From: an uncultured Alteromonadaceae bacterium | GTDB lineage: Bacteria > Pseudomonadota > Gammaproteobacteria > Enterobacterales > Alteromonadaceae | Assembly: GCA_913056495.1 (NCBI GenBank) | Contig: CAJXMO010000002.1 | Span: 239,347 to 303,346, forward strand | Length of the DNA: 64,000 bases | Direction of reading: 5' to 3' | Shown: positions 1-64,000 of the stretch, in pieces | Layout of the letters: every line of letters starts with the position of its first letter | How positions within the stretch are numbered: position 1 is the stretch's first letter | Position numbers and translations under genes: made by a program | The notes under the pieces: generated by a model | Seen by the model: only the letters and a program-made list of their open reading frames with translations | Databases searched by the model: none | What the model was told of the DNA's origin: nothing

Positions 1-28
1 TTAGATAAAGTTTTATATAACACTAATT

Positions 29-1129
29 ATGACAACACCCATAAAGCAATACCAGCAAGATTTAGCAAAAGACAAACTTATTGCCGATTCTGCACAATCT
101 CAGGCAGTTGATATGCTTGAGCACTTGTATCAATCATTGAATGCCCAATCTGAGTCTGACAAAACTTGGTTATCTTCTATTAAATATTTGTTTTCTAAAC
201 CTAAAAATCAAGCACCTGACGGACTTTATTTTTGGGGCGGTGTCGGGCGCGGAAAAACCTATTTAATGGATTTATTTTATAACAGCTTACCGTTTGAGCA
301 GAAATACCGGGTTCACTTTCACCGCTTTATGCGACATGTGCACCAACAACTTGATAAGCTTAAAGGCCAGAGTGATCCATTAGAGCAGGTCGCCGCTGAC
401 TTAGCTAAATCCTATCGGATTATTTGTTTTGATGAATTTTTTGTCTCAGATATTACTGATGCCATGCTATTAGCAGGCTTAATGCAAGCCTTATTTAAAC
501 ACCAGGTCGTTTTTGTGGCGACTTCAAACATCCCGCCTGATGAACTTTACCGAAATGGATTGCAGCGCGCTCGTTTTATCCCTGCTATTGAATTGATTAA
601 ACAGCACTGTCAGGTATTTAATTTAGACAGTGGAATTGATTACCGGATGCGTACTCTGACTCAGGCCGAAATTTATCATGCACCGCTAGATGAACAGGCA
701 GAATTAAATCTTAAACAATATTTTTCCGATTTAGCGGTCGGTGAGATAAAACAGGATAAAGTGATCACGATTGAAAAGCGCCCTATTCATACCCGCTATT
801 TGGCTCAGGGCGTGGCTTGGTTTGATTTTTATCAATTATGTGATGGTCCGCGTAGCCAGAATGACTATATAGAGTTGAGTCGTTGCTTTAATACGGTTTT
901 ATTAAGCGGTGTAAAGCAAATGAGCGAAAAAAATGATGATATTGCACGTCGCTTTATTGCAATGGTGGATGAGTTTTACGAGCGTCACGTGAAATTGATT
1001 ATATCGGCTGAAGTCGGCTTGGATAAGCTTTATACCCATGGTCGTCTGGAGTTTGAGTTTGCGCGTTGTAAAAGTCGTTTGCAGGAGATGCAATCTAAAG
1101 CCTATTTATCACAAGCACATCTTGCTTGA
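29..1129 (+). CDS. zapE: AFG1-family ATPase ZapE
   Basis: Walker A GGVGRGKT, Walker B CFDEF, VATSN motif; typical position upstream of rplM. Confidence 0.93.
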   Translation: MTTPIKQYQQDLAKDKLIADSAQSQAVDMLEHLYQSLNAQSESDKTWLSSIKYLFSKPKNQAPDGLYFWGGVGRGKTYLMDLFYNSLPFEQKYRVHFHRFMRHVHQQLDKLKGQSDPLEQVAADLAKSYRIICFDEFFVSDITDAMLLAGLMQALFKHQVVFVATSNIPPDELYRNGLQRARFIPAIELIKQHCQVFNLDSGIDYRMRTLTQAEIYHAPLDEQAELNLKQYFSDLAVGEIKQDKVITIEKRPIHTRYLAQGVAWFDFYQLCDGPRSQNDYIELSRCFNTVLLSGVKQMSEKNDDIARRFIAMVDEFYERHVKLIISAEVGLDKLYTHGRLEFEFARCKSRLQEMQSKAYLSQAHLA

Positions 1130-1199
1130 TGCTGTTGGTGAAATTCGTAAAATTGCTTAAAAAATCGCAACTTTTAGCGTGATCTTTTGATTTACCTCC

Positions 1200-1469
1200 T
1201 ATATACCCAAGCTGCTCGAAGATGTATGTTTCAGAGCTATCACAGCGTTTTTAGTACAAGGCATGTTAATACAGGAATGTAGGCACCTTTCAAATCAACA
1301 TAACGCAGTAATAGAAACGCTGTGAAGCTCCCGAAGGGCAAGGCTAAAAAGCCTTTATACTGCGTTATTGATTTTGAAAAGGGATAACCATTATCTTCAA
1401 TCAATATCTTGTCTAAATGCTTTTTATCTCTTGCTGAAATCTTGCATGTTCAAGTAACTTGGGTATATA
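1200..1469. mobile_element. ~270-bp ERIC-like MITE, copy 1
   Basis: Imperfect ~33-bp terminal inverted repeats TATATACCCAAG...CTTGGGTATATA; internal sequence matches the reverse complement of the copies at 15659 and 62437; non-coding. Confidence 0.88.
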
Positions 1470-1481
1470 ATGCGCGCCTCC
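1442..1481 (+). promoter_or_regulatory. sigma70 promoter of rplM (TTGCAT-18 bp-TATAAT, GC-rich discriminator)
   Basis: TTGCAT 1442-1447 lies inside the MITE end; TATAAT 1466-1471 is followed by GCGCGCC, typical of stringently controlled r-protein promoters. Confidence 0.7.
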
Positions 1482-1602
1482 CACCCGGTTGGCAGGCTAA
1501 TATTTAGCCTTTGACAAATTCTCGAAGGGGTTTTTGGCATAAACTAGGGGAGACAAAAGGTCTCCAAATGTGGAATTTTTAGGTATTTAGGTTAAATTCG
1601 AA
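1478..1602 (+). promoter_or_regulatory. rplM 5' leader (L13 autoregulatory leader-like)
   Basis: CTCGAAGGGG at 1521-1530, a motif I recall from gammaproteobacterial rplM leaders; correct position. Confidence 0.5.
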
Positions 1603-2031
1603 ATGACAACTTTTTCTGCAAAGCCTGAATCTGTTAAGCGCGACTGGTTTGTTGTTGACGCTGACGGTAAAACTTTAGGTCGTATAGCTACTGAAATCGC
1701 AACTCGCTTACGTGGTAAACATAAGCCAGAATATACTCCTCACGTTGATACTGGTGATTACATCATCGTTATTAATGCTGAGAAAGTCGCTGTAACAGGT
1801 GCTAAACGTAGCGACAAAACGTATTATTCACACTCTGGTTTCCCAGGTGGAATTAAATCAATTACTTTTGATAAGTTAATTGAGAAAAAGCCAGAAATGA
1901 TCATCGAAAGCGCTGTTAAAGGTATGCTTCCGAAAGGTCCATTAGGTCGTGCAATGTTCCGTAAATTAAAAGTTTACGCAGGTGCTGAGCATAACCATCA
2001 GGCACAACAACCACAAACCTTGGACATCTAA
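1603..2031 (+). CDS. rplM: 50S ribosomal protein L13
   Basis: Near-identical to enterobacterial L13 ([13 protein letters not shown]). Confidence 0.99.
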
Positions 2032-2046
2032 CTCGGAGAGATTATT

Positions 2047-2439
2047 ATGGCAGAAGCTCAATACTATGGTACTGGTCGTCGTAAAAGCTCTACGGCTCGT
2101 GTCTTTTTAAGACCAGGTACAGGTAACATCACAATTAACAAACGTTCAATCGAAACTTATTTCGGTCGTGAAACTGCTCGTATGGTTGTTCGTCAACCAT
2201 TAGAATTAGTTGAGATGACTGAAAAATTCGATTTATATGTCACAGTAGCGGGTGGCGGTACAACTGGCCAAGCTGGTGCAATCCGTCACGGTATTACTCG
2301 TGCATTAATGGAATTTGATGAAACTTTACGTCCGGCACTTCGCAAAGCGGGTTATGTTACTCGTGATGCACGTCGCGTTGAACGTAAGAAAGTGGGTCTT
2401 AAGAAAGCGCGTAAGCGTCCACAGTTCTCAAAACGTTAA
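2047..2439 (+). CDS. rpsI: 30S ribosomal protein S9
   Basis: [10 protein letters not shown]...RPQFSKR. Confidence 0.99.
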
Positions 2440-2459
2440 TACGTTTTATATGCTTATTC

Positions 2460-2486
2460 AAAAACCCGGTTTTACCGGGTTTTTTT
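2460..2486 (+). terminator. Intrinsic terminator of rplM-rpsI
   Basis: AAAAACCCGG-TTTTA-CCGGGTTTTTTT hairpin with U-tract. Confidence 0.85.
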
Positions 2487-2831
2487 ATGACTGAATAATA
2501 AGTTTGGTGATAAAACTGATATCAAAAGACAGTGTTTTGATGGAATACATCAGCCGATAAAATAGCGCGCATTGTGCTATTTTTCAGCAAAGTCGCAAGT
2601 TTATGATTTGGATCAAACCAAATCAGAGCTTTTTTTTGAGTTTTTCCGTGATTTCCTTGTCAGTTATCGGGTTTTTTTATTATCATTCGGTATATTTTTT
2701 ACCTCGAACCTGGATCTCGGTAGTTTTTCACTTTTATGACCGGAATTTTGAGCAAAAATTCCCGCACTAAAGCGAAAATTAAGCTGAGTTTAGGTTATTC
2801 GTTTTTAGAATCTAGTCTCGGAGAAGATTGA

Positions 2832-3422
2832 ATGAGTAATGCGCCTGTTAATAACGGTCGCCGTCGCTTCTTAACCGTCGCAACTTCGGTTGTCGGTGGG
2901 GTGGGTGCTGCCGGAGCAGTTGTACCTTTCATCGCGTCCTGGAACCCAAGTGCTAAAGCAAAAGCTGCCGGTGCCCCAGTTGAAGTTAATATCAGTAAAC
3001 TGGAAGCTGGGCAGATGCTACGTGTTGAATGGCGTGGTAAGCCGGTTTGGGTTGTTAAACGCACAAAAGAAATGTTGGATGGCTTAGCTACACATGAAGA
3101 CAAACTACGTGATGCTGACTCTGAAGTTGAACAGCAACCTGGTTATGCTCAAAATAGAACCCGCTCAATAAAGCCGGAGATTTTTATTGCTGTGGGCATT
3201 TGTACTCATTTGGGTTGTTCTCCTCAATACTTGCCTGATACTTTTACTGAGCAGGTTGTGGGCGTTCCTTCTGGTTTTATGTGTCCTTGTCATGGTTCTA
3301 AGTTTGATATGGCTGGTCGTGTATTCCAAAGTGTACCTGCACCAACCAACTTAGTGATTCCGCCTCATAAATATCTTGATGAGAACACGGTTCTTATCGG
3401 TGATGACTCGGGAGTTGCATAA
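2832..3422 (+). CDS. petA: Ubiquinol-cytochrome c reductase Rieske Fe-S subunit
   Basis: Tat motif RRRFL; CTHLGC and CPCHGS cluster motifs. Confidence 0.97.
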   Translation: MSNAPVNNGRRRFLTVATSVVGGVGAAGAVVPFIASWNPSAKAKAAGAPVEVNISKLEAGQMLRVEWRGKPVWVVKRTKEMLDGLATHEDKLRDADSEVEQQPGYAQNRTRSIKPEIFIAVGICTHLGCSPQYLPDTFTEQVVGVPSGFMCPCHGSKFDMAGRVFQSVPAPTNLVIPPHKYLDENTVLIGDDSGVA

Positions 3423-3424
3423 TT

Positions 3425-4693
3425 ATGTGGAAAAACTTATTAGATTGGATTGAATATCGCATTCCTATGATGCGTGTTGCAAATATGCATGCGCTTCAAT
3501 ATCCAGCACCAAAAAACATGAACTTCTGGTATGTTTTTGGTTTTATTGCAACCGTGGTTTTAGTTAACCAGATTGTAACGGGTATTTGGTTAACCATGAA
3601 CTATAACCCAAGTGCTGAAGGCGCATTCGCATCTGTTGAATATATTATGCGTGATGTCGACTATGGCTGGGTTCTGCGTTATATGCACTCAACCGGCGCA
3701 TCGGCGTTTTTTGTGGTTGTTTATCTGCATATGTTCCGCGGCATGATGTATGGTTCGTATCAAAAGCCTCGTGAGTTATTGTGGCTGTTTGGTATGTTTA
3801 TCTATTTAGCGCTCATGGCGGAAGCTTTCATGGGGTATTTATTACCTTGGGGCCAAATGTCATATTGGGGTGCTCAGGTTATTATCTCATTGTTTGGTGC
3901 AATTCCGGTTATCGGTGATGATTTAACTCTGTGGATCCGGGGTGACTATGTTATCTCAGGTGCGACTCTGAATCGTTTCTTTGCGCTTCACGTCATTGCA
4001 TTACCATTAGTGATTGTAGTTTTAGTTTTCTTACACATTGTTGCATTGCACGAAGTGGGCTCAAATAACCCTCAGGGCATTAATATCAAACACCCTAAAG
4101 GTTCTTTAAAAGAAGAAGACAAAACTAAGTTTAATATTCATGAATACTATACCTCTAAGTACGATATTATTAATGATGTGGTGCCTTTCTTCCCGCATAT
4201 CGTATTAAAAGATTTAGTTGCCTTTACGGTATTCTGTGCTGCATTTGCGTATGTTATGTTCTTTAACCCGGAAATGGGCGGTTTCTTCCTTGAGCCACCT
4301 AACTTTGAGCCGGCAAACCCATTAAAAACACCAGAGCATATTGCTCCGGTTTGGTATTTCACACCTTTCTATGCGATTTTACGTGCGGTACCGGATAAGT
4401 TATTGGGTGTTATTTTAATGTTTGCAGCTATTGTGATGCTTGCGTTATTACCTTGGTTAGACCGTTGTAAAGTTCGCTCGGTTAAATACCGTTGTGGTTT
4501 CCATAAAATTAACTTAGCAATGTTTGTTGTGAGCTTCTGTATTTTAGGTTGGTTAGGGATTAAACCTGCAACTCCAACTTATACATTAATGTCGCAATTT
4601 TTCTCTTTCACTTACTTTGCTTTCTTCGGTTTATTGTGGTTATACAGTAAAAACGAGAAAACTAAGCCAGTACCAGCGAGAATTACGAAATGA
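3425..4693 (+). CDS. petB: Cytochrome b
   Basis: RYMHSTGAS, FFALH, PVWY (PEWY-equivalent) motifs. Confidence 0.97.
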   Translation: MWKNLLDWIEYRIPMMRVANMHALQYPAPKNMNFWYVFGFIATVVLVNQIVTGIWLTMNYNPSAEGAFASVEYIMRDVDYGWVLRYMHSTGASAFFVVVYLHMFRGMMYGSYQKPRELLWLFGMFIYLALMAEAFMGYLLPWGQMSYWGAQVIISLFGAIPVIGDDLTLWIRGDYVISGATLNRFFALHVIALPLVIVVLVFLHIVALHEVGSNNPQGINIKHPKGSLKEEDKTKFNIHEYYTSKYDIINDVVPFFPHIVLKDLVAFTVFCAAFAYVMFFNPEMGGFFLEPPNFEPANPLKTPEHIAPVWYFTPFYAILRAVPDKLLGVILMFAAIVMLALLPWLDRCKVRSVKYRCGFHKINLAMFVVSFCILGWLGIKPATPTYTLMSQFFSFTYFAFFGLLWLYSKNEKTKPVPARITK

Positions 4694-5430
4694 AGAAACT
4701 ATTAATTACATTAGTTGCATTGTTGCCGGGTTTAGCTATCGCTGCAGGTGGTGGCTTTCAGTATCCACTGGAAGAAGCTCGCATTGACTTAGAAGATAAG
4801 CCTTCACTACAACGTGGTGCTGCGCTTTTCATGAACTATTGTCTAGGCTGTCACCAAACACAATATCAAAGATATCAGCGTACTGCTGAAGACTTAGGTA
4901 TTCCGTTAGATATTGCTAAAGACAACTTGATTTTTTCTGACCAAAAAATCGGTGAAAAAATGACTAACTCAATGCCGGCAAAAGATGCGGGTAAATGGTT
5001 TGGTAAACAACCACCAGATTTAACTTTGGTTGCTCGTGTTCGTAGCCCTGACTGGATTTACACTTATTTAAAAACTTTCTATTTAGATCCGAGTAAGACT
5101 TTTGGTGTAAATAATGCGGTTTTTAAAGACGTGGGTATGCCGCATGTATTTCAAGGTCTTCAAGGTACACAAGAAGCTGAAATGGTGTACGACACAGTTG
5201 ACGGTCACAAAACGTTAGTCGGCATCAAATTAACTCAGGTTGAGCCAGGTGCACTTACACCGGAAGAATATGACCAAGCGGTAAACGACTTGGTTAATTA
5301 CTTAGAGTACGTTGGTGAGCCATCTAAATTAGATAGTCACAGAATCGGTACTTGGGTATTAGTCTTCTTGGCTGTATTCTTTGTATTTATCTATCTGTTG
5401 AAGAAAGAATACTGGCGCGATGTTCACTAA
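4690..5430 (+). CDS. petC: Cytochrome c1
   Basis: CLGCH heme motif, MPH axial Met, C-terminal TM; ATGA overlap with petB. Confidence 0.96.
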   Translation: MKKLLITLVALLPGLAIAAGGGFQYPLEEARIDLEDKPSLQRGAALFMNYCLGCHQTQYQRYQRTAEDLGIPLDIAKDNLIFSDQKIGEKMTNSMPAKDAGKWFGKQPPDLTLVARVRSPDWIYTYLKTFYLDPSKTFGVNNAVFKDVGMPHVFQGLQGTQEAEMVYDTVDGHKTLVGIKLTQVEPGALTPEEYDQAVNDLVNYLEYVGEPSKLDSHRIGTWVLVFLAVFFVFIYLLKKEYWRDVH

Positions 5431-5591
5431 ATTTTAGTGAGTCGACAAAAATGATATTGGGGGCTTTAGCCCCCATTTTGTGTTTATATTGCTGGCTAAA
5501 TTTGCGCTGACGACTTGTTCAAAAACTGTTATGCTAAGCCAGTCGCTGATCGATTTGAATCAGCTATTGTTTGTTACTTTGGAGGATTTTC

Positions 5592-6224
5592 ATGGCTGTT
5601 GCTGCCAATAAACGTTCGGTAATGACCCTTTACGCAGATGCGTCGTCATTACATAGCCATCAAGTTCGTATTGTTTTGGCTGAAAAAGGAATTAGTGTCG
5701 AGATTAAATTGCTTGATCCAAATAACAAACCGGAAGAATTATGGGAGTTAAACCCATATGGCTCAATTCCTACCTTACTTGATAGAGAATTAGTGTTATA
5801 TCAATCAAATATCATTATGGAATACTTAGATGAGCGTTTTCCTCATCCGCCATTAATGCCGGTTTATCCTGTTGCTCGTGGTAGCAGTCGTTTAATGATG
5901 TATCGTCTCGAAAACGACTGGTACAAATTAGTTGAGAAAATTGAATCAGGTAGCAGCGAAGAAGCCACTGCAGCACGTGCGGAACTACGTGAAAGCATTT
6001 TAGCGATTGCACCTATTTTCAATGAAACGCCTTATTTTATGAGTGAAGAATTCAGCTTGGTTGATTGTGTATTAGCTCCATTATTATGGCGTTTACCTAA
6101 ACTGGGTATTGAGTTAATTGGTCAGGGAAGCAAAGAAGTGAAAGAATATATGGCACGTGTATTTGAACGTGAATCTTTCCAGGCTTCATTGACTGATGAA
6201 GAACGTGAAATGAGACATCAATAA
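5592..6224 (+). CDS. sspA: Stringent starvation protein A
   Basis: MAVAANKRSVMTL start after a GGAGG SD; GST-like fold; the track's 5571 start is probably too long. Confidence 0.96.
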   Translation: MAVAANKRSVMTLYADASSLHSHQVRIVLAEKGISVEIKLLDPNNKPEELWELNPYGSIPTLLDRELVLYQSNIIMEYLDERFPHPPLMPVYPVARGSSRLMMYRLENDWYKLVEKIESGSSEEATAARAELRESILAIAPIFNETPYFMSEEFSLVDCVLAPLLWRLPKLGIELIGQGSKEVKEYMARVFERESFQASLTDEEREMRHQ

Positions 6225-6233
6225 GCTCTGGAT

Positions 6234-6686
6234 ATGATGAAAATGAACTCATGCAAGCCTTATCTGGTTCGTGCGATTTACGATTGGATAATGGATAACA
6301 AATGTACACCCTACTTATTAGTAGACGCCGAATTTCCGGGCGTACAGGTGCCTTTTGAATATGTTAAAGACGGTCAAATCGTTTTAAATATTTCAGCGGG
6401 TGCAACGGGTGGTCTGATGTTAGGCGATGACGCAGTCGAGTTTAATGCCAGATTTGGTGGTGAACCAAGACATTTAATTGTACCTATGTCGGCTATTTTG
6501 TTTATCTACGCAAAAGAAAATGGCGAAGGCATGCCATTTCCGCCTGAACCTAAACCTGAGCTGGAAGACGTCAGTGACGAGCCAGAATTTACAACGGTTG
6601 ATGGAAATAAATCGGAAACTGAATCTGACGATAAAAAAACAACTGAAAAAACCAATAAAGTGAGTCACTTAAAAGTGATTAAGTAA
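6234..6686 (+). CDS. sspB: ClpXP adaptor SspB
   Basis: PYLVRAIYDWIMDN; C-terminal HLKVIK ClpX-binding tail. Confidence 0.95.
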   Translation: MMKMNSCKPYLVRAIYDWIMDNKCTPYLLVDAEFPGVQVPFEYVKDGQIVLNISAGATGGLMLGDDAVEFNARFGGEPRHLIVPMSAILFIYAKENGEGMPFPPEPKPELEDVSDEPEFTTVDGNKSETESDDKKTTEKTNKVSHLKVIK

Positions 6687-6712
6687 GCTGGTTGAGATTT
6701 GGTTAAAGTTTT

Positions 6713-6739
6713 AAAAAGCCAGCGAATGCTGGCTTTTTT
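6713..6739. terminator. Bidirectional terminator between sspB and hinT
   Basis: AAAAAGCCAGC-GAAT-GCTGGCTTTTTT between convergent genes. Confidence 0.85.
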
Positions 6740-6768
6740 GTTTCCGGATTTTAATGCAGGTGATCTGA

Positions 6769-7134
6769 CTAAACTTTTAACTTTTCAGTATAGGGTGGCC
6801 AGCCCATCGCTTTGCCTGCCAACATGTGTAAATGTATGTGATAAACCGTTTGTCCGCCATTAGCATTACAATTCATTACGACTCTGTAACCCTCATCTGC
6901 AAAACCGTTTTCTTTAGCTAACTGGGCGGCAACCCGATATAAATGCCCAATTAGAGGCATATCTTCAACTTGAATATCATTGATAGTTGCAATGGGTTTT
7001 TTTGGAATAATTAAACAATGAAACGGGGCCTGTGGATTAATATCTTTAAATGCCAGGGCCTCATCATCCTCGTAAATAATATCGGCAGGTATTTCTCGAC
7101 TTATAATTTTGGTAAAAATAGTATCGCTGGACAT
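6769..7134 (-). CDS. hinT: HIT-family purine nucleoside phosphoramidase
   Basis: HIHLH triad, DINPQAP motif. Confidence 0.92.
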   Translation of the reverse strand: MSSDTIFTKIISREIPADIIYEDDEALAFKDINPQAPFHCLIIPKKPIATINDIQVEDMPLIGHLYRVAAQLAKENGFADEGYRVVMNCNANGGQTVYHIHLHMLAGKAMGWPPYTEKLKV

Positions 7135-7341
7135 ATCAGCTCCTTGCGGTTAGCGTAATGAATTCATAGTTTTGATAAACCTAATCGGTTTAATTAATTA
7201 GCAGCTTGTACCAATTCGTTTATTATAACAAAAGTATTTAATCTCAGCCCGTGATTAGAATTAGTTGCAGACGTGTATTCGTATATTAGCCGGGTGTAGA
7301 TATCAGAATTATTTTTTAGATAAATAAAAACAGGATCTGAA

Positions 7342-8691
7342 ATGACTCAACATTATGATTTTTTAGCAATAGGTGGTGGCAGCGGCGGAATTGCAAGTGC
7401 CAACCGTGCAGCCAGATTAGGAAAAAAAGCAGCTGTAATAGAAGCAAAATATGTGGGTGGCACCTGTGTGAATGTAGGCTGTGTTCCTAAAAAAGCCATG
7501 TGGTATGCCGGACAAATAGCCGATGCTATGAAATATGCGGCGGATTATGGCTTCTCATTTTCAGATCCTGAACTGAACTGGGGTAAATTAGTTGAAAGTC
7601 GTCAGGCTTATATAGAGCGCATTCACGCTTCATATAACCGGGGTTTTGCCAGCAATGGCGTGACTTTAATTAATGGGTTTGCAAAATTTGTTGATGCCAG
7701 AACCGTTGAAGTGAATGGTGAACAAATCACAGCCGACCATATTGTGATTGCAACCGGTGGATATCCTTTTATACCCGATATTCCGGGCGCCGAACATGGG
7801 ATCACATCGGATGGCTTTTTTGAATTGCATGAGCAGCCAAAACGAGTGGCGGTCATTGGTGCTGGTTACATAGGTGTCGAGTTAGCCGGTGTAATGCATG
7901 CATTAGGCTCAGAAACGCATTTGGTCGTGCGTAAAGAGAAGCCACTGAGAGATTTTGATCCGATTTTAGCGGATACCCTGGTTGATGTTATGAAAGCTGA
8001 GGGACCTGAATTACATAATTATTCAAACCCGGTTGAAATCGTAAAACAGGCGGATGGCAGCTTGGTTGTGCGGTTTGATAATGGAAAAGCCTTGCCTCCG
8101 GTTGACAGTGTCATTTGGGCTGTCGGCCGAAAGCCTGCAACAGAGCAAATTAATTTGCAGGCAACAGGGGTTCAGTTAGATGATAAAGGATTTATTAAAA
8201 CGGATGAATATCAAAATACCAGCGTCAGTGGAATTTATGCTGTGGGCGATAATACCGGGCGTGCAGCACTAACGCCGGTTGCAGTAGCCGCAGGTCGCCG
8301 TTTATGTGAGCGTTTATTTAATAATAAACCGGACAGTAAGTTGGACTATAACGATATAGCGACTGTGGTGTTTAGTCATCCACCTATCGGGACCGTGGGG
8401 TTAACTGAGCCTGAGGCGATTGAAAAGTTTGGCCAGGACAATATTAAAGTTTATACCTCACAATTCACCGCTCTATATCAGGCGATGACGTCACATCGCC
8501 AGCCAACTAAAATGAAACTGATTTGTCTGGGGGAAGAAGAAAAAATTGTTGGGATTCACTCAATTGGTTTTGGCTCTGACGAGTTGATTCAGGGCTTTGC
8601 GGTTGCATTAAAAATGGGGGCAAGCAAAGCTGACTTTGACAATACAGTTGCGATTCACCCAACCAGTGCAGAAGAGTTTGTTACTATGTAA
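7342..8691 (+). CDS. gor: Glutathione-disulfide reductase
   Basis: [19 protein letters not shown] redox motif, C-terminal HPTSAEE. Confidence 0.97.
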
Positions 8692-8729
8692 ATTCTGATA
8701 GGTCAGGGTTATTTTGAACCCGTGATGAT

Positions 8730-8759
8730 AAAGAGGAAGTTTTAAGGCTTCCTCTTTTT
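8730..8759. terminator. Terminator between gor and the lyase gene
   Basis: AAAGAGGAAG-TTTTAAGG-CTTCCTCTTTTT. Confidence 0.75.
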
Positions 8760-8833
8760 ATTTCCGGCTTTAATAATCGACCAGCTCAAGTCAAAGCCTT
8801 AGTGACTTAATGAGTGGTTCGAATAAAAGCGCA

Positions 8834-10525
8834 CTAATCCAACAGATCAATTGCATCAACGCTAATGCTCGGTGATAAGTAGCCGGTTGTAGTTGTCCCA
8901 CTGATCACTGAAACGGTCAGTATATTCCAGTCTCCTGAGTTTGTTTGCCATGCACTGGCCGGTACATCAAAAGTATAAGTGGTATTGTTACATCTGTAAG
9001 TCCCTGTTGTCAGATTGCGAGTGCCCGGTTGGCTCGAAGCTGATTGGAAAGATGAAGTCCAGTTATTTACAGTAATATTGGGGCGTCCGCCGGCAAACGC
9101 ACAAGTTATACCAATTCTCAGCGTATGTGCTTGAGCGAGTTGAGCGGAAGATAATTTAAAATAAATGATGTGATCATTATTGATATCTTTCCACATATAA
9201 GCAGGGAAACCAGTATCACTGGTTGTGCCAACGATATAATTGGACGGATCCCAGTTACTCATTCGAACATCAGAGGGATGCATTGTTGTCAATTTATCAC
9301 CGTTTAAAAACTCCTTAGGTGTGCCATCCCAGTCACCAATTCGCCAGATAGCTGAGTCATCACTTGGATCGTTATTAATACTGAAAGAATTCAGTATGGT
9401 AACTTGTCCTGCTTGTACACTGACGCTTCTACTATCAACTGCCAACTCATTTTTGTAGGTGGTCATTGTGTAGGTGCCCGGGCGCATATTGTCCCGGCTA
9501 TAATACCCACTACTTGGGTTTGCATCTGCCCAGTATTGAGCTGAGGCATTTGCAAAGCCGACTGTGTAATCATAATTCCCATCTAAATTTGAAATGCCCA
9601 CGCCGGCGACCCGGCCACGACCAGAATTTGCAAGGTATCCGGATAAACTCATTTGAGAAAACCAACTGGTATCCGGAGTTGATGGATCTGATCCATCTGT
9701 TACCACTAATGTATAATGATTCAGCAAGCCTGTGCGGTAAGCTTCTGTTTGTGCTTGCGCATAATTTACAATATAAGTGATTTCCTGATCAGTTGAACTA
9801 CCCTGATTTAGCAAGCTGCGATAGAAAGGTCCGCCTGAACTGCCTTCCTGATCATCTTTCACCAACCAGACACCGACACCGCTGCCGGTTGCGCCTATAT
9901 ATGACCAGTCTTTAGCTCGCATATTGGAATAGTGCTTTGAGCGGGTTTCTCCATTATTCAAGGCAAATATATCACCGGCTTCAACCGTTGAAACCGTCTG
10001 CGAAATATCCGACGGTTCGGGGCCGTATGGCAGTTGATTGCGCTGCATTCTTAATATATATCTGACATGGCCATGAATATCCGGCTCATTACTGAAATAA
10101 GTCCCCATATATATATGCGGGTATCCGTTTCTGGCCATATAATAATGTGTTAAATCACCAGCCTGAACGGTCACTTTTATATAGTCTGTGTTGATTGTTT
10201 GCGCACTGACAGATACTGCTGAAGTACCGTTATAGAGCCAATCAAAACCTGAATTAATTTGCGATCCCCGGCTTTGATTTTGAAATTCAACACCATTAAT
10301 TTTAAGTGATGCCAGATCGCCAGGTGACTGAGTACTGGAGCCGTTATCTGTTCTTCGAATACTAAATACCACACCTGCATTCGTATCCACTGTGTAAAAG
10401 TCGGTTGAGGTATTCAGTGAAAAAGCCGCATTGGCTTGTTGAGCAAATATTAAACCCAAAAAACTCAAACTGATACACCAGAGCCGTAACAGGCAACTAT
10501 TCAATTTTATATTGCGTTTTATCAT
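8834..10525 (-). CDS. Secreted rhamnogalacturonan lyase, PL4 (RhgB/RhiE-like)
   Basis: Signal peptide ending ANA; RSKHYS, GGPFYR, WRIGDWDGTP and HPSDVRM motifs; three-domain PL4 layout. Confidence 0.85.
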   Translation of the reverse strand: MIKRNIKLNSCLLRLWCISLSFLGLIFAQQANAAFSLNTSTDFYTVDTNAGVVFSIRRTDNGSSTQSPGDLASLKINGVEFQNQSRGSQINSGFDWLYNGTSAVSVSAQTINTDYIKVTVQAGDLTHYYMARNGYPHIYMGTYFSNEPDIHGHVRYILRMQRNQLPYGPEPSDISQTVSTVEAGDIFALNNGETRSKHYSNMRAKDWSYIGATGSGVGVWLVKDDQEGSSGGPFYRSLLNQGSSTDQEITYIVNYAQAQTEAYRTGLLNHYTLVVTDGSDPSTPDTSWFSQMSLSGYLANSGRGRVAGVGISNLDGNYDYTVGFANASAQYWADANPSSGYYSRDNMRPGTYTMTTYKNELAVDSRSVSVQAGQVTILNSFSINNDPSDDSAIWRIGDWDGTPKEFLNGDKLTTMHPSDVRMSNWDPSNYIVGTTSDTGFPAYMWKDINNDHIIYFKLSSAQLAQAHTLRIGITCAFAGGRPNITVNNWTSSFQSASSQPGTRNLTTGTYRCNNTTYTFDVPASAWQTNSGDWNILTVSVISGTTTTGYLSPSISVDAIDLLD

Positions 10526-10852
10526 TTATTTTTTCCTTTAATTTTAAAGGTGGCTGAAGGTTAGAGAAATTGCTCTTTACGCTAATAGCCAATCCCTTTG
10601 TTAATGCTTTTTATTTGAGTAGCTTAAGTTTGTTCAAAAAATAAGCTACATCAGAGTTAAGTAAATTGTTTTAAAAAGATCAATAAAAAGTAAACAAAAA
10701 AGATCAAAATCAATCTGTTTTGTGATTTTTTATGATTGGTTGGTTTTTATTGAAGGGAACAGTTTGAGTGATAAGTTGAAACTGTTAGGCGTTTTATCTG
10801 GAGGAAATATCTCAGGTTAAGCCCGGTTTTTTCATATTTGTTGTTAAACAAC

Positions 10853-10872
10853 TTATGCATACGTATGCATAA
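10853..10872. promoter_or_regulatory. Perfect 20-bp palindromic operator TTATGCATACGTATGCATAA
   Basis: Exact palindrome with central CG in the divergent intergenic region. Confidence 0.75.
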
Positions 10873-11013
10873 AACAGCTTGATTTGAACTAAATACAGCC
10901 AGCTAATATCAATGTTTTTTGTTGTGTAAGCTTATGTTTTTTAATTGTTTATTGTTATTTTGAAATTTTTACTTTGTTTTTTAAATGTTAAATTTGTGAT
11001 TCTTGTGTGTTAT

Positions 11014-11031
11014 TGAATACGTATGCATACG
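11014..11031. promoter_or_regulatory. Second operator copy TGAATACGTATGCATACG
   Basis: One mismatch to the core of the first palindrome; just upstream of TTGTCA at 11036-11041. Confidence 0.65.
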
Positions 11032-11143
11032 CTTGTTGTCAACGAATTGCTAACGCTAGTATTAGCGCCAAGCTTGAGTGGGAAAATCACAATTCAAGCA
11101 ATACTTTTTATATTCAATTTGTCTGCACGGCAGGGGATAACAC

Positions 11144-14002
11144 ATGAGAAATTTTAAACCTAGTTTGTTAACTTTAGCACTCGCTACGACTGGCCTAATG
11201 AGCTATCAATCAGTTGCAGCAGAGAACGATGGTGCCAATACCGAAGTTGAAGAAGTGATTCAGGTTCGCGGTATTCGCGGTAGCTTGATGAGAGCACAAG
11301 CGGTGAAAATGGATAGCACCTCTGTCGTTGAAGTTATTTCTGCTGAAGATATTGGTAAATTACCGGATTCATCGATTGCTGAATCTTTATCTCGCTTACC
11401 AGGTTTAGCTGGTGAACGCAGAAATGGCCGTACCAGTGGTATCTCAGTTCGTGGTTTTAAAGAAGATTATGTCGGCACTACGTTAAACGGCCGTGAAGTT
11501 TTGGGTATCGGCGACAACCGAGGCGTTGAATACGATTTATATCCATCTGAAATTATGAATGGTGTCGTGGTTCATAAAACATCTGAAGCAACGTTAACTA
11601 CACAGGGCATAGGTGGTACGGTAGATTTACAAACCGTCAGACCTTTAGCATCAGACGAATATTATGCAATCAATGCCAATTTTGAACAAAATGGTATGAA
11701 ATCGGCTAACCCTGATTTTGATGATAAAGGTCATCGAATTGCGGCCAGTATGTCGAAAAAGTTTCTGGATGATACTTTAGGGTTTGCGTTAGCGGTTGCT
11801 TCAACTGAATCTCCAAGTCAGGAGGAGCAATTCCGAGGTTGGGGTTATGCTGATGTATCTAGCCCTAATCTGGCTGACGGTGTGACTTTGGCTGATGGCG
11901 AAACCGTTAAAGTATTAGGTGGTCATGATTCTTATGTTCGTTCAGCTATGCTTGAACGCGATACAGTCTCTGCCGTATTACAATACGCGCCTTCTGCTGA
12001 TTTTAAAGTGACATTAGATGCGCTTTATATCGATTTTTCTGACTCTCAGGTTAAGCGAGGGTTAGAAGAGGGGGGCGCTGAATGGGGTGTAGGCAGTGAC
12101 TATACGATTACTGAAATTCAGGATGGATTAGTGACCAAAGGTATTGTTGGCAATTCAAGCAATGCATTCCGTTCAGTTATCCGTAATGATGCGTATGAGA
12201 AAAAAGCTGAGTTAAATGCGTTTGCAGCTAACTTTGAATACTTTTTAAATGATGATTGGAAAGCGACGTTAGATTTATCAACCAGTCAGTCTGAAAAGAC
12301 GATTACAGATATTGAAAGCTATTCAGGTGTGGGTCGTTCAAACCATGTTAATCAGGGTGCTGGCGCGATCCGTTCATTTGAAATGACACCAACTGGGGTC
12401 ATGTATTCAGATGAAAATGTAGCTGATTATACTGATGAATCATTAATGAAATTAGCGGGTCCGCAGGCCTGGGGTGGTGATTTACAAGTTTTCTCAGACG
12501 AAATCGGAACCAGTGCTACAAATGCCGCTAATGGTGAATTTAATTATAACCATGCTCAGGATGGTTTTATCAATAAACCTGTATTTGAAGAAGAACTTAA
12601 TACATTCAGATTTGATGTTGAAGGGTTTCTTGAACTTGGCATTATCAACAAAGTGACCGCAGGTGTGAACTATACAGATCGCACAAAAAGTAAAGTTAAT
12701 ACAGGTGCTTATTTAACGGTAAATAACAGCGATTTATTTGCCCAAGGCGCGATTCCGAGTGACTACATTGTCGGAACCACTAACTTAAACTTTATCGGTA
12801 TTAGTGATTTTATTGCTTATGACAGTTTAGCGCTTTATAAAGATGGTGGTTATGTTGAGTGGGATGCTGCTTTAGCACAAACAGCCCGTCTAGGGGATAG
12901 TTATGAAGTAGCAGAAGATGTAACTCAGGCTTACGTTAAATTTGATTTAGAAACAGACATTGGCGATATATTTGTCAAAGGTAATTTTGGTGTTCAGTAC
13001 GTTAAAACCAATCAGTCATCAAGCGGTTTTTATTCAACCAAAGATGCTGACGCATCTGTATTAGCTAATACGACATCGGGTGAAGACAGCTATGATCATG
13101 TATTGCCTAGCTTAACCTTAAACTTTGAGTTAACCGATAATCAGGTTGTAATTACCTCACTTTCAAAAACATTAAGCCGCGCGCGGATTGATGATTTAAG
13201 AGCCAGTGGTGCAATTACATTTGATGGCACCTCAGGCCGTATCGACAGCACAGACGTAGAAAACAGTCCTTGGAGTGCTAATGGTGGTAACCCTAACTTA
13301 AAACCGTTAGAAGCAAATCAGTTTGACTTGAACTACAGCTGGTACTTTGCGGATGATGGTTTCTTCTCGGCTGCTTTTTTCTACAAAGATTTAGTCAACT
13401 GGCATAGAGATACGAGTCTGTTGGTTGATTTCTCTGACGGTTATATTCCTGAAGTTCATCAGTATTTAGGCGAAGCACCTAAGATTTTTGAAGGGTATCA
13501 GGATACTAAAGAAGACGGTTTAGAAGGTTTTGTAAGAGGTTACGAAGTGCAGGCAAACCTACCACTTCATAACATTGCTGATGTATTAGATGGTTTTGGT
13601 ATTGTCGCAAGTGCATCCTTTACGGATGGTAGCTTAGATGATGGTTCTCGTGTACCGGGTCTTTCTGAAGAAAGCTATCAATTAACGGCATATTATGAAA
13701 ACAACGGTTTTGAATTCAGAATCTCTGGACGTAAACGTGACGAATTCATGACAGAAACTCGCGGTTTAAGTTTAGCTCTCGAAGAAACTGAAAATCGTGG
13801 TGAAGAATTATGGGATGCTCAAATCGGCTATGACTTTGGTAAAGGTGGTTTTGAATCTTTAGACGGTTTATCTATTAGTTTACAGGCTCAAAACTTAACG
13901 GATGAAGATACACTACAGGCTGAAGCGTCTGACCCTCGTCAGGTCACCAAGTATCAGTCTTTTGGTGCTAACTATTTATTCGGTGTTAATTATAAGTTCT
14001 AA
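11144..14002 (+). CDS. TonB-dependent receptor (carbohydrate-type)
   Basis: Signal peptide; TonB box-like EEVIQVRG; plug motif SAEDIGKLPDSSIAESLSRLPG; terminal YKF. Confidence 0.93.
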   Translation: MRNFKPSLLTLALATTGLMSYQSVAAENDGANTEVEEVIQVRGIRGSLMRAQAVKMDSTSVVEVISAEDIGKLPDSSIAESLSRLPGLAGERRNGRTSGISVRGFKEDYVGTTLNGREVLGIGDNRGVEYDLYPSEIMNGVVVHKTSEATLTTQGIGGTVDLQTVRPLASDEYYAINANFEQNGMKSANPDFDDKGHRIAASMSKKFLDDTLGFALAVASTESPSQEEQFRGWGYADVSSPNLADGVTLADGETVKVLGGHDSYVRSAMLERDTVSAVLQYAPSADFKVTLDALYIDFSDSQVKRGLEEGGAEWGVGSDYTITEIQDGLVTKGIVGNSSNAFRSVIRNDAYEKKAELNAFAANFEYFLNDDWKATLDLSTSQSEKTITDIESYSGVGRSNHVNQGAGAIRSFEMTPTGVMYSDENVADYTDESLMKLAGPQAWGGDLQVFSDEIGTSATNAANGEFNYNHAQDGFINKPVFEEELNTFRFDVEGFLELGIINKVTAGVNYTDRTKSKVNTGAYLTVNNSDLFAQGAIPSDYIVGTTNLNFIGISDFIAYDSLALYKDGGYVEWDAALAQTARLGDSYEVAEDVTQAYVKFDLETDIGDIFVKGNFGVQYVKTNQSSSGFYSTKDADASVLANTTSGEDSYDHVLPSLTLNFELTDNQVVITSLSKTLSRARIDDLRASGAITFDGTSGRIDSTDVENSPWSANGGNPNLKPLEANQFDLNYSWYFADDGFFSAAFFYKDLVNWHRDTSLLVDFSDGYIPEVHQYLGEAPKIFEGYQDTKEDGLEGFVRGYEVQANLPLHNIADVLDGFGIVASASFTDGSLDDGSRVPGLSEESYQLTAYYENNGFEFRISGRKRDEFMTETRGLSLALEETENRGEELWDAQIGYDFGKGGFESLDGLSISLQAQNLTDEDTLQAEASDPRQVTKYQSFGANYLFGVNYKF

Positions 14003-14031
14003 GCCCCAGCGCGCAGAATTCAAGCTAAGGT

Positions 14032-14066
14032 AAAAAACCTGCTACCCTTTAGTAGCAGGTTTTTTT
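14032..14066 (+). terminator. Terminator/attenuator after the TBDR gene
   Basis: AAAAAACCTGCTAC...GTAGCAGGTTTTTTT. Confidence 0.8.
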
Positions 14067-14101
14067 ATTTTTGTTATTCCTTGTAATCTAGAGTATTAGT
14101 C

Positions 14102-15595
14102 ATGCAAAACAAAAGCTTAAAAGTTGTTGTTGTCGGCGGTGGTACATCAGGCTGGATGTCAGCTGCGTTATTAAAAAAGGTATTAGGTGACTCAATCGAA
14201 CTGGAATTGGTTGAATCTGAGCAGATAGGTATTGTGGGTGTAGGTGAAGCAACTATACCACCGATTCAGCAAGTTAATCAGGTACTTGGCATAGACGAAG
14301 CCGAATTTATGCGTGAAACCAAGGCGACAATTAAACTCGCAATTAAGTTTGAGCATTGGCAAAATTTAAATCAGGATTATTTTCACACCTTTGGTTCTGC
14401 CGGAAAAAGTTTACCGTTTTGCCATTATCATCATTTATGGGTTCGCGCCCACCAACTGGGGCTGGATGATAATTTGTGGGATCACGATTTAAATTATCAT
14501 GCCTGTGTAGCAGAAAAGTTTGCTAAATTGCAGGTTAAAGACCCACTGTTTGATATGAAGTATGCCTATCATTTTGACTCCGGTTTATATGGGCAGTTTT
14601 TAAGAAAAGTATCTGAAAAAATGGGGGTTAAAAGAACCGAAGGGTTCATCGAAAGCATACAGCTAAATCCTCAAACTGGACATGTGGAATCATTAACTTT
14701 AAAAGACAGCTCTGTCGTTAATGGTGATTTGTTTATTGACTGCTCAGGTTTTAAAGGTTTATTAATTAATCAAAAGCTAGGTAGCGGGTTTGAAGACTGG
14801 AGCCACTGGCTACCCTGTGACAGCGCAATTGCCGTACCTACTGAAAGATTCGAAAAAACATTGCCTTATACCCGATCAATTGCTCGTGAATTTGGCTGGC
14901 AGTGGCAGATACCGCTGCAACACAGAAATGGTAATGGTCTGGTCTATTCAAGTCGGTATGTCTCAGATGAAACTGCAAAAGAAACACTGCTTTCAAATCT
15001 GACAACACCGACACTGGCCGAGCCTAAATTAATTAAATTTAAAACAGGCCGGGCATTAAAACAATGGAATAAAAATGTGGTTGCGGTTGGTCTGGCAAGT
15101 GGTTTTTTAGAGCCGCTGGAATCAACCAGCATCTATTTAGTACAGAGTGCTATTGTGCGTTTACTGAAATTCTTCCCGCAAACGGAAATCAGTCCGGCTT
15201 CGGTGGATGAGTATAACCGTCAGTCTAAACTGGAATATGAACAGATTCGTGACTTTATTATTTTACATTATTATGTCACTCAGCGCACAGACAGTCAGTT
15301 CTGGTTAGACATGCAAAAAATGCAGGTACCAGAGCGACTTGCCAATAAAATTAAAATCTTTGAAGCAACTGGCACTATTACACATGATGAGTTTGATGTT
15401 TTTTGGGAGCCTTCCTGGCTTCAGGTCATGTTAGGGCAAGGTATAAAACCTAAGGCCTACCACCCATTGGCCAATCAGTTTAGCGAACAACAATTAACAG
15501 AACTGATGCGGACGATGAAACAAAATAAACAGGCTCCAGTTAATAATATGCCTGACCATGACAACTTTTTAGCCATGTATTTAAGCAAGGGGTAG
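14102..15595 (+). CDS. Tryptophan-halogenase-family flavin-dependent halogenase
   Basis: GGGTSG, VGEAT, TIKLAIKF (catalytic Lys region), WQWQIP, EPLESTS. Confidence 0.92.
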   Translation: MQNKSLKVVVVGGGTSGWMSAALLKKVLGDSIELELVESEQIGIVGVGEATIPPIQQVNQVLGIDEAEFMRETKATIKLAIKFEHWQNLNQDYFHTFGSAGKSLPFCHYHHLWVRAHQLGLDDNLWDHDLNYHACVAEKFAKLQVKDPLFDMKYAYHFDSGLYGQFLRKVSEKMGVKRTEGFIESIQLNPQTGHVESLTLKDSSVVNGDLFIDCSGFKGLLINQKLGSGFEDWSHWLPCDSAIAVPTERFEKTLPYTRSIAREFGWQWQIPLQHRNGNGLVYSSRYVSDETAKETLLSNLTTPTLAEPKLIKFKTGRALKQWNKNVVAVGLASGFLEPLESTSIYLVQSAIVRLLKFFPQTEISPASVDEYNRQSKLEYEQIRDFIILHYYVTQRTDSQFWLDMQKMQVPERLANKIKIFEATGTITHDEFDVFWEPSWLQVMLGQGIKPKAYHPLANQFSEQQLTELMRTMKQNKQAPVNNMPDHDNFLAMYLSKG

Positions 15596-15658
15596 GTTAA
15601 CTCACTGATTTATGGGCTAAAAAATTCCGCTTGGGATTCTTTCCTTTAAGCTATTGCA

Positions 15659-15945
15659 TATATACCCAAGCTACTTGAAAATGCTGGATTTCAGCAAGAG
15701 ATAACAAGCATTTAGACAAGGCATTGATTGAAGATAATGGTTATCCCTGTTCAAAATCAATAAAGACAATGTGCGCCTGCATTGTCATCTTACCCTACAT
15801 CCATGTAGGGCAACGCAGTAGAAATGCTTTTAGCCTTGCCCTTCGGGCGCTTCACAGCCTGTGCCTACATTCTTTTATTAACATGCCTTGTACTAAAAAC
15901 GCTGTGATAGCTCTGAAACATGTATCTTTAAGCAGTTTGGGTATA
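15659..15945. mobile_element. ERIC-like MITE, copy 2 (internally rearranged)
   Basis: TATATACCCAAG...TTTGGGTATA ends; colinear with copy 3 except for a ~50-bp insertion and a ~30-bp deletion. Confidence 0.85.
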
Positions 15946-15990
15946 ATAACACTTATTAACCTAATTTTACTGCGCAAACCTTGCCTGATT

Positions 15991-16007
15991 TGATATACTA
16001 GCGCGCC
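15991..16007 (+). promoter_or_regulatory. Extended -10 promoter upstream of kpsM
   Basis: TGaTATACT followed by AGCGCGCC. Confidence 0.55.
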
Positions 16008-16079
16008 TGTTCGACCCTAATAGTATTACGGACGATATTTTAATTATGTATAGCGTATTGGATTGTTAGGTTTTTTGTT

Positions 16080-16880
16080 GTGATATTCTCTGTTCCCAAA
16101 AATGAAAAACGTTCACCCTTAATGGTGATGAAAGATGTGATTTTTGCTTTGCTGCTACGTGAAGTAAAAACACGTTTTGGCGCATTTCGTTTGGGCATTT
16201 TCTGGGCGTTGGCCGAGCCCATGGCGCATGTTTTATTGTTTACTGTCTTGTTTGGGGTTCGCGCTCGCGAAGGGTTTGGTAGCGTGGAAACGCCTGTGTT
16301 TATTTTTACCGGTATTATGCCGTTTTTATTATTTCAGAATTTGTTTGGCAAATGCAAAGCGGCCTGCTCGGCAAATCGCGGTTTATTTCATTACCGTTAT
16401 GTAAAGCCTATTAATACTTTTATTGCCCGTACTTTGCTGGAAACCGGCATTTTTATATTTACTTCAGTATGCTTATTAACCCTATTTTTCTGGGTCGGGT
16501 TTCAAATTCAAGTTTATGATATTTTAAGCTGTATTCTGGTGATTTTTTTATTAGGAGTGATGGCTTCTTCACTGGGGATCTGTGCGGCATTTTTGATTGA
16601 GTTTTTCCCTGAATCAGATAAGTTTTTATCAATTGCAATGAAACCTATGTTATTTATTTCCGGTGTGTTTTATACGCTGGATATGATACCTACTCAATAC
16701 CACCACTTTTTATTGTGGAACCCGGTACTGCACGCTATTGAATTATTTCGTACCGCTTTTATTGAATCTTTTGAAACTCAGCATGCCAGCCTGTTTTACC
16801 TGTTTCTGGTGGCGTTAGGCAGTTTATTTTTAGCGCTTAGGCTTTATCGCAGTCACTGGACCAGAATGGTGGCGACATGA
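16080..16880 (+). CDS. kpsM: Capsule ABC exporter permease
   Basis: ALLLREVKTRFG...LGIFWALAEP; WNPVLHAIE. Confidence 0.92.
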   Translation: MIFSVPKNEKRSPLMVMKDVIFALLLREVKTRFGAFRLGIFWALAEPMAHVLLFTVLFGVRAREGFGSVETPVFIFTGIMPFLLFQNLFGKCKAACSANRGLFHYRYVKPINTFIARTLLETGIFIFTSVCLLTLFFWVGFQIQVYDILSCILVIFLLGVMASSLGICAAFLIEFFPESDKFLSIAMKPMLFISGVFYTLDMIPTQYHHFLLWNPVLHAIELFRTAFIESFETQHASLFYLFLVALGSLFLALRLYRSHWTRMVAT

Positions 16881-17524
16881 TTGAGCTGAATAATGTGACT
16901 AAATATTATGTCACTAAACTGGGTAAAAAATATGTCCTCAGGGACGTCTCTTTTGTCATTCCTGAAGGGCGTGATGTTGCCATATTAGGCAAAAATGGAG
17001 CCGGCAAATCCACCTTATTACGTTTATTAGGTGGCATTGATTTTCCTAATCGTGGTACGATCAGTTCAAATAAACGGATTTCATGGCCGCTTGCATTATC
17101 TTCCGGTTTTCAGGGTAGTATGACCGGGCGTGAAAACGTCGAGTTCGTCTGCCGGGTATACGGAAATAAAGCCATTGCCAAAACCTGCCGGTTTGTTAAA
17201 GACTTTTCTGAAATTCAAGATTATTTTGAATTGCCAATCAAGACTTATTCTTCCGGGATGAAATCCCGCTTAGCGTTTGCGTTGAGCATGGCGTTTGATT
17301 TTGAATTGTATCTGATAGATGAAATAACCTCAGTCGGGGATGCCTCATTCCGGAAAAAATGTGCAGAATCTATGGCGGAAAAGCGTAAAAATGCCAATGT
17401 GATTATGGTTTCACATGACATGGGCACATTAAGAAAACAATGCGATATGTCAATTGTCCTGCAAAACAGGCAATTAACTTTATTTGATAATGTAGAAGAG
17501 GGTATCCGCCAGTATTCACAATAA
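16877..17524 (+). CDS. kpsT: Capsule ABC exporter ATPase
   Basis: GKNGAGKST, YSSGMKSRLAF, LIDEITSVGD. Confidence 0.94.
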   Translation: MIELNNVTKYYVTKLGKKYVLRDVSFVIPEGRDVAILGKNGAGKSTLLRLLGGIDFPNRGTISSNKRISWPLALSSGFQGSMTGRENVEFVCRVYGNKAIAKTCRFVKDFSEIQDYFELPIKTYSSGMKSRLAFALSMAFDFELYLIDEITSVGDASFRKKCAESMAEKRKNANVIMVSHDMGTLRKQCDMSIVLQNRQLTLFDNVEEGIRQYSQ

Positions 17525-17575
17525 CATAATGTTTTTAAATGACAATTTAGTGAAGGTGCGATTTTATTTAACGAT

Positions 17576-18784
17576 ATGACAGATACTCAGCAAAGCAATT
17601 TTAAAAGAAAGTTTAATAAACTTAGAAAACGCCCTCGTCAGTTTTTTGCTGACTCATCCGGTGTTAAAGCAGCTAAAACTGGCGTGAATGAGTCTTCGCG
17701 TTTATTTTTATCTTTTCACTATTCAATCTGGCTTTTCTTACCGGTTGGACTTGTCTTTATTTACCTGTTTTTTATTGCGACCCCTCAGTATGAATCTGTT
17801 GCCACTGTAGTTGCTAAACAATCAGATGAAAATGGTGTCAGTGCCGCAGCGCCTATGGCTTTGTTAGGCGTTGATGCCGGACAAAATAAAGATGCTTATC
17901 TGGTTCAACACTATATTTTGTCCAGTGATATGCTCAATTATCTTGAACAGAAGCTCTCGCTAAAATCACACTATAGCCAAACGCAAGCCGATTGGTTAAG
18001 TGCCTTATCAAAAAATGCGACGCAGGAAGAGTTTCTTGAATACTATCTGGATAAAGTGACGGTAGAGTTTGACGATGTTTCAGGCCTGCTAAGTATATCG
18101 GTAAAGAGCTTTACGCCAGAATTTTCACAACAAATGGTGATTGAAATGATTACCAAGGCGGAGCACTTTATTAATGATATGGGGCATAAAATGGCTCAGG
18201 ATGAAGTGGGCTTTGTTGAAGGTGAGTTAGACCGGGCCCATCAAAAATTAGTGGCGCTAACCGAGCAAATGACCGAGTTTCAAAATGAGAAGCAGGTTTT
18301 CAGTACAGAGCAACAAAGTGCGGCTGTGATGACCAGTATTGCTGAACTTAATTCATTGCTAATCAATAAACAAACCGAACTTGAAGCTTTGTTAAGTTAT
18401 ATGAATAAAGCGGCCCCTGAAGTGGTTACTTTAAAAAATCAGATTGCTGCACTTAAAAATCAGATTAATGAGCAGCAAAGCAAACTGGTGAGCCCTGAAC
18501 AAACTGCACTCAATCAGCTTAATGTTGAATTCCGTAATTTGAGTATGCAAATCGAGTTTGCCACAGATGTTTATAAGGCGGCTTTATTAGGATTAGAACA
18601 AACCCGGGTTGAAGCGCACCGCAAGCTGAAACATTTAATGGTGGTTGCTCAGCCTAATTTAGCCGATGAAGCTTTATATCCACGCAGAGTATATTGGTTT
18701 GTGACGCTCAGCATTTTATTTATGATTATTTATTCAATTGTCGTCATGTTAATTGCAACCGTTAAGGAACATAAAGAAGACTAA
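17576..18784 (+). CDS. kpsE: Capsule export polysaccharide co-polymerase
   Basis: Two TM segments flanking a periplasmic coiled coil; YPRR before the last TM. Confidence 0.88.
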   Translation: MTDTQQSNFKRKFNKLRKRPRQFFADSSGVKAAKTGVNESSRLFLSFHYSIWLFLPVGLVFIYLFFIATPQYESVATVVAKQSDENGVSAAAPMALLGVDAGQNKDAYLVQHYILSSDMLNYLEQKLSLKSHYSQTQADWLSALSKNATQEEFLEYYLDKVTVEFDDVSGLLSISVKSFTPEFSQQMVIEMITKAEHFINDMGHKMAQDEVGFVEGELDRAHQKLVALTEQMTEFQNEKQVFSTEQQSAAVMTSIAELNSLLINKQTELEALLSYMNKAAPEVVTLKNQIAALKNQINEQQSKLVSPEQTALNQLNVEFRNLSMQIEFATDVYKAALLGLEQTRVEAHRKLKHLMVVAQPNLADEALYPRRVYWFVTLSILFMIIYSIVVMLIATVKEHKED

Positions 18785-20454
18785 TGAAAACACCCAATTT
18801 TTTATTAGCCGGTTTGTTGGCTTGTATTGGAATTTTTTCCGGTTTATCTGTCGCCAATGCCGTGACTATTGGTCAGTCCGTTGAGCCATCGACCGGTCAA
18901 TTGCAAGCTGAATCCGGAATGACCGAACGCATGTCTGTAAATATTCAGGATGCCAAAGTCTATGGAGATTGGTTATTTAATGGTGATTTTGCCGACCAAT
19001 CGTTTAAAGGCTTTAATCCAAATTACCAAATTGCGATTGGTGATAAAGTCCGGGTGCAAATCTGGGGTGGCACCAGCCTAGATGCAATTTTTGAAGTGGA
19101 TAAACAAGGTAATATTTTTATCCCAAAAGTCGGGCCGGTTTCCGTTAGTGGTGTTAAAAACAGCGGCTTAAACCAAGTGGTTTTAAATAAAGTAAAGCAA
19201 GTTTTCCAAAGCAATGTACATATTTATGCAACGCTTGAAAGTGCTCAACCCGTTAAAGTATATGTCACCGGTGGGGTAAAACAACCTGGGCTATATGCAG
19301 GTTTATCTTCTGACTCTATTTTATATTTTTTAGATAAAGCTCAAGGCATTGACCCTGATTCAGGTAGCTATCTGGATATTCGTTTAATTCGTCATGGTGA
19401 AGTGACCAACCAGTTTAATTTATACCAGTTTTTATCGCAAGGCGCGATTCAGCCGCATCAGGTTCAGGATGGTGATACCTTATTTGTCGCAGCCCGTCAT
19501 CAGTTTATCAAAGTAGAAGGTTTAGCCAGTAAGAATGTTGAAGTGGAATTTACCGGAAACTATAAAACTGTAGCTGATATCAGTGAACTGGTCGCGCCTT
19601 TTCCTGAAGTCACACATGTGCGCATTTACCATAATTCGGGCACAGACCAGTTTGTAGATTACTTGAATATAGAAGATGCCGCAGATGCTGAGTTAGTGAG
19701 TGGTGATAAGCTGGTTTATGTTGCCGATAAAAAACAGCGCTCCATTTCTGTTAGAGTGGAAGGTGAACATGAAAGTGAACGCGAATATGTGCTTCCGCAT
19801 GGTTCAACCTTAAATACCTTAATTGAACAAATTGAACTAAATAACTTATCTGATTTATCTGCGATTCAACTATTTAGAAAAAGCGTACAAAGCCGCCAGA
19901 AAGAAATGCTAAATAGTTCACTTCAGTCACTTGAATCCAGTGTCTTAACCGCTCGCTCTTCAACACAAGAAGCAGCTGCATTGCGCGCTAAAGAAGCCGA
20001 GCTTATTTTGCAGTGGGTTGAGCGTGCCAAAAATATCCAGCCTCGTGGTCAGGTGATTTTAACTAACCCAGACGTATTTGCTGATATTCATTTAGAGCAA
20101 GACGATATTATTAAAATCCCGAGTAAGTCATCTTTGGTGTTAGTCCATGGTGAGGTGGTATTCCCGAGCGCAATTACCCATGAAGCTAAATCAAGCGCCA
20201 TTGATTATATCAATTCCGCCGGTGGTTTTACCCAAAGTGAAGATTCAACATACGTGATCGTGATGCATAAAAACGGTCAGTTTGACAAGTATTTAGCTGA
20301 AGATACCCGCGAATTAAAACGCGCAAAAATTGTAGGTGGCGATGAAATATTTGTCCTGCCTAAAGTCGATACTAAGTACCTTCAGTTCAGTAAAGATATC
20401 ACACAAATTATTTATCAGATCGCAGTCAGTGCGGCAGTAGTTTTAGGATTGTAG
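18784..20454 (+). CDS. kpsD: Capsule export outer-membrane/periplasmic protein
   Basis: Poly_export domain (YQIAIGDKVRVQIWG) plus SLBB repeats. Confidence 0.88.
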   Translation: MKTPNFLLAGLLACIGIFSGLSVANAVTIGQSVEPSTGQLQAESGMTERMSVNIQDAKVYGDWLFNGDFADQSFKGFNPNYQIAIGDKVRVQIWGGTSLDAIFEVDKQGNIFIPKVGPVSVSGVKNSGLNQVVLNKVKQVFQSNVHIYATLESAQPVKVYVTGGVKQPGLYAGLSSDSILYFLDKAQGIDPDSGSYLDIRLIRHGEVTNQFNLYQFLSQGAIQPHQVQDGDTLFVAARHQFIKVEGLASKNVEVEFTGNYKTVADISELVAPFPEVTHVRIYHNSGTDQFVDYLNIEDAADAELVSGDKLVYVADKKQRSISVRVEGEHESEREYVLPHGSTLNTLIEQIELNNLSDLSAIQLFRKSVQSRQKEMLNSSLQSLESSVLTARSSTQEAAALRAKEAELILQWVERAKNIQPRGQVILTNPDVFADIHLEQDDIIKIPSKSSLVLVHGEVVFPSAITHEAKSSAIDYINSAGGFTQSEDSTYVIVMHKNGQFDKYLAEDTRELKRAKIVGGDEIFVLPKVDTKYLQFSKDITQIIYQIAVSAAVVLGL

Positions 20455-20455
20455 A

Positions 20456-22768
20456 ATGAAAGTTAATAAAAGCGACTTTAACAACACCGTTATACCTGTA
20501 AAAGCTGTAGCTTTAGGTAAAAAGTTATCAGCTGCATATTTAAGTATCCCTCAATTTTGTGGTTTATTTGAAACATTGGAATACATAAATGAACACAAGT
20601 GTGAAGGGGTTGATGATGTTTTAGATAAAATATCCGAGTCTAACTGTGATGTCGTTATTATGCCAAACCCATATGGAAATAAACGAAGAAACTTAGTATA
20701 CAAAGAATTAAAAAAGCTAAATTTTCCTGTTATCACATTTGATAGGGGAGGGTTGCCCGGTTCATGGTATTTTGATAAAGGGTTTAACGCCGATAGCCCA
20801 ACTTATAGTCCATTAATGTGGGATCAAAAAATTAGTGCAGAGGAAAGTGATTCTGTTAAAAAATATATAGAAGATATTCATTTAAACGGACACGCTTTGG
20901 AAGCTCAAAGTAAACTGCTAGGTGGAGAACAGTTAAAAAGAAAGCTTGGTTTATATGATAAAAAAATATTATTTGTACCTTTTCAAAGACCAAAAGATAC
21001 GACGGTTGAATACTTTTCTGGTTCTGTAAAAGATATGAATGAATTCAACATGCGAATTGAAAAAATAGCAAAATTATTAAATACCCATGATAGTGACTGG
21101 GTCGTAATAGGTAAAAAGCATCCGTTGGAAAATACCAAAGTTAATAGCTCTATTCGTTATGTTGAAGATGATACCCACATAAATGATTTAATTGAGGCTA
21201 GTGACGCTGTTTGTTTGATTAATAGTGGAGTTGGTTTGTTGTCTATGCTATGGGACAAACCTGTTTATCATTTTGGTGAGGTGTATTACGCACACCCTTC
21301 GCTAAATAGAAGAGTGCATAATGAAATTGATGTTGTGCACTCTTTACTAAAATGCCCTGTGAAGTTTGAACCTGTTGTAAGAGATCGGTTTATAAGTTAC
21401 TTAATAAAACATGTTTATTCTTTTGGTGAATTTTCAACTGAATTGGTTAGGGAAGGTAATGCATTTAGGAATATAACTAGGAATATAGATTTTGAAAATA
21501 TTACGTTACCTAGTTATCCATGTTTAGATGCAAATAAAAAAAAAATTCTATTTGTAAGCAGTGTCATACCTATTCCGGTGAATAGAGGCAGTGCGGTTAG
21601 AACTAACCAAATGCTCCTTAATTTAGTAAAAGAGGGGTATTTAATTGATTGTGTTTTTGTCAATATGAGTTATCCGAAAGAAACTTCAAAAGATATAAAA
21701 GCACGAATTAAGGCAGCCTACCCATTAGTTAACAATGTTACTGTCAGAAAGCATCCTAAATTTAGCAAAGGGTATCAAAAGTTCAAATATAACATTGGTA
21801 CTCTGTTTGATATATTTTTTAGGAGAGACCAAGAAATAACGAATACTAAAGAGTGCCCAGGAGAACTTTCAAGGTTAGTTCGTAGTTTTGCTAAAGATGT
21901 CAACTATGATGGCTTTTTTATTAACTATCTAAAGTTGATTAAATCAGTTCCTGAATCGAAACTCTCTAAAACTATAGTCGACATTCACGATTTTCAAAGC
22001 CATCGTATCGCAAATGATGTGTTACCAACTTTGCCTAAAAGGAAGCAGAATAGCTATCTTGAAAATTTTCAACGATCAGAGATTAAGCTTTTAAAAAAAG
22101 CTAATAAAGTTGTTTCAATTTCATCGACCGAGACGAAACATCTGAAAAATATTCTACCGAATTTAAATATTCTTACTGTTCCTGCTGCGTGTGAAAAGAA
22201 TTATTCTAGTTCCGAAAATATATTTGAATATGAGTTGGCGTTTATAGGCTCAAATTCCGATGCAAACAGAGATTCTATTTTATGGTTTTTAGACAATGTA
22301 TTCCCTTTTATCGTTGAGCAGCATCGTAATATAAAATTACTCATACAAGGGAATGTTACAAGGAACAAATTATTATTAAATAATGCTAATTTCCAGAAAT
22401 ATATTGGGAAGAAGAATATCGTTGCAGGCGGATTTGTTCAGGATTTAGGTGAAGTCTACGCGAAATCTGAAATTATTATTTGCCCTATTATAAAAGGTAC
22501 GGGTATGAAAATTAAGGTGGCAGAAGCTCTGTCACACTCTAAGGCAATTATAGGCACCGACATCGCCTTTGAAGGCTATGAGTTGAATGATGGAGAAAAC
22601 ATGATGTTAGCTAATAGTAAGGATGAATTTGTTAACGCTGTGAATATCTTACTAAATAATAAACCCCTCTATCATCAATTATGTTATCAAGCTAGGAAGG
22701 TGCATGAAGATAAATATGATTTAACCTCATACTCCAATGTCTTAAGGGAGTTTATCGAGAATGACTAG
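20456..22768 (+). CDS. Two-domain capsule glycosyltransferase (KpsS-like N-terminus + GT4-like C-terminus), candidate polymerase
   Basis: N-half has DRGGLP, FVPFQ, KKHP and INSGVG (Capsule_synth-like); C-half has FIGS...N and [16 protein letters not shown]. Confidence 0.75.
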
Positions 22769-23438
22769 TAAATTTAAATGTGGAAAATGGTATAAGTACT
22801 CTGACTATACGAAAGAAAAATGGAAAGAAGGCGGGTTGCCTGTAGATTCGACATGCACTGTGCATCCAGATGTTCAAATTTGTTTTCCTGTGCATTTATC
22901 CAGAAACACTATCGTTAATCACGGTTCAAGAATTGATAAATACACTTATGTTAATTGGGATGTTGTCATCTTTCCGAATGTGCATATAGGGTCTTACTGT
23001 TCTGTTGCGAGGAACGCACAATTAGGTTTAGCTAATCACCCTACCAATTGGCTAAGTTCTAATTCATTTCAATACAATGCCGCCCATTTCCCTAAAATTT
23101 CCGAGTTTCAGAGTGTTAAGCGTTTAAAACATTTACATCACCCTAAAACTATCATTGGTTCTGATGTTTGGATTGGTGCAAACGCAATGGTTAAATCAGG
23201 CGTAAAAATTGGGCATGGTGTAGTTATTGCGGCTGGAGCTGTAGTAACAAAGGACATTGAGCCATATTCAATAGTTGGAGGGGTGCCTGCAAAGCACATA
23301 AAATTTAGATTTTCAGAAAAACAAATCGAAGAATTGTTAAAGTCTAAGTGGTGGTTGTTACCTTTAAAAAGCATTCAAAATTTGAACTTTGAGAACATTG
23401 ATGAATGCATTTCAGCCTTGAAAGCAATTCCTCGTTAG
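22761..23438 (+). CDS. Hexapeptide-repeat (CatB/Vat-like) O-acetyltransferase
   Basis: IGSDVWIG...[10 protein letters not shown]...GGVPAK; overlaps the GT stop codon. Confidence 0.85.
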
Positions 23439-23454
23439 TTGAAGAGCAAATAAC

Positions 23455-25533
23455 TTGTCCCGAAGTAAACATATTTATTCAAAGTGTAGTACTTTTTTTT
23501 CTAAAGATAGCCACTGGCCAAAAACACTAAATTTAGGCTGGGGTTTAAAACCCTCAGCCACCAAAGTTAAAGCTTATGCAGATAAACACAATCTGCCTTT
23601 CTGGCGTGTGGAAGATGGCTTTATCGGTTATTTGAATCACCCAACTGCTTCATCGAATTTATTATCATTAGCGGTCGACACTAGCGGTATTTATTATGAT
23701 GCAACTTGCGAGAGTGATTTAGAGCGTTATATTAAAGCCGGCATTCCGACGCAAGGTGAGCAGCCTGTTAACTTTTCAAATGATGATTATTTAAGCCCCC
23801 GCAATCAGCTTAATCAGTTTGAAAGAGCGCAAGCTTTGAAGACCAGCTTGCTTGAGCATCAAATTACTAAATATAATTTATGTGGTCAGGTCAAGTCTGC
23901 GCCCAAGTTAGCACAGAACGCCGTTTTGGTGATTGACCAGACTTTTGGTGATTTATCGGTTAAGCACAGCTATGCCAGTGAGCAATCCTTCACTGATATG
24001 TTAACTGCTGCTATTGAAGAGAACCCAAATCAGTCCATTTATATTAAAACCCATCCGGATGTACTTTTAGGTAAAAAATCGGGATTTTTAAAGCCGGATG
24101 CAATTAATCACTCAAATGTTCAGTTTATATTTGATGCCTGCAATCCGCTTGAGTTAATTCAACAAGTGGAAAAAGTTTATACCGTTTGCTCGCAAATGGG
24201 CTTTGAGGCTTTGCTCGCTGGTAAGTCGGTGGTTACATTTGGATTGCCTTTTTATGCTGGCTGGGGGTTAACGGATGATCGTGCAAAGGTTCCAAATGAC
24301 GTTCTAACAAGACGTAATGTTAAACGCGCAATTGAAGATTTAATTTATGCGGCATTTATTCAATACCCCAGATATGTACATCCGGATACTAAACTAAGAT
24401 GTGATGCTGAAGATATTATTGGCTATATTGTGCTGCAAAAAAAACGAAATAATCCTCAATACAACAGGCTGTATTGCTGTGATTTTAGTTTATGGAAACG
24501 TGCTTTTTTACCTTACTTTTTAAAAGGGGTCGGTAAAAACATTGAGTTTATTCAGTCGAAAAATGTCAATAAAATATCAGCCAATCTAAAACCGGACGAT
24601 GCAATAGTTTTATGGGGTGCCAAGCCATTACCGAATAAATTATCTGAGTTAAAACCAAACATTCTCAGGCTGGAAGATGGCTTTATTCGCTCGGTTGGAT
24701 TAGGGGCCGATTTGCGCCGTCCTTCTTCATTAGTCATTGATAGTCGTGGGATTTATTTTGATCCCCGCCAGCCCAGCGATCTTGAGCATATTCTCGCAAC
24801 TAAAACATTTACCAAGCCTGAATTGGAGCAAGCCAGTCAGCTTATTGAACATCTGATACAGGCAAAAGTTTCAAAATATAATGTTGCTGACAGTTCCGAT
24901 GAATTAGAAGCGGTAACATCTGCTGCCGGTACAAAAATACTGGTGGTCGGTCAGGTCGAAGATGATGCATCAATTCAAACGGGTTGCATTGATATTAAAA
25001 CTAATCTGACGTTATTAAAACAAACCAGAGCCGATAATCCGGATGCCTATATTATTTATAAACCTCATCCGGATGTGTTAAGTGGCAACCGTAAGGGTAA
25101 TATTCCGCCTGACTTTATTAATCAATATGCAGATATTCAGGTTTGTGGCGCTGGCATTATTGAAACGCTCGAACTGGTAGATGAACTGCATACCATGACT
25201 TCACTTGCCGGATTTGAAGCTTTATTACGCGGGAAAAAAGTAGTCTGTTACGGTCTTCCATTTTATTCAGGGTGGGGACTGACACAGGATAAACATCAGT
25301 TACAAAGGCGCAAACGCAGGCTTTCACTGACGGAACTTTGTTATGCATGCCTGGTCGAATATCCACACTATGTTAACTATGAAACTGGTTTGTTTACACA
25401 GCCTGAATTCATTGTTAATCAAATGTCGGGTAAACAAGAAAAATTTATCGCCCGGTCACATTTAACTACACTTTTGGGTCGAAAATGGCGTAAAATGAAG
25501 TTTTTGTATGATGCTTTTGTGACAATAAGGTGA
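23455..25533 (+). CDS. kpsC: Capsule beta-Kdo transferase KpsC
   Basis: Duplicated domains: two EDGF, two QxxxD, two HP(D) and two PFYxGWG motifs; TTG start. Confidence 0.92.
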   Translation: MSRSKHIYSKCSTFFSKDSHWPKTLNLGWGLKPSATKVKAYADKHNLPFWRVEDGFIGYLNHPTASSNLLSLAVDTSGIYYDATCESDLERYIKAGIPTQGEQPVNFSNDDYLSPRNQLNQFERAQALKTSLLEHQITKYNLCGQVKSAPKLAQNAVLVIDQTFGDLSVKHSYASEQSFTDMLTAAIEENPNQSIYIKTHPDVLLGKKSGFLKPDAINHSNVQFIFDACNPLELIQQVEKVYTVCSQMGFEALLAGKSVVTFGLPFYAGWGLTDDRAKVPNDVLTRRNVKRAIEDLIYAAFIQYPRYVHPDTKLRCDAEDIIGYIVLQKKRNNPQYNRLYCCDFSLWKRAFLPYFLKGVGKNIEFIQSKNVNKISANLKPDDAIVLWGAKPLPNKLSELKPNILRLEDGFIRSVGLGADLRRPSSLVIDSRGIYFDPRQPSDLEHILATKTFTKPELEQASQLIEHLIQAKVSKYNVADSSDELEAVTSAAGTKILVVGQVEDDASIQTGCIDIKTNLTLLKQTRADNPDAYIIYKPHPDVLSGNRKGNIPPDFINQYADIQVCGAGIIETLELVDELHTMTSLAGFEALLRGKKVVCYGLPFYSGWGLTQDKHQLQRRKRRLSLTELCYACLVEYPHYVNYETGLFTQPEFIVNQMSGKQEKFIARSHLTTLLGRKWRKMKFLYDAFVTIR

Positions 25534-25579
25534 AGTTTTCACCCTAAATCTTCTCGCTGTCGAATGGAATTGGATATCA

Positions 25580-26872
25580 ATGAGTAATATCTTGTTTTTA
25601 CAAGGACCACTAGGCCCCTTTTTTGCCAAGTTAGCAAAACAGTTTTCAGCTCTGGGCAATACCACTTATAAAATTAATTTTAATGGTGGTGACGCTTATT
25701 TTGGTGAAGCGGATTATATGTTTAACTATCGTGGAAGTTTAAAAAGCTGGTCCAGATATTTATCCATGTTTGTACGCCGCAATCAAATTCATGCGATTGT
25801 CGTTTATGGCGATTGCCGACGTTATCACTCAATTGCCAAAGATATATGTAGTCATCAAAATATAGAATTCTGGGCGTTTGAAGAAGGCTATATCCGACCT
25901 AACTTTATTACATTGGAAAAAGGTGGGGTTAATGCAAACTCCAGCTTTAAAATTGAAAATAAAGCTCATGCACTGGAACTGGCTAAAACCAGTAAAGCGC
26001 TTCAAAAAAACACCGACGGAGAATATCAGTTCGGACAAACCTTTTTCCAGCGTCTTTATTATGGGACTACCTATTATTTATCAAAAACTTTAACTCAGGG
26101 CTGGTTAATAAATGACGGTCATCACAGAAACTATTCTGCGATTGAAGAAGCTAAGTGTTGGGTCAAATCAATTAGGCGAAAGTGGAAATATAAGATAACG
26201 CAGCGAAAGTTAGATAAATATATTCTCGAAAATTTCTCAAATAAGTATTTTTTTGTGCCGTTACAAGTGCATTGTGATAGCCAAATTCTGTCACATTCTG
26301 ATTTTAACGATGTCAAAGAGTTTATTAAAACGATTTTGCTGTCGTTTAGCCAAAACGCAGCTAAATCTGATGTACTGGTATTTAAACACCACCCGATGGA
26401 TCGTGGTTTTTGTCATTATGGTAAATACATTCGCAGGCTCTCTGCAAAACTGAATATTAGTCAGCGCGTTATTTATGGTCATGAAATGCATTTACCGACC
26501 ATGCTTAAATACTGCAAAGGTACAGTCACAGTGAATAGCACTGTCGGTCTCTCGTCATTGCACCATGGAAAACCAACCAAGGTATTAGGGCGCGCAAACT
26601 ATGATATTCCGGGTTTAACCAGCGAGCAGCCTTTATCTTTATTCTGGAATAAACCTTGTCCGGTTGATGGCGAGTTCTTTAAAGCATATAAACAAGCGCT
26701 AAAACATTACACTCAAATCAATGGCAGCTTTTATCGTCATATAGACTTTACCTGTAAGCAAATTATTCAGTACTTACAACTTAACCCGGTTAAAGTAGAA
26801 CGTAATGCTCAGCCGGCAGCTTATACAGATCCCCAATTTGAAGCTGAAAAAATCTGGCAGTCTGCTAATTAG
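25580..26872 (+). CDS. kpsS: Capsule beta-Kdo transferase KpsS
   Basis: ILFLQGPLGPFF, FEEGYIRP, VPLQVHCDSQ, KHHPMD, VNSTVG. Confidence 0.92.
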   Translation: MSNILFLQGPLGPFFAKLAKQFSALGNTTYKINFNGGDAYFGEADYMFNYRGSLKSWSRYLSMFVRRNQIHAIVVYGDCRRYHSIAKDICSHQNIEFWAFEEGYIRPNFITLEKGGVNANSSFKIENKAHALELAKTSKALQKNTDGEYQFGQTFFQRLYYGTTYYLSKTLTQGWLINDGHHRNYSAIEEAKCWVKSIRRKWKYKITQRKLDKYILENFSNKYFFVPLQVHCDSQILSHSDFNDVKEFIKTILLSFSQNAAKSDVLVFKHHPMDRGFCHYGKYIRRLSAKLNISQRVIYGHEMHLPTMLKYCKGTVTVNSTVGLSSLHHGKPTKVLGRANYDIPGLTSEQPLSLFWNKPCPVDGEFFKAYKQALKHYTQINGSFYRHIDFTCKQIIQYLQLNPVKVERNAQPAAYTDPQFEAEKIWQSAN

Positions 26873-27006
26873 GATTATAAATCGATCCGTCAAATACTCG
26901 GGTGGTCGGCAATCTAGCCGACCGTTTAGTCATTCGAAATTAATTTACTGTATTTCCAGTTAATCAGCACTACAATAGTGAAATCATTCTAATCCGAGAA
27001 CTTTTT

Positions 27007-27393
27007 ATGACAGAGCAGCTAACCAGTCAACAGATTGAATTTAATTTTTATCGGGAAGTCGCCGCTGAGCGCCAGATTTATACTATTTTGGATGAACAGG
27101 GCATTCCGACTCCGAAAAATGCAGAGGGCGAACAGGTGATGCCTTTTTGGTCTTCAGAAACTAAAGCCGCTGATTTTATTTTGCAAAACTCTGGATATCA
27201 GGGGTTTAAGCCGTTTGCGGTTGAATGGGATTTATTTGCTGATAAATGGGTTTTAGGGATTGCAAGGGATGATCTTCTGGTCGGGCTTAACTGGCAGCAA
27301 GCTGAAGCAGAAAACTGTGTCACTGAAATCGAGTTACTACTAAAAGGTGTGATTGAGTGTTTAAAAGCTCAGCCCATTAAGCGCAACAAGTAG
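27007..27393 (+). CDS. DUF2750-like hypothetical protein
   Basis: MPFWSS and VGLNW motifs. Confidence 0.7.
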   Translation: MTEQLTSQQIEFNFYREVAAERQIYTILDEQGIPTPKNAEGEQVMPFWSSETKAADFILQNSGYQGFKPFAVEWDLFADKWVLGIARDDLLVGLNWQQAEAENCVTEIELLLKGVIECLKAQPIKRNK

Positions 27394-27408
27394 TTTTTCG
27401 AAAGGGCT

Positions 27409-27657
27409 TTAATCGGTCAGCCCTTTTTTAATCAGAAAGAGATAAGGTTTATCGTCTGTTTGCATAGCAACCAGAGTATGATCCATAAATCGACAAAAGC
27501 TCGGAATGTCTCGGGTGGTCGACGGATCGTCTGCCGTGATTAACAGGGTATCACCGTCCGGCATTTTTCGAATCGCTTGCCTCACCATCATAACAGGTTC
27601 CGGGCATAATAACCCGAGCGCATTTAGTTGATGGTTTGCTTGTTCAAATAAGTTCAT
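27409..27657 (-). CDS. tusA: Sulfurtransferase TusA
   Basis: GLLCPEPVM; [18 protein letters not shown]. Confidence 0.95.
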
Positions 27658-27778
27658 ACTTTAATTTTATCTGCGTTCTAAAAGCCGTCTAGTTTAATCA
27701 TTCTTGCCTGCTAAGCCAAGTCTCTCAAAGAGCTAACGTATTTGTTTTCAGGTGAACAGGCAATTATTTGAGGTTGTC

Positions 27779-29011
27779 ATGAAAAAGTTATTAGTGATTG
27801 GGTATGTCTGGCCTGAGCCTGACTCTTCAGCTGCGGGTCGCTATATGCTGAATTTACTTAATTTTTTTCTGAAATTAGGTTACGAAATCAGCTTTGCCAG
27901 CCCGGCAGCAGAAAGTGAACATAGGTTTGCATTTGAAGAATTGGGTATAACCAAGGTTGATATTAAACTTAACTCAAGCTGTTTTGATGACTATATTCAA
28001 ACCCTTAAGCCAGATGTCGTTTTATTTGACCGCTTTATGATGGAAGAGCAGTTTGGCTGGCGGGTTAAAAAGTATTGCCCGGATGCTTTGCGTATACTGG
28101 ATCTGGAAGATCTTCAATGCTTACGTAAAGCCCGCCATATAGCTTTAAAACAGAATCGAAGTGTAGAATCTGAAGATTTCCTCGAAGATATTGCGCTACG
28201 TGAAATCGCGGCCGTATGGCGTTCAGATATGGCGCTGGTTATCTCCAGATATGAAATGGAATTATTAACCGGCCAGTTTGGCGTACCGTCCGATAAGCTG
28301 TTTTATTTGCCTTTTACTATTCAAGCTTCACCCCAGAAAGCGCAGTTACTCGCATTTGAGCAAAAACAACACTTTATTTGTATTGGCAACTTTCGGCATG
28401 AACCAAACTGGGATGCGGTTTTATTTTTAAAAGAAGAAATTTGGCCGTTAATTCGAAAACAGCTAAAGCAGGCTGAACTTCATATTTATGGCGCTTACCC
28501 GCCCAAAAAAGCCACTCAGTTAGATAATAAAAAACAGGGATTTTTAATTAAAGGATGGGCGCAAGATGCTATGCAAGTGATGAGTCAGGCTCGTGTGTGT
28601 TTGGCTCCACTCAGGTTTGGTGCCGGTTTAAAAGGAAAGTTGTTTGAAGCTATGCTAGCCGGCACACCGAGTGTAACTACTGATATTGGCGCTGAAGCCA
28701 TGTCTGCAAATTTAATGTGGCCCGGGTTCATTGCAAACAACGCTGAAGCAATCGCTAATGCTGCTGTGGCGCTATATCAAAATGAATCCGAGTACAGGCA
28801 TTATCAAGCAGCCGGGTTAAAGATAATTCAAACAGAATATCTGACGGAACTTTATTTTACTGATTTTGCTGAACGCATTGAAAAGCTGTTATTTGATCTG
28901 AACGGACACAGAGCCAAAAATTTTACCGGCGCTATGTTAATGCACCATACAATGAAAAGTACTCAGTATATGGCGCAGTGGATTGAAGCTAAAAATAAAC
29001 TAAGCGATTAA
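27779..29011 (+). CDS. GT4-like glycosyltransferase
   Basis: [32 protein letters not shown]; ATG after GAGG preferred over the track's GTG at 27752. Confidence 0.8.
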
Positions 29012-29854
29012 CTCAACTAACATGTTATCGATTAACCGGGTTGAACCTAAAAAGGCAGCAATCAGGATGACAATTGATTGAGTGTCTGAGGTGGCTGGTT
29101 TTAGGGTATGACTGTCCAGAATCCAGACATAATCCGGTTTCAGACCAGCCTGAGTTAAACTTTGTTTGCTTTGAATAATCAGTTGCGCAAAGTTTTTGTT
29201 GCCCTGATTTAATTGATCTTTTAGCTGTATCAGGTTTTGATAAATGACACTCGCTTGCTGCTTTTCAGACTCCGATAGATAGCCATTTCGGCTACTTTTA
29301 GCCAGGCCTGAGCCCTCACGGACAGTCGCAATACCGACTATTTCTATGGGCATGGATAAGTCTTCTACCATAGTTCGGATTAACGCCAGTTGTTGAAAGT
29401 CTTTTTCACCAAAACAGGCAATATCCGGCTGAACCAGATTAAAGAGTTTATTGACAACGGTTGTTACGCCGCGAAAATGCCCCGGTCTGGAATCACCACA
29501 ATATAAATCAGACAGTTCAGGCACTTCAACCCAGGTTTGTTTGTCGAGACCTTTTGGATATATGGTTTCAGGTGTAGGGGTAAATAATAAATCGACACCC
29601 GCTTGAATAAGCGCTTTGCTGTCAGCTTGCATGGTCCGTGGATATTTATCCAAGTCTTCGTTTTGACCGAATTGCATTGGATTGACAAAAATACTAACGA
29701 CTACTTTATCTGCTCTTTTTTTTGCTTCTTCTACTAAGCTTAGGTGGCCCTCGTGCAGGTTACCCATTGTCGGCACAAAACCTACCGTCTGGCCTTGTTT
29801 TTTCCACTCATTAATGGTTTGGCGAAGTATTGAAATTTGTTCGATGGTTTGCAT
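29000..29854 (-). CDS. panC: Pantoate--beta-alanine ligase
   Basis: [36 protein letters not shown]. Confidence 0.97.
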
Positions 29855-29877
29855 TTTTGTTTAATTTTACTCGTTTA

Positions 29878-30375
29878 TTACAGGGAATCGGCCGATTTAA
29901 TGATGGTTAACCCATTTTGTGCTACTTGTTCCAATAGCTGTTGTAAAGAGGTTTTACAAGGCAACTCAAGCGAAGGCGCTAGCTCAGCTAACGGATAAAG
30001 TACAAACTCCCTTTCTTTCATACCATAATGAGGTACGGTCAGCCTCTCAGACTCAATGGTTTGATTTCCAAATAAAATGATATCCAAGTCAAGTGTTCTC
30101 GGACCCCAACGTTCGTCTTTTCGCTCTCGCCCGTGCTCTAATTCAATGTTTTGCAGCGCATCCAAAAGCTCAATAGCGCTGGCAGACCAGTCCAGTTGAA
30201 TGACAGCATTAACATAATCCGGCTGATCCTGCGGCCCCATAGGTTTACTGCCATAAATTGAAGAAGACTTTACCTGACTCGCATGTTCAAGTTTAGAAAG
30301 CGCTTCAATTGCATTTAAAATTTGTGCCAGTGGATTGGCCAGGTTACTACCAAGCCCGATATAACTAATTGTCAT
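29878..30375 (-). CDS. folK: HPPK (2-amino-4-hydroxy-6-hydroxymethyldihydropteridine diphosphokinase)
   Basis: YIGLGSN start; RWGPRTLDLDI; PHY; the track's upstream extension lies inside pcnB. Confidence 0.96.
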   Translation of the reverse strand: MTISYIGLGSNLANPLAQILNAIEALSKLEHASQVKSSSIYGSKPMGPQDQPDYVNAVIQLDWSASAIELLDALQNIELEHGRERKDERWGPRTLDLDIILFGNQTIESERLTVPHYGMKEREFVLYPLAELAPSLELPCKTSLQQLLEQVAQNGLTIIKSADSL

Positions 30376-31735
30376 TGGTTTGATTTTTTCTTCTTTTGGG
30401 TGGACGTCTGCGCCGTGTTCTGCGGCTTTCACCAGCACCAATTTTCGCAAGTAAGACCTTTTGTTGCGCTTCATCACTTTGCTGAATTTCGGTCCACCAA
30501 TTTACCTTTTCAATCAGATCACCTTGCTCAACCTGGGATCTCAATAATAAAAAGTCGTAGCCTGCTCTAAATTTTGGGTTTTCTAATAATTTTAGGCAGC
30601 GTTTACCTGCGCGCTTTTCGAGGCGAGATTGCAATAACCAGATTTCACGGATAGTGCTCGAAAACCGTTTTGGAATTACTACATTATATTGACCGCTTTC
30701 TAATACCGCACTGGTCGCCATAAAGTTTGCGTCATGTTCGGGTATTTGCTGTGCTAAGTAATGCGCTTTTGCCTGTTCGACTTCATACCACAAGAAAGCG
30801 GCAAATAAGAAAGCTGGTGTGATTCTTTGTCCGTTATTAACTCTTTTATCTGTATTGCTCAGTGCCTGACAAATTAACTGATAGGTCTGGCTATTTGGAT
30901 CGCTCACCGGCTCGGCTAAATTTGGAAAAATTTGCTGAAACAGCTGATATTCAACGAGTAACTTGAATGTTGCCAGCCCTTGTCCAGCTAAAAACAGCTT
31001 TAAACATTCTTCAAATAAACGAGCTTTGGGAATATTTTGCAACAATGACGCTAACTGTCGGATAGGCGCCTGAGTCGGCTCAGTCATTTGCATATCAAGT
31101 TTAACGGCAAAGCGAATGGCCCGTAACATGCGAACCGGGTCTTCGCGATAACGTGTATCCGGGTCGCCAATTAAGTCAAGTTCTCTGTTTGCAATAGCAT
31201 CCAGTCCGCCCCAATAATCAATTACACTGTAATCGGCAATATTGTAATAAAGCGCATTTGCTGAAAAGTCCCGGCGTTCGGCATCTTCGTCTATTGTTCC
31301 GTATACATTATCTCTGAGAAGTTGGCCGTGCTCTGATTGTTTGCCCAGATTCGGGTTTTCATCATGGTGGCCTCTAAGTGTGGCGACTTCGATAATGTCG
31401 CGCCCAAAAACAATATGCGCCAGACGAAAGCGACGGCCGATTAAACGACAATTACTGAATAAGCTTTTGATTTGTTCTGGCGTTGCATTGGTTGCAATAT
31501 CAAAATCTTTCGGCTCCAGCCCTAACAGAATATCGCGGACACCGCCGCCGACCAAATAAGCATCGTATCCGCCATCTTTTAAACGATAGAGTACTTTTAG
31601 CGCATTTTTACTGATAAGTTTGCGAGAAATGTTGTGTTCATTTCGAGGGAGTATTCTTAACTGGCCTGTAAGTTGTTTTGCCGTTTTATTTTTGCCCATT
31701 ACTTTTTTACACAAACCGATTATGCGATTGATAAT
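30365..31735 (-). CDS. pcnB: Poly(A) polymerase I, probable ATT start
   Basis: GGGVRD, DFDIAT, GRRF, RRDF, EDPVRMLR; ATT at 31735 lies 6 nt after AAGGGC. Confidence 0.95.
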   Translation of the reverse strand: MINRIIGLCKKVMGKNKTAKQLTGQLRILPRNEHNISRKLISKNALKVLYRLKDGGYDAYLVGGGVRDILLGLEPKDFDIATNATPEQIKSLFSNCRLIGRRFRLAHIVFGRDIIEVATLRGHHDENPNLGKQSEHGQLLRDNVYGTIDEDAERRDFSANALYYNIADYSVIDYWGGLDAIANRELDLIGDPDTRYREDPVRMLRAIRFAVKLDMQMTEPTQAPIRQLASLLQNIPKARLFEECLKLFLAGQGLATFKLLVEYQLFQQIFPNLAEPVSDPNSQTYQLICQALSNTDKRVNNGQRITPAFLFAAFLWYEVEQAKAHYLAQQIPEHDANFMATSAVLESGQYNVVIPKRFSSTIREIWLLQSRLEKRAGKRCLKLLENPKFRAGYDFLLLRSQVEQGDLIEKVNWWTEIQQSDEAQQKVLLAKIGAGESRRTRRRRPPKRRKNQTNDN

Positions 31736-31824
31736 AGCTTTGCCCTTCAACTGTTAAAACTGGCGCAATGATATAACAGACGGACAAAAATGAGAATTTT
31801 TTCGACATAATTTATTCAGGATTC

Positions 31825-32676
31825 TCAGTTTTTAGGCACCTGACTGAGCTGCCAGTTATCAATTGCCCAATTCAGTATCCGGGTATTGGACTCTAAAAGA
31901 AGTTCCTTAGGTGGTTGCTGACCCAGACGCGCAATCACTTCAACGAGCAATTGAGACGATTTTTTTGTATCTAGAGCAGGCGCTCCGGTTTGTTTGCTGA
32001 GTTTTCTGCCATCGTTACCTAAAATAAGTGGAATATGGGCATACTGAGGTGGTTTTACATTCAGCGCAGCATATAACGAGTTTTGCCAGACAGTTGTATC
32101 AATCAAATCCTGACCGCGCACTATGTGCGTGATATTTTGATAGATATCATCTAATACAACCGCCAACTGATAAGCAAATAAACCATCCCGACGGCGAATG
32201 ATGAAATCTTCTGATGTTCGCGCTGATGTATTGATCACCGTATTATGGATTAAGTCTTCAAACTGAGTAAGAGGGGATGAATTTAAAAACCGAACCGCAC
32301 TGTCTTCTGCGGGTAAATTTAAATATCGGCAGTGGCCATTATAAACCCCGCCTGCGGCTCTTATCTGTTTGCGCGGACACCGACAAGCATAGGCTTTTTT
32401 TTCTTTGAGCCACATATCTAACTGATTTTGATAATCAGAAATACGTTCGCTTTGAAATAGGACGTCTCCATCCCATACCAAATCAAACGCTTGTAATTGT
32501 TCAAGTATTAGCTGGTCTGCCCCAGGCATTTCTCGTGGCGGATCCAGGTTTTCCATTCTGACAAGCCAGCGCCCCTTGTTTGCTTTAGCATCTAAATAAC
32601 TTGCAACAGCAGCAATCAGGGAACCTAAATGAAGCGGACCGGACGGAGAGGGGGCAAAACGACCTATGTATGTCAT
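31825..32676 (-). CDS. gluQ: Glutamyl-Q tRNA(Asp) synthetase
   Basis: RFAPSPSGPLHLGS, KLSKQ; short GluRS paralog downstream of dksA. Confidence 0.93.
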   Translation of the reverse strand: MTYIGRFAPSPSGPLHLGSLIAAVASYLDAKANKGRWLVRMENLDPPREMPGADQLILEQLQAFDLVWDGDVLFQSERISDYQNQLDMWLKEKKAYACRCPRKQIRAAGGVYNGHCRYLNLPAEDSAVRFLNSSPLTQFEDLIHNTVINTSARTSEDFIIRRRDGLFAYQLAVVLDDIYQNITHIVRGQDLIDTTVWQNSLYAALNVKPPQYAHIPLILGNDGRKLSKQTGAPALDTKKSSQLLVEVIARLGQQPPKELLLESNTRILNWAIDNWQLSQVPKN

Positions 32677-32718
32677 AGTGGAGTATAATTAAGCGGGCTG
32701 GTTTTGAGTTGGCAAAAG

Positions 32719-32750
32719 CCAAATGACCTTACAAACCTAAGGTCATTTGG
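32719..32750 (-). terminator. Hairpin between dksA and gluQ (terminator/attenuator)
   Basis: CCAAATGACCTT-8nt-AAGGTCATTTGG; short U-run on the minus strand. Confidence 0.6.
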
Positions 32751-32772
32751 CCTGTTTTTTGAAGCTTGTAGA

Positions 32773-33225
32773 TTAAAGACCTGCGTTTTGCTTTTCTTTA
32801 ATCTCGGCCAGTGTTTTACAGTCAATACATAAATCAGCTGTTGGTCTGGCTTCAAGTCGGCGTATGCCTATTTCAACGCCGCACTCTTCACAATAACCAA
32901 AATCTTCATTTTCAATTAACTGTAGCGTCTTCTCGATTTTTTTAATCAGTTTACGCTCACGGTCGCGAGTTCTTAACTCCAGACTAAATTCTTCTTCCTG
33001 TGACGCTCGGTCAACGGGATCCGGGAAATTAGCTGCTTCGTCTTGCATATGGTGCATGGTTTTATCAACCTCTGCACGTAATTGGCTGCGCCAGGTGGTC
33101 AGTATCTTTTTGAAATGCTCTAACTGCTTCTCATTCATATACTCCTCACCAGCTTCAATCTGGTAAGGTTGTAGACCTGCTTGAGCAATTATGCCAGTTG
33201 CTTTATTTTTTGTGCCAGCGGGCAT
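32773..33225 (-). CDS. dksA: RNA polymerase-binding factor DksA
   Basis: [10 protein letters not shown]; C4 zinc finger CEECG...CIDC; start at MPAG. Confidence 0.97.
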
Positions 33226-33487
33226 CTCACTTCTCCTAATCAATCGCCAGCTTATTGCTAGACGGCTATCTATATCAAAAACAATCTGAGTAAGCAATCT
33301 AATTATTAACAATTATTAATTTATAGGCATTAATCATAAATAAAGCCAATTTTATTGCTTATCAGTGTTTATACCTAAACCACTTGAGGCCATGTAATTA
33401 AGTTGCTCAGGTATGTCGAGCGCACTGAGTACATCAATGATGGGCTAGATATAGGGATGAAATTTGATTTTTCAAATAGATAAAATG

Positions 33488-33683
33488 AAAAAACGCCTCC
33501 GAAGAGGCGTTTTTTGAACGGTTAGCTGCATCCTAATTTGCGTCCTGCTATTTCCCTGGAATTAGTATCCTACTAAAACTTGCTCCTAGCATGTCCGTTT
33601 CCATTCTGCTTTTATCCTAAAAGCCTGACTTCCTGCCAGTTCCTTTTTGTTTCCATAAAGTCCGTTACTGATTGCGTCCTGCG
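33488..33683 (-). ncRNA. CsrB/Rsm-family CsrA-sequestering small RNA
   Basis: 13 GGA motifs in ~150 nt, several in hairpin loops (CTTTT-AGGAT-AAAAG, TTAGT-AGGAT-ACTAA, CTGGC-AGGAA-GTCAG); strong terminator 33488-33515; -10 TATTAT at 33690-33695; no ORF. Confidence 0.85.
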
Positions 33684-33840
33684 AGATAAATAATAGAAAA
33701 CTGGTCAAATAATGGTAGCCATTAAATACATTTAATTTTCTTTAGAATTTAATTAATTTAAAAATATGTATTTAAAAACAATAGTTTAAATAATAATCAG
33801 ACAAAGTCGGTAGTCACAAGAGTTTAAAAGCAGTCAGCTT

Positions 33841-33858
33841 ATGCAGAGATATCTTACA
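33841..33858 (-). promoter_or_regulatory. UvrY/GacA box upstream of the Csr sRNA
   Basis: Minus strand TGTAAGATATCTCTGCAT resembles TGTAAG-N6-CTTACA; ~160 bp upstream of the predicted TSS. Confidence 0.65.
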
Positions 33859-33880
33859 AAGTGGCGGGGGAATTAGGAGC

Positions 33881-33910
33881 AAAATACTCAGACACTTGTC
33901 TGAGTATTTT
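33881..33910 (-). terminator. Terminator of yceJ-yceI
   Basis: AAAATACTCAGAC-ACTT-GTCTGAGTATTTT. Confidence 0.8.
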
Positions 33911-33925
33911 AAGTATCAATTTAGT

Positions 33926-34513
33926 TTATTGACGAATCCCTTCAATGTGTAAATCTAAATACACATGAGTAGAAGCTGGCCCTAGATTAAAATCGATACC
34001 ATAATCTTTTAATGCAAATTCGGTTGTACCACTGAAACCTGCACGGTAGCCACCCCATGGATCTTTACCTTCACCAATTTTTTCAGCCATAATTGTCAAG
34101 TCATTGGTGACACCATTGAGGGTAAATTTACCTTTTACTTCAAGCTGTCCGTTGGCAGCAGGCTTAATCGAGGTACTTTCAAATGTTGCCTTTGGAAATT
34201 TGTCGACTGTCAGAAAATCATCACCACGTAAATGTTTGTCACGCTCTGCATGGTTTGTATCTACGCTAGTCGTATCTATATTTACAAGAATTTTTGCCTT
34301 TTCGATATTCTCTTTATCGTATTCAAAATTGCCGTCAAAAGAGTTAAAGCGACCCTGCAACCAACTATATCCTAAATGTTGAACCTTAAAGTTTATTGAA
34401 GCATGAGCGCCTTTCTGGTCATCATCGATAAGGTAATTAGCGGCTAATGCAGAGCCGGATAATGCGGCATAAGCTAAGCCAGTCATGAGCGTTTTTTTCA
34501 GTACGTTGCGCAT
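33926..34513 (-). CDS. yceI: YceI-family periplasmic lipid/polyisoprenoid-binding protein
   Basis: Signal peptide; HLGYS, RDKHLR, DPWGGYRAGF. Confidence 0.92.
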   Translation of the reverse strand: MRNVLKKTLMTGLAYAALSGSALAANYLIDDDQKGAHASINFKVQHLGYSWLQGRFNSFDGNFEYDKENIEKAKILVNIDTTSVDTNHAERDKHLRGDDFLTVDKFPKATFESTSIKPAANGQLEVKGKFTLNGVTNDLTIMAEKIGEGKDPWGGYRAGFSGTTEFALKDYGIDFNLGPASTHVYLDLHIEGIRQ

Positions 34514-34525
34514 ATAAAGTTTTCC

Positions 34526-35065
34526 TTATTTTATTGGGGTGATACGTTTAATAATTTCATCTTTGAGAATGAACTGGTGTTGAATAAAAGCCAATATATG
34601 TAGTACGACCAGTCCGATTAATACGTAGGCTGTATATTGATGGATCAGACCGGCTGTATCTGCCTGCTCATTGCCATAACTTAGGACAGCCGGCACAGAA
34701 AACATATCAAATACATTGATCGCTTTTCCGCTGGCTGTTGAAATTAAATAGCCGCTGATCAAAATAATAAAGGTGCAAAGGTACATGAGAATATGTGTCA
34801 AACCTGCCAGTTTATTCTGCCAGGCCGCGATATTTTCCAGTGGTTTTGGAGATGTCTGAACCACTTTGACCAATAATCGAGCCAGCATAATGATGGCTAA
34901 TAGAACACCCAGCCCCTTGTGAATATTAGGCGCTCTTTGATACCAGGGATCATAATAACTGAGTTCGACCATCCATATGCCTAAGATAAATAACCCTAAG
35001 ATCAAAATGGCAGATAGCCAGTGGGTTAGTTGAATTAATTTGGGATGTTTAGTGTCATGGCTCAT
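34526..35065 (-). CDS. yceJ: Cytochrome b561 (YceJ-like)
   Basis: HWL, HKGLG and further heme His residues in 4 TMs; cotranscribed with yceI. Confidence 0.85.
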   Translation of the reverse strand: MSHDTKHPKLIQLTHWLSAILILGLFILGIWMVELSYYDPWYQRAPNIHKGLGVLLAIIMLARLLVKVVQTSPKPLENIAAWQNKLAGLTHILMYLCTFIILISGYLISTASGKAINVFDMFSVPAVLSYGNEQADTAGLIHQYTAYVLIGLVVLHILAFIQHQFILKDEIIKRITPIK

Positions 35066-35383
35066 GACGTTTCCTTTTTGATGTCCAGAAGGCTTTGCGC
35101 TTCTACTATATAGTATGATTAATATGCAATATAGGTTACTGTTTTTTGACAGTAAAGTTAAATCGTCCGACTTTTAAATTGGCTGCTTTGGTAAAACTTG
35201 TGTCTTTTCACGTTTTTTAAGAAAAAACAGTTAAAAATTTAAATTTCTCACTTGAGATATAAATCGCCACCGTGCATTATCATTAACACGCATTTGGAGC
35301 TAAATGAATTCGATTCAATTTTTAGAAAACAGTTCCATGTAGTTTGCTGAGACATTTAAATTAATATAATAGGGAACACGACT

Positions 35384-36217
35384 ATGGTTCAGAAATGTTT
35401 ATTTCCTGCTGCGGGTTATGGGACTCGTTTTTTACCTGCAACTAAAGCACAAGCTAAAGAGATGCTGCCAATTGTAAACAAGCCACTGATTCAGTATGGC
35501 GTTGAGGAAGCGTTAGAAGCTGGCATGCAATATATAGGTTTTGTCACCGGGCGAACCAAAAGAGCCATTGCCGATCATTTTGATATTTCATATGAATTAG
35601 AAAACGAAATCTCAGGCACCAGTAAAGAAAAATTCTTAGAATCGGTTCGTTATGTGATGAATAATGGTATTTTTTCTTTCACGCGTCAGCCGGAAATGAA
35701 AGGTTTGGGTCATGCAATTCTATGCGGTGAAACTTTGATGGGCGATCACCCGTTTGGTGTGATTTTAGCGGATGATTTGTGTTTACCTGAGACGGTCGGT
35801 GGCGAAGGTGTCATGGCGCAAATGTCAAAAATTCATGAAGAGACGGGTTGCTCTGTGATTGCTCTGATGGAAGTACCGGAAGAAACTATCTCTAAATATG
35901 GTGTTATCGCAGGTGAAGATTTAGGCGATGGCCGTTATCGTGTAAGTGATATGGTTGAAAAACCTGCAAAAGAAGACGCGCCTTCAAATCTGGCTATTAT
36001 TGGTCGCTATATTTTAACGCCGGATATTTTTGATATTATCCGCAATACGCCTCCGGGTAAAAACGATGAGATTCAATTAACGGATGCATTGTTAACTCAA
36101 GCTAAGCAAGGCAAAGTCATTGGCTATAAGTTTAAAGGTACACGCTTTGACTGTGGTAGTGTTGAAGGCTTTGTTGAAGCAACAAATTATGTATTTGAGA
36201 ACATCTATAAAGGTTAA
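35384..36217 (+). CDS. galU: UTP--glucose-1-phosphate uridylyltransferase
   Basis: PAAGYGTRFLPATK, KEMLPIVNKP, VEKP, FDCG. Confidence 0.95.
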   Translation: MVQKCLFPAAGYGTRFLPATKAQAKEMLPIVNKPLIQYGVEEALEAGMQYIGFVTGRTKRAIADHFDISYELENEISGTSKEKFLESVRYVMNNGIFSFTRQPEMKGLGHAILCGETLMGDHPFGVILADDLCLPETVGGEGVMAQMSKIHEETGCSVIALMEVPEETISKYGVIAGEDLGDGRYRVSDMVEKPAKEDAPSNLAIIGRYILTPDIFDIIRNTPPGKNDEIQLTDALLTQAKQGKVIGYKFKGTRFDCGSVEGFVEATNYVFENIYKG

Positions 36218-36285
36218 GCTAATATAGGTTGTTTTGAGGCGCTGTAATTCAGTTACAGCCCCTCTGGTTTTTATCTTTACCCCAG

Positions 36286-37938
36286 TTATACCAGGCTGTA
36301 ATGCACCTCAATCGTTTTACCCTGATTTTTATATTCCAGTTTGTCCGCCAGCTCCGAAATAAGTTTTAAGCCTCTGCCGTGTTGATCTTTCTGATTGAGA
36401 ATTTGATTCAGTCGTTCGCAGTCAAACCCTTTACCACTATCTGTTATCGAAAGTCTGATTTGATGTTGATTAGGCAGGTGGCATATATCCAGTTCGAGAA
36501 ATCCTTCATCCAGCCTTTCAAGTACGTTTTGTCTTTCAATATAGTATTCAAAAAAACCATCTTCGGCATCTTTAAGTTTTGAATCAAGCCCTAGTAACCC
36601 ATGATCGACTGAATTGTTGTACATTTCTGCCAGTAGCAAAAATAAAGTTGATCTGTGTTTTTCCATGCCTTGAAAGCTTGCAATCATATCAATCACCTGA
36701 GCGACCGGATCTGTATTTCTGATATCCTGCGGCAGCAGTTTAAGTTGTATTTTCCAGGGCAATAAAGGGATAGGGATATTCGGTTGACTGATATTGTCTG
36801 TTGCGGGCAAGCATTTAAGCTGTGCAATTGATATATCATCCGCTTGCTCTGAAGATCCGCGATAATCATCTAAATGGGCAATCAGCTCAAACAATTCTGC
36901 TTTTGGATGTGCCTGATAATACTCGGCTAATCTGTCTTCACCAAACATGACTTCCTGGGGATCCATGGTTTCGGTTACGCCATCTGTAAATATGAGTAAA
37001 CGGTCATGAGGGGTTACATCACAGTTAACCATTTCCGTTTCAAATTCATCATCTTCCAGTATACCTAAAGCCATATGCTGCGGCATGAGCGTTTGTCTAA
37101 GTCCGGTTCTGTCATCAATAATAAATACTTCTGGCATGCCGCCACTCCATATTGAGATGGCTTTACCACTATTTGATAACTCAATAATGGTGGCAGCGCA
37201 GAACATATCATCCGGCAGCAGGTTAAGTAACTGAGCGTTAATTTCTTTAGCGATGTCGCCGACAATTAACCCTTCGTTTGTTTTATTAAAGAAAGTTTGT
37301 GCCGTTGGCAAGGCACCTACTGCTGCAGCTAAACCATGCCCGGTGAAATCGCCTAAAAACAAGTAAGTCCCGCCCAGCGGACTTCTGTTTGCTAAAAATA
37401 AGTCACCATTAAACATAGAAGCCGGGGAGAGATGATAGCTGACAATTTCATCTAAATAAGCGTTTTTTGAAAATGCATTTGAAAAAATATGCTCAATAAT
37501 AGCGTGTTCACGCTGAGTCTGATTTTGATAGTATTTAAGCTCGTTTCTTTGTTCCAGTAATCGTTTTGAAAGCTCTCTCGTTCTGGCGTGGGCTTTAATT
37601 TTTGCAGACAGCAAAACCTTATCGAATGGTTTGGTTAAAAAATCATCTCCACCGACTTCTAGGCATCGCAACATAGAATCCTGATCATCCAGGGAGGTGA
37701 TAAATATAATGGGTAAATGAAGGTCACCGGCCAGGTCTTTTAAAATCGGAGCAGTTTCAAATCCGTCCATGACAGGCATAATGACATCTAATAAAATAAT
37801 ATCAGGCTGCGTCTCTTTAAATGTCTCCAGAGCATGCTTGCCATGTTCAGCATGAAAAACCTGATATCCCTCTAACTCAAGCATGTACTTGAGCATGATC
37901 CGGTTTAGCTCCTGATCATCTACAACCAAAATCCGCAT
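36286..37938 (-). CDS. REC + PP2C/SpoIIE phosphatase + GHKL kinase (CrsR/HsbR-like)
   Basis: N-terminal receiver (VVDD, LLDVIMP), GDFTGHG, FTDG, DDIS, then EMYNNSVDHG...DSGKGF...GRGL. Confidence 0.88.
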   Translation of the reverse strand: MRILVVDDQELNRIMLKYMLELEGYQVFHAEHGKHALETFKETQPDIILLDVIMPVMDGFETAPILKDLAGDLHLPIIFITSLDDQDSMLRCLEVGGDDFLTKPFDKVLLSAKIKAHARTRELSKRLLEQRNELKYYQNQTQREHAIIEHIFSNAFSKNAYLDEIVSYHLSPASMFNGDLFLANRSPLGGTYLFLGDFTGHGLAAAVGALPTAQTFFNKTNEGLIVGDIAKEINAQLLNLLPDDMFCAATIIELSNSGKAISIWSGGMPEVFIIDDRTGLRQTLMPQHMALGILEDDEFETEMVNCDVTPHDRLLIFTDGVTETMDPQEVMFGEDRLAEYYQAHPKAELFELIAHLDDYRGSSEQADDISIAQLKCLPATDNISQPNIPIPLLPWKIQLKLLPQDIRNTDPVAQVIDMIASFQGMEKHRSTLFLLLAEMYNNSVDHGLLGLDSKLKDAEDGFFEYYIERQNVLERLDEGFLELDICHLPNQHQIRLSITDSGKGFDCERLNQILNQKDQHGRGLKLISELADKLEYKNQGKTIEVHYSLV

Positions 37939-37982
37939 CGATAACTCCTTGCTGTATTGTGAAAATACGGAATGTAAAGGGG

Positions 37983-38288
37983 TTAATCGATAATGAATTT
38001 TTTATCAAATCTGGAAATTTGCAGAATCTTTTTGATTTGCGGGCGGCAATTACTGATGGTGATTGATGATACTGTGTCGCCTAAATTCTTCTGCATATTG
38101 AGCAGCATACCCAATGCAGAAGAGTCCATATATTCGGTATTTCTCAGATCCACAACCAGTTTAGGTTTATTTGTGCCTACTTGTTGATAAGCAGCTCTAA
38201 AGTCCTGGACTAAATTAAAATCGAATTTACCATCAATTTGAATCGTAAATGTACTACCGTCAGACGATAAGTTTTGGGTTAGGCTCAT
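37983..38288 (-). CDS. STAS anti-sigma-factor antagonist (CrsA/HsbA-like)
   Basis: YMDSSALGMLL phospho-Ser motif; start at MSLTQ. Confidence 0.9.
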   Translation of the reverse strand: MSLTQNLSSDGSTFTIQIDGKFDFNLVQDFRAAYQQVGTNKPKLVVDLRNTEYMDSSALGMLLNMQKNLGDTVSSITISNCRPQIKKILQISRFDKKFIID

Positions 38289-38644
38289 GCAGACTTTTCC
38301 TGTCAATTTATTTGAATAAATTTATACACCTACCCGAAGTTTAGCAGCTTGATTCTATTTGTGAATAATAAAAAGTGCGAAACTGTATTTATCTGTTATG
38401 TTTACGAATTGATACACGGATACAGCAAGCTTAATCGGCTGTTAACCAGTTAAATGAATAGCTTTTTGGCCGGAAAATTTAACTTTGTTTTCTTTTTCAG
38501 TAACTGAGCAATTCGGAGTTTTCTTGTTAATTAGATTGATAATTATCTGACTAAACACATGGTAACCAGATTCAAATCAAGGTATAAATATATTCACATA
38601 AAAAATATAAAACTTAATAATAACAACAAGTACAAGGCAATGAG

Positions 38645-39442
38645 ATGACAGAATTATCGCCAGCTGATTTATCAATACTGCTCGTAGAGCCCTCGGCAGT
38701 TCAACGCAAAGTCATTATCAAACACTTAGAAAAAGAAGCCATTACTCAGATTACTCAGGCTGAAGATATTCAGTCGGCCAGAGCATCTATTATGCAGCAC
38801 ATTCCGGATTTGGTTATCTCATCTTTGCATTTTCCAGATGGTACCGGGCTTGAATTATTGCATCATATCCGTCATTCAGAGCCTTATTCCGATGTGCCAT
38901 TTATGTTGGTCTCGAGTGAGTGGCGTAAAGAGCAGTTGGAAGAATTTAAGCAAGCCGGTGTGGTTGCTATTTTACCCAAACCTTTTGACTCTGCACATTT
39001 AGGGACGGCAATCAATTCTACGCTGGATTTATTATCCGCTGATGAATTAAATCTTGAACTGTTTGATGTACATGATATCCGCGTGCTTGTTGTAGACGAT
39101 AGTCGTTTGGCGCGCAACCACATTAAACGGGTCCTTAGCAATCTTGGCGTGCAAAGAATTACAGAAGCTGAAGATGGTGAACAGGCAAAAACGATTTTAA
39201 ATGAAAAAATGTTTGATCTTGTGGTGACTGATTTTAATATGCCGAATCTAGACGGGCGTGAGTTAACTGAATTTATTCGTCAAAACAGTCAACAGTCGCA
39301 TATTCCTGTGTTGATGGTGAGTTCTGAAGCTAATGAAACTCACTTGGCCAATATTGAACAAGCTGGTGTAAATGCCATTTGTGATAAACCGTTTGAGCCA
39401 CAAATGGTTAAACAAATACTCTTTAATCTGCTAAACCAATAA
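38645..39442 (+). CDS. Tandem-receiver response regulator without output domain
   Basis: Two REC domains; first degenerate (VEPS, ISSLHFP), second canonical (VVDD, TDFNMP, KPF). Confidence 0.85.
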   Translation: MTELSPADLSILLVEPSAVQRKVIIKHLEKEAITQITQAEDIQSARASIMQHIPDLVISSLHFPDGTGLELLHHIRHSEPYSDVPFMLVSSEWRKEQLEEFKQAGVVAILPKPFDSAHLGTAINSTLDLLSADELNLELFDVHDIRVLVVDDSRLARNHIKRVLSNLGVQRITEAEDGEQAKTILNEKMFDLVVTDFNMPNLDGRELTEFIRQNSQQSHIPVLMVSSEANETHLANIEQAGVNAICDKPFEPQMVKQILFNLLNQ

Positions 39443-39508
39443 ATTCGCTTGTCCCTGTTACTTTTTAACCTAAATTTGCAATTAGTACTTTGTTAGCTGA
39501 GCTGGCAG

Positions 39509-39606
39509 TGATAAACTACGCCGCCCTGATTTAACGTAAATTCAGGGTACAGTAGTCATTTTGGTCGCGAAATGACTACATTCATTATTTTATTGGAGTA
39601 TTTTAT
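39509..39606 (+). promoter_or_regulatory. rplY promoter and L25 leader
   Basis: TGaTAAACT plus GC discriminator; hairpin GTAGTCATTT-TGGTCGCG-AAATGACTAC (39552-39579) with a GGUCGC loop. Confidence 0.65.
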
Positions 39607-40230
39607 ATGTCAACTATCGAAATTAGCGCATCTTTGCGTAACGATTTGGGGAAAGGTGCGAGCCGCCGCCTACGTCACGCAGAGCAAATTCCTGCTGTTG
39701 TATATGGCGCTGGTAAGGACGCTCAAGCTTTAACAATTGAGCACCGCATCATTTACAAAGCACAAGAGCAAGAAAGCTTCTACTCACAAGTTTTAAACTT
39801 AGTGATTGACGGTGAAAACACTGACGTAATCGTTAAAGATATTCAACGTCACCCGTTCAAGCCAAAAATCATGCACGTTGACTTTTTACGTGTTGTTGCT
39901 GGCCAAGAGATTCATACAACTGTACCTTTACACTTCATCAATGAAGACCAACCTGCTAAAGCGGGCGGTATTGTTTCTCACCACGCAAATGAAATTGAAA
40001 TCGCTTGTTTACCAAAAGATTTACCTGAATTCATCGAAGTTGATGTAGCAGGTCTTAAAGTAGGTGATTCTGTTCATTTATCAGACGTTAAATTACCAGC
40101 TGGTGCAAGCTCTGTTGAGTTGGCTAAAGGTGCAGATCACGATAGTGCTATCGTAACTATCGATAAGCCTAAAGGTCCAGCAGCTGAAGATGAAGGCGAC
40201 GCTGAAGCAGCTGAAACAGACGCTGAGTAA
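39607..40230 (+). CDS. rplY: 50S ribosomal protein L25/CTC
   Basis: [19 protein letters not shown]; long CTC form. Confidence 0.97.
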
Positions 40231-40247
40231 TATCGGGTTTTAACCTG

Positions 40248-40835
40248 ATGACAGAGACTGTTAAAATGATCGTGGGCCTGGGTAATCCAGGCCCCGAATA
40301 TGAAAAAACTCGCCATAATGCTGGAGAGTGGTACGTCCGCGAACTAGCACAAAGATATAATGCCCAACTAAAATTAGATTCAAAATATTTTGGTTTCACA
40401 GGGCTAATTCAAATTAATGGCCAAGATATACGCTTGCTGATCCCAACCACTTTTATGAACCGAAGTGGCCAGGCTGTTGCCGCACTTGCCCAGTTTTATA
40501 AAATCCCTGCAGAACAAATTTTAATTGCTCATGATGAACTCGATATTCCACCCGGTATTGCTAAATTTAAGCGCGGTGGGGGTCATGGTGGACATAACGG
40601 CTTACGAGACAGTATTAGTCGTTTAGCAAATAACAAAGACTTTTTACGTCTGAGAATAGGGATTGGTCATCCGGGCAGTAAAGAACGAGTGACAGGCCAT
40701 GTTTTGGGTAAAGCACCAAAATCAGAACAAGAACTAATTGATGCAGCGATTGATGAAGCTGTAAGGTGCACTGAGGTTTGGTTGCGAGATGGCTACACCA
40801 AAGCGGTAAGCCGATTACATAGTTTTAAAGCATAA
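40248..40835 (+). CDS. pth: Peptidyl-tRNA hydrolase
   Basis: VGLGNPG, TRHNAG, FMNRSG, HDELD, GGHNG. Confidence 0.97.
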
Positions 40836-40846
40836 GGTTTTTAGAT

Positions 40847-41938
40847 ATGGGTTTTAAATGTGGTATCGTCGGATTACCAAATGTTGGTAAATCTACATTA
40901 TTCAATGCATTAACAGAAGCTGGTATTGAAGCAGCTAACTTTCCGTTTTGTACAATTGAACCAAACACGGGGGTTGTACCTGTACCGGATCCAAGATTAG
41001 ACGAACTTGCAAAAATAGTTAACCCACAACGTATACTGCCGACCACCATGGAATTTGTTGATATTGCCGGTTTGGTTGCAGGCGCCTCTAAAGGTGAAGG
41101 GTTAGGTAATAAATTTTTGGCGAATATTCGTGAGACTGATGCAATAGGTCACGTTGTACGTTGTTTCGAGAACGATAATATTGTTCACGTCGCGGGTCGT
41201 GTTGATCCAGCTGAAGATATTGATACCATCAATACTGAGCTTGCATTAGCGGATATGGACACATGCGAGAAAGCCATGGTTCGCGCGGCTAAAAAAGCAA
41301 AAGGCGGTGACAAAGATGCCAAGTTTGAAATTGAGGTTTTAGAGAAGCTAAAACCAACATTAGACGAAGGCGGTATGCTGCGGTCATTGGAGTTTAGCCC
41401 GGAAGAAAAAGCAGCCATTGCTTATTTAAATTTCCTGACTCTAAAACCAACCATGTATATTGCTAACGTTAATGACGATGGTTTTGAAAATAACCCTTAT
41501 CTTGATGTAGTTCGTGAAATCGCGGCAAAAGAAAATGCGATTGTGGTTCCCGTGTGTGCTGAAATTGAAGCTGAACTTGCTGACTTGGAAGCTGACGAAA
41601 GAGCTGACTTTATGGCTGATTTAGGTTTGGATGAACCTGGCTTAAACCGAGTCATACGTGGCGGTTATGAATTATTAAACCTGCATACTTATTTTACTGC
41701 GGGTGTGAAAGAAGTTCGAGCTTGGACTATTAAGGTAAACTCCACTGCACCTCAGGCAGCCGGTAAAATTCATACTGACTTTGAAAAAGGTTTTATTCGG
41801 GCCGAAGTTGTTGCATATGATGATTTCATTGGCAACAAGGGTGAATCAGGTGCTAAAGAAGCTGGTAAATGGCGTCTTGAAGGTAAAGATTATATCGTTA
41901 AAGATGGTGATGTTATTCATTTCCGCTTTAATGTATAA
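40847..41938 (+). CDS. ychF: Redox-regulated ATPase YchF
   Basis: [24 protein letters not shown]. Confidence 0.98.
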
Positions 41939-41960
41939 GCGAATAAACATTTTAAAAATC

Positions 41961-41992
41961 AAAAATAAAGCCGCTTTAGCGGCTTTATTTTT
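41961..41992. terminator. Bidirectional terminator after ychF
   Basis: AAAAATAAAGCCGC-TTTA-GCGGCTTTATTTTT. Confidence 0.85.
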
Positions 41993-42022
41993 GTCTGCTG
42001 CTAACCGTTTTAACAGGGCTCA

Positions 42023-42970
42023 TTAAAAGTTAACCGGCAGCTCTTCAATACTAAAACGTCCTGCGCGTATATCCCGCTTGGAATCTTCAGCTATCTCTCC
42101 CAGTTTAAATAACCCTGGGCCGGTCGGCTCAGCTAGCACATAGTCTATACCGTCTAAACTAATGTATTCATCTTGCTGGCTATGTCCCAACTGCAACCCG
42201 ACTAGTGCGTGATTGGGTAAATAAACCATGACCAGGTTTAAACGAGCAAAGAGCGCCCGCATTAAGCTTATAAAGAGAGTTGATTTGCTGTCACAGTCGC
42301 CTTGGTTTTCCATTAGTAAACGATTTGGCGGACTGAATCCGGCACCATGGGATGTGACCCTATTATCTAATGTGGAGTAGGGAATACTTTGAATCCAGCT
42401 AAGGTAATAATTAATAATATCTCGGCTACTCATGTTTCTTAAATTGTCCTGAGCCTGTGCAACTATATCGTCAAATAAAGGTAAAGCTTGTTGAGCAATC
42501 CGGATATGATCCGGTTTTACATAAGCTTGGGCAAAGCGGTCAGTAAATTCTGTGTAATAATGATTGGCTAAATACTGGTTCAGTATATCTAGTCTTAATT
42601 GACTGATTTTCTGATGTATCTCGTGAAACTCGGTTGTATCTCTGGTTTTGATTTTTATCTGAACCTGTTCGCCCAGTTTATTGAGTTTTATTTGTGTATA
42701 CCTGGATTGATATTGGGGTAATTCTGCCTGCAACTTCATGTATAAATAGTGATTTGCCAATGCTGGCCGATAAGTTTTAAAGGTTCTGAAAAGCTGATGA
42801 AGGTGTTTTTTATTGACTGAAAAGCTTAAATTTTGCGGCTGGTTATTATGATCCTGCCATTGATAATTAAACTGATTTCCTGAATGATTAAAATATAGTT
42901 CAGTCGCCTGAAGCGGGATGATTGTCAGCCAAGTTAACAACAGGAAAATACTTTTCACTCGTTTTTGCAA
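42023..42970 (-). CDS. Exported transglutaminase-like/papain-fold protein
   Basis: Signal peptide; QGDCDSK (Cys), PNHA (His), AEPTG (Glu). Confidence 0.65.
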   Translation of the reverse strand: MQKRVKSIFLLLTWLTIIPLQATELYFNHSGNQFNYQWQDHNNQPQNLSFSVNKKHLHQLFRTFKTYRPALANHYLYMKLQAELPQYQSRYTQIKLNKLGEQVQIKIKTRDTTEFHEIHQKISQLRLDILNQYLANHYYTEFTDRFAQAYVKPDHIRIAQQALPLFDDIVAQAQDNLRNMSSRDIINYYLSWIQSIPYSTLDNRVTSHGAGFSPPNRLLMENQGDCDSKSTLFISLMRALFARLNLVMVYLPNHALVGLQLGHSQQDEYISLDGIDYVLAEPTGPGLFKLGEIAEDSKRDIRAGRFSIEELPVNF

Positions 42971-43156
42971 ATCTACCTCAGATTATTGGCTTTAGGATAA
43001 CAACAATAATTTAAGATTTATCGATACATATCAAGTAATAGTTTTAGTCAATTTCGATTATATTCGAACGAATGTCTGTTTTATCTCTCAAATTCCCGAT
43101 AAAATTGCTCGGGTATTGTAGACCATTCGACTTTTTCGGTCTGGCTTAGGAAATTT

Positions 43157-44506
43157 ATGTATAAATTAAAAAAATATTGGATTGTTTGCTGTTTTATTGG
43201 CGTTGTTAATGCTGCGTCGTTTAATAGTTATGCCTCAGATGACAGACAAAAACTCATAGAGTTGGTTGAACAACAAAATTACCCGGCAGCGTATCAGTTA
43301 GCAGAACAATTGTTTGATTTGTTAGCGGGTGATCCCGACTTTGATTATTTATATGGCTTGGCGGCTTATCATGCTGGCTATTTTCAAGAGGCTATTTTTG
43401 CATTTGAACGGACCTTATTAGTCAGGCCTGAAGATGATAATGCCAGATACGCATTGGCTCTGGTATATTTCAAAGTTGAAAATTATATTGCTGCGCGGGC
43501 TGAATTTGCTCGTTTAGAACATACCCAAGATGAATATGTACGTCAGCAAAGTTTGCAATACATGCAAGCCATCGAAGGTAATTTACAGGCTAATAACGCT
43601 CAGTTAGCAGCCAATTTAAGTGTTGGGCTAGGTTATGATTCTAATGTGAACTCGGGGTTGGGTGACGAGCTCTACCCAATACCGATTCCAAATGTCGGCT
43701 TGGTTGATTTTAAATTTCCTGAGCAATCTGCTTATCAGCAATCTTTGTCTGCCAATGTTTTGTATTTTAGACCGCTAACCAAACCTGGTGGCATTATCGC
43801 CAGTGCAGCCTTTGATAAAACCAATTACTCCGGCTCAGATAGTCTTGAAAAAGCCAATTTGGATCTGGCTGTAGGCTATATTCATAAATGGCAGAACTAT
43901 ACGGCAAAGGCGACTGTGTTTTATCAAAAGTTTTGGTTTGGCGGAGGTGTTTATCAGGACCTCTACGCTGTGCTCGGGCAAGTTAACTGGCAGTATAAAA
44001 CAAACCAAAAAATTGCGCTGAGCTCCAATTTTTCAATTACAGATAATATTGAGAACGATAACTTAGATTTACAAACAAATAGCTTTAAACTGAGTCATAG
44101 TTATCGTTTTAGTGAACATAAATTGACCACTTATGTCTCACATGGTAAAGAGTCAGTAACAGATTATAGTTTTGACTCTAAGCATTATGAAAGGTACGTA
44201 AATGCACTGGGTATTAACTGGCAAATGCTGGTTAATGACTGGGGTATATTTGAACTTGGATATCAGTACCAGTCAACCCGCCACCCTCACTTGAATGAAA
44301 CCATTGTGGGAGCTGGGGGGGAGAGTTTGTTCTTTGAGCAAAAGCGGAAAGATCATATAAACACAGTTAAATTCGGTTTTGAATATTTCATTTCAAAACA
44401 ATGGCAATGGCAAAACAGTTATCAGATAAGTAACAGAAACAGTAATCACTTATTTTATAACTTTGACAGAAGTGTATTTAGTAGCCAACTGAATTACCGC
44501 TTTTAA
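43157..44506 (+). CDS. TPR + outer-membrane beta-barrel, Slam/DUF560 (T11SS)-like
   Basis: Signal peptide; N-terminal TPR helices (YLYGLAAY...A...FER...P....RYALA); barrel begins GLGYDSNVN; terminal QLNYRF. Confidence 0.75.
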   Translation: MYKLKKYWIVCCFIGVVNAASFNSYASDDRQKLIELVEQQNYPAAYQLAEQLFDLLAGDPDFDYLYGLAAYHAGYFQEAIFAFERTLLVRPEDDNARYALALVYFKVENYIAARAEFARLEHTQDEYVRQQSLQYMQAIEGNLQANNAQLAANLSVGLGYDSNVNSGLGDELYPIPIPNVGLVDFKFPEQSAYQQSLSANVLYFRPLTKPGGIIASAAFDKTNYSGSDSLEKANLDLAVGYIHKWQNYTAKATVFYQKFWFGGGVYQDLYAVLGQVNWQYKTNQKIALSSNFSITDNIENDNLDLQTNSFKLSHSYRFSEHKLTTYVSHGKESVTDYSFDSKHYERYVNALGINWQMLVNDWGIFELGYQYQSTRHPHLNETIVGAGGESLFFEQKRKDHINTVKFGFEYFISKQWQWQNSYQISNRNSNHLFYNFDRSVFSSQLNYRF

Positions 44507-44516
44507 GAGGTAAGTT

Positions 44517-45719
44517 ATGACGTTTAAAAATTTAATGGTATCAAGCAGCTTTGCTTGCTTGTTAATTTCAACAATTGGCCTGATGGCCGCAAGTGCAAAC
44601 GCATCCGAATCTGAACTCGCAGGTAAAACAATTATTGCCAGTGGTGATGTCAATGCGTTTACACCAGAGGATAAGCGCACATTAAGTCGTCGCTCTCCAA
44701 TTTATAAGATAGATAAAGTGACTACGGCCGATGATAGTCAGGCTCAATTTAAAATGATTGACGGTGGTATTGTTGCATTACAAGCCAACACAGAATTAGA
44801 AATAGCCAGCTATCAGTATGATCAGGAAACTAACACGGGTTCCGCTGTGATGAATTTGATCTCAGGCGGATTGCGTACCATTAGTGGGAAAATTAAAAGC
44901 TACAATGGCAATTATACGCTGAATACGCCAGCAGGCAGCATTGGTGTGCGAGGAACTCATTTTGAAGTTGAGATACTGGGCGATGAGCTCTTTTTAGCTG
45001 TTTGGGACGGGGCGGTTGATTTTAAGGTGAGCCGCACCGGGAAGTTGTTTTCGTTTGGTGAAAATGAAAACTTTAACTATGCAAAAATTCAACAGACCAC
45101 AGGCGCAGTAAAAGGCTTATTGAATCCGCCAGCTGTTTTTGAAAGCGGGTATGCAGTGCCGGAAAATCAAGCTTCGAAAGTTAAAACCGGCCCGAGTAAA
45201 AACGAAACCATTTCTATTGCCGTTCAGGCTTCAAAAAAGCGTAGTCCGGTCGCTACTGAAATCCTGACGTCAGGTAAACCCACGAGCAGTGGCGTAGCTA
45301 GCGAACTTAATCCTTCAGAATTAAAAAAAGATTCAGATTTATTTGCTTTGCAAAACCCAATTGCTGAGCGAGTTGGGGTGACAAAATTTGAGTTGGTTAA
45401 TCACAACTTCACCAGCTCTATGGGAGATGTATCTGATGCGAATATGGAAATGACGGTCAATTTTGATAAGCAGCGTGTTGTTACCGGCTTTTTATCCTTT
45501 AATGATGAAGGTGGAAAATGGAGCGCTCGATTTAATGGCGCCATTAATCAGGCAAAACTTGAATTAGATGTGCTGAATGCATCTCACGGTAAAAACCGCG
45601 CTGAAGGGGAAATCAACGGAGAGTTTACCAGTGATAATCAAGCTCGCGGCAGCCTCTTTTTCAACGAGATCAAAATGCCGTCAGTTTCTGCTGGTGGGGA
45701 ATTTGAGTTAGCTGAATAA
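44517..45719 (+). CDS. FecR-domain exported protein with C-terminal beta-barrel-like domain
   Basis: Signal peptide; FecR motif (TPAGSIGVRGTHF); S/K/P-rich linker; beta-rich C-terminus (MTVNF, FNGAI, INGEF, GGEF). Confidence 0.75.
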   Translation: MTFKNLMVSSSFACLLISTIGLMAASANASESELAGKTIIASGDVNAFTPEDKRTLSRRSPIYKIDKVTTADDSQAQFKMIDGGIVALQANTELEIASYQYDQETNTGSAVMNLISGGLRTISGKIKSYNGNYTLNTPAGSIGVRGTHFEVEILGDELFLAVWDGAVDFKVSRTGKLFSFGENENFNYAKIQQTTGAVKGLLNPPAVFESGYAVPENQASKVKTGPSKNETISIAVQASKKRSPVATEILTSGKPTSSGVASELNPSELKKDSDLFALQNPIAERVGVTKFELVNHNFTSSMGDVSDANMEMTVNFDKQRVVTGFLSFNDEGGKWSARFNGAINQAKLELDVLNASHGKNRAEGEINGEFTSDNQARGSLFFNEIKMPSVSAGGEFELAE

Positions 45720-45731
45720 AGTTGAAGTTGA

Positions 45732-45772
45732 TACCGCCAGGCTTTTGTATTGTGAGCAAAAGCCTGGCGGTA
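45732..45772. repeat. 16-bp perfect inverted repeat without U-tract
   Basis: TACCGCCAGGCTTTTG-9nt-CAAAAGCCTGGCGGTA. Confidence 0.8.
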
Positions 45773-45900
45773 ATTAAGTACTTTTATTCAGACAATATAA
45801 AATAATGCTTTTGTGATAACCTGCTCAACTTAGCCAGCCGCCAGTGAATATTTAATTAATGGCAACTAAAATAATAAAAACGGCAACTTAAGGTTAGAGA

Positions 45901-46746
45901 ATGCAAGTTACTTTTTATGGGGTCAGAGGGTCTTTACCTGCAGTTGGTTCTGAATTTATCAAGTATGGCGGCAATACTGCATGTGTTCATGTTGTATTGA
46001 GTGACGGCACAGACTTGATACTCGATGCCGGTACCGGAATTGTAAAACTGGGCGAACAACTACAACAAAGTGTCCGCCCCATTCATTTATTGCTGACACA
46101 TAATCACTGGGATCATATTCAAGGCTTTCCGTTTTTTCGACCGGCTTACCAAGCCGGCCGGGATATTCATATCACACCGGGATTAACAGAACCCAAACAC
46201 GATATTGCGATATTAAAACAGATGTCCGATACCTGGTTTCCTATCGGACACGATCAATTAAAAGCGAATATCGAATTTACGCAGCTGAATGAGCTGCATC
46301 AGTGGCAGCTCGGCAGCGCTAGCATTAAACGAGTTCAAATTAACCATCCTGGTGGCGGCAGTGCTTACCTGATAGAAGATGCGGGTGTTAAACTGGCTTA
46401 TATCACAGATAATGAACTCGATCCGCCATATAAAAAAGCAACCAGTTATACACAGTGGCTGGCGTTTTTGGATTCTGTAGATTTACTGATCCATGATGCT
46501 CAGTATGCCGAACAGGATATGCCACTTAAACATGGTTGGGGGCACAGCCTTATTCAGCAAACCGTTGATTTAGCCTGTCAGGCGAAAGTGAAACAATGTG
46601 CTTTGTTCAGCCATGATTTTGGTCGGACTGATCAGCAAATTGATCTTCAAATGGAAAAAATTGCTCTGTACCTGCAAGAAAAACAATTGAATATTGACAT
46701 TTTTGCTGCTGCCGAGGGCATGTCGCTGGACTTGGAAGCTCAATAA
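45901..46746 (+). CDS. MBL-fold metallohydrolase (putative cyclic-nucleotide phosphodiesterase)
   Basis: GVRGS, YGGNT, LDAGTG, THNHWDH, NHPGG, HDAQY, GHS. Confidence 0.8.
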   Translation: MQVTFYGVRGSLPAVGSEFIKYGGNTACVHVVLSDGTDLILDAGTGIVKLGEQLQQSVRPIHLLLTHNHWDHIQGFPFFRPAYQAGRDIHITPGLTEPKHDIAILKQMSDTWFPIGHDQLKANIEFTQLNELHQWQLGSASIKRVQINHPGGGSAYLIEDAGVKLAYITDNELDPPYKKATSYTQWLAFLDSVDLLIHDAQYAEQDMPLKHGWGHSLIQQTVDLACQAKVKQCALFSHDFGRTDQQIDLQMEKIALYLQEKQLNIDIFAAAEGMSLDLEAQ

Positions 46747-46813
46747 CCAAATCACGGGATATAAGTCATGACGCTAAAAAATGAATAGCAGCCAAATCAA
46801 ATGGACCTAAAGC

Positions 46814-49042
46814 ATGACCCTAAAAAAATTCACTGTCATTTTGGGCTTAATATTAACGGCTCTGATTATTGCTTGGCAATTGGCACCCAATGGCTCAAGC
46901 GCCAGAATTTCACTCAATAAAATCGAGGGCATATTGTATGATGCCCGCCTCAATTTATTCAGAGAACCATTTACACAAGCTGCTGATCTGCAAGCTCCAA
47001 ATAAAATTGTCATTATTGATATCGACGAAAAATCGATAAAAGAGCAAGGCCGTTTTCCCTGGAGTCGGGCCGTAATGGCTAAGCTAGTTGACGGTTTATT
47101 CGAAGCAAACGTTGCGGTTGTTGCATTTGATATTATGTTTAGCGAGTCTCAGGTTAATCCGGTTGATACGCTGCTAACCGCCCCGGATTTAACCGATCAA
47201 ACCAAAAAACAGTTATTGGCTCTGAAATCTGAATTTGATGCGGATAAACAGTTTGCCCAAAGTTTGTCCCGCGGAGATGTGGTTCTGGCCATGTTATTAG
47301 ATAATCAAACTGCATCAGAACCTTATTCTGTCTTATCGTCCAACTCAGTTCGTAGTTCCGTACAGTTGGAACAAGGTATTGCAGCTGAAACAACAACTGC
47401 GATTCATAAACCGGTTATCCGCGCGGCTATTGATAAACTAAATTTAAATCCGGATGAAACTTTATTTGCCCTGAATCAGGGGTTTATTAATTCAATGCCG
47501 GATGATGATGGCTCAATTCGAAAGGCTGCTTTGTTACTCAGACATCAGGGGACTTTATATCCTTCACTGGCGCTTGAAGCCGTTCGCAGTTATTCATTTG
47601 AACCTGTCATTCAGGTTGAAACTCGGCCAGCCGGAGATTTTGATTATATCAACGCAATCTGGCTTAACCAGAAGAAAGTGCCGACAGATGCACATGGCCG
47701 GATTTGGGTGCCCTATCAGGGTAAACAGGCCAGTTTTCCTTATATATCAGCAACGGATGTGATAACCGGTCGGGCTAACTCCGAACGACTCGCCGGATCG
47801 ATTGCTTTTGTTGGCACATCGGCAGCTGGATTAGCCGATTTAATAGAGGCGCCGGTTGGCATGCAGTATCCGGGCGTTGAAGTACACGCAAATGTGGCTT
47901 ATGGCTTGCTCAACCCTGAAATATTGCTGGTTGAACCCGATTCGAGTGATGCTATGGTTGCGCTGTTTTTATTATCTATTGGTTTAGTCCTGAGTTTATT
48001 TTTGGTTAAGTTTGAACCGGTTAATATGCTTTTGGTTGGGGTTGTAACCCTGATTGCCAGTATTTCGATTAACCTGATTCTCTGGCGCTATTATGCCTGG
48101 GTATTGCCGCTGACGTCGTCTGTACTTTTGGTTTTCAGTGTCAGTTTAATCAATATTGTTAGCGGTTATCTCAGAGAAAGTTTTCAGAAAAATAAAATCA
48201 AAACCTATTTTGAGCAATATGTACCGGCGGCTCATATCGATAAAATGCTTGCGGCACCAGAACAGGTGAGTCTGGCGGGAGAGCGTAAACAAATGACGGT
48301 CTTATTTGCCGATATTCGTGATTTTACCCATATCTCGGAACAGCTCAGTGCAAATCAGGTCAAATTGCTGCTCAATGCTTATTTATCTCCAATCACAAAA
48401 GTGATTTTAGAGAACCATGGCACGATTGATAAATATGTCGGCGATATGGTGATGGCGTTTTGGGGCGCGCCACTCAATGATGATGAACACGCCGAACACG
48501 CGGTAAAAGCCGCGTTAGCTATGTTAGACAAAGCCAAACAATTGAATCTTGAGTTTGCCAAAAAAGGCTGGCCTGAAATTAAACTGGGCATTGGCATTAA
48601 TACAGGTGAAATGAATGTCGGCGATATGGGCTCTGAATTTAGGCGCGCCTATACTGTCATTGGCGATTCAGTTAATCTGGCCAGTCGACTGGAAAGTCTG
48701 ACCAAATATTACGGAGTTGATATTTTGATCAGTGAACAGACTTATTATGATGCACATGCGTTTGATCACTATCTGATTGATAAGGTAAAAGTGAAAGGCA
48801 AGCAAAAAGCAATCGAAGTCTATCAGCCAAACCGGCCTTTATCCAAACCGAATCAGGTTTTACATCACCGAGCCTATCAGGCTTATTTTGCGCAGGACTG
48901 GCAAACCGCAACCGCTCTGTTCACTCAGTTACACCAAAATACACAAGATAACCTGTATGCGGTTTTTATCGAGCGTATTCAGCAGTTATCTTCGCAGAAT
49001 TTAAACGAATGGGACGGTAGTTATACGCATCAGACTAAATAA
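46814..49042 (+). CDS. CHASE2-domain class III adenylate cyclase
   Basis: TM-CHASE2-3TM; FADIRDF, DKYVGD (Lys, ATP-specific), [15 protein letters not shown]. Confidence 0.92.
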
Positions 49043-49095
49043 AGCGGTTAATATGGGGTAGAATAGCCAACTTTATCGGGTTTGGAAGACAACAA

Positions 49096-49446
49096 ATGAC
49101 AATTGAAAGAATAGAAACCGGGGCTCGTATGAGTCGTATTGTTAAACATCAGGGCACCATTTATTTGTGCGGCCAGGTATGCGCAGATGCCACTCAGGGC
49201 ATCACTGAGCAAACTCAAACTATGCTGGATAAGGTTGAAGCTTTGCTCGAAAAAGCAGGCAGTGATAAAAACCATATGCTGTCAGCCACTATTTATATTA
49301 AAGATATGGCTGATTTTGCTGCTATGAATGCTGTCTGGGATGCTTGGGTACCGCAAGGGCATGCGCCAGCCAGAGCCTGCGTTCAAGCTGCAATGGCTCG
49401 CGAAGCCTTATTGGTCGAAATTTCTGTAGTGGCCGCAGAAAAGTAA
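49096..49446 (+). CDS. RidA/YjgF family protein (YoaB-like)
   Basis: [16 protein letters not shown]. Confidence 0.9.
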
Positions 49447-49521
49447 GCTATTCGGTTTGGTTTAGTGCAGCCATTTGTGCTGCACTGCTTAAATTAAAGG
49501 GTGCAATATAATAAGCTGTAT

Positions 49522-50382
49522 TTAACTTCTATCCCGGATAACGCCTTCCTGCGCACAAGATGCAACCAACTGTCCGCTTTGATTATAAAATTCACCACGG
49601 ACAAAACCTCTGGCCCCGGATGCAGACGGGCTGTCAATCACAAACAATAGCCACTCATTCAGGCTGAAAGGGCGATGAAACCACATTGAATGGTCCAAAG
49701 TCGCAACCTGCATTTTTGGATCAATAAATGAACGTGCATGAGGTAACAGAGAGGTAATTAAAAAGTTGAAATCGGATGTATATGCAAGTAAGTACTTGTT
49801 TACTTTGATATCCTCTGAAACTGAACCATTTGCCTTAACCCAGATATGTCTTTTGGGCTCTGCTTTTTCAGGTTTAAGCGGATTCAGCATTTCAACCGGT
49901 CTGAACTCTAGCGGTTTGTCACTGATAAATTTGTCCCGGATAGCCACCGGAATATGGTCCTGATACTGGCGTGATAACTCTAGCTCGGAAATTAAAGATT
50001 CCGGCCCTGCGACTTTAGGCATGCTGGGTTGGTGTTCAAAACCGGATTCTGATTTTTGAAACGAGGCCGTGAGATAAAAAATAGGTAAGCCATGTTGAAT
50101 GGCTTCCACTCTTCGGGTACAAAAGCTCTTACCATCCCGAATTGAATCAACTTTATAAACAATTGGATGTGCGACATCTCCAGAGCGTAAAAAATACGAG
50201 TGAAATGAATGCAGGTGCCTGTCTTCAGGTGCACTTTGCTGAGCGGCTGAAAGCGCCTGACCTAAAACCTGCCCACCAAATACAGCACCTAAGCCTAAAT
50301 CTTGGGACTGACCCCGGTAAATACCTTTTTCAATTTTTTCTAAGCTTAATAAATTTATCAGTTCATTCAATACTTTGCTCAT
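49522..50382 (-). CDS. tesB: Acyl-CoA thioesterase II
   Basis: VFGGQVLGQAL, RDGKSF, LDHSMWFH, QEG. Confidence 0.96.
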   Translation of the reverse strand: MSKVLNELINLLSLEKIEKGIYRGQSQDLGLGAVFGGQVLGQALSAAQQSAPEDRHLHSFHSYFLRSGDVAHPIVYKVDSIRDGKSFCTRRVEAIQHGLPIFYLTASFQKSESGFEHQPSMPKVAGPESLISELELSRQYQDHIPVAIRDKFISDKPLEFRPVEMLNPLKPEKAEPKRHIWVKANGSVSEDIKVNKYLLAYTSDFNFLITSLLPHARSFIDPKMQVATLDHSMWFHRPFSLNEWLLFVIDSPSASGARGFVRGEFYNQSGQLVASCAQEGVIRDRS

Positions 50383-50500
50383 ATACAGATCCCGCTGCTA
50401 AATGGATATACTTCACTTTATTACAGTATTCAACTTTTGTCACAGTTACTATATGGTAAGCTCTACAAAATGATATTGAAATTAAATGAATGGAGTTTTA

Positions 50501-51049
50501 ATGAAAGATGAAGGCAATCCCTGGCACGTAAAGTCCACAGAGGAGATTTATCAAAGCCCCTGGATTAAAGTCAGAGAAGATAAAGTGATTACGCCAGCTG
50601 GTACGGATGGAATTTATAGCGTGGTCGAGTTTCAAAACTCAGCGGTTGGCATTGTTCCTATTGACGATGAGGGCAATACCTGGTTGGTTGGACAATGGCG
50701 ATATCCATTAGGCGCCTACAGCTGGGAAATCATTGAAGGTGGATGTCCAAAAGGCGAAGCGCCGGTTGAGTGTGCCCGCCGTGAACTCAAAGAAGAAGCC
50801 GGTATTAGTGCTCAGACTTTAACGCCTTTTCTGGAAATGTCTTTATCGAACTCTTCCACAGATGATCAGGTTATTGTATATATTGCCAAGGGGTTAACGC
50901 TTGCAGAAGCGCAGCCGGAAGAAACCGAAGCGTTACAACTGGTGAAAATGCCACTGGCTGAAGCATTTGAATATGCGATGCAGGGCAAAATTCATGACGC
51001 TATCAGCGTGGCTGCTTTATTTAAGCTTAAGCATCAGGGTTACTTTTGA
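50501..51049 (+). CDS. NUDIX hydrolase (ADP-ribose pyrophosphatase-like)
   Basis: Nudix box GG...ARRELKEEAG; start after TGGAG. Confidence 0.9.
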   Translation: MKDEGNPWHVKSTEEIYQSPWIKVREDKVITPAGTDGIYSVVEFQNSAVGIVPIDDEGNTWLVGQWRYPLGAYSWEIIEGGCPKGEAPVECARRELKEEAGISAQTLTPFLEMSLSNSSTDDQVIVYIAKGLTLAEAQPEETEALQLVKMPLAEAFEYAMQGKIHDAISVAALFKLKHQGYF

Positions 51050-51070
51050 GCCTAAGCTAATAAATCGCCG

Positions 51071-51559
51071 TTAATGGCGATTTATTTTATCAAGATAACC
51101 CATAATAAAAGCGGACGCGACAAAGGTTAGATGAATGATGACGTACCACATCATTTTATCGGTATCGACCTTATCGGCATTCATAAATATTTTAAGCAGG
51201 TGGATTGAAGATATTGCAACAATAGACGCTGCCACTTTTGTTTTTAAGGTGCCTGAGTCTACTTTACCTAACCAACCCAGTTTCTCTCTGCCTTCATCTA
51301 TATCTATCTGGCTGACGAAATTTTCGTATCCGGATAGCATCACCATAATTAATAAACCACCGACCAACGACATATCAATCAGAGACAAAATGGCCAAAAT
51401 CAGATCGGTTTCTTTCAATGAAAATAACATAGGAAACAAATGCCAGATTTCCTGAAAGAATTTAACGGTTAATGCAATCAGGGCCAAACTTAACCCTAAA
51501 TACAAGGGGGCTAATAGCCAACGTGCGGAATACAATAAGTTTTCAAAAAACTTTTCCAA
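51071..51559 (-). CDS. yqhA: UPF0114/YqhA (TIGR00645) membrane protein
   Basis: [25 protein letters not shown]. Confidence 0.88.
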
Positions 51560-51761
51560 AACAAGCTCCAGACAGATATGTTTGAAATGAGATTTAATAA
51601 GTCTCTATTATACGGGAAATTTAGAGTAGGAAAATAAAATGAAAGGGCAAAGCGGATAATTATTTGTAGAAGAAGATAAAAGTCGGCCTAATTTATTAAT
51701 AAGCATATTAAGCACTAAAATAAAACGACCGACTAGGTATCGATTATTATCGAGTGCTTAA

Positions 51762-51971
51762 TTACGCTGGGATTACATTTTCAGCTTGTGGGCCTTTTTG
51801 ACCTTGGGTAACTGTCATAGTTACTTTCTGGCCGTCCTGTAATGTTTTGCGTCCTGTTGCCTGAATTGCGCTAAAGTGTACAAATACGTCTTTACCACCT
51901 TCTTGTTCAATAAATCCAAAACCTTTTTCATCATTGAACCACTTCACTGTTCCTGTAACTTGATTTGACAT
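51762..51971 (-). CDS. Cold-shock protein
   Basis: [21 protein letters not shown]. Confidence 0.96.
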
Positions 51972-52130
51972 TGTTTTCTCTTTCTATATTAAAACTAAGC
52001 TACCAAAAGCACTGATAGCTTTTCTCTTGCAATTTTATTCTAGCAGCAATTTTGAACAATTGTCGCTCAATAAGGGATTAAATTCATAAAAATTTAATTG
52101 AATATTGGACACTTAAATTTCTATGGGATT

Positions 52131-54029
52131 TTATCTTCGGATCACCAGTGTCATCTCAAGTTTTACGGGCTGACTTAAGCTGGTCTCGAGCTGTTGTTTG
52201 ATATGCTCAATCTGGTTTTCACTCGGATATTTAGGGACAACCAGATCAAAGCGCACCAGAATCGGAGATTCATGAAAAATTTTCACATTTTTAATGGCCG
52301 CATGATCGAGCGAAATAGAGTTGACCTTAGACGTCCAGGTATTGTTTTGCACCATGTTGACAAAACTTAATGCCAACGGAATTGAAATCAGAGTCGTTAT
52401 CACAACGGAAATCAATAATCCTTTTTGTGCCCGCCTGAAAGGCGAAAAGCCTAGCCAGGAAAAGGTAATCGCTGCGGCTAATACTATGCCGGACAAGTTA
52501 GTTAAAAATAGTAGAAACGAGCCCAGAATCATATCTAAATCCATCCAGGCAATGGCGACACCTGTGGTCGCAAGCGGCGGCACCAATGCCACGGCTATTG
52601 CCACGCCTGCTAAGCTTTTTGCAACTTCGGAGCGACTGTTTGCGTAGGCCGCTGCAATACCTGAAATGATAGCAACCCCTAAATCGAGCAGATTTGGCGA
52701 AACCCGGGCAGACATTTCTTGGGTCAGCGAATTGAGCGGTATCATCAAGGATAATAAAGAGCCGCAGCCAAGCGCAAGTAACAACCCATAAATCAGGGTT
52801 TTGCTCGATTGTGTCATCAGACTTTGGTCCTGACGAACGGTACTCATTGCAAGAGAAACAATAGGAGCCATTAAAGGCGCTAGGATCATGGCACCTATAA
52901 TCACAGGGGCTGAATTTGAAAATAACCCAAGTGTCGCCAGCATAGTGGATAATGCCATCAGGGTTAAAAAACCACCGGATGTGCTCGCATTTTCACGTAG
53001 CGACTGGTAAAGCTCTTTAAATTCTTCGGTACCCGCGTGAATATTCCATGGCAAGGTTTTACTGACCAATTCAGGGACAGCATCTGCTGTGGGTAAGTGT
53101 TGTGTTCTGAACGCTTCTTTACCATGCGCAGCGGCTCTGTCTATTTTGAGGTATCGCCCGGGAACCAGTTGCAAAGATTTACTTTGAATTTCTAAATACA
53201 GTTTATCGCCTCTGTGCGCTCTTCCATCAATGGAATACTCAATTTCTTTTTGTGTTTTCAACTCCATTCCACCGGTTCTGACATGGCCGATAAAGTCCGG
53301 TAGTTTTGTTGGTGGATTGATAATATTTTTAATCAAACCTATAAACAGCTGGCGTAAACTGCGCGGTGCCAGAAAAACAGCATGAAACATGCCATCATTG
53401 ATATTGGACTCCCCTATCAGTTGTTGAACAAAACGGGTATTGCTGGAATGCTCAACTACTGAAATCGCCGTTGCTGCCGTGGTGATGGTTTTACCTTTTT
53501 GAGTCGTCAACGTCAGTTTAAATGGAATTTGATGACGGATTTCTTTAAGCCGTTTGCCGAAGTTTTTCAGTCGGTTAAACAGACTCGGTTTAGTCATCCT
53601 GATGGGTTTTAAACCAACAAAATCGCCAACCTCAACTGAGTTTAATACAAGCTCATTATTGCATTTCAGCATGTCAATGGCGTACTGCTCCTGACTAAAG
53701 CAATCTTTGATAGCTTCTTTACTGTCAAAATGAATTCCAAAACCAATAACACTCTGAGGGGCTTCTTTGTGTGGCAGCAATGAAACCACGCAGCCTTCTT
53801 TTGCTAGAACAGGAATGACTTGGTAGTTGAGCTCGTCTGGCAGGTATAATATACAAAGGTCCGTTTCTAATAGCTGAGTGCTGCCGGATAAAACATCCTG
53901 TGCTGAAATTTCAAATAATTTACAGTCAGGTGCAACCTCAACTATTTGATCAACAATTTCATTAGGTGCTGATTTTTCAGAGATTAAAAAAGTCCGTTCA
54001 ATATTAGCTAGGTTTGGGTTTTCCGTCAT
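52131..54029 (-). CDS. DAG-kinase-like domain fused to DUF389 (TIGR00341) membrane domain
   Basis: C-terminal IIGAMILAPLM, GVAIAVALVPP, NL..I; N-terminal soluble YegS-like region ending IDG. Confidence 0.75.
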   Translation of the reverse strand: MTENPNLANIERTFLISEKSAPNEIVDQIVEVAPDCKLFEISAQDVLSGSTQLLETDLCILYLPDELNYQVIPVLAKEGCVVSLLPHKEAPQSVIGFGIHFDSKEAIKDCFSQEQYAIDMLKCNNELVLNSVEVGDFVGLKPIRMTKPSLFNRLKNFGKRLKEIRHQIPFKLTLTTQKGKTITTAATAISVVEHSSNTRFVQQLIGESNINDGMFHAVFLAPRSLRQLFIGLIKNIINPPTKLPDFIGHVRTGGMELKTQKEIEYSIDGRAHRGDKLYLEIQSKSLQLVPGRYLKIDRAAAHGKEAFRTQHLPTADAVPELVSKTLPWNIHAGTEEFKELYQSLRENASTSGGFLTLMALSTMLATLGLFSNSAPVIIGAMILAPLMAPIVSLAMSTVRQDQSLMTQSSKTLIYGLLLALGCGSLLSLMIPLNSLTQEMSARVSPNLLDLGVAIISGIAAAYANSRSEVAKSLAGVAIAVALVPPLATTGVAIAWMDLDMILGSFLLFLTNLSGIVLAAAITFSWLGFSPFRRAQKGLLISVVITTLISIPLALSFVNMVQNNTWTSKVNSISLDHAAIKNVKIFHESPILVRFDLVVPKYPSENQIEHIKQQLETSLSQPVKLEMTLVIRR

Positions 54030-54185
54030 AAAGCTTGGCTATTAATCTGAGGTCGTTTTATGCTGGCAGAAATTCAGCCAATTGAAAAGTTAAATTTACA
54101 CTCATTCTAAGGTGCAAATTGATTTATTTGTGGCTGGCCGTCAACCCGTCTAATCAGACGGGACTGTCAATATAATAAACTTGTG

Positions 54186-54833
54186 TTAAGCACAGGCGTT
54201 TAAGCGGAATAACCGGTAACACACCTGGCCGGCTTTTTTTTCTTTAAGTATTTGCCAGTTGTCAGGCCAGAACTGGGTCGTTAATTCTGCTTCGGTTTCA
54301 ACATAAATCAGGCCGTCGTCGGTTAATAATTTTTGCTGTGCAATTAACTGGCAACTTTTTTCTGCAAGGCCTAAGCGAAAAGGTGGATCGATAAAAATAA
54401 TATCAAACTGTTTATCACAATTTTGCAGATAGAGCAGACAATCGCCTTCTATGACTTGCCCCTGACAGGCTTCTGCCACTGGAGATTGCAATAACTGAGT
54501 TAAGTTTTGTTTGAGCTGTCTCGCCACAGCTGCAGACTTTTCCAGCAAAGTCACTTCTTTGGCATAGCGTGATAAAGCTTCAAATCCCAGCGATCCCGAA
54601 CCGGCAAAACAATCCAGTACACGGGCGTTGTTTAGATTAAACATCAACCAGTTAAACAGGGTTTCTTTAACTCTGTCAGTTGTTGGCCTGAGCCCTGGGC
54701 TATCCTGAACGGGTAGTTTTTTGCCTTTAAACTTTCCGCTGATAATTCTAACCTGCCCAACGGATTTATTTTGAGCGTTCATTTTTGGGTTGGCACGGTT
54801 TTTTGTATTTCGTTTTGGTCTGGATGCTGGCAT
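54186..54833 (-). CDS. rsmD: 16S rRNA m2G966 methyltransferase
   Basis: LRPTTDRVKETLFNW, FAGSG, DPPF; divergent from ftsY. Confidence 0.96.
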   Translation of the reverse strand: MPASRPKRNTKNRANPKMNAQNKSVGQVRIISGKFKGKKLPVQDSPGLRPTTDRVKETLFNWLMFNLNNARVLDCFAGSGSLGFEALSRYAKEVTLLEKSAAVARQLKQNLTQLLQSPVAEACQGQVIEGDCLLYLQNCDKQFDIIFIDPPFRLGLAEKSCQLIAQQKLLTDDGLIYVETEAELTTQFWPDNWQILKEKKAGQVCYRLFRLNACA

Positions 54834-55049
54834 AGATATCCTGAACTATTTCACCTGTTAAGCTGCTGATTATACTAAACCCGTCATCAAACAGCTATAA
54901 AGCTTATCTTGAGTTAACTCTGACTATAATCTCAGTGCAATTAAGGTTAAAATGTCGGGTATATAACCCAGGATATTAAAATCTAAGTGATTTTTATTTT
55001 CCAGATACAAGTTTTCGCAATTTAATCCAGATAAGAGATAACGAATCGA

Positions 55050-56285
55050 ATGAGCAAAAAGAAAGGTTTATTTAGCTGGTTTGGTAAAAAAAATACGGCT
55101 CAAGAAGAGCAGAACCAACCGCAGGAAAACCAAACACCTGAGGCAGAAAAGCAAGTTGAAGTCAGTCAGCCGGAAAAAATAGAAGAAACGCAGCCTGTTA
55201 ATGAATCCGTTGATACGGCTGAACCTATTACTGAAGTTGATACACCTGTTGAAGAGTTGGCTCAAGATGAGGCCGATACAGAGCAGGCTGTAGAATCCGA
55301 TGAGACTGCTCAGGTTGAAATGCAGCCTGAACCTCAGGAAAAACCGCAAAGAGTGGGATTTTTTAGTCGTTTAAAACAAAGTTTAACGCGTACTAAAGCT
55401 TCTATTGGCAGTGGTTTGTTTGGCTTATTCAAAGGTAAAAAAATCGATGATGATTTGTTTGAAGAGCTGGAAACCCAATTGTTAATGGCCGATTTGGGGA
55501 TAGAAACCACAACTAAAATTATTGATGCGGTAACAGAATCTGCGCAGCGAAAAGATCTGAAAGATGCTGAAGCTCTGTATGGTTTATTAAAAGAAAAAAT
55601 GCGTGAGATTTTAGCTGAAGTGAATCAGCCCTTGGATATTCAACCTCAGTCAGAAGGCCCTTTTGTTATTTTGATGGTTGGGGTTAATGGGGTTGGTAAA
55701 ACCACGACCATAGGTAAATTGGCCAAACAATACCAGAACCAGGGTAAATCTGTGATGTTGGCAGCCGGTGACACCTTCCGTGCCGCTGCGGTAGAGCAGC
55801 TTCAGGTATGGGGGCAAAGAAATGATATTCATGTGGTTGCGCAACATACTGGCGCAGACAGCGCTTCAGTCGTTTATGACGCATTTGCTTCTGCTAAAGC
55901 AAAAGGCGTAGATATCTTAATTGCAGATACAGCTGGTCGTTTGCAAAATAAAGCGCATCTGATGGAAGAATTGAAAAAAATCGTGCGGGTTATGAAAAAA
56001 ATAGATCCGAAAGCACCGCATGAAATTATGTTAGTGATTGATTCAACAACCGGACAGAATGCAGTCAGCCAAACTAAATTGTTTGACGAAGCGGTTGGTT
56101 TAACCGGGATTTCATTGACCAAACTTGACGGTACTGCAAAAGGCGGTGTTATATTTGCGGTCGCTGATCAGTTTAAAGTGCCTATCCGTTATATTGGTGT
56201 GGGCGAAGGCATTGATGATTTAAGACCATTTGACGCAGATGATTTTATTGAAGCTTTGTTTAGCACAGATGAGGCGGACGACTAA
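55050..56285 (+). CDS. ftsY: SRP receptor FtsY
   Basis: Acidic N-terminus; GVNGVGKTT, DTAGR, TKLDG. Confidence 0.98.
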   Translation: MSKKKGLFSWFGKKNTAQEEQNQPQENQTPEAEKQVEVSQPEKIEETQPVNESVDTAEPITEVDTPVEELAQDEADTEQAVESDETAQVEMQPEPQEKPQRVGFFSRLKQSLTRTKASIGSGLFGLFKGKKIDDDLFEELETQLLMADLGIETTTKIIDAVTESAQRKDLKDAEALYGLLKEKMREILAEVNQPLDIQPQSEGPFVILMVGVNGVGKTTTIGKLAKQYQNQGKSVMLAAGDTFRAAAVEQLQVWGQRNDIHVVAQHTGADSASVVYDAFASAKAKGVDILIADTAGRLQNKAHLMEELKKIVRVMKKIDPKAPHEIMLVIDSTTGQNAVSQTKLFDEAVGLTGISLTKLDGTAKGGVIFAVADQFKVPIRYIGVGEGIDDLRPFDADDFIEALFSTDEADD

Positions 56286-56316
56286 AATACCGGGTATATA
56301 ATAATAAGGTTTACGG

Positions 56317-57009
56317 ATGATTCAATTTGAGCAAGTGTCAAAAACTTATCGTGGCGGTCATCAGGCGCTGCAAAAAGTAAACTTTCACATAAAAGCAGGT
56401 GAAATGGCTTTTTTAACCGGGCATTCGGGGGCCGGTAAAAGTACCTTGCTCAAATTGATTTCTATTATGGAAAGGCCCTCTGCCGGTAAAGTATTTATTA
56501 ACGGACATGACTTAAGTCAAATCAGACCTTCCCAGATCCCTTATGTCAGACGTGACATTGGAATGATTTTTCAAAATCATCACTTATTAAAAGAACAAAC
56601 TGTATTTGATAATGTTGCTTTACCTTTGATCATTGAAGGCTACAGCCTGAAAGAAACAAAAAAACGGGTTCATGCTGCGTTAGACAAAGTCGGGCTGTTG
56701 AATAAAGAAAGATATTACCCTGTGATGCTGTCAGGTGGTGAGCAACAAAGAGTTGGCATTGCCCGAGCTGTAGTGAATACGCCGCCTATTTTGCTAGCCG
56801 ATGAGCCGACCGGTAATCTGGATCCTAAGTTGTCGTTAGATATTATGCGAATATTTGAGGAATTTAATCAGGTCGGCACCAGTGTGTTTATTGCAACTCA
56901 TGATCTTGGGCTAATTGCACGAATGAAATATCGTACATTAACCTTAAAACAAGGCCGATTATTAAACTCAGATTTAGCCGGCGAATCCCAAGACGGAATG
57001 GGAGAATAA
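56317..57009 (+). CDS. ftsE: Cell-division ATPase FtsE
   Basis: GHSGAGKST, LSGGEQQR, DEPTGNLD. Confidence 0.97.
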   Translation: MIQFEQVSKTYRGGHQALQKVNFHIKAGEMAFLTGHSGAGKSTLLKLISIMERPSAGKVFINGHDLSQIRPSQIPYVRRDIGMIFQNHHLLKEQTVFDNVALPLIIEGYSLKETKKRVHAALDKVGLLNKERYYPVMLSGGEQQRVGIARAVVNTPPILLADEPTGNLDPKLSLDIMRIFEEFNQVGTSVFIATHDLGLIARMKYRTLTLKQGRLLNSDLAGESQDGMGE

Positions 57010-57010
57010 A

Positions 57011-58000
57011 ATGAGTTTATTATTTTCAAACCGGGACAAAAAAGGGGCCACTCAGCGCAAACTGGGTTTTTTTCAAAAGGTTCGTAGTTTTTTTATCAGT
57101 CATATTCGTCAGTGGTTAAGTTCACTAGGCAGTATATGGCGGGATCCTATGCCATCTATTCTGACGATAGCCGTTTTAGGGGTGAGTTTAACTTTACCGG
57201 CTACCTTGTATGTGGTGGTTAAAAATGCTGAATCAGTAGAGCAAAGCTGGCAAAATGCAGCTGAAATTTCATTGTTTTTGCAGGATGAATTAACGAGTCA
57301 GCAATTAACAACTTTTGTTAAGCAGGTTGAGTTAAATCATAAAGTTGAGCAGATTCAGTTAATTAATAAGGCTGATGCCCTTGCTGAATTTGAACAATTA
57401 TCAGGTTTTGGTGATGCGCTTAATTTGCTTGATTCTAATCCTTTGCCCAACGTGCTTGTGGTGACACCGTCCAGCCAGTTTTCTTCTGCTAATGCTGCCA
57501 AAGCGCTGTTATCTGAACTTGAGCAAATGCGGGAAGTCGATTTTGGTAAACTGGATATTGAATGGTTACGCCGGTTGAATGCACTATTGAATATGGTTAA
57601 CAGTGCACTTAGCAGTTTGATTATTTTATTGTGTATTTCAGTCGTCCTTATTGTGGGTAATACGATACGACTGGCCATTGCTAACCGTAAAGATGAAATT
57701 GAGGTATTGAAGCTGGTTGGCGCAACAGATAGCTTTATTCAGCGGCCATTTTTATATACAGGCCTCTGGTATGGGTTTTTTGCCGGTATGCTGGCCTGGT
57801 TTAGTATTGAAATTTTGTTATGGTATTTGTCTGCCTCGATAGAGGTGATAACCGAGTTATATCACTCTGAATTTAGTTTGTCCGGACTCAGTGCCGGAGA
57901 AATGTTCTGGCTGCTGGCAATCAGCATGATGCTTGGCTGGCTAGGCTCTTTTATTGTCGTGCGTCAGCAAATTAAATTAATTGAGCCAGAGTTAGGCTAA
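57011..58000 (+). CDS. ftsX: Cell-division permease FtsX
   Basis: GNTIRL, EVLKLVGAT, RPFLY. Confidence 0.96.
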   Translation: MSLLFSNRDKKGATQRKLGFFQKVRSFFISHIRQWLSSLGSIWRDPMPSILTIAVLGVSLTLPATLYVVVKNAESVEQSWQNAAEISLFLQDELTSQQLTTFVKQVELNHKVEQIQLINKADALAEFEQLSGFGDALNLLDSNPLPNVLVVTPSSQFSSANAAKALLSELEQMREVDFGKLDIEWLRRLNALLNMVNSALSSLIILLCISVVLIVGNTIRLAIANRKDEIEVLKLVGATDSFIQRPFLYTGLWYGFFAGMLAWFSIEILLWYLSASIEVITELYHSEFSLSGLSAGEMFWLLAISMMLGWLGSFIVVRQQIKLIEPELG

Positions 58001-58183
58001 ATGTTAATTTTGTAGCCGGCTATTTGTTATGCAACCGGCTACCAAACCCTGTCTTAAAAGTCGAAACAATCTCTATTATTTATTCAAACAAAAAATCACC
58101 GTATTTTTTGTAAAATATAGAAAAAAAAGCTTTTCATTTTCCGAAAAAGTGATTTAATTCGCGCCAGACAAGCTGGCGTTCAA

Positions 58184-58371
58184 TGCTAAAATTCTTTTCG
58201 TATCAGAGCAGAGCGGTCGGGTAGGCGATTAATTTATTAATCGCTGTTTTATAACTTGAACTAAAATGTTTGTTTAAGTGTAACGCCGTCTGCTGAGCTG
58301 ATAAACCTGCAACTACTGTGAGTGTAGTTTCCCTTCCAAGTTTGGCAGACCCCGTCTATTAGGGGTGAAAA
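58184..58371 (+). promoter_or_regulatory. Extended -10 promoter and structured 5' leader of the decarboxylase
   Basis: TGcTAAAAT at 58184-58192; multi-stem leader; hairpin ACCCC/GGGGT covers the SD. Confidence 0.55.
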
Positions 58372-60630
58372 ATGAAGTTTCGTTTTCCTGTCATTATTAT
58401 TGATGAAGATTTCCGCTCTGAAAATATTTCAGGCTCAGGTATTCGTGATCTGGCTGATGCCATCGGGCAGCACGGAATGGAAGTAATTGGATTTACCAGT
58501 TATGGAGATTTAAGCGCATTTGCACAGCAATCCAGTCGCGCATCTTGCTTTATTTTATCAATTGATGATGAAGAGTTTGGTGAAGGTTTTGAAGCCGATA
58601 TCGAAAAAGCGGTTGCGCCTATTCGTCAGTTTATCAGCGAAGTTCGCAAGCGTAATGCCGATATTCCGGTATTTTTATATGGTGAAACCAAAACGTCACG
58701 CAATATTCCGAATGATGTATTACGTGAATTACATGGGTTTATTCATATGTTTGAAGATACGCCCGAATTTGTTGCGCGCCATATTATCCGTGAAGCAAAA
58801 AAATATATGGATGCACTGGCGCCTCCGTTTTTCAATGCACTGGTCCATTATGCTGAAGACAGTTCTTATTCATGGCATTGTCCGGGGCATTCAGGTGGCG
58901 TAGCCTTTTTAAAAAGCCCGGTTGGGCAAATGTTTCATCAGTTTTTTGGTGAAAATATGCTGCGTGCGGATGTCTGTAATGCCGTTGATGAACTCGGGCA
59001 ATTACTCGATCATACCGGACCTGTTGCCGCCAGTGAGCAAAATGCAGCGCGCATTTTTAATTGTGATCATTTATTTTTTGTGACCAATGGCACTTCTACC
59101 TCTAACAAAATTGTTTGGCATTCTACTGTGGCGGCCGGGGATATTGTGGTGGTGGATCGTAATTGCCATAAATCCATTTTGCATTCGATTATTATGACAG
59201 GTGCAATTCCGGTCTTTTTAATGCCGACCCGCAATAATTACGGCATTATCGGACCTATCCCTAAATCAGAATTCAGTCTTGAATCGATTGAGAAAAAAAT
59301 TGCGGCGAATCCGTTTGCGCGCAACGCTAAGTGTAAAAAACCGAGAATTTTAACCATTACTCAAAGCACTTATGATGGCGTGGTCTATAACGTTGAAATG
59401 ATCAAATCTATGCTCAATAATCAGGTTGATACACTGCATTTTGACGAAGCTTGGTTACCCCATGCGACGTTTCACGAGTTTTATAAAGATATGCATGCAA
59501 TTAGTAAAGGCGGTGAGCGTGCTGATGATGCTCTGGTATTTGCGACTCAGTCAACACATAAGTTATTAGCGGGTTTATCTCAGGCGTCACAAATTCTGGT
59601 GCAAAATGGTCAAAACCGGACGCTGGATACACATCGTTTTAATGAATCCTATTTAATGCATACATCGACCAGCCCTCAATACTCAATTATTGCATCCTGT
59701 GATGTTGCAGCCGCTATGATGGAAGGCCCAGGCGGCCGCGCTTTGGTTGAAGAATCGATTCTGGAAGCGATTGATTTTCGTCGAGCGATGCGAAAAGTGG
59801 ATGCCGAATTCGGTGAAAATGACTGGTGGTTTAAAGTTTGGGGACCGGATCAACTCGCTGAAGAGGGTATCGGAGAGCGGGATGACTGGGTAATACATTC
59901 ATCTGATGACTGGCATGGATTTGGCGAGATAGAATCCGGATTTAATATGCTGGATCCGATTAAAGCAACCATTATCACTCCGGGGCTGAATTTAAACGGT
60001 GATTTTGATGAGTTGGGTATTCCGGCTGCAGTCGTCAGTAAATATTTATCTGAGCATGGGATTATTATTGAAAAAACCGGACTGTATTCATTTTTTATTA
60101 TGTTTACCATTGGCATTACCAAAGGTCGCTGGAATTCTATGGTGACTGAGCTACAGCAATTTAAAGATGATTATGATCAAAACCTGGCTTTATGGCGGGT
60201 GATGCCGGAATTTGTTGGCAAATATCCTCAGTATGAGCGAGTTGGTTTGCGAGATTTATGTCAGCGAATTCATCAAATGTACAAGCAATATGATGTGGCT
60301 CGCATTACGACACAAATGTATTTATCAGAAATAGAAACCGCAATGATCCCATCTGATGCCTGGGCTAAAATGGCGCACCGGGAAGTTGAGCGGGTGTCTA
60401 TTGATGACATTGAAGGACGCATTACCGCTATGCTGGTAACGCCTTATCCTCCGGGTATCCCGCTGATGGTACCGGGAGAAAGATTCAATGAAACGATTAT
60501 TCAATACCTTAAATTTGCCCGTGATTTTAATACGGCGCTGCCCGGATTTGAAACCGATGTACACGGCTTAATTAAACTGACGCAGGATGGAAAAACTGGA
60601 TATTTTGTCGATGTTGTAAAAGAAGATTAA
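58372..60630 (+). CDS. Lysine/arginine/ornithine decarboxylase (LAOdc family)
   Basis: Wing domain; WHCPGHSGG, TNGTSTSNK, DEAW, QSTHK (PLP Lys), PYPPGIP. Confidence 0.93.
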   Translation: MKFRFPVIIIDEDFRSENISGSGIRDLADAIGQHGMEVIGFTSYGDLSAFAQQSSRASCFILSIDDEEFGEGFEADIEKAVAPIRQFISEVRKRNADIPVFLYGETKTSRNIPNDVLRELHGFIHMFEDTPEFVARHIIREAKKYMDALAPPFFNALVHYAEDSSYSWHCPGHSGGVAFLKSPVGQMFHQFFGENMLRADVCNAVDELGQLLDHTGPVAASEQNAARIFNCDHLFFVTNGTSTSNKIVWHSTVAAGDIVVVDRNCHKSILHSIIMTGAIPVFLMPTRNNYGIIGPIPKSEFSLESIEKKIAANPFARNAKCKKPRILTITQSTYDGVVYNVEMIKSMLNNQVDTLHFDEAWLPHATFHEFYKDMHAISKGGERADDALVFATQSTHKLLAGLSQASQILVQNGQNRTLDTHRFNESYLMHTSTSPQYSIIASCDVAAAMMEGPGGRALVEESILEAIDFRRAMRKVDAEFGENDWWFKVWGPDQLAEEGIGERDDWVIHSSDDWHGFGEIESGFNMLDPIKATIITPGLNLNGDFDELGIPAAVVSKYLSEHGIIIEKTGLYSFFIMFTIGITKGRWNSMVTELQQFKDDYDQNLALWRVMPEFVGKYPQYERVGLRDLCQRIHQMYKQYDVARITTQMYLSEIETAMIPSDAWAKMAHREVERVSIDDIEGRITAMLVTPYPPGIPLMVPGERFNETIIQYLKFARDFNTALPGFETDVHGLIKLTQDGKTGYFVDVVKED

Positions 60631-60662
60631 GCGGGTCGTGAACAAATGTTTATGATGAATAT

Positions 60663-60691
60663 AAAAGCCAAACAGTGATGTTTGGCTTTTT
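60663..60691. terminator. Bidirectional terminator
   Basis: AAAAGCCAAACA-GTGA-TGTTTGGCTTTTT. Confidence 0.8.
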
Positions 60692-60717
60692 GTACTATGC
60701 GTTTCAATTAGACAAAA

Positions 60718-61473
60718 TTAAAAGATATAAACCAGAGTTAAGCTGGTTGTCGTATCTGTATTTTCTTTATCTGCCGGTACTTCACTGTTGTGGATAATCG
60801 TATAAGCGGCTTTCATGCTTAAGTTACCCATCAGATTTGCAGAGACTGCCGTTTCTGATTTTGAACGCGTATTTTTATCGCTTTCCAGTGCAGCTTCTGT
60901 ACTTAAAAGCTGAGTAAACTTGGCATGTTCGCTGATTTTATACTGATATTCAGCCGCCAGACGTACAACCGCTGATTCAACTTTTTCACCATCGTCGGTT
61001 TTATTAAAGCTATAACCAGGACCCACGTTATAATTTAAAAATGACTTTTCGGTACTGAATAGTTGGTCTGAATAACCCGCAGCAATTGTGCTTTGATAGT
61101 CATAACCACTGAATCTGTCGTCGGTATAAGAGCCATAAATAAACAAAGCAGAATGCTCTTGGTTTAATTTGTAATCCCCTTGAGCTGAGACAAATAGCTT
61201 TTGTGCTGTGGTTTGTTCTTCAGAAACTGAATTACCGGCACCGTCATCAATCGTAACTTCATCCTTTTTGTATAAGGCATCTAACTGGTAATTATTTTTC
61301 CACTTCTCCATTTCATGCGTAACCGCAAGCTTTCCTTTTAATGAAGTACTCTCGGTATTACCACTGGTTGCGATAACACCTAATTCTACTTCCGCGTTTA
61401 GTGGTTCTGCGGCCTGTGCAGCAAAGGCTGCACAAACCAGACAAGATAAACTAGTTAGTTTAAATAAATTCAT
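60718..61473 (-). CDS. DUF481 (YdiY-like) outer-membrane beta-barrel
   Basis: Signal peptide; SGNTESTS, DRFSGY, terminal YIF; start at MNLF. Confidence 0.85.
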   Translation of the reverse strand: MNLFKLTSLSCLVCAAFAAQAAEPLNAEVELGVIATSGNTESTSLKGKLAVTHEMEKWKNNYQLDALYKKDEVTIDDGAGNSVSEEQTTAQKLFVSAQGDYKLNQEHSALFIYGSYTDDRFSGYDYQSTIAAGYSDQLFSTEKSFLNYNVGPGYSFNKTDDGEKVESAVVRLAAEYQYKISEHAKFTQLLSTEAALESDKNTRSKSETAVSANLMGNLSMKAAYTIIHNSEVPADKENTDTTTSLTLVYIF

Positions 61474-61501
61474 TAAATCAATTTTCCTTTTACTTCTAAA
61501 A

Positions 61502-62332
61502 TTATTCCGAGTCAGCTTCTGCTTTATGAACATGAATATCCATTTGCGGGAATGGGATGCCGATACCGGCTTTATCTAACTCTTGTTTAATTTGTTTTGT
61601 TAACGCAAATTTGGTTGGCCAAAATTCAGATGTATTTACCCAAGGGCGCACGACAAAGTTAACTGAAGAGTCTGCTAATTCGCTGACACCAACTGTATAG
61701 GCGGGTGTCTCTAATACATTCGGATGCTCATCCAGAATACGCTTTAATAATTCTTCGGTTTGCTGTAAATCAGCAGAATAAGAAACACCAATAACCATAT
61801 CAAGACGGCGGGTATCATGACGCGAATAGTTTGTGATTGCATCACCAGTAATGCGCGCGTTCGGCACGACTACAAATTTATTGTCCGGTGTGGTTAAGGT
61901 TGTTGAGAAGATTTGAATTTCTTTCACTACACCCGCTACACCGCCAGCTTCTACAAAGTCACCGGCCTTAAACGGACGAAATACGGTGATCAAAATACCG
62001 GATGCAAAGTTTGATAATGAACCTTGTAAAGATAAACCAATTGCTAAACCTGCGGCACCCAAAATTGCTACAAAGGTCGCAGTTTGAACACCAACATGGC
62101 TTAAAGCTGCAATTATGACTGCCGCTGCAACCAATGCATGTGTTAGGCTTGATGCGAATGATGAGACTGCTGGATCAATTGATTTTTTGATCATGGCTTT
62201 ATTAAGTGATGAAGAGACTAAACGCGCAATTTTAAAACCAATCCAGAGGATTAAAATGGCGGTTACTAAGCTAATTGCATAGCTGATTAACAGATCTTGG
62301 TTATCTTCAAACCATTTAGTGATAGCTTCCAT
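61502..62332 (-). CDS. mscS: Small-conductance mechanosensitive channel
   Basis: GAAGLAIGLSLQGSLSNFASG, RPFKAGD, PFPQMD. Confidence 0.95.
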   Translation of the reverse strand: MEAITKWFEDNQDLLISYAISLVTAILILWIGFKIARLVSSSLNKAMIKKSIDPAVSSFASSLTHALVAAAVIIAALSHVGVQTATFVAILGAAGLAIGLSLQGSLSNFASGILITVFRPFKAGDFVEAGGVAGVVKEIQIFSTTLTTPDNKFVVVPNARITGDAITNYSRHDTRRLDMVIGVSYSADLQQTEELLKRILDEHPNVLETPAYTVGVSELADSSVNFVVRPWVNTSEFWPTKFALTKQIKQELDKAGIGIPFPQMDIHVHKAEADSE

Positions 62333-62436
62333 AGGGACTCCTAGTATTGTATATCGCTCAGCACCATCATTAATGCTACTACCGTGAGCTAGATTTTTCA
62401 GAAATGAAATTACTGAATTGAACTAACGCAAATATT

Positions 62437-62704
62437 TATACCTAAGTTACTTGAATATGCTAGATTTCAGCAAGAGATAAAAAGCATTTAGACAAGGCAT
62501 TGATTGAAGATAATGGTTATCCCTTTTCAAAATCAATAACACTGTATAAATGCTTTTTAGCCTTGCCCTTCGGGCGCTTCATAGCGTTTTTATTACTGCG
62601 TTATGTTAATTTGAAAGGTGCCTACATTCCTTCATTAACATGCCTTGTACTAAAAACGCTGTGATAGCTCTGAAACATGCATCTTCAAGTAGCTTAGGTA
62701 TATA
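62437..62704. mobile_element. ERIC-like MITE, copy 3
   Basis: TATACCTAAG...CTTAGGTATA(TA) ends; near-full-length match to the reverse complement of copy 1. Confidence 0.88.
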
Positions 62705-62904
62705 ATTACCATAATAATATGACTGACTTGAAAGTCTATTAAGGATTTATATTATTTTTGTGACTTACTTACTTAATTTAGCACAGGTTACTGGATTTTC
62801 AGATAAAAATGAATTTAAAAGCGATTTAAGCTTAAAGCTTGTATTTATCTTTAATAGTAAGTTAAATTGAAGTTTAAAGGATTCGTAAATAAAGAGAAAT
62901 TAAC

Positions 62905-63540
62905 ATGAGTATACCGTTTCATGTCATGAATGACGAGCAACTGCAGACATTCATTAAACATTGTAATCGTCAAAGATATCCTGCGAAAAGCACTATTATT
63001 CACGCAGGCGATGAGTCTAAATCACTATATCTGTTATTAGACGGCTCTGTTTCAGTTACTATGGAAGGTGAAGAGGGGCGCGAGTTAGTACTTGCCTACC
63101 TTAACCCCGGAGAGTTTTATGGTGAAATGGGCTTATTTGAAGAAGCTGAATCACGCAGTGCATCGGTAAAAGCCAGAACTGAATGTGAAGTGGCTGAAAT
63201 CAGCTACGAAAAATTTAAGCGCTTATATCGTGAAAACCCGGATATTCTATTCAGAGTTTCAAGCCAGTTGGCGTTGAGGCTAAGAGATACCTCACGCAAA
63301 GTTGTTGATCTGGCGTTTTTAGATGTCACCGGTCGAGTGGCGGCAACTTTACTGGATTTATGTAAACAGCCGGATGCTATGACTCACCCGGATGGCATGC
63401 AAATTAAAATTACCCGTCAGGAATTAGGCCGAATTGTTGGTTGTTCTCGTGAAATGGTAGGACGCGTATTAAAGAACCTCGAAGAGCAGGGGTTAATTGA
63501 AGCACATGGTAAAACCATGGTGATATACGGAACTCGATAA
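62905..63540 (+). CDS. crp: cAMP receptor protein (CRP/Vfr-like)
   Basis: GEMGLF, RSA, TS cAMP contacts; [22 protein letters not shown]. Confidence 0.9.
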
Positions 63541-63562
63541 AACCGATAACGGTTATTAAATT

Positions 63563-63604
63563 CAGCCAGCCTTTGCCAATGGCATTCGAGCTGGCTGTTT
63601 TTTA
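63563..63604 (+). terminator. Terminator after crp
   Basis: CAGCCAGC...GCTGGCTG followed by a T-run. Confidence 0.7.
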
Positions 63605-63698
63605 TTCACTTTAAAGAAAATACCGGATTTTTTAATTTCAATCAGTATAATCCCTCCCATTTTTAGTTCATTATAATTTTTATCCACCTGGAGTATTT

Positions 63699-64000
63699 AT
63701 GAAAACACGAGCTGTATTGTGTTGGCTAATCCCTTTATTGTTGCTTGGATGTGGAATTAACGGCAAAGCTGAATACGAACAAGGTTTACAATTGACGAAC
63801 AGTCAGAATTATGAACAAGCAATTAACTGGTTTAAACAAGCACTTGAAAAAGAACCGGACAATTTGGTTTATAAAGAAAAACTGAACTGGGCTCTTAAGC
63901 AGAGAGTTAGTGAGTTAACCCAGCCATTGGATAAAGTGTTTAGCGGTCAGGTTAAGCATGTCAGCGAATTAAAGCAAGCCAGGCAAGTCGTTGCGAAAGT
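63699..64000 (+). CDS. TPR-containing lipoprotein, truncated by the window end (not in ORF track)
   Basis: MKTRAVLCWLIPLLLLGC lipobox after GGAG; TPR YEQAINWFKQALEKEPDN; open to the end of the window. Confidence 0.8.
   Translation, partial: MKTRAVLCWLIPLLLLGCGINGKAEYEQGLQLTNSQNYEQAINWFKQALEKEPDNLVYKEKLNWALKQRVSELTQPLDKVFSGQVKHVSELKQARQVVAK

Follow-up and report, generated by a model that had tools for sequence, protein, structure and literature searches.

What does the gap between yceI and dksA encode in this uncultured Alteromonadaceae bacterium? Within the 64,000-nt stretch of DNA analyzed here (the window), the minus strand of this gap is crowded with GGA motifs, and a first-pass annotation had read it as an unannotated sponge RNA of the CsrB/Rsm type. 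The locus is very probably the gene for a ~196-nt non-coding RNA of the minus strand, which would belong to the Csr/Rsm sponge class and titrate CsrA. The evidence obtained directly consists of the enrichment and strand bias of the motif, the terminator, the conservation of the locus with covarying hairpins, the fixed spacing of an upstream box and the presence of the partner genes. Published criteria for such sRNAs comprise an intergenic position, a high density of AGGA/ARGGA, a Rho-independent terminator, GGA motifs in loops and a UvrY/GacA site (Kulkarni et al. 2006, PMC1488887). All of these sequence features are found at the locus, supporting the claimed architecture of a CsrA-titrating RNA.

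The proteins encoded on either side both score above their NCBIfam cut-offs, which identifies the flanking genes as dksA and yceI, as they had been named. The predicted sRNA gene lies between the two and is thus intergenic in the sense of Kulkarni et al. (2006). The elements of this region are:

Gap between yceI and dksA, minus strand (same strand as dksA): predicted sRNA gene, intergenic
32773-33225: dksA, matching DksA TIGR02420 with 172 bits (NCBIfam cut-off 115)
33926-34513: yceI, matching YceI NF002994 with 278 bits (NCBIfam cut-off 232)
~33245-33300, minus strand: conserved promoter-like block of dksA, TTGCTTACTCAGATTGTTTTTGATATAGAT (TTGCTTACTCA...GATATAGAT), followed by the SD GGAG and the ATG at 33225

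The DksA protein of the window is 95% identical to DksA of Catenovulum sp. SX2, which points to a Catenovulum or a closely related bacterium. The listed start of the dksA ORF (TTG 33312) is probably placed too far upstream, the DksA family match starting at MPAGTK. A further short conserved block, CCCATATA...GGC / CCCTATATCTAGCCCATCATT, occupies ~33430-33470 on the minus strand, 30-60 nt past the sRNA terminator and well upstream of the promoter-like block of dksA. It is also found at the matching place in the homologous loci L002, L004, L006, L008, L009 and L011.

Analysis of the motif content confirmed a plus-strand TCC at each of the 13 positions for which a minus-strand GGA had been reported, and revealed a 14th at 33498, in the terminator loop. 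The segment 33488-33695 (208 nt) therefore carries 14 GGA on the minus strand versus a single one on the plus strand. Eight of the 14 are AGGA and several of the 14 motifs sit within predicted hairpin loops, in line with the earlier description of many motifs as AGGA. The minus strand of the window has on average 1.6 GGA in 208 nt, with its maximum at the sRNA locus. Shuffled 2000 times with dinucleotides preserved, the segment never reaches 14 GGA (shuffle mean 5.3, sd 1.6). For A(R)GGA, the locus has 10 motifs per 210 nt compared to a genome mean of 0.48, ranking third in the 4.35-Mb genome, where the second rank is taken by a coding QE repeat; this is the concentration of AGGA/ARGGA described by Kulkarni et al. 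(2006).

Other GGA peaks were considered and rejected. The genome-wide peaks on contigs C35 and C22 are both coding: the former corresponds to the QE repeat of an exported protein, the latter lies within a molybdopterin-type gene. Inside the window, the second-highest GGA density (9 per 208 nt) is found on the plus strand at 59744-59960, in a long coding region and not in an RNA gene. The sequence there reads as an amino-acid decarboxylase-like gene.

Prediction of promoter, terminator and secondary structure on the minus strand gives the following elements, with alignment A1 comprising the homologues from the same genus:

33690-33695, minus strand: -10 hexamer TATTAT; the accompanying -35 is weak and the discriminator is rich in A and T; TA[ATG]TAT is invariant in position in 8/8 genus homologues (A1)
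33488-33683, minus strand: predicted sRNA transcript of ~196 nt, both ends being deduced
33673-33681, minus strand: 5' GCAGGACGC mini-hairpin, a CsrA-type site, conserved at the 5' ends of the homologues
33625-33639, minus strand: hairpin CTGGC-AGGAA-GTCAG with GGA in the loop (P(unpaired) of GGA 1.0); A1 columns 57-71, compensatory changes in 4/4 pairs
33608-33624, minus strand: hairpin GCTTTTA-GGA-TAAAAGC, present in the MFE and centroid structures (P(unpaired) of GGA 0.99)
33582-33590, minus strand: hairpin GC-TAGGA-GC; A1 columns 105-116, compensatory changes (GC to AU) in 2/3 pairs
33562-33576, minus strand: hairpin TTAGTA-GGA-TACTAA; A1 columns 120-138, 7/7 pairs compensatory, 94.6% of cells paired
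33539-33547, minus strand: 3' GCAGGACGC mini-hairpin; GCAGGA-GC is invariant in 8/8 genus homologues
33488-33527, minus strand: invariant 3' block GCAGCTAACCGT followed by the terminator, in the 8 genus homologues; the block also occurs in genomes G081 and G058 of two other genera
33515-33488, minus strand: intrinsic terminator (terminator scan), 12-bp stem AAAAAACGCCTC/GAGGCGTTTTTT with five G-C pairs, loop TTCG and a T6 tail

Both transcription signals named in the first-pass annotation are present, the TATTAT -10 at 33695-33690 and a 3' GC hairpin with U-tract, which corresponds to the 12-bp terminator stem at 33515-33488. Judged from the -10, the sRNA would start at ~33682-33684, and its end would fall in the U-tract of the terminator. 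In the genus homologues, the -10 is followed by a conserved sRNA 5' end, CGCAGGACGCA or CGTACGGACGCA. The terminator is likewise conserved in the homologues, as expected for the Rho-independent terminator of this class (Kulkarni et al. 2006).

In the predicted ensemble of the window RNA, the GGA motifs are more exposed than the molecule as a whole, with a mean P(unpaired) of 0.65 versus 0.44, and at least five of them occupy predicted hairpin loops, which agrees with the loop or single-strand position described by Kulkarni et al. (2006). In distant homologues, the mean P(unpaired) of GGA falls to 0.36-0.49 and, at 0.36-0.38, is no higher than the RNA average; some GGAs are thus predicted in stems in distant members of the genus, making the loop feature weaker for those species. 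The 5' mini-hairpin GCAGGACGC is similar to the known CsrA SELEX core CARGGAUG. For the three hairpins recovered by RNAalifold, 93.6% of the cells are paired, versus 26-40% after a shift of the 3' partners by 1-3 columns. Double-sided changes occur in 13/14 of their pairs and none of 500 shuffles reaches the observed covariation score, a test that is inflated because the structure was taken from the same alignment of related sequences. Since the MAFFT alignment is imperfect in the 5' half and in the terminator, the covariation claim excludes the terminator and the 5' region.

The Rfam searches bear out the suggestion that standard annotation would miss so diverged an RNA. At gathering thresholds, Rfam 15 gives no match in the whole window. 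A permissive local search of 33300-33950 yields one meaningful match, to CsrB (RF00018), with 30.6 bits and an E-value of 1.1e-6, and this score, against a gathering score of 71, places the locus outside the family as defined by Rfam. The alignment covers the CsrB model end to end, beginning in the 5' GGA hairpins, finishing in the terminator and containing large internal deletions. Clan CL00106 contributes three more matches, all scoring below CsrB at the locus, and the other permissive matches depend essentially on the terminator region. The comparison with the Csr/Rsm covariance models that had been proposed as a check is thus answered in two ways: none of them matches at gathering, but the best match is a sub-threshold one to CsrB. 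The locus does not qualify as CsrC (RF00084) either, as it lies upstream of dksA and not of yihI, and its best clan match is CsrB. A whole-genome search with RF00018 covered 41 relatives and gave matches in four other genera of the family and in eight further genomes of the order, five genomes being above the cut-off. In the nine genomes of the genus, the same CsrB model found no match.

A BLAST search with the locus retrieved the RNA part, without the upstream region, from seven further genomes of the genus, so that the RNA is present in 8/9 in total. Counted from the -10 through the terminator, these homologues are 177-201 nt long, with a mean column identity of 67%; despite this divergence, each keeps 9-14 GGA. 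Common to them are TCCAnGGA, GCAGGAnGC, the invariant GCAGCTAACCGT and a CGCC/GGCG terminator. A covariance model (R1) built from the eight genus sequences was run on 151 genomes of the family, representing 59 genera, and gave scores of 133-192 bits within the genus and 50-54 bits in two other genera. In G081 (53.5 bits), the gene order cybB-yceI-RNA-dksA-gluQ is identical to that of the window, and in G058 (50.2 bits), the RNA adjoins yceI-cybB on a contig that ends before dksA. The RNAs of both genomes carry ~10-12 GGA together with GCAGCTAACCGT, the terminator, a TATTAT -10 and an IHF-like core.

R1 is blind to the CsrB-like RNAs, 300-380 nt in length, found in other genera of the Alteromonadaceae, and to two further GGA-rich loci of this genome, on contigs C1 and C15. 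The CsrB-like RNAs of the other genera are not found beside dksA, yceI, folA or mtnD. As R1 misses these RNAs and their neighbors differ, the window RNA represents a separate sequence family. One genome of the same genus, G002, lacks the dksA-linked sRNA and also has no BLAST match to the large C1 RNA, indicating that the sRNA is dispensable and that the sponge repertoire varies within the genus. The best R1 match in G002 was rejected as spurious, having 21 bits, different neighbors and a sequence that is not GGA-rich.

This distribution bears on whether the segment is a gene for an RNA at all. The first-pass annotation had stated that it holds no ORF; no conserved one exists, but a mechanical 40-aa ORF with a TTG start does, at 33586-33708. 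That the GGA-rich spacer arose by chance or is decaying, or that it codes for a small protein, could be argued from the overlap of this ORF with the region and from the absence of the element in G002. This explanation appears extremely unlikely, given a GGA count that no shuffle attains and an element conserved with compensatory changes across three genera. The 40-aa ORF begins upstream of the sRNA -10 and is conserved in no homologue, and the longest ORFs of the ten homologues, which differ in strand, frame and sequence, reveal no conserved reading frame.

Upstream of the predicted sRNA promoter, the minus strand contains two candidate regulatory sites, the first of which had not been mentioned before:

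33841-33858, minus strand: UvrY/GacA-type box TGTAAGATATCTCTGCAT, with a canonical left half-site and a degenerate right one (CTGCAT versus CTTACA)
33776-33788, minus strand: IHF-like core TAAACTATTGTTT, one mismatch away from the reverse complement of WATCAANNNNTTR, identified by consensus match only

The consensus of the UvrY/GacA box is TGTAAGN6CTTACA (PMC3171408). The window box begins 163 bp upstream of the -10, and TGT[AG]AGA is located 163-177 bp upstream of the -10 in 8/8 genus loci, for instance as TGTAAGAGATCTCTGATA or TGTAAGATATATCTGACA, corresponding to the left half-site and spacer of the consensus. G058 has a perfect palindrome, TGTAAGCTTTTTCTTACA, and G081 retains the right half-site. 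A conserved upstream site of the type required by Kulkarni et al. (2006) is thus found, its right half being degenerate in the present genome. A relaxed IHF pattern, YAAnnnnTTGnTW, in which one position of the reverse-complemented IHF core is loosened, lies 70-72 bp downstream of the start of the box in 7/8 genus loci. For csrB of E. coli and Salmonella, the inverted repeat of 18 nt bound by UvrY/SirA lies within -222 to -142, and a putative IHF site is located between this UvrY site and the promoter (PMC4682653). With its far-upstream inverted repeat and IHF-like site, the sRNA promoter has the csrB layout.

A relaxed version of the box pattern occurs at eight sites genome-wide. GGA-rich DNA is found 150-450 nt downstream at 3/8 of them, with 23, 14 and 12 GGA, versus at most 2 at the other five. 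Such an association would have no ready explanation if the box did not drive GGA-rich RNAs.

The genome encodes the partners of such a system, CsrA together with BarA/UvrY. CsrA matches NF002469 with 120 bits (cut-off 73) and is 95% identical to E. coli CsrA over 57 residues, and the UvrY/SirA/GacA regulator matches NF007018 with 387 bits (cut-off 280) at 66% identity. A full-length BarA-like hybrid kinase is also encoded, with NF008318 as its best family (758 bits, under the 890-bit cut-off).

An alternative reading is a real sRNA with another mode of action, such as base-pairing with mRNAs or binding a different protein, its GGA richness being incidental to CsrA. The GGAs predicted as paired in some distant homologues fit such an RNA, as do the conserved TCCAnGGA and the invariant GCAGCTAACCGT block, to which no role is assigned. 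We nevertheless regard this as very improbable: 10 diverged homologues retain 9-14 GGA per ~190 nt although the sequence around the motifs has drifted, the GCAGGAYGC hairpins fit the CsrA site type, and the CsrA of this genome is nearly that of E. coli. Moreover, the only regulators known to act through the TGTAAG box have Csr/Rsm sRNAs as their chief targets (PMC4682653).

The window RNA, read as a CsrA sponge, has company in the genome, where exactly three loci combine the box with a GGA-rich segment, namely the window locus and those on C1 and C15:

Contig C1, ~41640-40960 (L094 ~960-1640), minus strand: GGA array of ~650 nt with >50 GGA and the box TGTAAGACATTTCCCACA upstream
Contig C15, ~105340-104830 (RNA ~105150-104830; L101), minus strand: RNA candidate of ~300 nt with ~14 GGA, the perfect palindrome TGTAAGAAATGTCTTACA and a terminator

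The C1 array lies between folA and an acireductone-dioxygenase-like gene and includes 4.3 tandem copies of a 43-nt unit. Neither a canonical terminator nor, in a permissive search, an Rfam match is found for it. Six genomes of the genus share its less GGA-rich 3' 190 nt at 76-89%, and the array probably serves the genus as its principal CsrB-like sponge. The C15 RNA is located directly upstream of a YihI homologue, which is the csrC position in E. coli K-12, and a permissive Rfam search gives it no match in the Csr clan. As the other two loci extend over ~650 and ~300 nt, the window RNA is probably the small member of this sibling set.

The position next to dksA calls for a closer look. Among the homologues of the eight genus genomes and the two other genera, those with readable flanks adjoin dksA and/or yceI. 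Within the genus, the RNA is on the dksA strand, ~250 nt upstream, wherever the downstream region was read, and the order yceI-sRNA-dksA holds for 7/8 homologues read, dksA being outside the stretch read in G008. Upstream regions of dksA at 79 other gammaproteobacterial loci mostly lack a GGA-dense segment, and the linkage to dksA is therefore not general.

With the RNA on the same strand and directly upstream of dksA at most of the homologous loci examined, including G081, the GGA segment might be a long regulated leader or attenuator of dksA, in which read-through from the UvrY promoter would give a CsrA-controlled dksA mRNA. In E. coli, a functional link connects DksA with Csr (PMC4682653), and the conserved tandem arrangement makes this the most serious of the rival explanations, albeit one with a slim chance of being correct. 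A strong conserved terminator (12-bp stem and six U) separates the segment from dksA, with ~260 nt between it and the dksA start, and dksA has its own conserved promoter-like block and SD nearer by. The far-upstream box with the IHF site is also the layout of csrB genes. Partial read-through into dksA may occur and would be compatible with the sponge reading.

From the sequence, we infer transcription, dependence on UvrY and IHF, CsrA binding and the stoichiometry of the sponge, and propose the following mechanism. Phosphorylated UvrY, fed by the BarA-like kinase, would bind the TGTAAGA box ~175 bp upstream of the start, with the IHF-like site of the AT-rich spacer probably serving to bend the DNA toward a sigma-70 promoter with a weak -35 and TATTAT as its -10. 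The transcript would stop at the strong intrinsic terminator, ~260 nt short of the dksA start codon. It would present ~13 GGA, many as A(R)GGA, in the loops of short hairpins or in single-stranded spacers. With each CsrA dimer bridging two GGA sites, one RNA could hold ~5-6 dimers, so that CsrA would be titrated off its mRNA targets and free CsrA lowered. Counting against the sponge reading are the CsrB score far under gathering, the degenerate right half-site, the poor -35, the GGAs predicted in stems in distant members of the genus and the absence of the RNA from G002.

The conserved linkage to dksA is the sole mildly unusual aspect of the locus. E. coli DksA directly stimulates csrB transcription (PMC4682653), and a functional coupling may exist here. 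That yceI-sRNA-dksA forms a functional unit linking Csr to the stringent response, through read-through or DksA/ppGpp, nevertheless seems unlikely. If read-through were the route, partial passage of the sponge terminator would put dksA under BarA-UvrY control. If DksA/ppGpp were the route, it would directly activate the adjacent sponge promoter with its AT-rich discriminator, and the small sponge would be the one dedicated to the stringent response among three sponges that divide their inputs.

Taken together, the sequence evidence indicates that the window RNA is a real lineage-specific member of the Csr/Rsm sponges, a solid but unsurprising result. With it, the Csr/Rsm sponge RNAs would gain a sequence family that is not yet catalogued, and the finding suggests that an agar-degrading marine genus of Alteromonadaceae, in which Rfam CsrB finds none, probably runs a three-sponge BarA-UvrY-Csr circuit. 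Annotators gain a covariance-model seed and a box-plus-GGA rule for such genomes, and experimenters gain defined targets in the CsrA control of polysaccharide degradation, biofilm and motility. The understanding of the Csr system is unchanged, lineage-specific sponges having been found repeatedly before.

Among known systems, CsrB1 and CsrB2 of Shewanella oneidensis and predicted Csr sRNAs of Pseudoalteromonas and Colwellia have already been described, with UvrY dependence shown experimentally for the Shewanella RNAs (PMC3171408, PMC1488887). The window RNA resembles CsrB1/CsrB2 in coming from a marine lineage of Alteromonadales type and in its upstream TGTAAGN6CTTACA box. The Shewanella, Pseudoalteromonas and Colwellia RNAs are, however, ~420 nt long, compared to ~196 nt here. 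With RsmY, RsmZ and RsmX of Pseudomonas (RF00195, RF00166, RF02144), it would share the character of a short GacA-dependent sponge with GGA in loops and a terminator. These RNAs have ~110-130 nt and 5-8 sites, and it is CsrB, not they, that gives the best clan match to the window RNA, the other members scoring lower.

CsrB of E. coli and Salmonella (RF00018, clan CL00106) offers the closest set of parallels. Both RNAs display many GGA in short hairpin loops, open at the 5' end with a GGA hairpin, and close at the 3' end with GCAGGA-GC followed by an intrinsic terminator; both genes have an 18-bp UvrY box ~170-190 bp upstream and an IHF-type site between. The window RNA differs in its size (~196 nt and ~13 GGA versus a 356-position Rfam model), in its place in the yceI-dksA gap and in the degenerate right half of its box. 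E. coli CsrB itself has ~369 nt and 18-22 sites. An IHF site is a feature of csrB rather than of csrC (PMC4682653). In size and site number, the window RNA is nearer to E. coli CsrC (RF00084), as a smaller sibling would be, the K-12 csrC record being 246 nt long and directly upstream of yihI; unlike CsrC, it does not hold the csrC position, which is occupied here by the different RNA of contig C15. Vibrio cholerae has three sponge loci (CsrB/C/D), comparable to the three sponge-like loci of the present genome.

Follow-up and report, generated by a model that had tools for sequence, protein, structure and literature searches.

A locus pairing T11SS-family envelope proteins with a CHASE2 adenylate cyclase as a possible envelope-to-cAMP signalling module in an uncultured Alteromonadaceae bacterium

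Four genes encoded on the forward strand at positions 43157-49042 of the 64,000-nucleotide stretch analysed here (the window) were identified from the ORF list and Pfam searches as those for an outer-membrane protein (OMP), a FecR-domain protein, an MBL-fold hydrolase and a CHASE2 cyclase, in agreement with an earlier note made from the sequence alone, and the motifs cited in that note (THNHWDH, DKYVGD and [12 protein letters not shown]) could all be read in the translations. Our tentative interpretation is that the locus encodes a module for cAMP signalling that spans the envelope and represents a split version of Sinorhizobium NsrA-CyaK made from parts of the type 11 secretion system (T11SS); we are considerably more confident that the OMP, the FecR protein and the cyclase work as one functional module. 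The sequence of the locus is present in one DNA run only. The features are as follows.

43157..44506, + strand: OMP, predicted Slam/T11SS family, 449 aa
43244-43591, + strand: predicted periplasmic TPR domain of the OMP (~aa 30-145; Pfam TPR, AF2 model)
43601-44503, + strand: predicted 14-stranded beta-barrel of the OMP (aa 149-449; AF2 model)
44517..45719, + strand: FecR-domain protein, predicted exported, with T11SS-cargo architecture, 400 aa
aa 1-29 of the FecR protein, + strand: predicted SPI-type signal peptide
44616-45119, + strand: FecR-fold beta domain (aa 34-201; AF2 model, Foldseek)
45120-45377, + strand: predicted disordered linker of the FecR protein (aa 202-287; AF2 pLDDT <50)
45378-45716, + strand: predicted C-terminal 8-stranded barrel of the FecR protein (aa 288-400; AF2 model, Foldseek)
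45728..45777, + strand: hairpin 3' of the FecR stop codon (RNA fold)
45901..46746, + strand: MBL-fold metallo-hydrolase, 281 aa
46814..49042, + strand: CHASE2 class IIIb adenylate cyclase, predicted inner-membrane, 742 aa
aa 5-27 of the cyclase, + strand: TM1 (hydrophobic segments)
46886-47986, + strand: periplasmic CHASE2 domain of the cyclase (aa 25-391; Pfam E 4e-54)
~aa 377-454 of the cyclase, + strand: three further TM segments (hydrophobic segments)
48284-48814, + strand: catalytic domain of the cyclase (aa 491-667; Pfam Guanylate_cyc E 3e-24)

The association of the OMP, FecR and cyclase genes is far above chance. Among 80 related loci, mostly from Alteromonadales, which were retrieved via the FecR protein, the OMP gene lies directly 5' of the FecR gene on the same strand in 79, with a contig end cutting the OMP position in the 80th, and 67 loci encode a CHASE2 cyclase within the next 10 kb downstream (66 of them on the same strand). 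Thiohalobacter has the trio too, as does a Shinella plasmid, whose FecR protein matches FHBP_C weakly (E 0.002, 19.4 bits, under the gathering score). Some OMP-FecR loci (L021, L051 and L087) have no nearby cyclase. Of the four genes that the earlier note placed in one signalling unit, those for the OMP, the FecR protein and the cyclase are thus conserved together, but the MBL gene is less so, being present in 47 of the 80 loci, and most loci add a fifth, very large adhesin-like gene for a giant lipoprotein (70/80), which is absent from the window. The role of this lipoprotein falls outside what a relay from the envelope to the cyclase explains. Neither of the computational outcomes named in the note as counting against its proposal, a non-Slam OMP model or genes not conserved together, was encountered.

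The best solved relative of the cyclase is Pseudomonas aeruginosa CyaB (3r5g, E 5e-33). Its Lys (DKYVGD) and Thr (YTVIGD) are as in CyaB and CyaC, whereas chain 2w01 and 6fht, a red-light-regulated guanylate/adenylate cyclase, differ. The ATP-specific residues claimed earlier are therefore borne out, and this Lys/Thr pair of adenylate cyclases supports the prediction that the enzyme makes cAMP. A further reading is that the genes are neighbours without shared function or that the cyclase belongs to a Pycsar-like anti-phage system, in favour of which PADLOC models of PycC match the cyclase domain (best E 2e-31). However, class III cyclases in general resemble PycC, no effector gene adjoins, the cyclase carries a CHASE2 sensor together with the adenylate-type residues, and the linkage extends across ~80 Alteromonadales loci, Thiohalobacter and Rhizobiaceae plasmids, so that this already disfavoured reading is highly improbable.

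Both envelope proteins have signal-peptide-like N-termini, and the OMP ends in ...NYRF. In Pfam searches, the window OMP matched TPR families and, weakly at its C-terminus, OMP_b-brl, and was by itself below SlipAM, for which reason its assignment draws on homologues and predicted structure. PF04575 SlipAM was matched by 38 of 58 aligned homologues, several of which bear the NCBI name 'surface lipoprotein assembly modifier', and its gathering score was exceeded by homologues at ~40% identity, one of them (P0006) reaching 38.2 bits over the whole model. The AF2 model (pLDDT 91) comprises helices at residues 22-145 followed by 14 long strands and one short hairpin, and Foldseek matched it to the TPR+barrel exporters BcsC and PelB and to the 14-stranded OmpG, CymA and FadL. 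Transitive homology and model architecture thus support membership of the DUF560/SlipAM (Slam, T11SS) family, and the earlier Slam/T11SS reading passed all computational tests that were run.

The FecR protein (Pfam FecR, E 4e-15, residues 66-167) was modelled with pLDDT >90 in both domains. Foldseek matched the N-domain to the PupR signalling domain (6ovk, E 1.6e-6) and the C-domain to fHbp, TbpB, NHBA-C (TM 0.65) and HpuA. Because the window protein alone was below TbpB_B_D in the Pfam search, the latter assignment relies on the predicted structure and on aligned homologues, P0161 and P0162, which exceed the gathering score. Of 81 orthologues, 80 keep a full-length barrel as their most C-terminal part, after a linker of 59-219 residues; a close relative, Catenovulum sp. 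2E275, has an eroded one. Signal peptide, N-domain, disordered linker and TbpB/fHbp-type barrel together support a soluble T11SS-cargo layout, in line with the FecR cargo proposed in the earlier note.

This soluble, SPI-type, single-barrel layout is that of T11SS-1B (PMC8406197). In T11SS with such cargo (HrpB-HrpC, hemophilin), a TPR + DUF560-family OMP likewise adjoins a Sec-exported protein with an N-terminal functional domain and a C-terminal 8-stranded barrel, the barrel being the secretion handle (PMC8406197; PMC12282271). The exact correspondence in signal peptide, N-terminal effector domain, C-terminal barrel and adjoining OMP (PMC8406197) would fit ordinary secretion, in which the entire FecR protein ends up on the surface or in the medium, like hemophilin or HrpC, and acts there as a binding protein with an indirect link to the cyclase; the cyclase might sense periplasmic leftover cargo, or the secretion genes might themselves be under cAMP control. 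The loci with no cyclase nearby also agree with this. Nevertheless, a cyclase is linked in 67 of the 80 loci and in distant lineages, FecR-CHASE2 pairing recurs in OMP-free systems, and the FecR domain of NsrA is placed on the periplasmic side by the stated extent of its barrel. To our knowledge, every FecR-fold domain studied so far, such as that of PupR, serves as a protein-contact module in the periplasm, which also argues against ordinary secretion, a reading that we regard as unlikely on balance. Known T11SS cargo comprises haem- and metal-binding proteins, adhesins and host-factor binders, whereas the putative cargo here has a FecR signalling fold and comes from a locus linked to a cAMP cyclase. 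A survey of T11SS cargo mentions neither FecR nor cyclase nor CHASE in its main text (PMC12282271), and in the hemophilin study FecR is a neighbouring regulator only.

The closest studied system is NsrA-CyaK of Sinorhizobium. On S. meliloti pSymB, a CHASE2 cyclase gene begins inside the gene for a 1219-aa protein consisting of a signal peptide, FecR (85-179), TPR (397-606) and a C-terminal barrel. The OMP NsrA is reported to be needed for signal-dependent CyaK cAMP signalling (PMC7529298; cited too in PMC13001267 and PMC9239204), and its barrel is stated to span residues 600-1200, which would place FecR and TPR on the periplasmic side. As in the window, an outer-membrane barrel combined with FecR and TPR modules in the periplasm is thus encoded beside an inner-membrane CHASE2 class III adenylate cyclase. 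The earlier note was right to describe NsrA as an outer-membrane TPR-barrel, but the protein also carries FecR in a fusion of ~1200 aa, making it a closer analogue than was realised and the window locus a split version, distributed over two proteins, with different barrels. A profile of the window OMP aligned with NsrA in its TPR region only; the NsrA barrel has no detectable similarity to the Slam-like barrel, and NsrA is without the 8-stranded TbpB-type barrel of the window FecR protein. In tblastn searches, the window OMP had no match on any plasmid and the Shinella OMP none on pSymB.

This fusion of FecR, TPR and barrel in a single chain, reported to act as a signal receptor for CyaK, suggests that FecR and TPR are periplasmic partners and raises the alternative that the window OMP is a receptor or scaffold rather than a translocon: barrel loops would sense the outside, as in NsrA, the TPR would retain the FecR protein periplasmically by gripping its small C-terminal barrel, which would be a binding handle only, and nothing would cross the outer membrane. 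Translocation has been shown for no non-cluster-1 T11SS OMP (PMC12282271), consistent with such a role. Yet the FecR protein's barrel, so widely intact at the extreme C-terminus, is of the type that defines T11SS cargo, and the OMP barrel belongs to the SlipAM family and, unlike the TPR region, had no match in NsrA; we therefore find a receptor or scaffold role without translocation quite unlikely.

In FecA-FecR-FecI and PupB-PupR, as would be the case here, a FecR fold relays a signal from an OMP to an inner-membrane partner, but the window protein has a cleavable signal peptide and no cytoplasmic anti-sigma domain or membrane anchor, and the output is a cyclase rather than a sigma factor; no ECF sigma factor or TonB-dependent transducer was found among the ORFs at 39.6-51.6 kb, with flanking ORFs named by eye. 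In the Burkholderia BiofilmReg operon and P. aeruginosa PA4035-36-type pairs, an exported FecR-domain protein also adjoins a CHASE2 membrane sensor, but the output is a histidine kinase and the FecR protein is LysM-anchored to peptidoglycan, with no OMP association or barrel domain (PMC5192318). S. meliloti cyaD1 adjoins a FecR gene with no OMP involved. The earlier note knew of no characterised unit of this kind in marine gammaproteobacteria; the same four-gene cAMP cluster had already been pointed out in free-living Campylobacterota in 2022 in mBio, in a bioinformatic note without T11SS interpretation, structures or experiments, and is likened to the window by description only (PMC9239204). 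No mention of a T11SS link of the FecR-cyclase cluster was found in the literature searched.

The hairpin is a strong one: its core, at 45733-45771, is a 15-bp stem without mismatches, and its RNA fold reaches -33.8 kcal/mol (z -6.4; 0 of 200 shuffles as stable), and a hairpin with a U-run occurs at the corresponding place in L005 and L007. It was unlisted in a simple terminator scan of the window because the T-run is displaced. We consider it a candidate intrinsic terminator or attenuator, which suggests that the OMP-FecR and MBL-cyclase pairs are two transcription units. The 'one unit' of the earlier note accordingly stands for conservation of the OMP, FecR and cyclase genes but may be two transcripts. 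A weak CRP-like site lies 5' of the MBL gene. Ordinary secretion is favoured by the hairpin and, weakly, by this site; the hairpin also fits mere neighbours and, like the loci with no nearby cyclase, speaks against a relay.

The MBL protein (Pfam Lactamase_B_2, E 6e-14) carries the HxHxDH motif, and H67, H69, D71, H72, H149, D170, H215 and H238 are invariant in 21 orthologues. Its match to NCBIfam NF041851 'cyclic nucleotide-degrading phosphodiesterase' is weak, near-global and far under the cut-off (E 5e-6); further NCBIfam matches are RNase Z and PhnP, and a PDB profile search returned BA1088, RNase Z, ElaC1 and PhnP. The gene is immediately 5' of the cyclase in 47 of the 80 loci, often overlapping by 4 nt, and a homologue lies 3' of a CHASE2 cyclase on an Ensifer plasmid (E 7e-49). 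The 'phosphodiesterase' of the earlier note is thus upheld as to fold, motif and an RNase Z/ElaC/PhnP-like branch, but its cyclic-nucleotide role is that of a candidate and the gene is an accessory part of the locus. In Sinorhizobium, a different phosphodiesterase, SpdA, was studied by its characterisers with regard to the same cAMP pathway and turned out to be a 2',3'-cNMP phosphodiesterase (PMC4222275).

For the proposed signalling module, we infer a tethered relay, a mechanism that we put forward with a little more reserve than the module itself. The OMP, with its periplasmic TPR and outer-membrane Slam-family barrel, would recognise the C-terminal barrel of the FecR protein and hold it at the outer membrane or pass it through. 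Known T11SS cargo crosses the membrane in its entirety, and we know of no precedent for one left half-way, which speaks against such a tether. Soluble T11SS cargo is released whole (PMC8406197). The FecR-fold N-domain, joined to the barrel by the ~80-residue disordered linker, would act in the periplasm on CHASE2, a role suggested by the NsrA-type fusion, the OMP-free FecR-CHASE2 pairs and the PupR-like fold. A surface or outer-membrane event, either ligand binding or a change in barrel engagement or export state, would alter the FecR-CHASE2 contact and with it cAMP synthesis, most likely through relief of CHASE2-mediated inhibition, since a CyaD1 construct without CHASE2 produces cAMP constitutively (PMC5498481). 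Where encoded, the MBL enzyme probably degrades the nucleotide, resetting the signal. The OMP, FecR protein and cyclase, a trio that recurs in many marine bacteria, would thus probably convert events in the outer envelope into cAMP signalling.

The interval 43157-49042 is filled by four open reading frames on the + strand, separated by intergenic gaps of 10, 181 and 67 nt:

43157-44506, + strand: outer-membrane protein (OMP) with TPR and beta-barrel regions; Pfam matches to TPR families and a weak C-terminal match to an outer-membrane barrel
44517-45719, + strand: exported FecR protein; Pfam FecR, E 4e-15
45901-46746, + strand: metallo-beta-lactamase-fold (MBL) hydrolase; Pfam Lactamase_B_2, E 6e-14
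46814-49042, + strand: CHASE2 cyclase; Pfam CHASE2, E 4e-54, and Guanylate_cyc, E 3e-24

All four genes reported in the earlier note are present, and the motifs it quoted were recovered in the translations. Base composition across the region is unremarkable, and the flanks resemble housekeeping genes, with pth and ychF upstream and ridA, tesB and a nudix gene downstream (family-library scans covered the products of 42023-42970 and ridA, the others being named by eye from their translations). This flanking gene order is shared with Catenovulum sp. 2E275 (locus L005), one of the closest named relatives, which marks the source organism as an Alteromonadales relative of Catenovulum. The gene at 42023-42970 (- strand) is divergently transcribed, encodes a 315-aa secreted protein that weakly matches the transglutaminase core (E 0.004), and adjoins the OMP gene solely in the Catenovulum clade and Algibacillus (loci L001-L007 and L067). 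A RidA-family gene (49096-49446) begins 53 nt past the cyclase stop; since it was detected beside the cyclase only in the window and in Catenovulum sp. 2E275 among the surveyed loci, it probably does not belong to the module. The window sequence matched a single DNA sequencing run, from a marine metagenome.

The first product had been proposed as a Slam-like translocon of type 11 secretion (T11SS). The window OMP gave no direct match to the SlipAM model (PF04575, DUF560) in Pfam and NCBIfam scans, excised domains included, and reached only E 0.014 against TPR_Slam. Many of its 116 homologues carry PF04575, several at ~40% identity bear the NCBI name 'surface lipoprotein assembly modifier', and among 58 aligned family members SlipAM is matched by 38 and TPR_Slam by 30. 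The homologue P0006 aligns with 98% of the window OMP (E 3e-100, 41% identity) and itself matches SlipAM over model positions 1-281 of 288 with 38.2 bits (gathering score 22), a threshold also passed by the homologues P0007, P0011, P0012 and P0015. The AlphaFold (AF2) model of the OMP (pLDDT 91) places TPR helices at residues 22-145 and 14 long strands at 149-448, with a short hairpin in the first loop. Its nearest folds in Foldseek were BcsC and PelB, both exporters that combine TPR and barrel, and the 14-stranded OmpG, CymA and FadL, the best matches to the barrel by itself being likewise 14-stranded (OmpG, TM 0.68-0.70; CymA; FadL). Single-sequence and profile searches of the PDB, which holds no Slam structure for comparison, returned TPR proteins and OmpX only. 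On the strength of transitive homology and the predicted TPR/14-strand architecture, we accept the OMP as a member of the DUF560/T11SS family; the proposed assignment is thus upheld through homologues and the structural model, but not by a direct SlipAM match. That the OMP is a scaffold or receptor that translocates nothing is a rival to the relay mechanism proposed below.

The FecR gene begins 10 nt past the OMP stop, and its product carries an SPI-type signal peptide ending ...ANA, with SE following, and no canonical lipobox. The predicted structure (pLDDT 83) consists of an all-beta N-terminal domain (residues 34-201), a disordered linker (~202-287) and a C-terminal barrel of eight strands at 288-399 (pLDDT 94-98). 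Foldseek related the N-terminal domain to PupR, an anti-sigma regulator, specifically to its periplasmic signalling domain (6ovk, E 1.6e-6), and the C-terminal domain to fHbp, TbpB (including the TbpB C-lobe), NHBA-C (TM 0.65) and HpuA. fHbp, TbpB, NHBA and HpuA are classic Slam-dependent proteins. No direct match of the window C-terminal domain to TbpB_B_D (PF01298) or FHBP_C was found, even when it was excised, and single-sequence and profile searches of the PDB with the FecR protein yielded nothing; two aligned homologues pass the TbpB_B_D gathering score, and a Shinella relative matches FHBP_C weakly (E 0.002, 19.4 bits, under the gathering score). The barrel is full length in 80 of 81 FecR orthologues and always lies at the extreme C-terminus, preceded by a linker of 59-219 residues (median 78.5; 79 in the window). 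A library-wide search with the barrel alone recovered 67 representative clusters, nearly all 390-600 aa long and matched at their C-termini, which share the size and layout of the FecR-barrel family. As modelled, the FecR protein has the 'soluble single-barrel' cargo layout defined for T11SS-1B (PMC8406197). Its proposed role as T11SS cargo is consistent with the signal peptide, the adjacent OMP gene, the modelled barrel and the homologues past the TbpB_B_D threshold, but is not borne out by a direct PF01298 match. A cargo of this kind could alternatively be secreted whole, the cyclase then being connected only indirectly.

The one eroded barrel among the 81 orthologues belongs to Catenovulum sp. 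2E275 (L005:5209-6246, 345 aa), in which the barrel profile covers positions 15-67 only and the OMP gene is intact. Two metagenomic FecR homologues (P0123 and P0126) appear likewise shortened in the alignment. An identity of the window protein as a FecIRA-type anti-sigma regulator of the FecR/PupR kind was rejected, as it has a cleavable signal peptide and no membrane anchor and shares only the periplasmic FecR fold; neither an ECF sigma factor nor a TonB-dependent transducer was seen among the neighbouring ORFs, as named by eye.

Scanning the FecR alignment against one genome per species revealed 190 loci, of which 80 were kept, mostly from Alteromonadales (Catenovulum, Pseudoalteromonas, Alteromonas, Paraglaciecola, Colwellia, Thalassotalea and Psychrosphaera), together with a few from Rheinheimera and unclassified MAGs. 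The OMP gene lies directly upstream of the FecR gene on the same strand in 79 of the 80 loci, the last one ending at a contig edge, and an orthologous CHASE2 cyclase gene is found within 10 kb downstream in 67 (66 on the same strand); in most loci without one, the flanks are cut or a very long gene intervenes. The MBL gene sits directly 5' of the cyclase gene, often with a 4-nt overlap, in 47/80 loci, and MBL orthologues are present in genera whose sampled locus has none, such as Aestuariibacter and Bowmanella. Between FecR and the MBL or cyclase gene, 70/80 loci contain a very large ORF (750-3300 aa). Beyond this set, in Thiohalobacter an OMP is accompanied by a FecR protein that bears the same barrel (E 9e-12) and by a convergently encoded CHASE2 cyclase; the combination of OMP, FecR protein and CHASE2 cyclase recurs on a Shinella plasmid (L082), where the OMP matches the family profile at E 9e-26; and an Ensifer plasmid (L083) carries TPR and FecR genes with a CHASE2 cyclase gene, followed by an MBL orthologue (E 7e-49). 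Two further distant OMP loci have no cyclase. From the neighbourhood counts and these distant loci, the OMP, the FecR-barrel protein and the CHASE2 cyclase form the stable core, and the MBL protein and the giant lipoprotein are frequent accessories. Conservation in other genomes, which the earlier note named as a check on the four genes, holds for the trio; the MBL gene is not a fixed member.

The giant ORF (for example L009:11203-14664, L008:11219-16891 and L069:11166-13751, among loci L006-L080) encodes a lipobox in 48 loci, and features Big_9/cadherin-like repeats, a beta-propeller and a conserved N-terminal Ig plus FN3-like module. It is absent from the window at 45720-45900, with no copy elsewhere in the window by tblastn, and is also missing from the Catenovulum/Gayadomonas clade; the giant lipoprotein has been lost in the clade of the window. 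In the relatives that encode it, this adhesin-like lipoprotein points to contact or particle sensing as a possible input. In Psychrosphaera (L021 and L051), two MBL paralogues flank the cluster, one 5' of the OMP gene and the other 3' of the giant gene, and no CHASE2 cyclase gene occurs within 10 kb. On the Shinella and Ensifer plasmids, the FecR/CHASE2-cyclase genes directly adjoin an NHLP-type bacteriocin export ABC system and the gene of a small cyclic-nucleotide-binding protein, with a Nif11-like leader peptide precursor gene also present in Ensifer; this neighbourhood suggests cAMP control of peptide export on these plasmids.

Whether the four genes are read as one unit may depend in part on a hairpin at 45728-45777, ~7-15 nt past the FecR stop, with a perfect 15-bp stem. 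The hairpin (core 45733-45771) folds at -33.8 kcal/mol (z -6.4), and a displaced U-rich stretch lies 3' of the stem. Hairpin-plus-U-run structures occur at the equivalent position in L005 and L007, and none was found in loci with gaps of 28-30 nt. The element is a possible terminator or attenuator. Because it lies between the FecR gene and the MBL and cyclase genes, the four genes may constitute two transcripts, or one attenuated transcript. Linkage of the core trio accords with the one-unit claim, but the terminator-like hairpin allows for two transcription units. A CRP-like site at 45812-45827 (TGTGATAACCTGCTCA) precedes the MBL start by 89 nt and departs from TGTGA-N6-TCACA at 2 positions; it carries little weight, since the 64-kb window contains 16 sites of equal quality, and offers at most a weak hint of cAMP feedback.

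In the predicted topology of the cyclase, a single membrane span at the N-terminus leads into a CHASE2 domain in the periplasm, and three further spans connect this to the catalytic domain in the cytoplasm. The best solved relative is Pseudomonas aeruginosa CyaB (3r5g, E 5e-33). We compared the cyclase with the residues that define class III adenylate cyclases, namely two metal-binding Asp, the substrate-defining Lys and Thr, and the transition-state Asn and Arg. Aligned to CyaB (3r5g) and CyaC (1wc0), the motifs FADIRDF, DKYVGD, YTVIGD and VNLASR are in register, and the metal-binding Asp, Lys (DKYVGD), Thr (YTVIGD) and Asn/Arg (VNLASR) are as in these two enzymes. The specificity positions are Glu and Gly in chain 2w01, which we take to be the guanylate cyclase Cya2 and for which the PDB record gives the molecule name 'ADENYLATE CYCLASE', and Lys and Gly, respectively, in the red-light-regulated guanylate/adenylate cyclase 6fht. 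The assignment as an ATP-specific class IIIb enzyme is well supported by this alignment, in agreement with the earlier reading of an ATP-specific CHASE2 cyclase. A Pycsar anti-phage cyclase was considered and rejected: PycC models match the generic catalytic domain only, no effector gene is adjacent, and the protein has CHASE2 and four membrane spans.

The metal ligands of the MBL protein are all invariant in 21 orthologues, and among solved structures it is closest to BA1088, RNase Z, ElaC1 and PhnP. Against NF041851 (NCBIfam 'cyclic nucleotide-degrading phosphodiesterase') the match is near-global and very weak (26 bits versus a cut-off of 400), and Pfam gave no match to the class II phosphodiesterase family PF02112. 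Database names within the family, 'MBL fold metallo-hydrolase' or 'phosphoribosyl 1,2-cyclic phosphodiesterase', say little about function, and a precomputed match to PF23023 is on record. By sequence, the protein falls in the general phosphodiesterase branch of the MBL fold with intact metal ligands, and phosphodiesterase activity is plausible. Because the MBL gene neighbours the cyclase gene in two proteobacterial classes, its position suggests a nucleotide substrate; hydrolysis of cAMP would be read wholly from gene context. The phosphodiesterase claim of the earlier note thus survives as to branch and ligands, but not as membership of families with demonstrated cNMP hydrolysis. In Sinorhizobium, spdA presumably lies in the cyaD1 region. 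As a caution, its product SpdA, a different phosphodiesterase that had been investigated in relation to the CyaD1/CyaD2/CyaK cAMP pathway, proved to be a 2',3'-cNMP phosphodiesterase (PMC4222275).

The closest experimental parallel drawn here is the NsrA-CyaK system of Sinorhizobium, in which CyaK signalling requires the OMP NsrA. Walking outward from the cyclase gene on S. meliloti pSymB (L084), we located a 1219-aa ORF (L084:2217-5876), the stop of which overlaps the start of the CHASE2 cyclase gene. It encodes a signal peptide, FecR (85-179), TPR (397-606) and a long C-terminal barrel ending ...VKVRF, and is unannotated in the record; since a supplement legend puts the NsrA barrel at residues 600-1200 (PMC7529298) and NsrA is the OMP for CyaK signalling, the ORF is probably nsrA. 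In that strain the cyclase gene is closely followed by an IS110-family transposase gene. NsrA is a single-chain fusion of FecR, TPR and barrel, whereas the window locus splits such modules over two proteins, and the window OMP profile matches the TPR region of NsrA but not its barrel. In tblastn searches of the plasmids the window OMP had no match, and the Shinella OMP had none on pSymB. As the two barrels are not detectably related, the window locus appears to be an analogue of NsrA-CyaK, with FecR, TPR and CHASE2 modules in common, rather than its orthologue.

FecR and CHASE2 are associated elsewhere too. [quoted passage not shown] The latter article condenses the NsrA work into a model of transmembrane cyclase inhibition by ECF-type modules. 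Constitutive activity of a CyaD1 construct without CHASE2 (PMC5498481) casts CHASE2 itself as inhibitory. Neither FecR nor cyclases nor CHASE are mentioned in the main text of the T11SS cargo survey, and the hemophilin study has FecR only as a neighbouring regulator. The locus brings together T11SS and FecR/CHASE2 cyclase signalling, two kinds of system already known.

By analogy, we favour a relay in which changes at the outer membrane would reach the cyclase via the FecR-barrel protein, because the NsrA fusion puts FecR and TPR on the periplasmic side of the OMP and because OMP-free FecR-CHASE2 pairs also set the relation between FecR and CHASE2 in the periplasm. In such a relay, the Slam-like OMP would engage, and perhaps expose, the C-terminal barrel of the FecR protein; the disordered linker of ~80 residues, with a computed extended reach of ~25 nm (at ~0.35 nm per residue), would bring the CHASE2 domain within range of the periplasmic FecR domain; and cyclase inhibition would shift with changes at the outer membrane. 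That a T11SS pair has been recruited for signalling in precisely this form, with the OMP engaging or exposing the barrel, the linker spanning the envelope and periplasmic FecR gating the cyclase, is a tentative proposal that we consider rather improbable in its entirety. The signalling unit envisaged at the outset retains its core of a T11SS-type OMP, a cargo-type FecR protein and a linked cyclase, but the MBL protein is not a fixed part of it and the genes may form two transcripts.

If the relay is correct, the FecR-barrel protein would be the first case both of a T11SS cargo that signals and of a T11SS client translocated only in part, and the system would give direct evidence for CHASE2 domains receiving protein partners instead of small ligands. 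To our knowledge, the input of CHASE2 has been an open question since the domain was defined, and little is established about T11SS function beyond animal-associated bacteria. The sole marine T11SS survey covered Rhodobacterales and found little recognisable cargo (PMC12282271); here, a clear candidate OMP-cargo pair appears conserved in ~190 loci of a one-genome-per-species collection. The FecR-CHASE2 pairing recurs as a fusion (NsrA), in split form (window locus) and free of an OMP (Burkholderia), and this recurrence suggests that the partner of CHASE2 is a protein, a question that thereby becomes testable in tractable hosts such as Pseudoalteromonas. The function of the module is a well-founded hypothesis rather than a discovery. 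The module itself, as judged from genome sequences, is widespread in marine Alteromonadales, and the giant cadherin-like lipoprotein of most relatives hints that surface or particle sensing may feed into cAMP in marine particle colonisers.

Follow-up and report, generated by a model that had tools for sequence, protein, structure and literature searches.

The window analyzed here (i.e., the whole stretch of DNA under study, 64,000 nucleotides in length) contains four genes in which an open reading frame for a protein with a FecR domain and a C-terminal β-barrel (the FecR-barrel protein) is preceded by a gene for an outer membrane protein (OMP) of the type 11 secretion system (T11SS) family and followed by genes for an MBL-fold hydrolase and for an adenylate cyclase with a CHASE2 sensor domain. 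The features of this locus are as follows.

43157 to 44506, + strand: T11SS-family (Slam/DUF560-like) OMP, 449 aa (assigned from homologs, AlphaFold2 [AF2], and Foldseek)
44504 to 44519, + strand: coupling junction between the OMP stop and the FecR-barrel start, TAAGAGGTAAGTTATG
44517 to 45719, + strand: FecR-barrel gene (ORF, 400 aa)
44517 to 44603, + strand: type I (Sec) signal peptide, aa 1-29 (sequence; helix at aa 10-25 in the AF2 model)
44616 to 45140, + strand: FecR-type β-sandwich, aa 34-208 (Pfam PF04773, AF2, and Foldseek)
45141 to 45377, + strand: disordered linker, aa 209-287 (low pLDDT)
45378 to 45719, + strand: predicted C-terminal 8-stranded TbpB-type soluble barrel, aa 288-400, and stop codon (AF2 and Foldseek)
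45733 to 45771, + strand: perfect 15-bp inverted repeat (hairpin by folding), 14 nt past the FecR-barrel stop codon
45901 to 46746, + strand: MBL-fold hydrolase, 281 aa (Pfam Lactamase_B_2, E = 6e-14)
46814 to 49042, + strand: CHASE2 sensor/class III adenylate cyclase, 742 aa (Pfam)

The FecR-barrel protein is organized in four parts, i.e., a signal peptide (aa 1-29), the FecR domain (aa 34-208), a linker (aa 209-287), and the barrel (aa 288-399). The signal peptide, MTFKNLMVSSSFACLLISTIGLMAASANA, is followed by SE and has an AXA site with cleavage after aa 29 (between ANA and SE); no lipobox can be read from its sequence. A Sec-type signal peptide is conserved among orthologs, in all of which the mature N-terminus starts shortly before an invariant AGKT motif, and just 3 of 81 orthologs contain a lipobox-like match, by chance, so that the type I signal peptide proposed in the initial annotation of this DNA is borne out. 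Pfam places FecR (PF04773) on aa 66-167 (E = 4e-15; 56.5 bits, with a cut-off of 24), and the AF2 model, built from a 35-sequence alignment, shows a confident β-sandwich at aa 34-208 (pLDDT >90 across aa 34-201), in agreement with the FecR domain originally drawn up to about aa 200. By Foldseek, the closest solved structure is the C-terminal cell-surface-signaling domain of PupR (6ovk; E = 7e-6), and the BDI_1681 anti-σ periplasmic domain (4m0h) was also matched. Neither an anti-σ N-domain nor a second transmembrane segment was found in the Pfam scan or the AF2 model; PF04773 was the only domain identified and the signal peptide is the sole hydrophobic helix, which is consistent with the earlier statement that a cytoplasmic anti-σ arrangement with a transmembrane segment is missing.

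The linker has pLDDT values of about 32 to 52, with values below 50 over aa 213-277. It is Ser/Lys/Pro/Glu-rich, and the Ser/Lys/Pro-rich composition first noted thus describes this protein but not its family, the linkers of which have an acidic, Ser/Thr-rich composition and lengths of 57 to 218 aa (median, 78 aa). The barrel, previously described as ~120 aa of T11SS-cargo type, is modeled with exactly eight strands (aa 288-296, 306-315, 320-330, 333-344, 347-357, 360-372, 375-384, and 391-399) at a pLDDT of ~97; the number of strands and the cargo type were upheld, while the length is ~113 aa. Structures matched by Foldseek included TbpB (4o4u/3hol), fHbp (5nqp/2y7s), the TbpB C-lobe (5kkx), HphA (8gm3), and the NHBA C-domain (5o1r; TMt 0.61). 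While the window protein itself did not match Pfam TbpB_B_D (PF01298) at E ≤ 1, the full-length homologs P0045 and P0046 match this model at 2e-6 and P0218 also does so; in addition, a phmmer search of 1.84 billion representatives with the barrel only reaches P0215 (E = 4e-5), repeats of which score 92 bits against PF01298. An N-terminal FecR domain is present in 47 of the 54 barrel relatives from the search of these representatives. When PDB sequences were searched with the family profile, nothing meaningful was retrieved (best E = 0.4). As direct scans missed TbpB_B_D, as well as SlipAM for the OMP, both assignments were made via homologs and structure and, on the predicted fold, the barrel belongs to the T11SS (Slam) cargo class. 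A β-sheet "pedestal/handle" has been described as ubiquitous among T11SS cargo (PMC12282271) and is absent from the AF2 model of the FecR-barrel protein, where the disordered linker leads directly into strand 1 at aa 288. In the closest relatives (337-345 aa), the barrel is shortened by ~2 strands and the OMP gene is retained.

Relatives of the FecR-barrel protein are encoded by about 190 species-representative genomes. Mean pairwise identity in the family is 57% for the FecR domain, 45% for the barrel, and 19% for the linker, as compared to 28-34% for the partner OMP; the FecR domain, with an identity of ≥90% among 81 orthologs at 45 of 175 columns, is hence the best-conserved element. With both folded domains conserved across these genomes, the architecture is far above chance, and we consider the modeled fold of both domains and the domain architecture established.

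The upstream OMP comprises a signal peptide, TPR helices (aa 29-145), and a 14-strand barrel (aa 149-448) that ends in NYRF. Its AF2 model (pLDDT 88.7) contains seven TPR-type helices and 14 long strands, and the best Foldseek matches were the TPR-plus-barrel proteins BcsC/PelB and the 14-stranded CymA/OmpG/FadL. Pfam identified TPR families (E down to 5e-10) and, weakly, TPR_Slam (0.014); PF04575 (SlipAM/DUF560) was not matched by the window OMP at E ≤ 1. PF04575 is, however, present in orthologs of 28-41% identity, which NCBI names "surface lipoprotein assembly modifier"; this model is matched by 34 of 57 homologs (best, 8e-15), and the positional ortholog in Alteromonas facilis scores 30.6 bits (cut-off, 22). 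A PDB search with the OMP profile retrieved TPR proteins and OmpX only, and no solved Slam structure for comparison was found by this search or by Foldseek of the OMP. By homology and predicted architecture, the OMP is a member of the Slam/DUF560 (T11SS) family, which supports this part of the T11SS reading in the initial annotation. At the junction, the OMP stop codon TAA overlaps the Shine-Dalgarno sequence AAGAGG, located 7 nt ahead of the FecR-barrel ATG, and orthologous loci have a gap of 8-14 nt or an 11-nt overlap; this spacing indicates that the two genes are translationally coupled.

The hairpin past the FecR-barrel gene (dG of -32.6 kcal/mol; z = -6.2 versus shuffles) is unique within the 64-kb window and was not called by a consensus terminator scan because its U-tract is weak. 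This element, which separates the OMP-FecR pair from the enzyme pair, is probably either a terminator/attenuator or an mRNA-stabilizing stem, as judged from its sequence, and co-transcription of the two pairs is therefore not assured. As the sequence was present in only one marine metagenome DNA run and in no RNA run, operon structure rests on gene spacing and on the hairpin. The cyclase, encoded 1.1 kb downstream of the FecR-barrel gene, has a CHASE2 domain (aa 25-391, E = 4e-54) and a Guanylate_cyc domain (aa 491-667, E = 3e-24), and carries a Lys...Thr substrate pair (Lys in DKYVGD), which we take to be the class IIIb adenylate-cyclase signature. The MBL-fold protein shows a weak NCBIfam match to NF041851 (cyclic nucleotide-degrading phosphodiesterase; E = 5e-6, far under the cut-off), and its solved relatives included none informative beyond RNase Z; it is probably a cyclic-nucleotide phosphodiesterase, a weak assignment, and the equivalent gene of a Campylobacterota cluster has been described as a cAMP phosphodiesterase (PMC9239204). 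Neighboring genes encode L25, Pth, YchF, a transglutaminase-like protein, the MBL protein, the CHASE2 cyclase, RidA, TesB, and NUDIX; an ECF σ factor, a TonB-dependent transducer, and a TonB gene are absent from the neighbors examined, and the FecR-barrel locus contains no TonB, metal, or haem genes.

The order of OMP, FecR-barrel, and enzyme genes is conserved. Among 80 related loci (Alteromonadales), the OMP gene is directly upstream of the FecR-barrel gene in 79, with the lone exception at a contig end, the CHASE2 cyclase gene is downstream in 64, and the MBL gene is immediately ahead of the cyclase gene in 47. Outside this set, Thiohalobacter encodes a TPR-OMP, a 607-aa FecR protein (barrel match at aa 482-602), and a CHASE2 cyclase, the OMP-FecR-barrel pair also occurs in a Burkholderiales MAG, and in one more lineage it is found beside a REC-cyclase. 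A giant ORF is located downstream in at least 63 of the 80 loci. Two such ORFs that were inspected encode cadherin/Ig-repeat lipoproteins; a gene for a giant lipoprotein is absent from the 64-kb window, and the possibility that this lipoprotein represents a second cargo with the same barrel was rejected, as it has no sequence similarity to the barrel. The family is common in marine Alteromonadales, including Pseudoalteromonas, Alteromonas, and Colwellia.

Several described systems resemble this locus in part. As in the T11SS pairs Slam1-TbpB/fHbp, HsmA/HrpB-hemophilin, HphA, and TepS-Pls, an OMP of the DUF560 family with a periplasmic TPR and a 14-strand barrel is encoded next to a Sec-dependent partner with a C-terminal 8-stranded TbpB-type barrel, and non-lipidated cargo is known. 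Unlike in these pairs, the partner has an N-terminal FecR sandwich and no pedestal/handle sheet, an adenylate cyclase and a hydrolase are found in place of TonB, metal, and haem genes, and both window proteins are too divergent to reach Pfam models unaided. A FecR sandwich is not among the roughly ten catalogued T11SS cargo architectures, and the supplement to that catalogue lists FecR solely among co-occurring regulators, without significance and together with σ70 domains (PMC12282271). A cluster with the same four genes, as judged by description only, was noted by Mo et al. in Campylobacterota as a four-gene CHASE2 adenylate cyclase cluster, for which these authors proposed one pathway and horizontal transfer; the TPR protein was not recognized as a T11SS/Slam OMP, nor the C-terminus of the FecR protein as a TbpB-type cargo barrel (PMC9239204). 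This 2022 description, an independent observation of the cluster, drew no T11SS link.

In the Sinorhizobium meliloti NsrA-CyaK/CyaD1/CyaD2-Clr system, an outer membrane barrel protein is required for the response of inner-membrane CHASE2 cyclases to an external protein signal (PMC7529298, PMC13001267), and the cyaD1/clr region also contains the gene for an exported FecR-domain protein, SMc02177 (PMC5498481); by contrast to what we propose below, SMc02177 is dispensable for signal perception, and no T11SS link has been proposed. As in FecA-FecR-FecI and PupB-PupR, a FecR-fold domain would relay between an outer membrane barrel protein and an inner-membrane component. The polarity would be reversed, however, with the barrel anchoring the FecR protein at the outer-membrane end; moreover, the FecR-barrel protein has no inner-membrane helix and no anti-σ domain, the output would be cAMP instead of an ECF σ factor, and the OMP is of the T11SS type rather than a TonB-dependent transducer. 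Operons for a LysM-FecR protein and a CHASE2 histidine kinase (Burkholderia BiofilmReg; P. aeruginosa) likewise place a signal-peptide FecR protein, fixed to an envelope layer by a second module, beside a CHASE2 sensor, but with a LysM (peptidoglycan) anchor, a histidine kinase output, and no OMP partner (PMC5192318).

The position of the FecR-barrel gene, between those for its cognate OMP and for an enzyme that makes cAMP, therefore looks like unrecognized wiring from surface to cAMP. We propose, with about even confidence, that the FecR-barrel protein is the outer-membrane-proximal component of a four-gene envelope module controlling cAMP. The protein would be exported via Sec and would not be lipidated, its 8-stranded barrel would serve as the recognition or targeting domain for the T11SS-family OMP encoded immediately upstream, and its N-terminal FecR domain would be the signaling end, acting on the periplasmic CHASE2 domain of the downstream cyclase. 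The disordered linker (≥57 aa) would allow a single polypeptide to span from outer membrane to inner-membrane sensor, and the MBL-fold hydrolase would remove the cyclic nucleotide. Engagement of barrel and OMP, contact between FecR and CHASE2, and the direction and signal of regulation are all parts of this module that we infer. We lean toward a FecR domain on the periplasmic side rather than a fully exported one, given that it is the most conserved element, that a CHASE2 cyclase is encoded at the locus, and that lineages lacking T11SS also have FecR-domain proteins paired with periplasmic CHASE2 sensors (PMC5192318). In S. meliloti, CyaD1 becomes constitutive once CHASE2 is removed (PMC5498481), and the CHASE2 cyclases depend on NsrA, a barrel protein of the outer membrane, for sensing an external protein (PMC7529298). 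Points against the module are that the window protein and OMP fall below TbpB_B_D and PF04575, that the pedestal/handle is absent, that the nearest relatives retain the OMP gene with a shortened barrel, that the hairpin splits the gene pairs, that characterized T11SS cargo are all fully exported, and that the MBL protein is only weakly assigned as a phosphodiesterase.

The initial annotation had instead placed the FecR domain outside the cell, which we consider less likely than a periplasmic role. It did not take in the cyclase and phosphodiesterase context, from which the locus gains its functional meaning. It is possible, though we would bet against it, that the protein behaves throughout as an ordinary T11SS cargo and crosses the outer membrane in full, with a FecR domain that is displayed on or released from the cell and, like an adhesin or a hemophore-like scout, attaches to a ligand or surface outside; the cyclase genes would then be loosely related neighbors or sense the consequences indirectly. 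Every characterized T11SS cargo, including the non-lipidated, soluble HphA and hemophilin, is fully exported, an HphA structure (8gm3) is among the barrel matches, and Slam moves unfolded cargo beginning at a C-terminal motif (PMC9090332). The giant cadherin/Ig-repeat ORFs also fit a theme of surface adhesion, and the best NCBIfam matches of the FecR domain are Leptospira FecR-domain lipoproteins named as the surface adhesin Lsa33 and as LipL45; the previous statement that a surface location is unusual for this fold was therefore overstated. Against full export, the FecR domain is conserved above the barrel and far above the OMP, the opposite of exposed T11SS effector domains, and a protein released freely into sea water would be ill suited to carry a signal; full export also leaves the conserved link to CHASE2, including CHASE2 in non-T11SS lineages, unexplained.

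It is rather unlikely that no translocation occurs and that the protein stays in the periplasm as a soluble co-sensor for the CHASE2 cyclase, with the OMP as a channel that admits the ligand and the barrel either forming a lipocalin- or nitrobindin-like ligand pocket or docking on the TPR domain. Ligand-binding 8-stranded barrels, i.e., nitrobindin (3ia8/3wjb), DUF3598 (2o62), and OssO (7sfp), do appear lower in the Foldseek list, known cargo has a pedestal/handle that is missing from this barrel, and ~2 strands have been lost in the nearest relatives. However, the top barrel matches (probability ~1.0) are all T11SS cargo barrels, family members pass PF01298, and strict adjacency and coupling to a SlipAM-family OMP in distant lineages are as in cognate T11SS pairs; in addition, TbpB-type barrels have a filled core and no pocket. 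It is highly improbable that the protein is an integral 8-stranded OMP (OmpX/OmpA-like) with a periplasmic FecR domain, as the eight antiparallel strands and the wording used for the Campylobacterota cluster (PMC9239204) might suggest; this reading was rejected since Foldseek probabilities were 0.02-0.12 for integral OMPs versus 0.9-1.0 for TbpB-type soluble barrels, loops between strands are just 2-6 residues throughout the model, the aromatic C-terminal residue of a β-signal is found in 0 of 81 orthologs (versus Phe in 75 of 79 partner OMPs), and relatives match PF01298. Finally, there is next to no chance that the protein is a classical FecR-type anti-σ factor of iron-transport cell-surface signaling, as, despite the Pfam FecR domain and the similarity to the PupR periplasmic domain, the domain architecture (no anti-σ domain and no transmembrane helix past the cleavable signal peptide) refutes this, and no ECF σ factor, TonB-dependent transducer, or TonB gene is found among the neighbors examined.

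A further reading, which we consider speculative and a little less probable than full export, is that the FecR-barrel protein is a trans-outer-membrane tether that results from deliberately incomplete type 11 secretion. Export by the OMP would begin with the C-terminal barrel, in the manner of Slam and its unfolded cargo, and would be followed by folding of the barrel on the surface; the FecR domain, stably folded or bound to CHASE2, would be unable to follow, and the linker (≥57 aa) would therefore stay threaded through the 14-strand pore and span the periplasm. Surface events, for instance contact, cleavage of the barrel by a protease, or a pull exerted by the giant cadherin-like lipoprotein, would then be passed mechanically to the CHASE2 adenylate cyclase. 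A possible analogue of this putative threaded topology is RcsF, which is threaded through OmpA/OmpC/OmpF with its disordered linker in the OMP lumen, one end outside the cell, and its signaling domain in the periplasm; RcsF differs in being a BAM-assembled lipoprotein with no T11SS. If true, the tether would represent an RcsF-like surface sensor made from a secretion system, and a CHASE2 domain would for the first time have a defined route of input.

The roles ascribed to T11SS to date are nutrient capture (transferrin, haem, and metals), host adhesion, and immune evasion, and nine of ten T11SS OMP sequence clusters are without a characterized member (PMC8406197). With the FecR-barrel family, environmental T11SS OMPs would gain a defined partner and, with it, a new job as input to a second-messenger pathway. 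Sensors of the CHASE2 type are widespread, their inputs have been called unknown in at least one paper, and an outer-membrane-anchored partner with a FecR domain would offer a concrete route for surface information into CHASE2 cyclases and kinases. As the family is found in marine Alteromonadales, usually with a giant cadherin-like lipoprotein, this module may therefore bear on attachment and particle colonization in the sea.

The gene of interest encodes a Sec-exported, non-lipidated protein in which a FecR sandwich is fused to a barrel of the kind carried by cargo of type 11 secretion systems (T11SS), and the arrangement around it is as follows:

43157-44506, + strand: outer-membrane protein (OMP) with TPR helices, 449 aa
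44517-45719, + strand: FecR-barrel protein, 400 aa, intact
45733-45771: perfect 15-bp inverted repeat (hairpin), 14 nt past the FecR-barrel stop codon
45901-46746, + strand: MBL-fold hydrolase (Pfam Lactamase_B_2; weak match to a cyclic-nucleotide phosphodiesterase family)
46814-49042, + strand: CHASE2/class III cyclase, 742 aa

From the sequence, the Sec signal peptide of the FecR-barrel protein is cleaved after ANA at residue 29; no lipobox was found in it, and a chance lipobox-like string occurs in just 3 of 81 orthologs. Its sole Pfam domain is FecR (PF04773, aa 66-167, E=4e-15), and its best NCBIfam matches, the Leptospira FecR-domain lipoproteins Lsa33 and LipL45, both fall far under the family cut-offs. 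An AlphaFold2 model built from an alignment of 35 sequences shows a beta-sandwich at aa 34-201 (pLDDT >90) and, at aa 288-399, eight antiparallel strands with turns of 2-6 residues (pLDDT ~97); between these confident regions lies a disordered stretch (aa 213-277, pLDDT <50). [quoted passage not shown]

Foldseek comparisons against the PDB matched the N-terminal domain to the periplasmic cell-surface-signalling domain of the anti-sigma regulator PupR (6ovk, E=7e-6) and to the Parabacteroides anti-sigma protein BDI_1681. The C-terminal domain matched TbpB (4o4u, 3hol, 4qq1), the TbpB C-lobe (5kkx), factor H binding protein (5nqp, 2y7s), the NHBA C-terminal barrel (5o1r, target-normalised TM 0.61; 6cuj) and Vibrio harveyi HphA (8gm3), which are barrels of Slam/T11SS cargo and which bear out the proposed likeness; the pedestal/handle sheet typical of such cargo is missing from the AlphaFold2 model. 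That the small barrel is itself a membrane-inserted OMP is opposed by the absence of a terminal aromatic residue from all FecR-barrel proteins, versus a terminal Phe in 75 of 79 orthologs of the partner OMP; integral outer-membrane barrels gave Foldseek probabilities of just 0.02-0.12. In Pfam scans the FecR-barrel protein from the window does not reach TbpB_B_D, which is matched by the full-length homologs P0045 and P0046. A phmmer search of 1.84 billion representative proteins with the barrel as sole query found 68 relatives, with an N-terminal FecR domain in 47 of the 54 scanned; in one protein, P0215 (1,335 aa, L083:3779-7786), four TbpB_B_D repeats (92 bits) follow the FecR domain. Judged by these homolog and barrel-search matches, FecR-TbpBBD fusions are a true family of proteins and occur in single- and multi-barrel forms. 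Another multi-barrel relative, P0220 (2,111 aa), has five barrel-like stretches. In the closest relatives (P0007, P0009, P0010, P0014 and L005:5236-6237 of Catenovulum sp. 2E275; 46-51% identity, 337-345 aa), the barrel is short by about two strands and the partner OMP gene is kept, which suggests that constraint on the barrel is relaxed or altered in this sub-lineage.

With regard to the upstream gene, the FecR-barrel protein has a dedicated, translationally coupled OMP of the T11SS family. The OMP gene stops 10 nt short of the start codon of the FecR-barrel gene, and its stop codon TAA overlaps the ribosome-binding site AAGAGG. The Pfam matches of the OMP itself are to TPR families and, weakly, to TPR_Slam and a generic OMP barrel, and it does not reach PF04575 (SlipAM/DUF560); homologs 38-41% identical to it contain PF04575 and go under the name "surface lipoprotein assembly modifier", and in Alteromonas facilis the ortholog at this position scores above the Pfam cut-off. 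Overall, PF04575 was found in 34 and TPR_Slam in 27 of 57 OMP homologs. In the AlphaFold2 model (pLDDT 88.7), aa 29-145 form TPR helices and there are 14 long membrane strands, the architecture described for Slam, for which a 14-stranded barrel is stated (PMC8406197). Foldseek against the PDB found no solved Slam structure for comparison; the nearest solved folds were the TPR-plus-barrel exporters BcsC and PelB and the 14-stranded OmpG, CymA and FadL. Divergent to the OMP gene lies a gene for a secreted protein with a weak transglutaminase-core match (42023-42970, - strand), kept at the same position in eight Catenovulum-clade loci only.

Relatives are encoded in about 190 genomes in a scan of one genome per species; neighbourhoods were counted in the best 80 of these loci (L001-L080), all from Alteromonadales and allies, including Catenovulum, Pseudoalteromonas, Alteromonas, Colwellia, Rheinheimera, Psychrosphaera and Thalassotalea. 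The TPR-OMP gene lies directly upstream in 79/80 loci, the remaining one being cut by a contig end, and in most loci the two genes are 8-14 nt apart or overlap by 11 nt. Downstream, a CHASE2 cyclase is found in 64/80 loci, several of those lacking a match running into the flank or contig end, and an MBL hydrolase in 47/80. At least 63 of the 80 loci carry a giant ORF (750-2,580 aa) between the FecR-barrel gene and the enzymes; neither the window nor the Catenovulum/Gayadomonas clade has this ORF. The two examined (L008:9219-14891 and L009:9203-12664) are SPII lipoproteins with Big_9/cadherin-like repeats and no barrel similarity. The OMP/FecR-barrel pairing was also found in three places outside this group: Thiohalobacter thiocyanaticus (TPR-OMP, a 607-aa FecR protein whose aa 482-602 match the barrel HMM at 6.5e-11, and a CHASE2 cyclase), a Burkholderiales MAG (SlipAM OMP and a 480-aa FecR protein with a TbpB-like terminus, ...GGMAIFRKQ), and the P0215 locus (SlipAM OMP, the FecR-4xTbpBBD protein, a Sel1 protein, and a REC-cyclase in place of the CHASE2 cyclase). 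The pair is linked to a nucleotide cyclase in most lineages, usually a CHASE2-bearing one. On a Rhizomicrobium-like contig (L085:7001-11519), the gene after a distant TPR-OMP homolog encodes a 1,057-aa protein without Pfam, FecR or barrel match, possibly another type of cargo for this clade of OMPs; a Crp-family regulator is encoded nearby.

The initial annotation missed this functional context, namely the downstream MBL hydrolase and CHASE2 cyclase. The cyclase in the window has a Lys...Thr substrate pair, which points to an adenylate cyclase. The hairpin following the FecR-barrel gene (dG -32.6 kcal/mol, z -6.2, weak U-tract) is unique in the window and could act as a terminator/attenuator or stabilise the mRNA; given its position, expression of the OMP-FecR pair may differ from that of the enzyme pair. 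A separate signalling module lies about 5 kb upstream (36286-38306, - strand, and 38645-39442, + strand): a partner-switching pair of REC-SpoIIE(PP2C)-HATPase_c_2 (550 aa) and STAS (107 aa) proteins, with a neighbour that apparently has two receiver (REC) domains as read from translation.

Mo et al. (2022, PMC9239204) proposed a single pathway, spread by horizontal transfer, for a four-gene CHASE2 adenylate cyclase cluster of Campylobacterota and did not make the T11SS connection. Sensing of an external protein signal by the CHASE2 cyclases of S. meliloti depends on NsrA, an outer-membrane barrel protein (PMC7529298, PMC13001267); deletion of CHASE2 renders CyaD1 constitutive, and the same study lists SMc02177, an exported FecR-domain protein, among Clr target genes (PMC5498481). 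In Burkholderia and P. aeruginosa, a LysM-FecR protein gene lies beside a CHASE2 histidine kinase gene (PMC5192318). Grossman et al. (2025) surveyed T11SS cargo and list approximately ten architectures; none of these includes FecR, which appears in the supplement solely as a non-significant co-occurring domain alongside sigma-70 domains (PMC12282271).

We propose that the barrel would engage the OMP and that the FecR domain would regulate the cyclase via CHASE2, and we lean towards a FecR domain that ends up on the periplasmic side. This preference is based on four considerations. No other element of the system is as conserved as the FecR domain (mean pairwise identity 57%, 45/175 columns at least 90% identical, versus 45% for the barrel, 34% for the OMP TPR domain and 28% for the OMP barrel), a pattern that points to a conserved partner protein and not to a diversifying, exposed surface. 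FecR also partners CHASE2 in the LysM-FecR lineages, in which a peptidoglycan anchor, and not a secretion tag, is the second module. The linker is always at least 57 residues long, enough by rough geometry to bridge much of the periplasm. Finally, Slam translocates unfolded cargo, with the C-terminal motif proposed to be recognised first (Huynh et al. 2022, PMC9090332), and such C-terminus-first transport would permit a stalled, threaded topology. Full export, with the FecR domain at the surface as in the initial annotation, stays a serious rival to this periplasmic placement because all known T11SS cargo is exported completely and the Leptospira FecR-domain lipoproteins bear surface-adhesin names.

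No description of the secretion-system nature or mechanism of the cluster was found in the literature searched. The reading of this protein should shift from a surface-exported FecR domain to a FecR-domain protein that is anchored through T11SS and partners a CHASE2 adenylate cyclase, a combination of known parts (T11SS OMP, TbpB-type barrel, FecR domain and CHASE2 cyclase) in a gene cluster that has been noticed once before.

Follow-up and report, generated by a model that had tools for sequence, protein, structure and literature searches.

A genus-specific leader element with a conserved RNA domain upstream of an LdcA-type decarboxylase gene in Catenovulum

Orphan leader RNAs recur before polyamine and basic-amino-acid decarboxylase genes; odc1, the ldcC motif and a spermidine switch derived from SAM-I are examples. 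The LdcA subfamily occurs widely in Beta- and Gammaproteobacteria; what has been described of its control concerns the promoter, and no such leader element is described for it. The 371-nt gap between the end of ftsX (58000) and the ATG (58372) of an LdcA-type gene in an uncultured member of the Alteromonadaceae raises the question of whether this gene has a regulatory leader RNA and, if so, of what kind. An earlier note, made from the letters of the DNA, had proposed a structured leader and candidate riboswitch at this position, and we have followed this up in the 64,000-nt stretch of contig CAJXMO010000002.1 in which the gene lies (the window) and in related genomes.

The source DNA belongs to the genus Catenovulum, and the closest decarboxylase proteins are those of Catenovulum sp. 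2E275, C. sediminis and C. maritimum. The genes ftsY, ftsE and ftsX precede the decarboxylase gene (58372-60630, plus strand), which encodes a 752-residue wing-domain PLP enzyme with the Pfam domains OKR_DC_1_N, OKR_DC_1 and OKR_DC_1_C that scores under all NCBIfam equivalog cut-offs. Its top solved relative is 6q6i_A (827 bits over the full length, with AdiA at 573, LdcI at 540 and ODC at 391), an entry that we take to be LdcA of P. aeruginosa and that its depositor calls 'biodegradative arginine decarboxylase'. On sequence comparison the product is a member of the LdcA subfamily of wing-domain AAT-fold decarboxylases with a putative substrate; LdcA itself is the founder of a lysine decarboxylase subfamily in Betaproteobacteria and Pseudomonadaceae (PMC6257575), and orthologues of the Catenovulum enzyme are 74-84% identical across Gamma- and Betaproteobacteria. 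Elsewhere in the genome speE and a SpeA-like arginine decarboxylase gene are divergent neighbours (G000:C6:148264-150206), and a second SpeA-like gene lies on contig C30. With two SpeA-like genes and speE present, the LdcA-type enzyme is not the sole diamine route, and the ADC route to putrescine is also available. Right after the ftsX stop codon there is an inverted repeat, GTAGCCGG-N15-CCGGCTAC (58014-58042), with no U-run behind it, which may be a 3' structure of ftsX; a metagenome relative skips 57997-58116, a segment that spans this repeat.

Of the nine genomes of the GTDB genus covered by the search, eight have the decarboxylase (76-94% identical) and seven a recognisable leader. These seven leader-bearing genomes, from Catenovulum and Gayadomonas, provide six distinct leader sequences, including those of the nearest relative (G001) and of Gayadomonas (G002). 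In C. maritimum (L004) the decarboxylase gene lies 42 nt behind another open reading frame, and no leader is found there. The gene upstream of the decarboxylase varies, being ftsX here, an FAA-hydrolase and CxxCxxCC-domain pair in SX2-type strains, and others elsewhere; the conserved DNA, including the block described below, nonetheless travels with the decarboxylase.

The promoter and dyad of the decarboxylase gene

Conservation was expressed, segment by segment, as mean identity over the six distinct leaders. An A-tract resembling an UP element (58121-58128) and a -35-like TTTTCA (58131-58136) lie in a segment (58121-58139) with a mean identity of 0.85, in which 12 of 19 columns are invariant. 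The promoter spacer that follows (58140-58149, 10 nt) falls to 0.48, and identity rises again to 0.92 in an extended -10, TG-a-TTTAAT (58150-58158; 16 nt after TTTTCA, 8 of 9 columns invariant). Next comes a GC-rich discriminator, TCGCGCC, with a perfect dyad, CGCCAG-ACAAG-CTGGCG (58162-58178), in a segment (58159-58179) of mean identity 0.88 and 15 invariant columns of 22. Hexamers that are conserved on either side of a variable spacer, as here, mark 58131-58158 as a promoter. By its sequence this is a sigma-70-type promoter, with an UP-like A-tract, TTTTCA, a 16-nt spacer, an extended -10, a GC-rich discriminator and a predicted start site; the hexamers agree with the extended -10 pattern (0.85-0.92 identity vs 0.48 in the spacer), apart from a T at position 2 of the -10 hexamer where A is usual, and it is because of this T that the promoter scan passes over TTTAAT.

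Transcription is predicted to start at about 58165 ± 2, and 58121-58371 would thus comprise the gene's own promoter and a leader of about 205 nt on a monocistronic mRNA. The earlier note had read TGCTAAAAT (58184-58192) as the extended -10 and the leader as ~170 nt long. The scan does report TGCTAAAAT, with a CAGACA -35, a 16-nt spacer and the hexamer TAAAAT behind an upstream TG, but this promoter-like match is peculiar to this genome: the word is not conserved even in a 94%-identical relative (which has TGCTGAATT), and it lies in a variable linker (58180-58204) with a mean identity of 0.34 and no invariant column; the conserved promoter is 35 nt further upstream, and the shorter leader length is not supported. 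Promoters of the rRNA type, in which an UP element is combined with a GC-rich discriminator, come with growth-rate and stringent control, and by analogy the build of the decarboxylase promoter suggests an added growth-rate or stringent control of transcription.

The middle base of the loop is the only variation in the dyad among five leaders, and in G002 the register changes to CGCGC-N10-GCGCG. A start at ~58165 leaves the left arm of the dyad outside the transcript; the dyad would be either a DNA operator over the start site or, if the start lies further upstream, a 5' hairpin, and the register shift in Gayadomonas, which occurs in low-complexity sequence, would favour a hairpin over a dimer site. 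Gallionella-type orthologues have GACAAT-CCGCGCCA in common with the TTTAAT-TCGCGCCA of Catenovulum. The dyad 15-mer GCCAGACAAGCTGGC recurs at G000:C6:157470-157484 (about 1971-1985 of L141), after a 288-aa open reading frame, in a hairpin with A- and T-runs on its flanks that forms a bidirectional terminator, and this copy was judged to be due to chance. Two other readings of the promoter region were rejected by eye, a sigma-54 promoter for its wrong spacing and a CRP site since just the TG of the half-site is conserved.

A conserved RNA domain within the leader

Beyond the linker, the leaders have a near-invariant block, AGCAGAGCGGTCGGGTAGGC (58207-58226; AGCAGAGCGGUCGGGUAGGC), which comprises the 5' strand of a closing helix (P1), a junction and the first bases of a hairpin (P2). 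GCAGAGCGGT is identical in all seven leader-bearing genomes, and the block consensus AGCAGAGCGGTCRGG(G)TAGGC (58205-58227) has a mean identity of 0.79, the rest of the leader (58228-58371) having 0.21-0.24. The comparison places a conserved RNA domain between about +40 and +130; it is made up of the 5' strand AGCAGAGCGGUCRGGGUAGGC, a P1 3' strand at variable distance, P2, and optional hairpins. The block is present in a single copy per genome: CAGAGCGGTTAGG on contig C5 is not a second element but sits in a long open reading frame, which we take to be radA, and a 16-mer in G007 was likewise set aside, apparently lying within coding sequence. A search for a trans-acting RNA partner covered the genome and found that complements of the block do not exceed 12 nt, and a reading of GGTAG as an ops-like site for RfaH was dropped because the word is absent in G002.

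In P1, AGCAGAGCGG (58207-58216) pairs with CCGTCTGCT (58286-58294), leaving G58213 bulged, and an outer extension joins TATCAG (58201-58206) to CTGATA (58298-58303); a base-by-base check bears out this closing stem as the earlier note had drawn it. GCAGAGCGG, which is invariant, has its complement downstream, and the helix that the two form closes the core in the MFE structure of six of six leaders, with core z values of -1.7 to -3.6 and P1 pairing probabilities of 0.43-0.99, and RNAalifold on a plain MAFFT alignment gives the P1 stem too, with a covariation term of +1.06. The partner strand lies 26-120 nt downstream, beyond sequence that cannot be aligned among the leaders, and takes the forms CCGUCUGC, CCUGCCUGC, CCGUACUCUGC, CCGUAGUCUGC and CUUUGCC: CCGUCUGC is found in this strain (at a distance of 79 nt) and in G001 (120 nt), CCUGCCUGC in G006 (64 nt, with a second, proximal CCGUCUG), CCGUA-CUCUGC in G007 (68 nt), CCGUAG-UCUGC in G005/G003 (48 nt) and CUUUGCC in G002 (26 nt). 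Indels that form a bulge or internal loop fall precisely opposite the bulged G, and these together with the unphased, varying spacing argue for an RNA helix over paired DNA sites. Covariation in the near-invariant helix is minimal, with only one pair changed on both sides, a basal A-U that is G-C in G002. Shifting the partner by 1-3 columns lowers the paired cells from 81% to 35-56% in alignment A3, which is fitted to the covariance model, contains one spurious row and mis-pairs G002, and was used for this register control alone. An alignment-free duplex test, in which the 10-mer was set against the true downstream sequence and against shuffles, is weaker, with p = 0.02-0.19 per species, and the Fisher combination over five lineages, ~0.003, is overstated because the lineages are related.

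P2 (58224-58245; GGCGAUUAA-UUUA-UUAAUCGCU, then GUUUUAU) has pairing probabilities of 0.84-1.0 and differs in sequence and length among the leaders with its pairs retained; compensatory changes affect 2-3 pairs (G-C to A-U and U-A to A-U relative to G005, and A-U to U-A relative to G001). For a putative aptamer fold, the observations amount to these pairs and to the near-invariant P1 in 6/6 leaders, and six sequences of one genus are too small a sample for covariation statistics. The domain has one to three helices, and the 'junction' takes part in pairing in G002, G006 and G007, so that the domain there looks like a long irregular hairpin.

For this strain, the MFE fold of 58195-58385 has an energy of -54.8 kcal/mol vs -42.6 ± 3.9 for 200 dinucleotide shuffles (z = -3.16, none of the 200 as good) and consists of exactly the helices named in the earlier note; the core (58203-58297) alone gives z = -3.4. 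The claim of a structured 5' leader is therefore upheld, the fold being stronger than chance (z -3.2), and the two enclosed hairpins (GCGATTAA/TTAATCGC, 58225-58244; ACTTGAAC/GTTTAAGT, 58254-58279) and the two further downstream (AACTAC/GTAGTT, 58311-58329; ACCCC/GGGGT, 58349-58366) are all present. An aquaculture metagenome contig that is ~96% identical differs by seven substitutions in 58195-58371, six of them at predicted unpaired positions, and this loop bias (34% of positions are unpaired; binomial p ~0.008, from a single contig of depth 4) independently supports the modelled fold of this strain. A second, more distant metagenome contig has indels within the hairpin that contains the Shine-Dalgarno sequence (SD).

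Several of these helices are specific to the lineage. P3 (ACUUGAAC/GUUUAAGU, 58254-58279) is much longer in G001 and absent in the other four leaders, so that the three-way junction proposed in the earlier note holds for this strain and G001, but the remainder have P1 and one hairpin. A tiny MFV reading frame does exist in the P3 loop (ATGTTTGTTTAA, 58266-58277), but it is not conserved among the leaders. The AACUAC/GUAGUU hairpin (58311-58329) is an insertion in this lineage, 14 nt long when set against the AACUACCCUUCC of G001, and its loop takes two metagenome variants, at 58318 and 58322. Over the AGGGG SD, which is 6 nt before the ATG, lie a second GCAGAC (58345-58350) and, overlapping it, an anti-SD, ACCCC (58349-58353), that pairs with GGGGU (58362-58366); the Gs of the SD are unpaired with a probability of 0.0. 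G001 retains GCAGAC and pairs its SD with homologous anti-SD sequence in another register (CCUUAUU with AAUAGGG), and it is the only other leader with this SD hairpin; in the other species a weak SD is open or is paired by unrelated sequence. Predicted sequestration of the SD by an upstream anti-SD is supported for this strain and its nearest relative. Homologous leaders conserve the promoter, the dyad, the 5' block, P1 and P2, but not P3, the AACUAC hairpin, the SD hairpin or the tiny reading frame, and the interpretation in the earlier note is partly supported, with a conserved core that is smaller than the three-way junction and lies further upstream.

Possible modes of action

One strand keeps 16-20 bases invariant although the rest of the leader is saturated with change, which suggests that the 5' strand is read sequence-specifically. 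The explanation that we favour, to which we give a little less than an even chance, is that of a genus-specific cis-regulatory leader RNA with a putative effector and, in this strain, a translational output. The domain would be a cis-acting element read sequence-specifically by some factor, which may be a protein, an RNA or a small molecule. In this strain, closure of P1 would leave the second GCAGAC free and let ACCCC pair with the SD, which would be the off state; with P1 open, the freed GUCUGC of the P1 3' strand would take GCAGAC, the SD hairpin would lose two of its five pairs and translation would rise. When the 5' block of this strain is blocked in silico, the GUCUGC:GCAGAC helix forms and the SD hairpin goes from five to three pairs, and in this model translation is probably gated via the SD hairpin. 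G001 appears to have the same switch arrangement, with the alternative helix beside the anti-SD as it is here; the other four leaders share no coupling to the ribosome binding site (RBS), and the same in silico block changes neither SD nor AUG accessibility in four of the six leaders. The output in these four may differ from translation initiation (stability or Rho-dependent termination, for example), or the domain may be no switch. That the proposed switch is seen just here and in the nearest relative, and that there are six distinct sequences from one genus, count against our explanation, as do the minimal covariation in P1, the modest p values of the duplex test and the missing A in the -10 hexamer, and the one-strand conservation could equally reflect a DNA-level site or a trans partner. 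The leader element is real, new and narrowly distributed, and the data are too thin for it to be labelled a riboswitch.

A metabolite- or ion-binding riboswitch would be a special case of the cis-regulatory leader RNA, with an aptamer built from P1, the junction and P2 (conceivable ligands are lysine, arginine, cadaverine and other polyamines) and with species-specific platforms. Its closing stem with conserved junction nucleotides, and its variable peripheral helices and downstream parts, are as in riboswitches, neither an upstream open reading frame (uORF) nor a tRNA-like feature offers another sensor, and polyamine and decarboxylase leaders are a known home of candidates (PMC10853860, PMC5737381, PMC8632094). 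However, the conserved bases are one-stranded, with no conserved 3' junction or loop to provide a pocket, the 'junction' is paired in three leaders, no expression platform common to the leaders was found, and the element is confined to one gene in one genus, with no copy found in 400 (BLAST) or 150 (covariance model) genomes of the family or before orthologues elsewhere. We regard the riboswitch as improbable, and the same applies to an undescribed class that senses a basic amino acid or diamine (lysine, arginine, cadaverine or putrescine) and controls an LdcA-type gene in Gammaproteobacteria. If the riboswitch reading were true, the leader would sense, as a natural RNA, a ligand for which no riboswitch of such architecture has been validated. 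Structured 5' UTRs that act as stabilisers are established, that of E. coli ompA for example, and the domain, which contributes some -14 to -17 kcal/mol, behaves in silico independently of the RBS and has apical parts that vary freely, could be a constitutive structural leader that protects the mRNA from 5'-end-dependent decay or fixes the level of translation and senses nothing; a stabiliser would not need 16-20 invariant one-strand bases amid saturated neighbours, though, and we think this unlikely but worth keeping in view.

Control could instead be exerted on the DNA, with the dyad and perhaps the 58207-58226 block as operators and the RNA fold incidental. The perfect 6-5-6 dyad reaches from about -4 to about +14 around the predicted start, a zone in which repressors act, and its left arm would be untranscribed; ldcA of P. 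aeruginosa is transcriptionally controlled by ArgR and growth phase (PMC6257575), and betaproteobacterial orthologues have a dyad-like TGCGAA-AA-TTCGCA at -10. This accords poorly with GCAGA(G)CGG and CCG..UCUGC lying 26-120 bp apart with no helical phasing and with indels that fit an RNA helix, and also with the covariation in P2 and the loop-biased substitutions; moreover, the dyad spacing goes from 5 to 10 in G002, and there is no further copy of either word that would hint at a regulon. Such control, with an incidental fold, seems to us rather unlikely. We consider it very improbable that the leader is an attenuator or the source of a small RNA, with P2 and its U-run (58224-58252) ending a transcript of ~85 nt and read-through being regulated. 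The scan does flag P2 as terminator-like, and a U-run follows it in three of the six leaders, here (GUUUUAU), in G001 (GUUUUUAU) and in G006 (GUUUUUUU), but none does in G005, G003, G007 or G002, the stem is AU-rich with a G between it and a mere four Us in this strain, no antiterminator, conserved or otherwise, was identified among the leaders, and the conserved P1 3' strand would fall past the terminator.

Other known kinds of leader were considered and rejected. Leader-peptide control of the speFL, odc1 or attenuation type would involve an upstream reading frame in fixed frame, and no uORF is common to the six leaders; the conserved block has frame-shifting indels of 1-2 nt and, in three leaders, no start codon. 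For a CsrA-bound leader, in which several GGA or ANGGA motifs including one over the SD would be expected, the GGA count is 0 here and 0-1 in four others. ARAGORN finds no tRNA-like match, the longest match to the 29 tRNAs detected in the genome is 10 nt, and Rfam gives no T-box match.

Distribution of the leader and comparison with known systems

At gathering thresholds no Rfam 15 family, the lysine riboswitch and the guanidine classes included, has a match anywhere in the window, and a search of 57950-58450 at E <= 10 yields two minus-strand chance matches, to U1A_PIE and enod40, that are far under threshold. A lysine riboswitch (L-box) would suit the likely substrate, but the leader is unmatched by it both at the gathering threshold and at E <= 10, and the Rfam check agrees with the statement in the earlier note that the lysine riboswitch does not match. 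The L-box is a five-helix junction of ~180 nt.

Outside the genus the orthologous genes have other neighbours: der in Alishewanella, Rheinheimera and Arsukibacterium, speE in Zhongshania and Spongiibacter, and dcd in many Betaproteobacteria. No similar leader was found before the orthologues behind der, speE or dcd. Neither BLAST against 400 genomes of the family nor the covariance model R1 in 150 of them found a copy of the leader beyond the genus; the leftover matches are weak and chance-like, and those inspected fall within or overlap reading frames. R1 also has no match in 81 orthologous loci of other genera. A strict-pattern scan of metagenome contigs gave a sole match, by chance, inside an ABC-transporter gene. 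Protein searches found no nearer kin of the most divergent carrier, Gayadomonas joobiniege.

The leader is not a member of the ldcC motif, the spermidine riboswitch or odc1, from which it differs in sequence, architecture and lineage. The ldcC RNA motif is an orphan candidate from 5' UTRs of basic-amino-acid or SAM decarboxylase genes in Firmicutes and Spirochaetes (Weinberg et al. 2017, PMC5737381); it resembles the Catenovulum element in being a bulged hairpin before decarboxylase genes with highly conserved nucleotides that do not covary, but it has another sequence and lineage, whereas the Catenovulum element is found in one gammaproteobacterial genus and has no Rfam match at E <= 10. The spermidine riboswitch of Firmicutes, an off switch, is a SAM-I variant found before polyamine genes including the lysine decarboxylase gene ldcC (Salvail et al. 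2023, PMC10853860), and its four-way SAM-I architecture and terminator platform have no counterpart in sequence or structure in the Catenovulum leader. In Alphaproteobacteria the odc1 motif (uORF-25-1) is a decarboxylase leader that hides its RBS in an extended stem (Brewer et al. 2021, PMC8632094); a pseudoknot and a conserved uORF of 11 codons with paired UUG starts are part of it, whereas in Catenovulum there is no conserved uORF, the start is AUG and the conserved domain is more than 75 nt from the RBS. Closest in enzyme is ldcA of P. aeruginosa, of the same subfamily, whose transcription depends on ArgR and growth phase (Carriel et al. 2018, PMC6257575). Regulation at the promoter fits with the conserved Catenovulum promoter and dyad, but no leader RNA has been described for ldcA, the lineage is another, and there is no regulator gene near the Catenovulum locus.

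At ~90 nt the leader domain could serve as a small, testable system for the tuning of cadaverine or polyamine synthesis after transcription initiation in a marine, agar-degrading genus, its value being limited by the narrow spread over one genus and six distinct sequences.

Upstream regions of other orthologues have features of their own. In another genus of the family (G023, locus L008) the segment 1300-1500 retains weak similarity to the promoter and linker of Catenovulum only (z 2.8), and a small hairpin, CAGAU-CCCGC-AUCUG, lies at the position expected for the core block; this region may represent the leader in a decayed state or in its ancestral form. The gap from der (engA) to the decarboxylase gene is less than 25 nt in Alishewanella, Arsukibacterium and Rheinheimera (L030, L031 and L034), and in Alkalimonas (L032 and L033) the 3' end of der seems to have been kept as decayed non-coding DNA upstream of the decarboxylase. 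Among the betaproteobacterial loci L040-L109, 34 of 70 have a conserved promoter-like word, (A/T)TCTGCGAnAAT(T/C)C, 50-130 nt before the ATG, often in the form of the dyad TGCGAA-AA-TTCGCA, and behind it a T-run and a GC-rich hairpin. Loci of the Janthinobacterium/Duganella type have a CCGCCCCU..AGGGGCGG hairpin with CUUGCUUUUUU directly before the SD, with the look of a terminator, and at L040, L050, L051 and L057 the SD, GGAGAC, is paired by GUCUCC. Betaproteobacterial LdcA-type genes may thus have uncatalogued leaders of their own.
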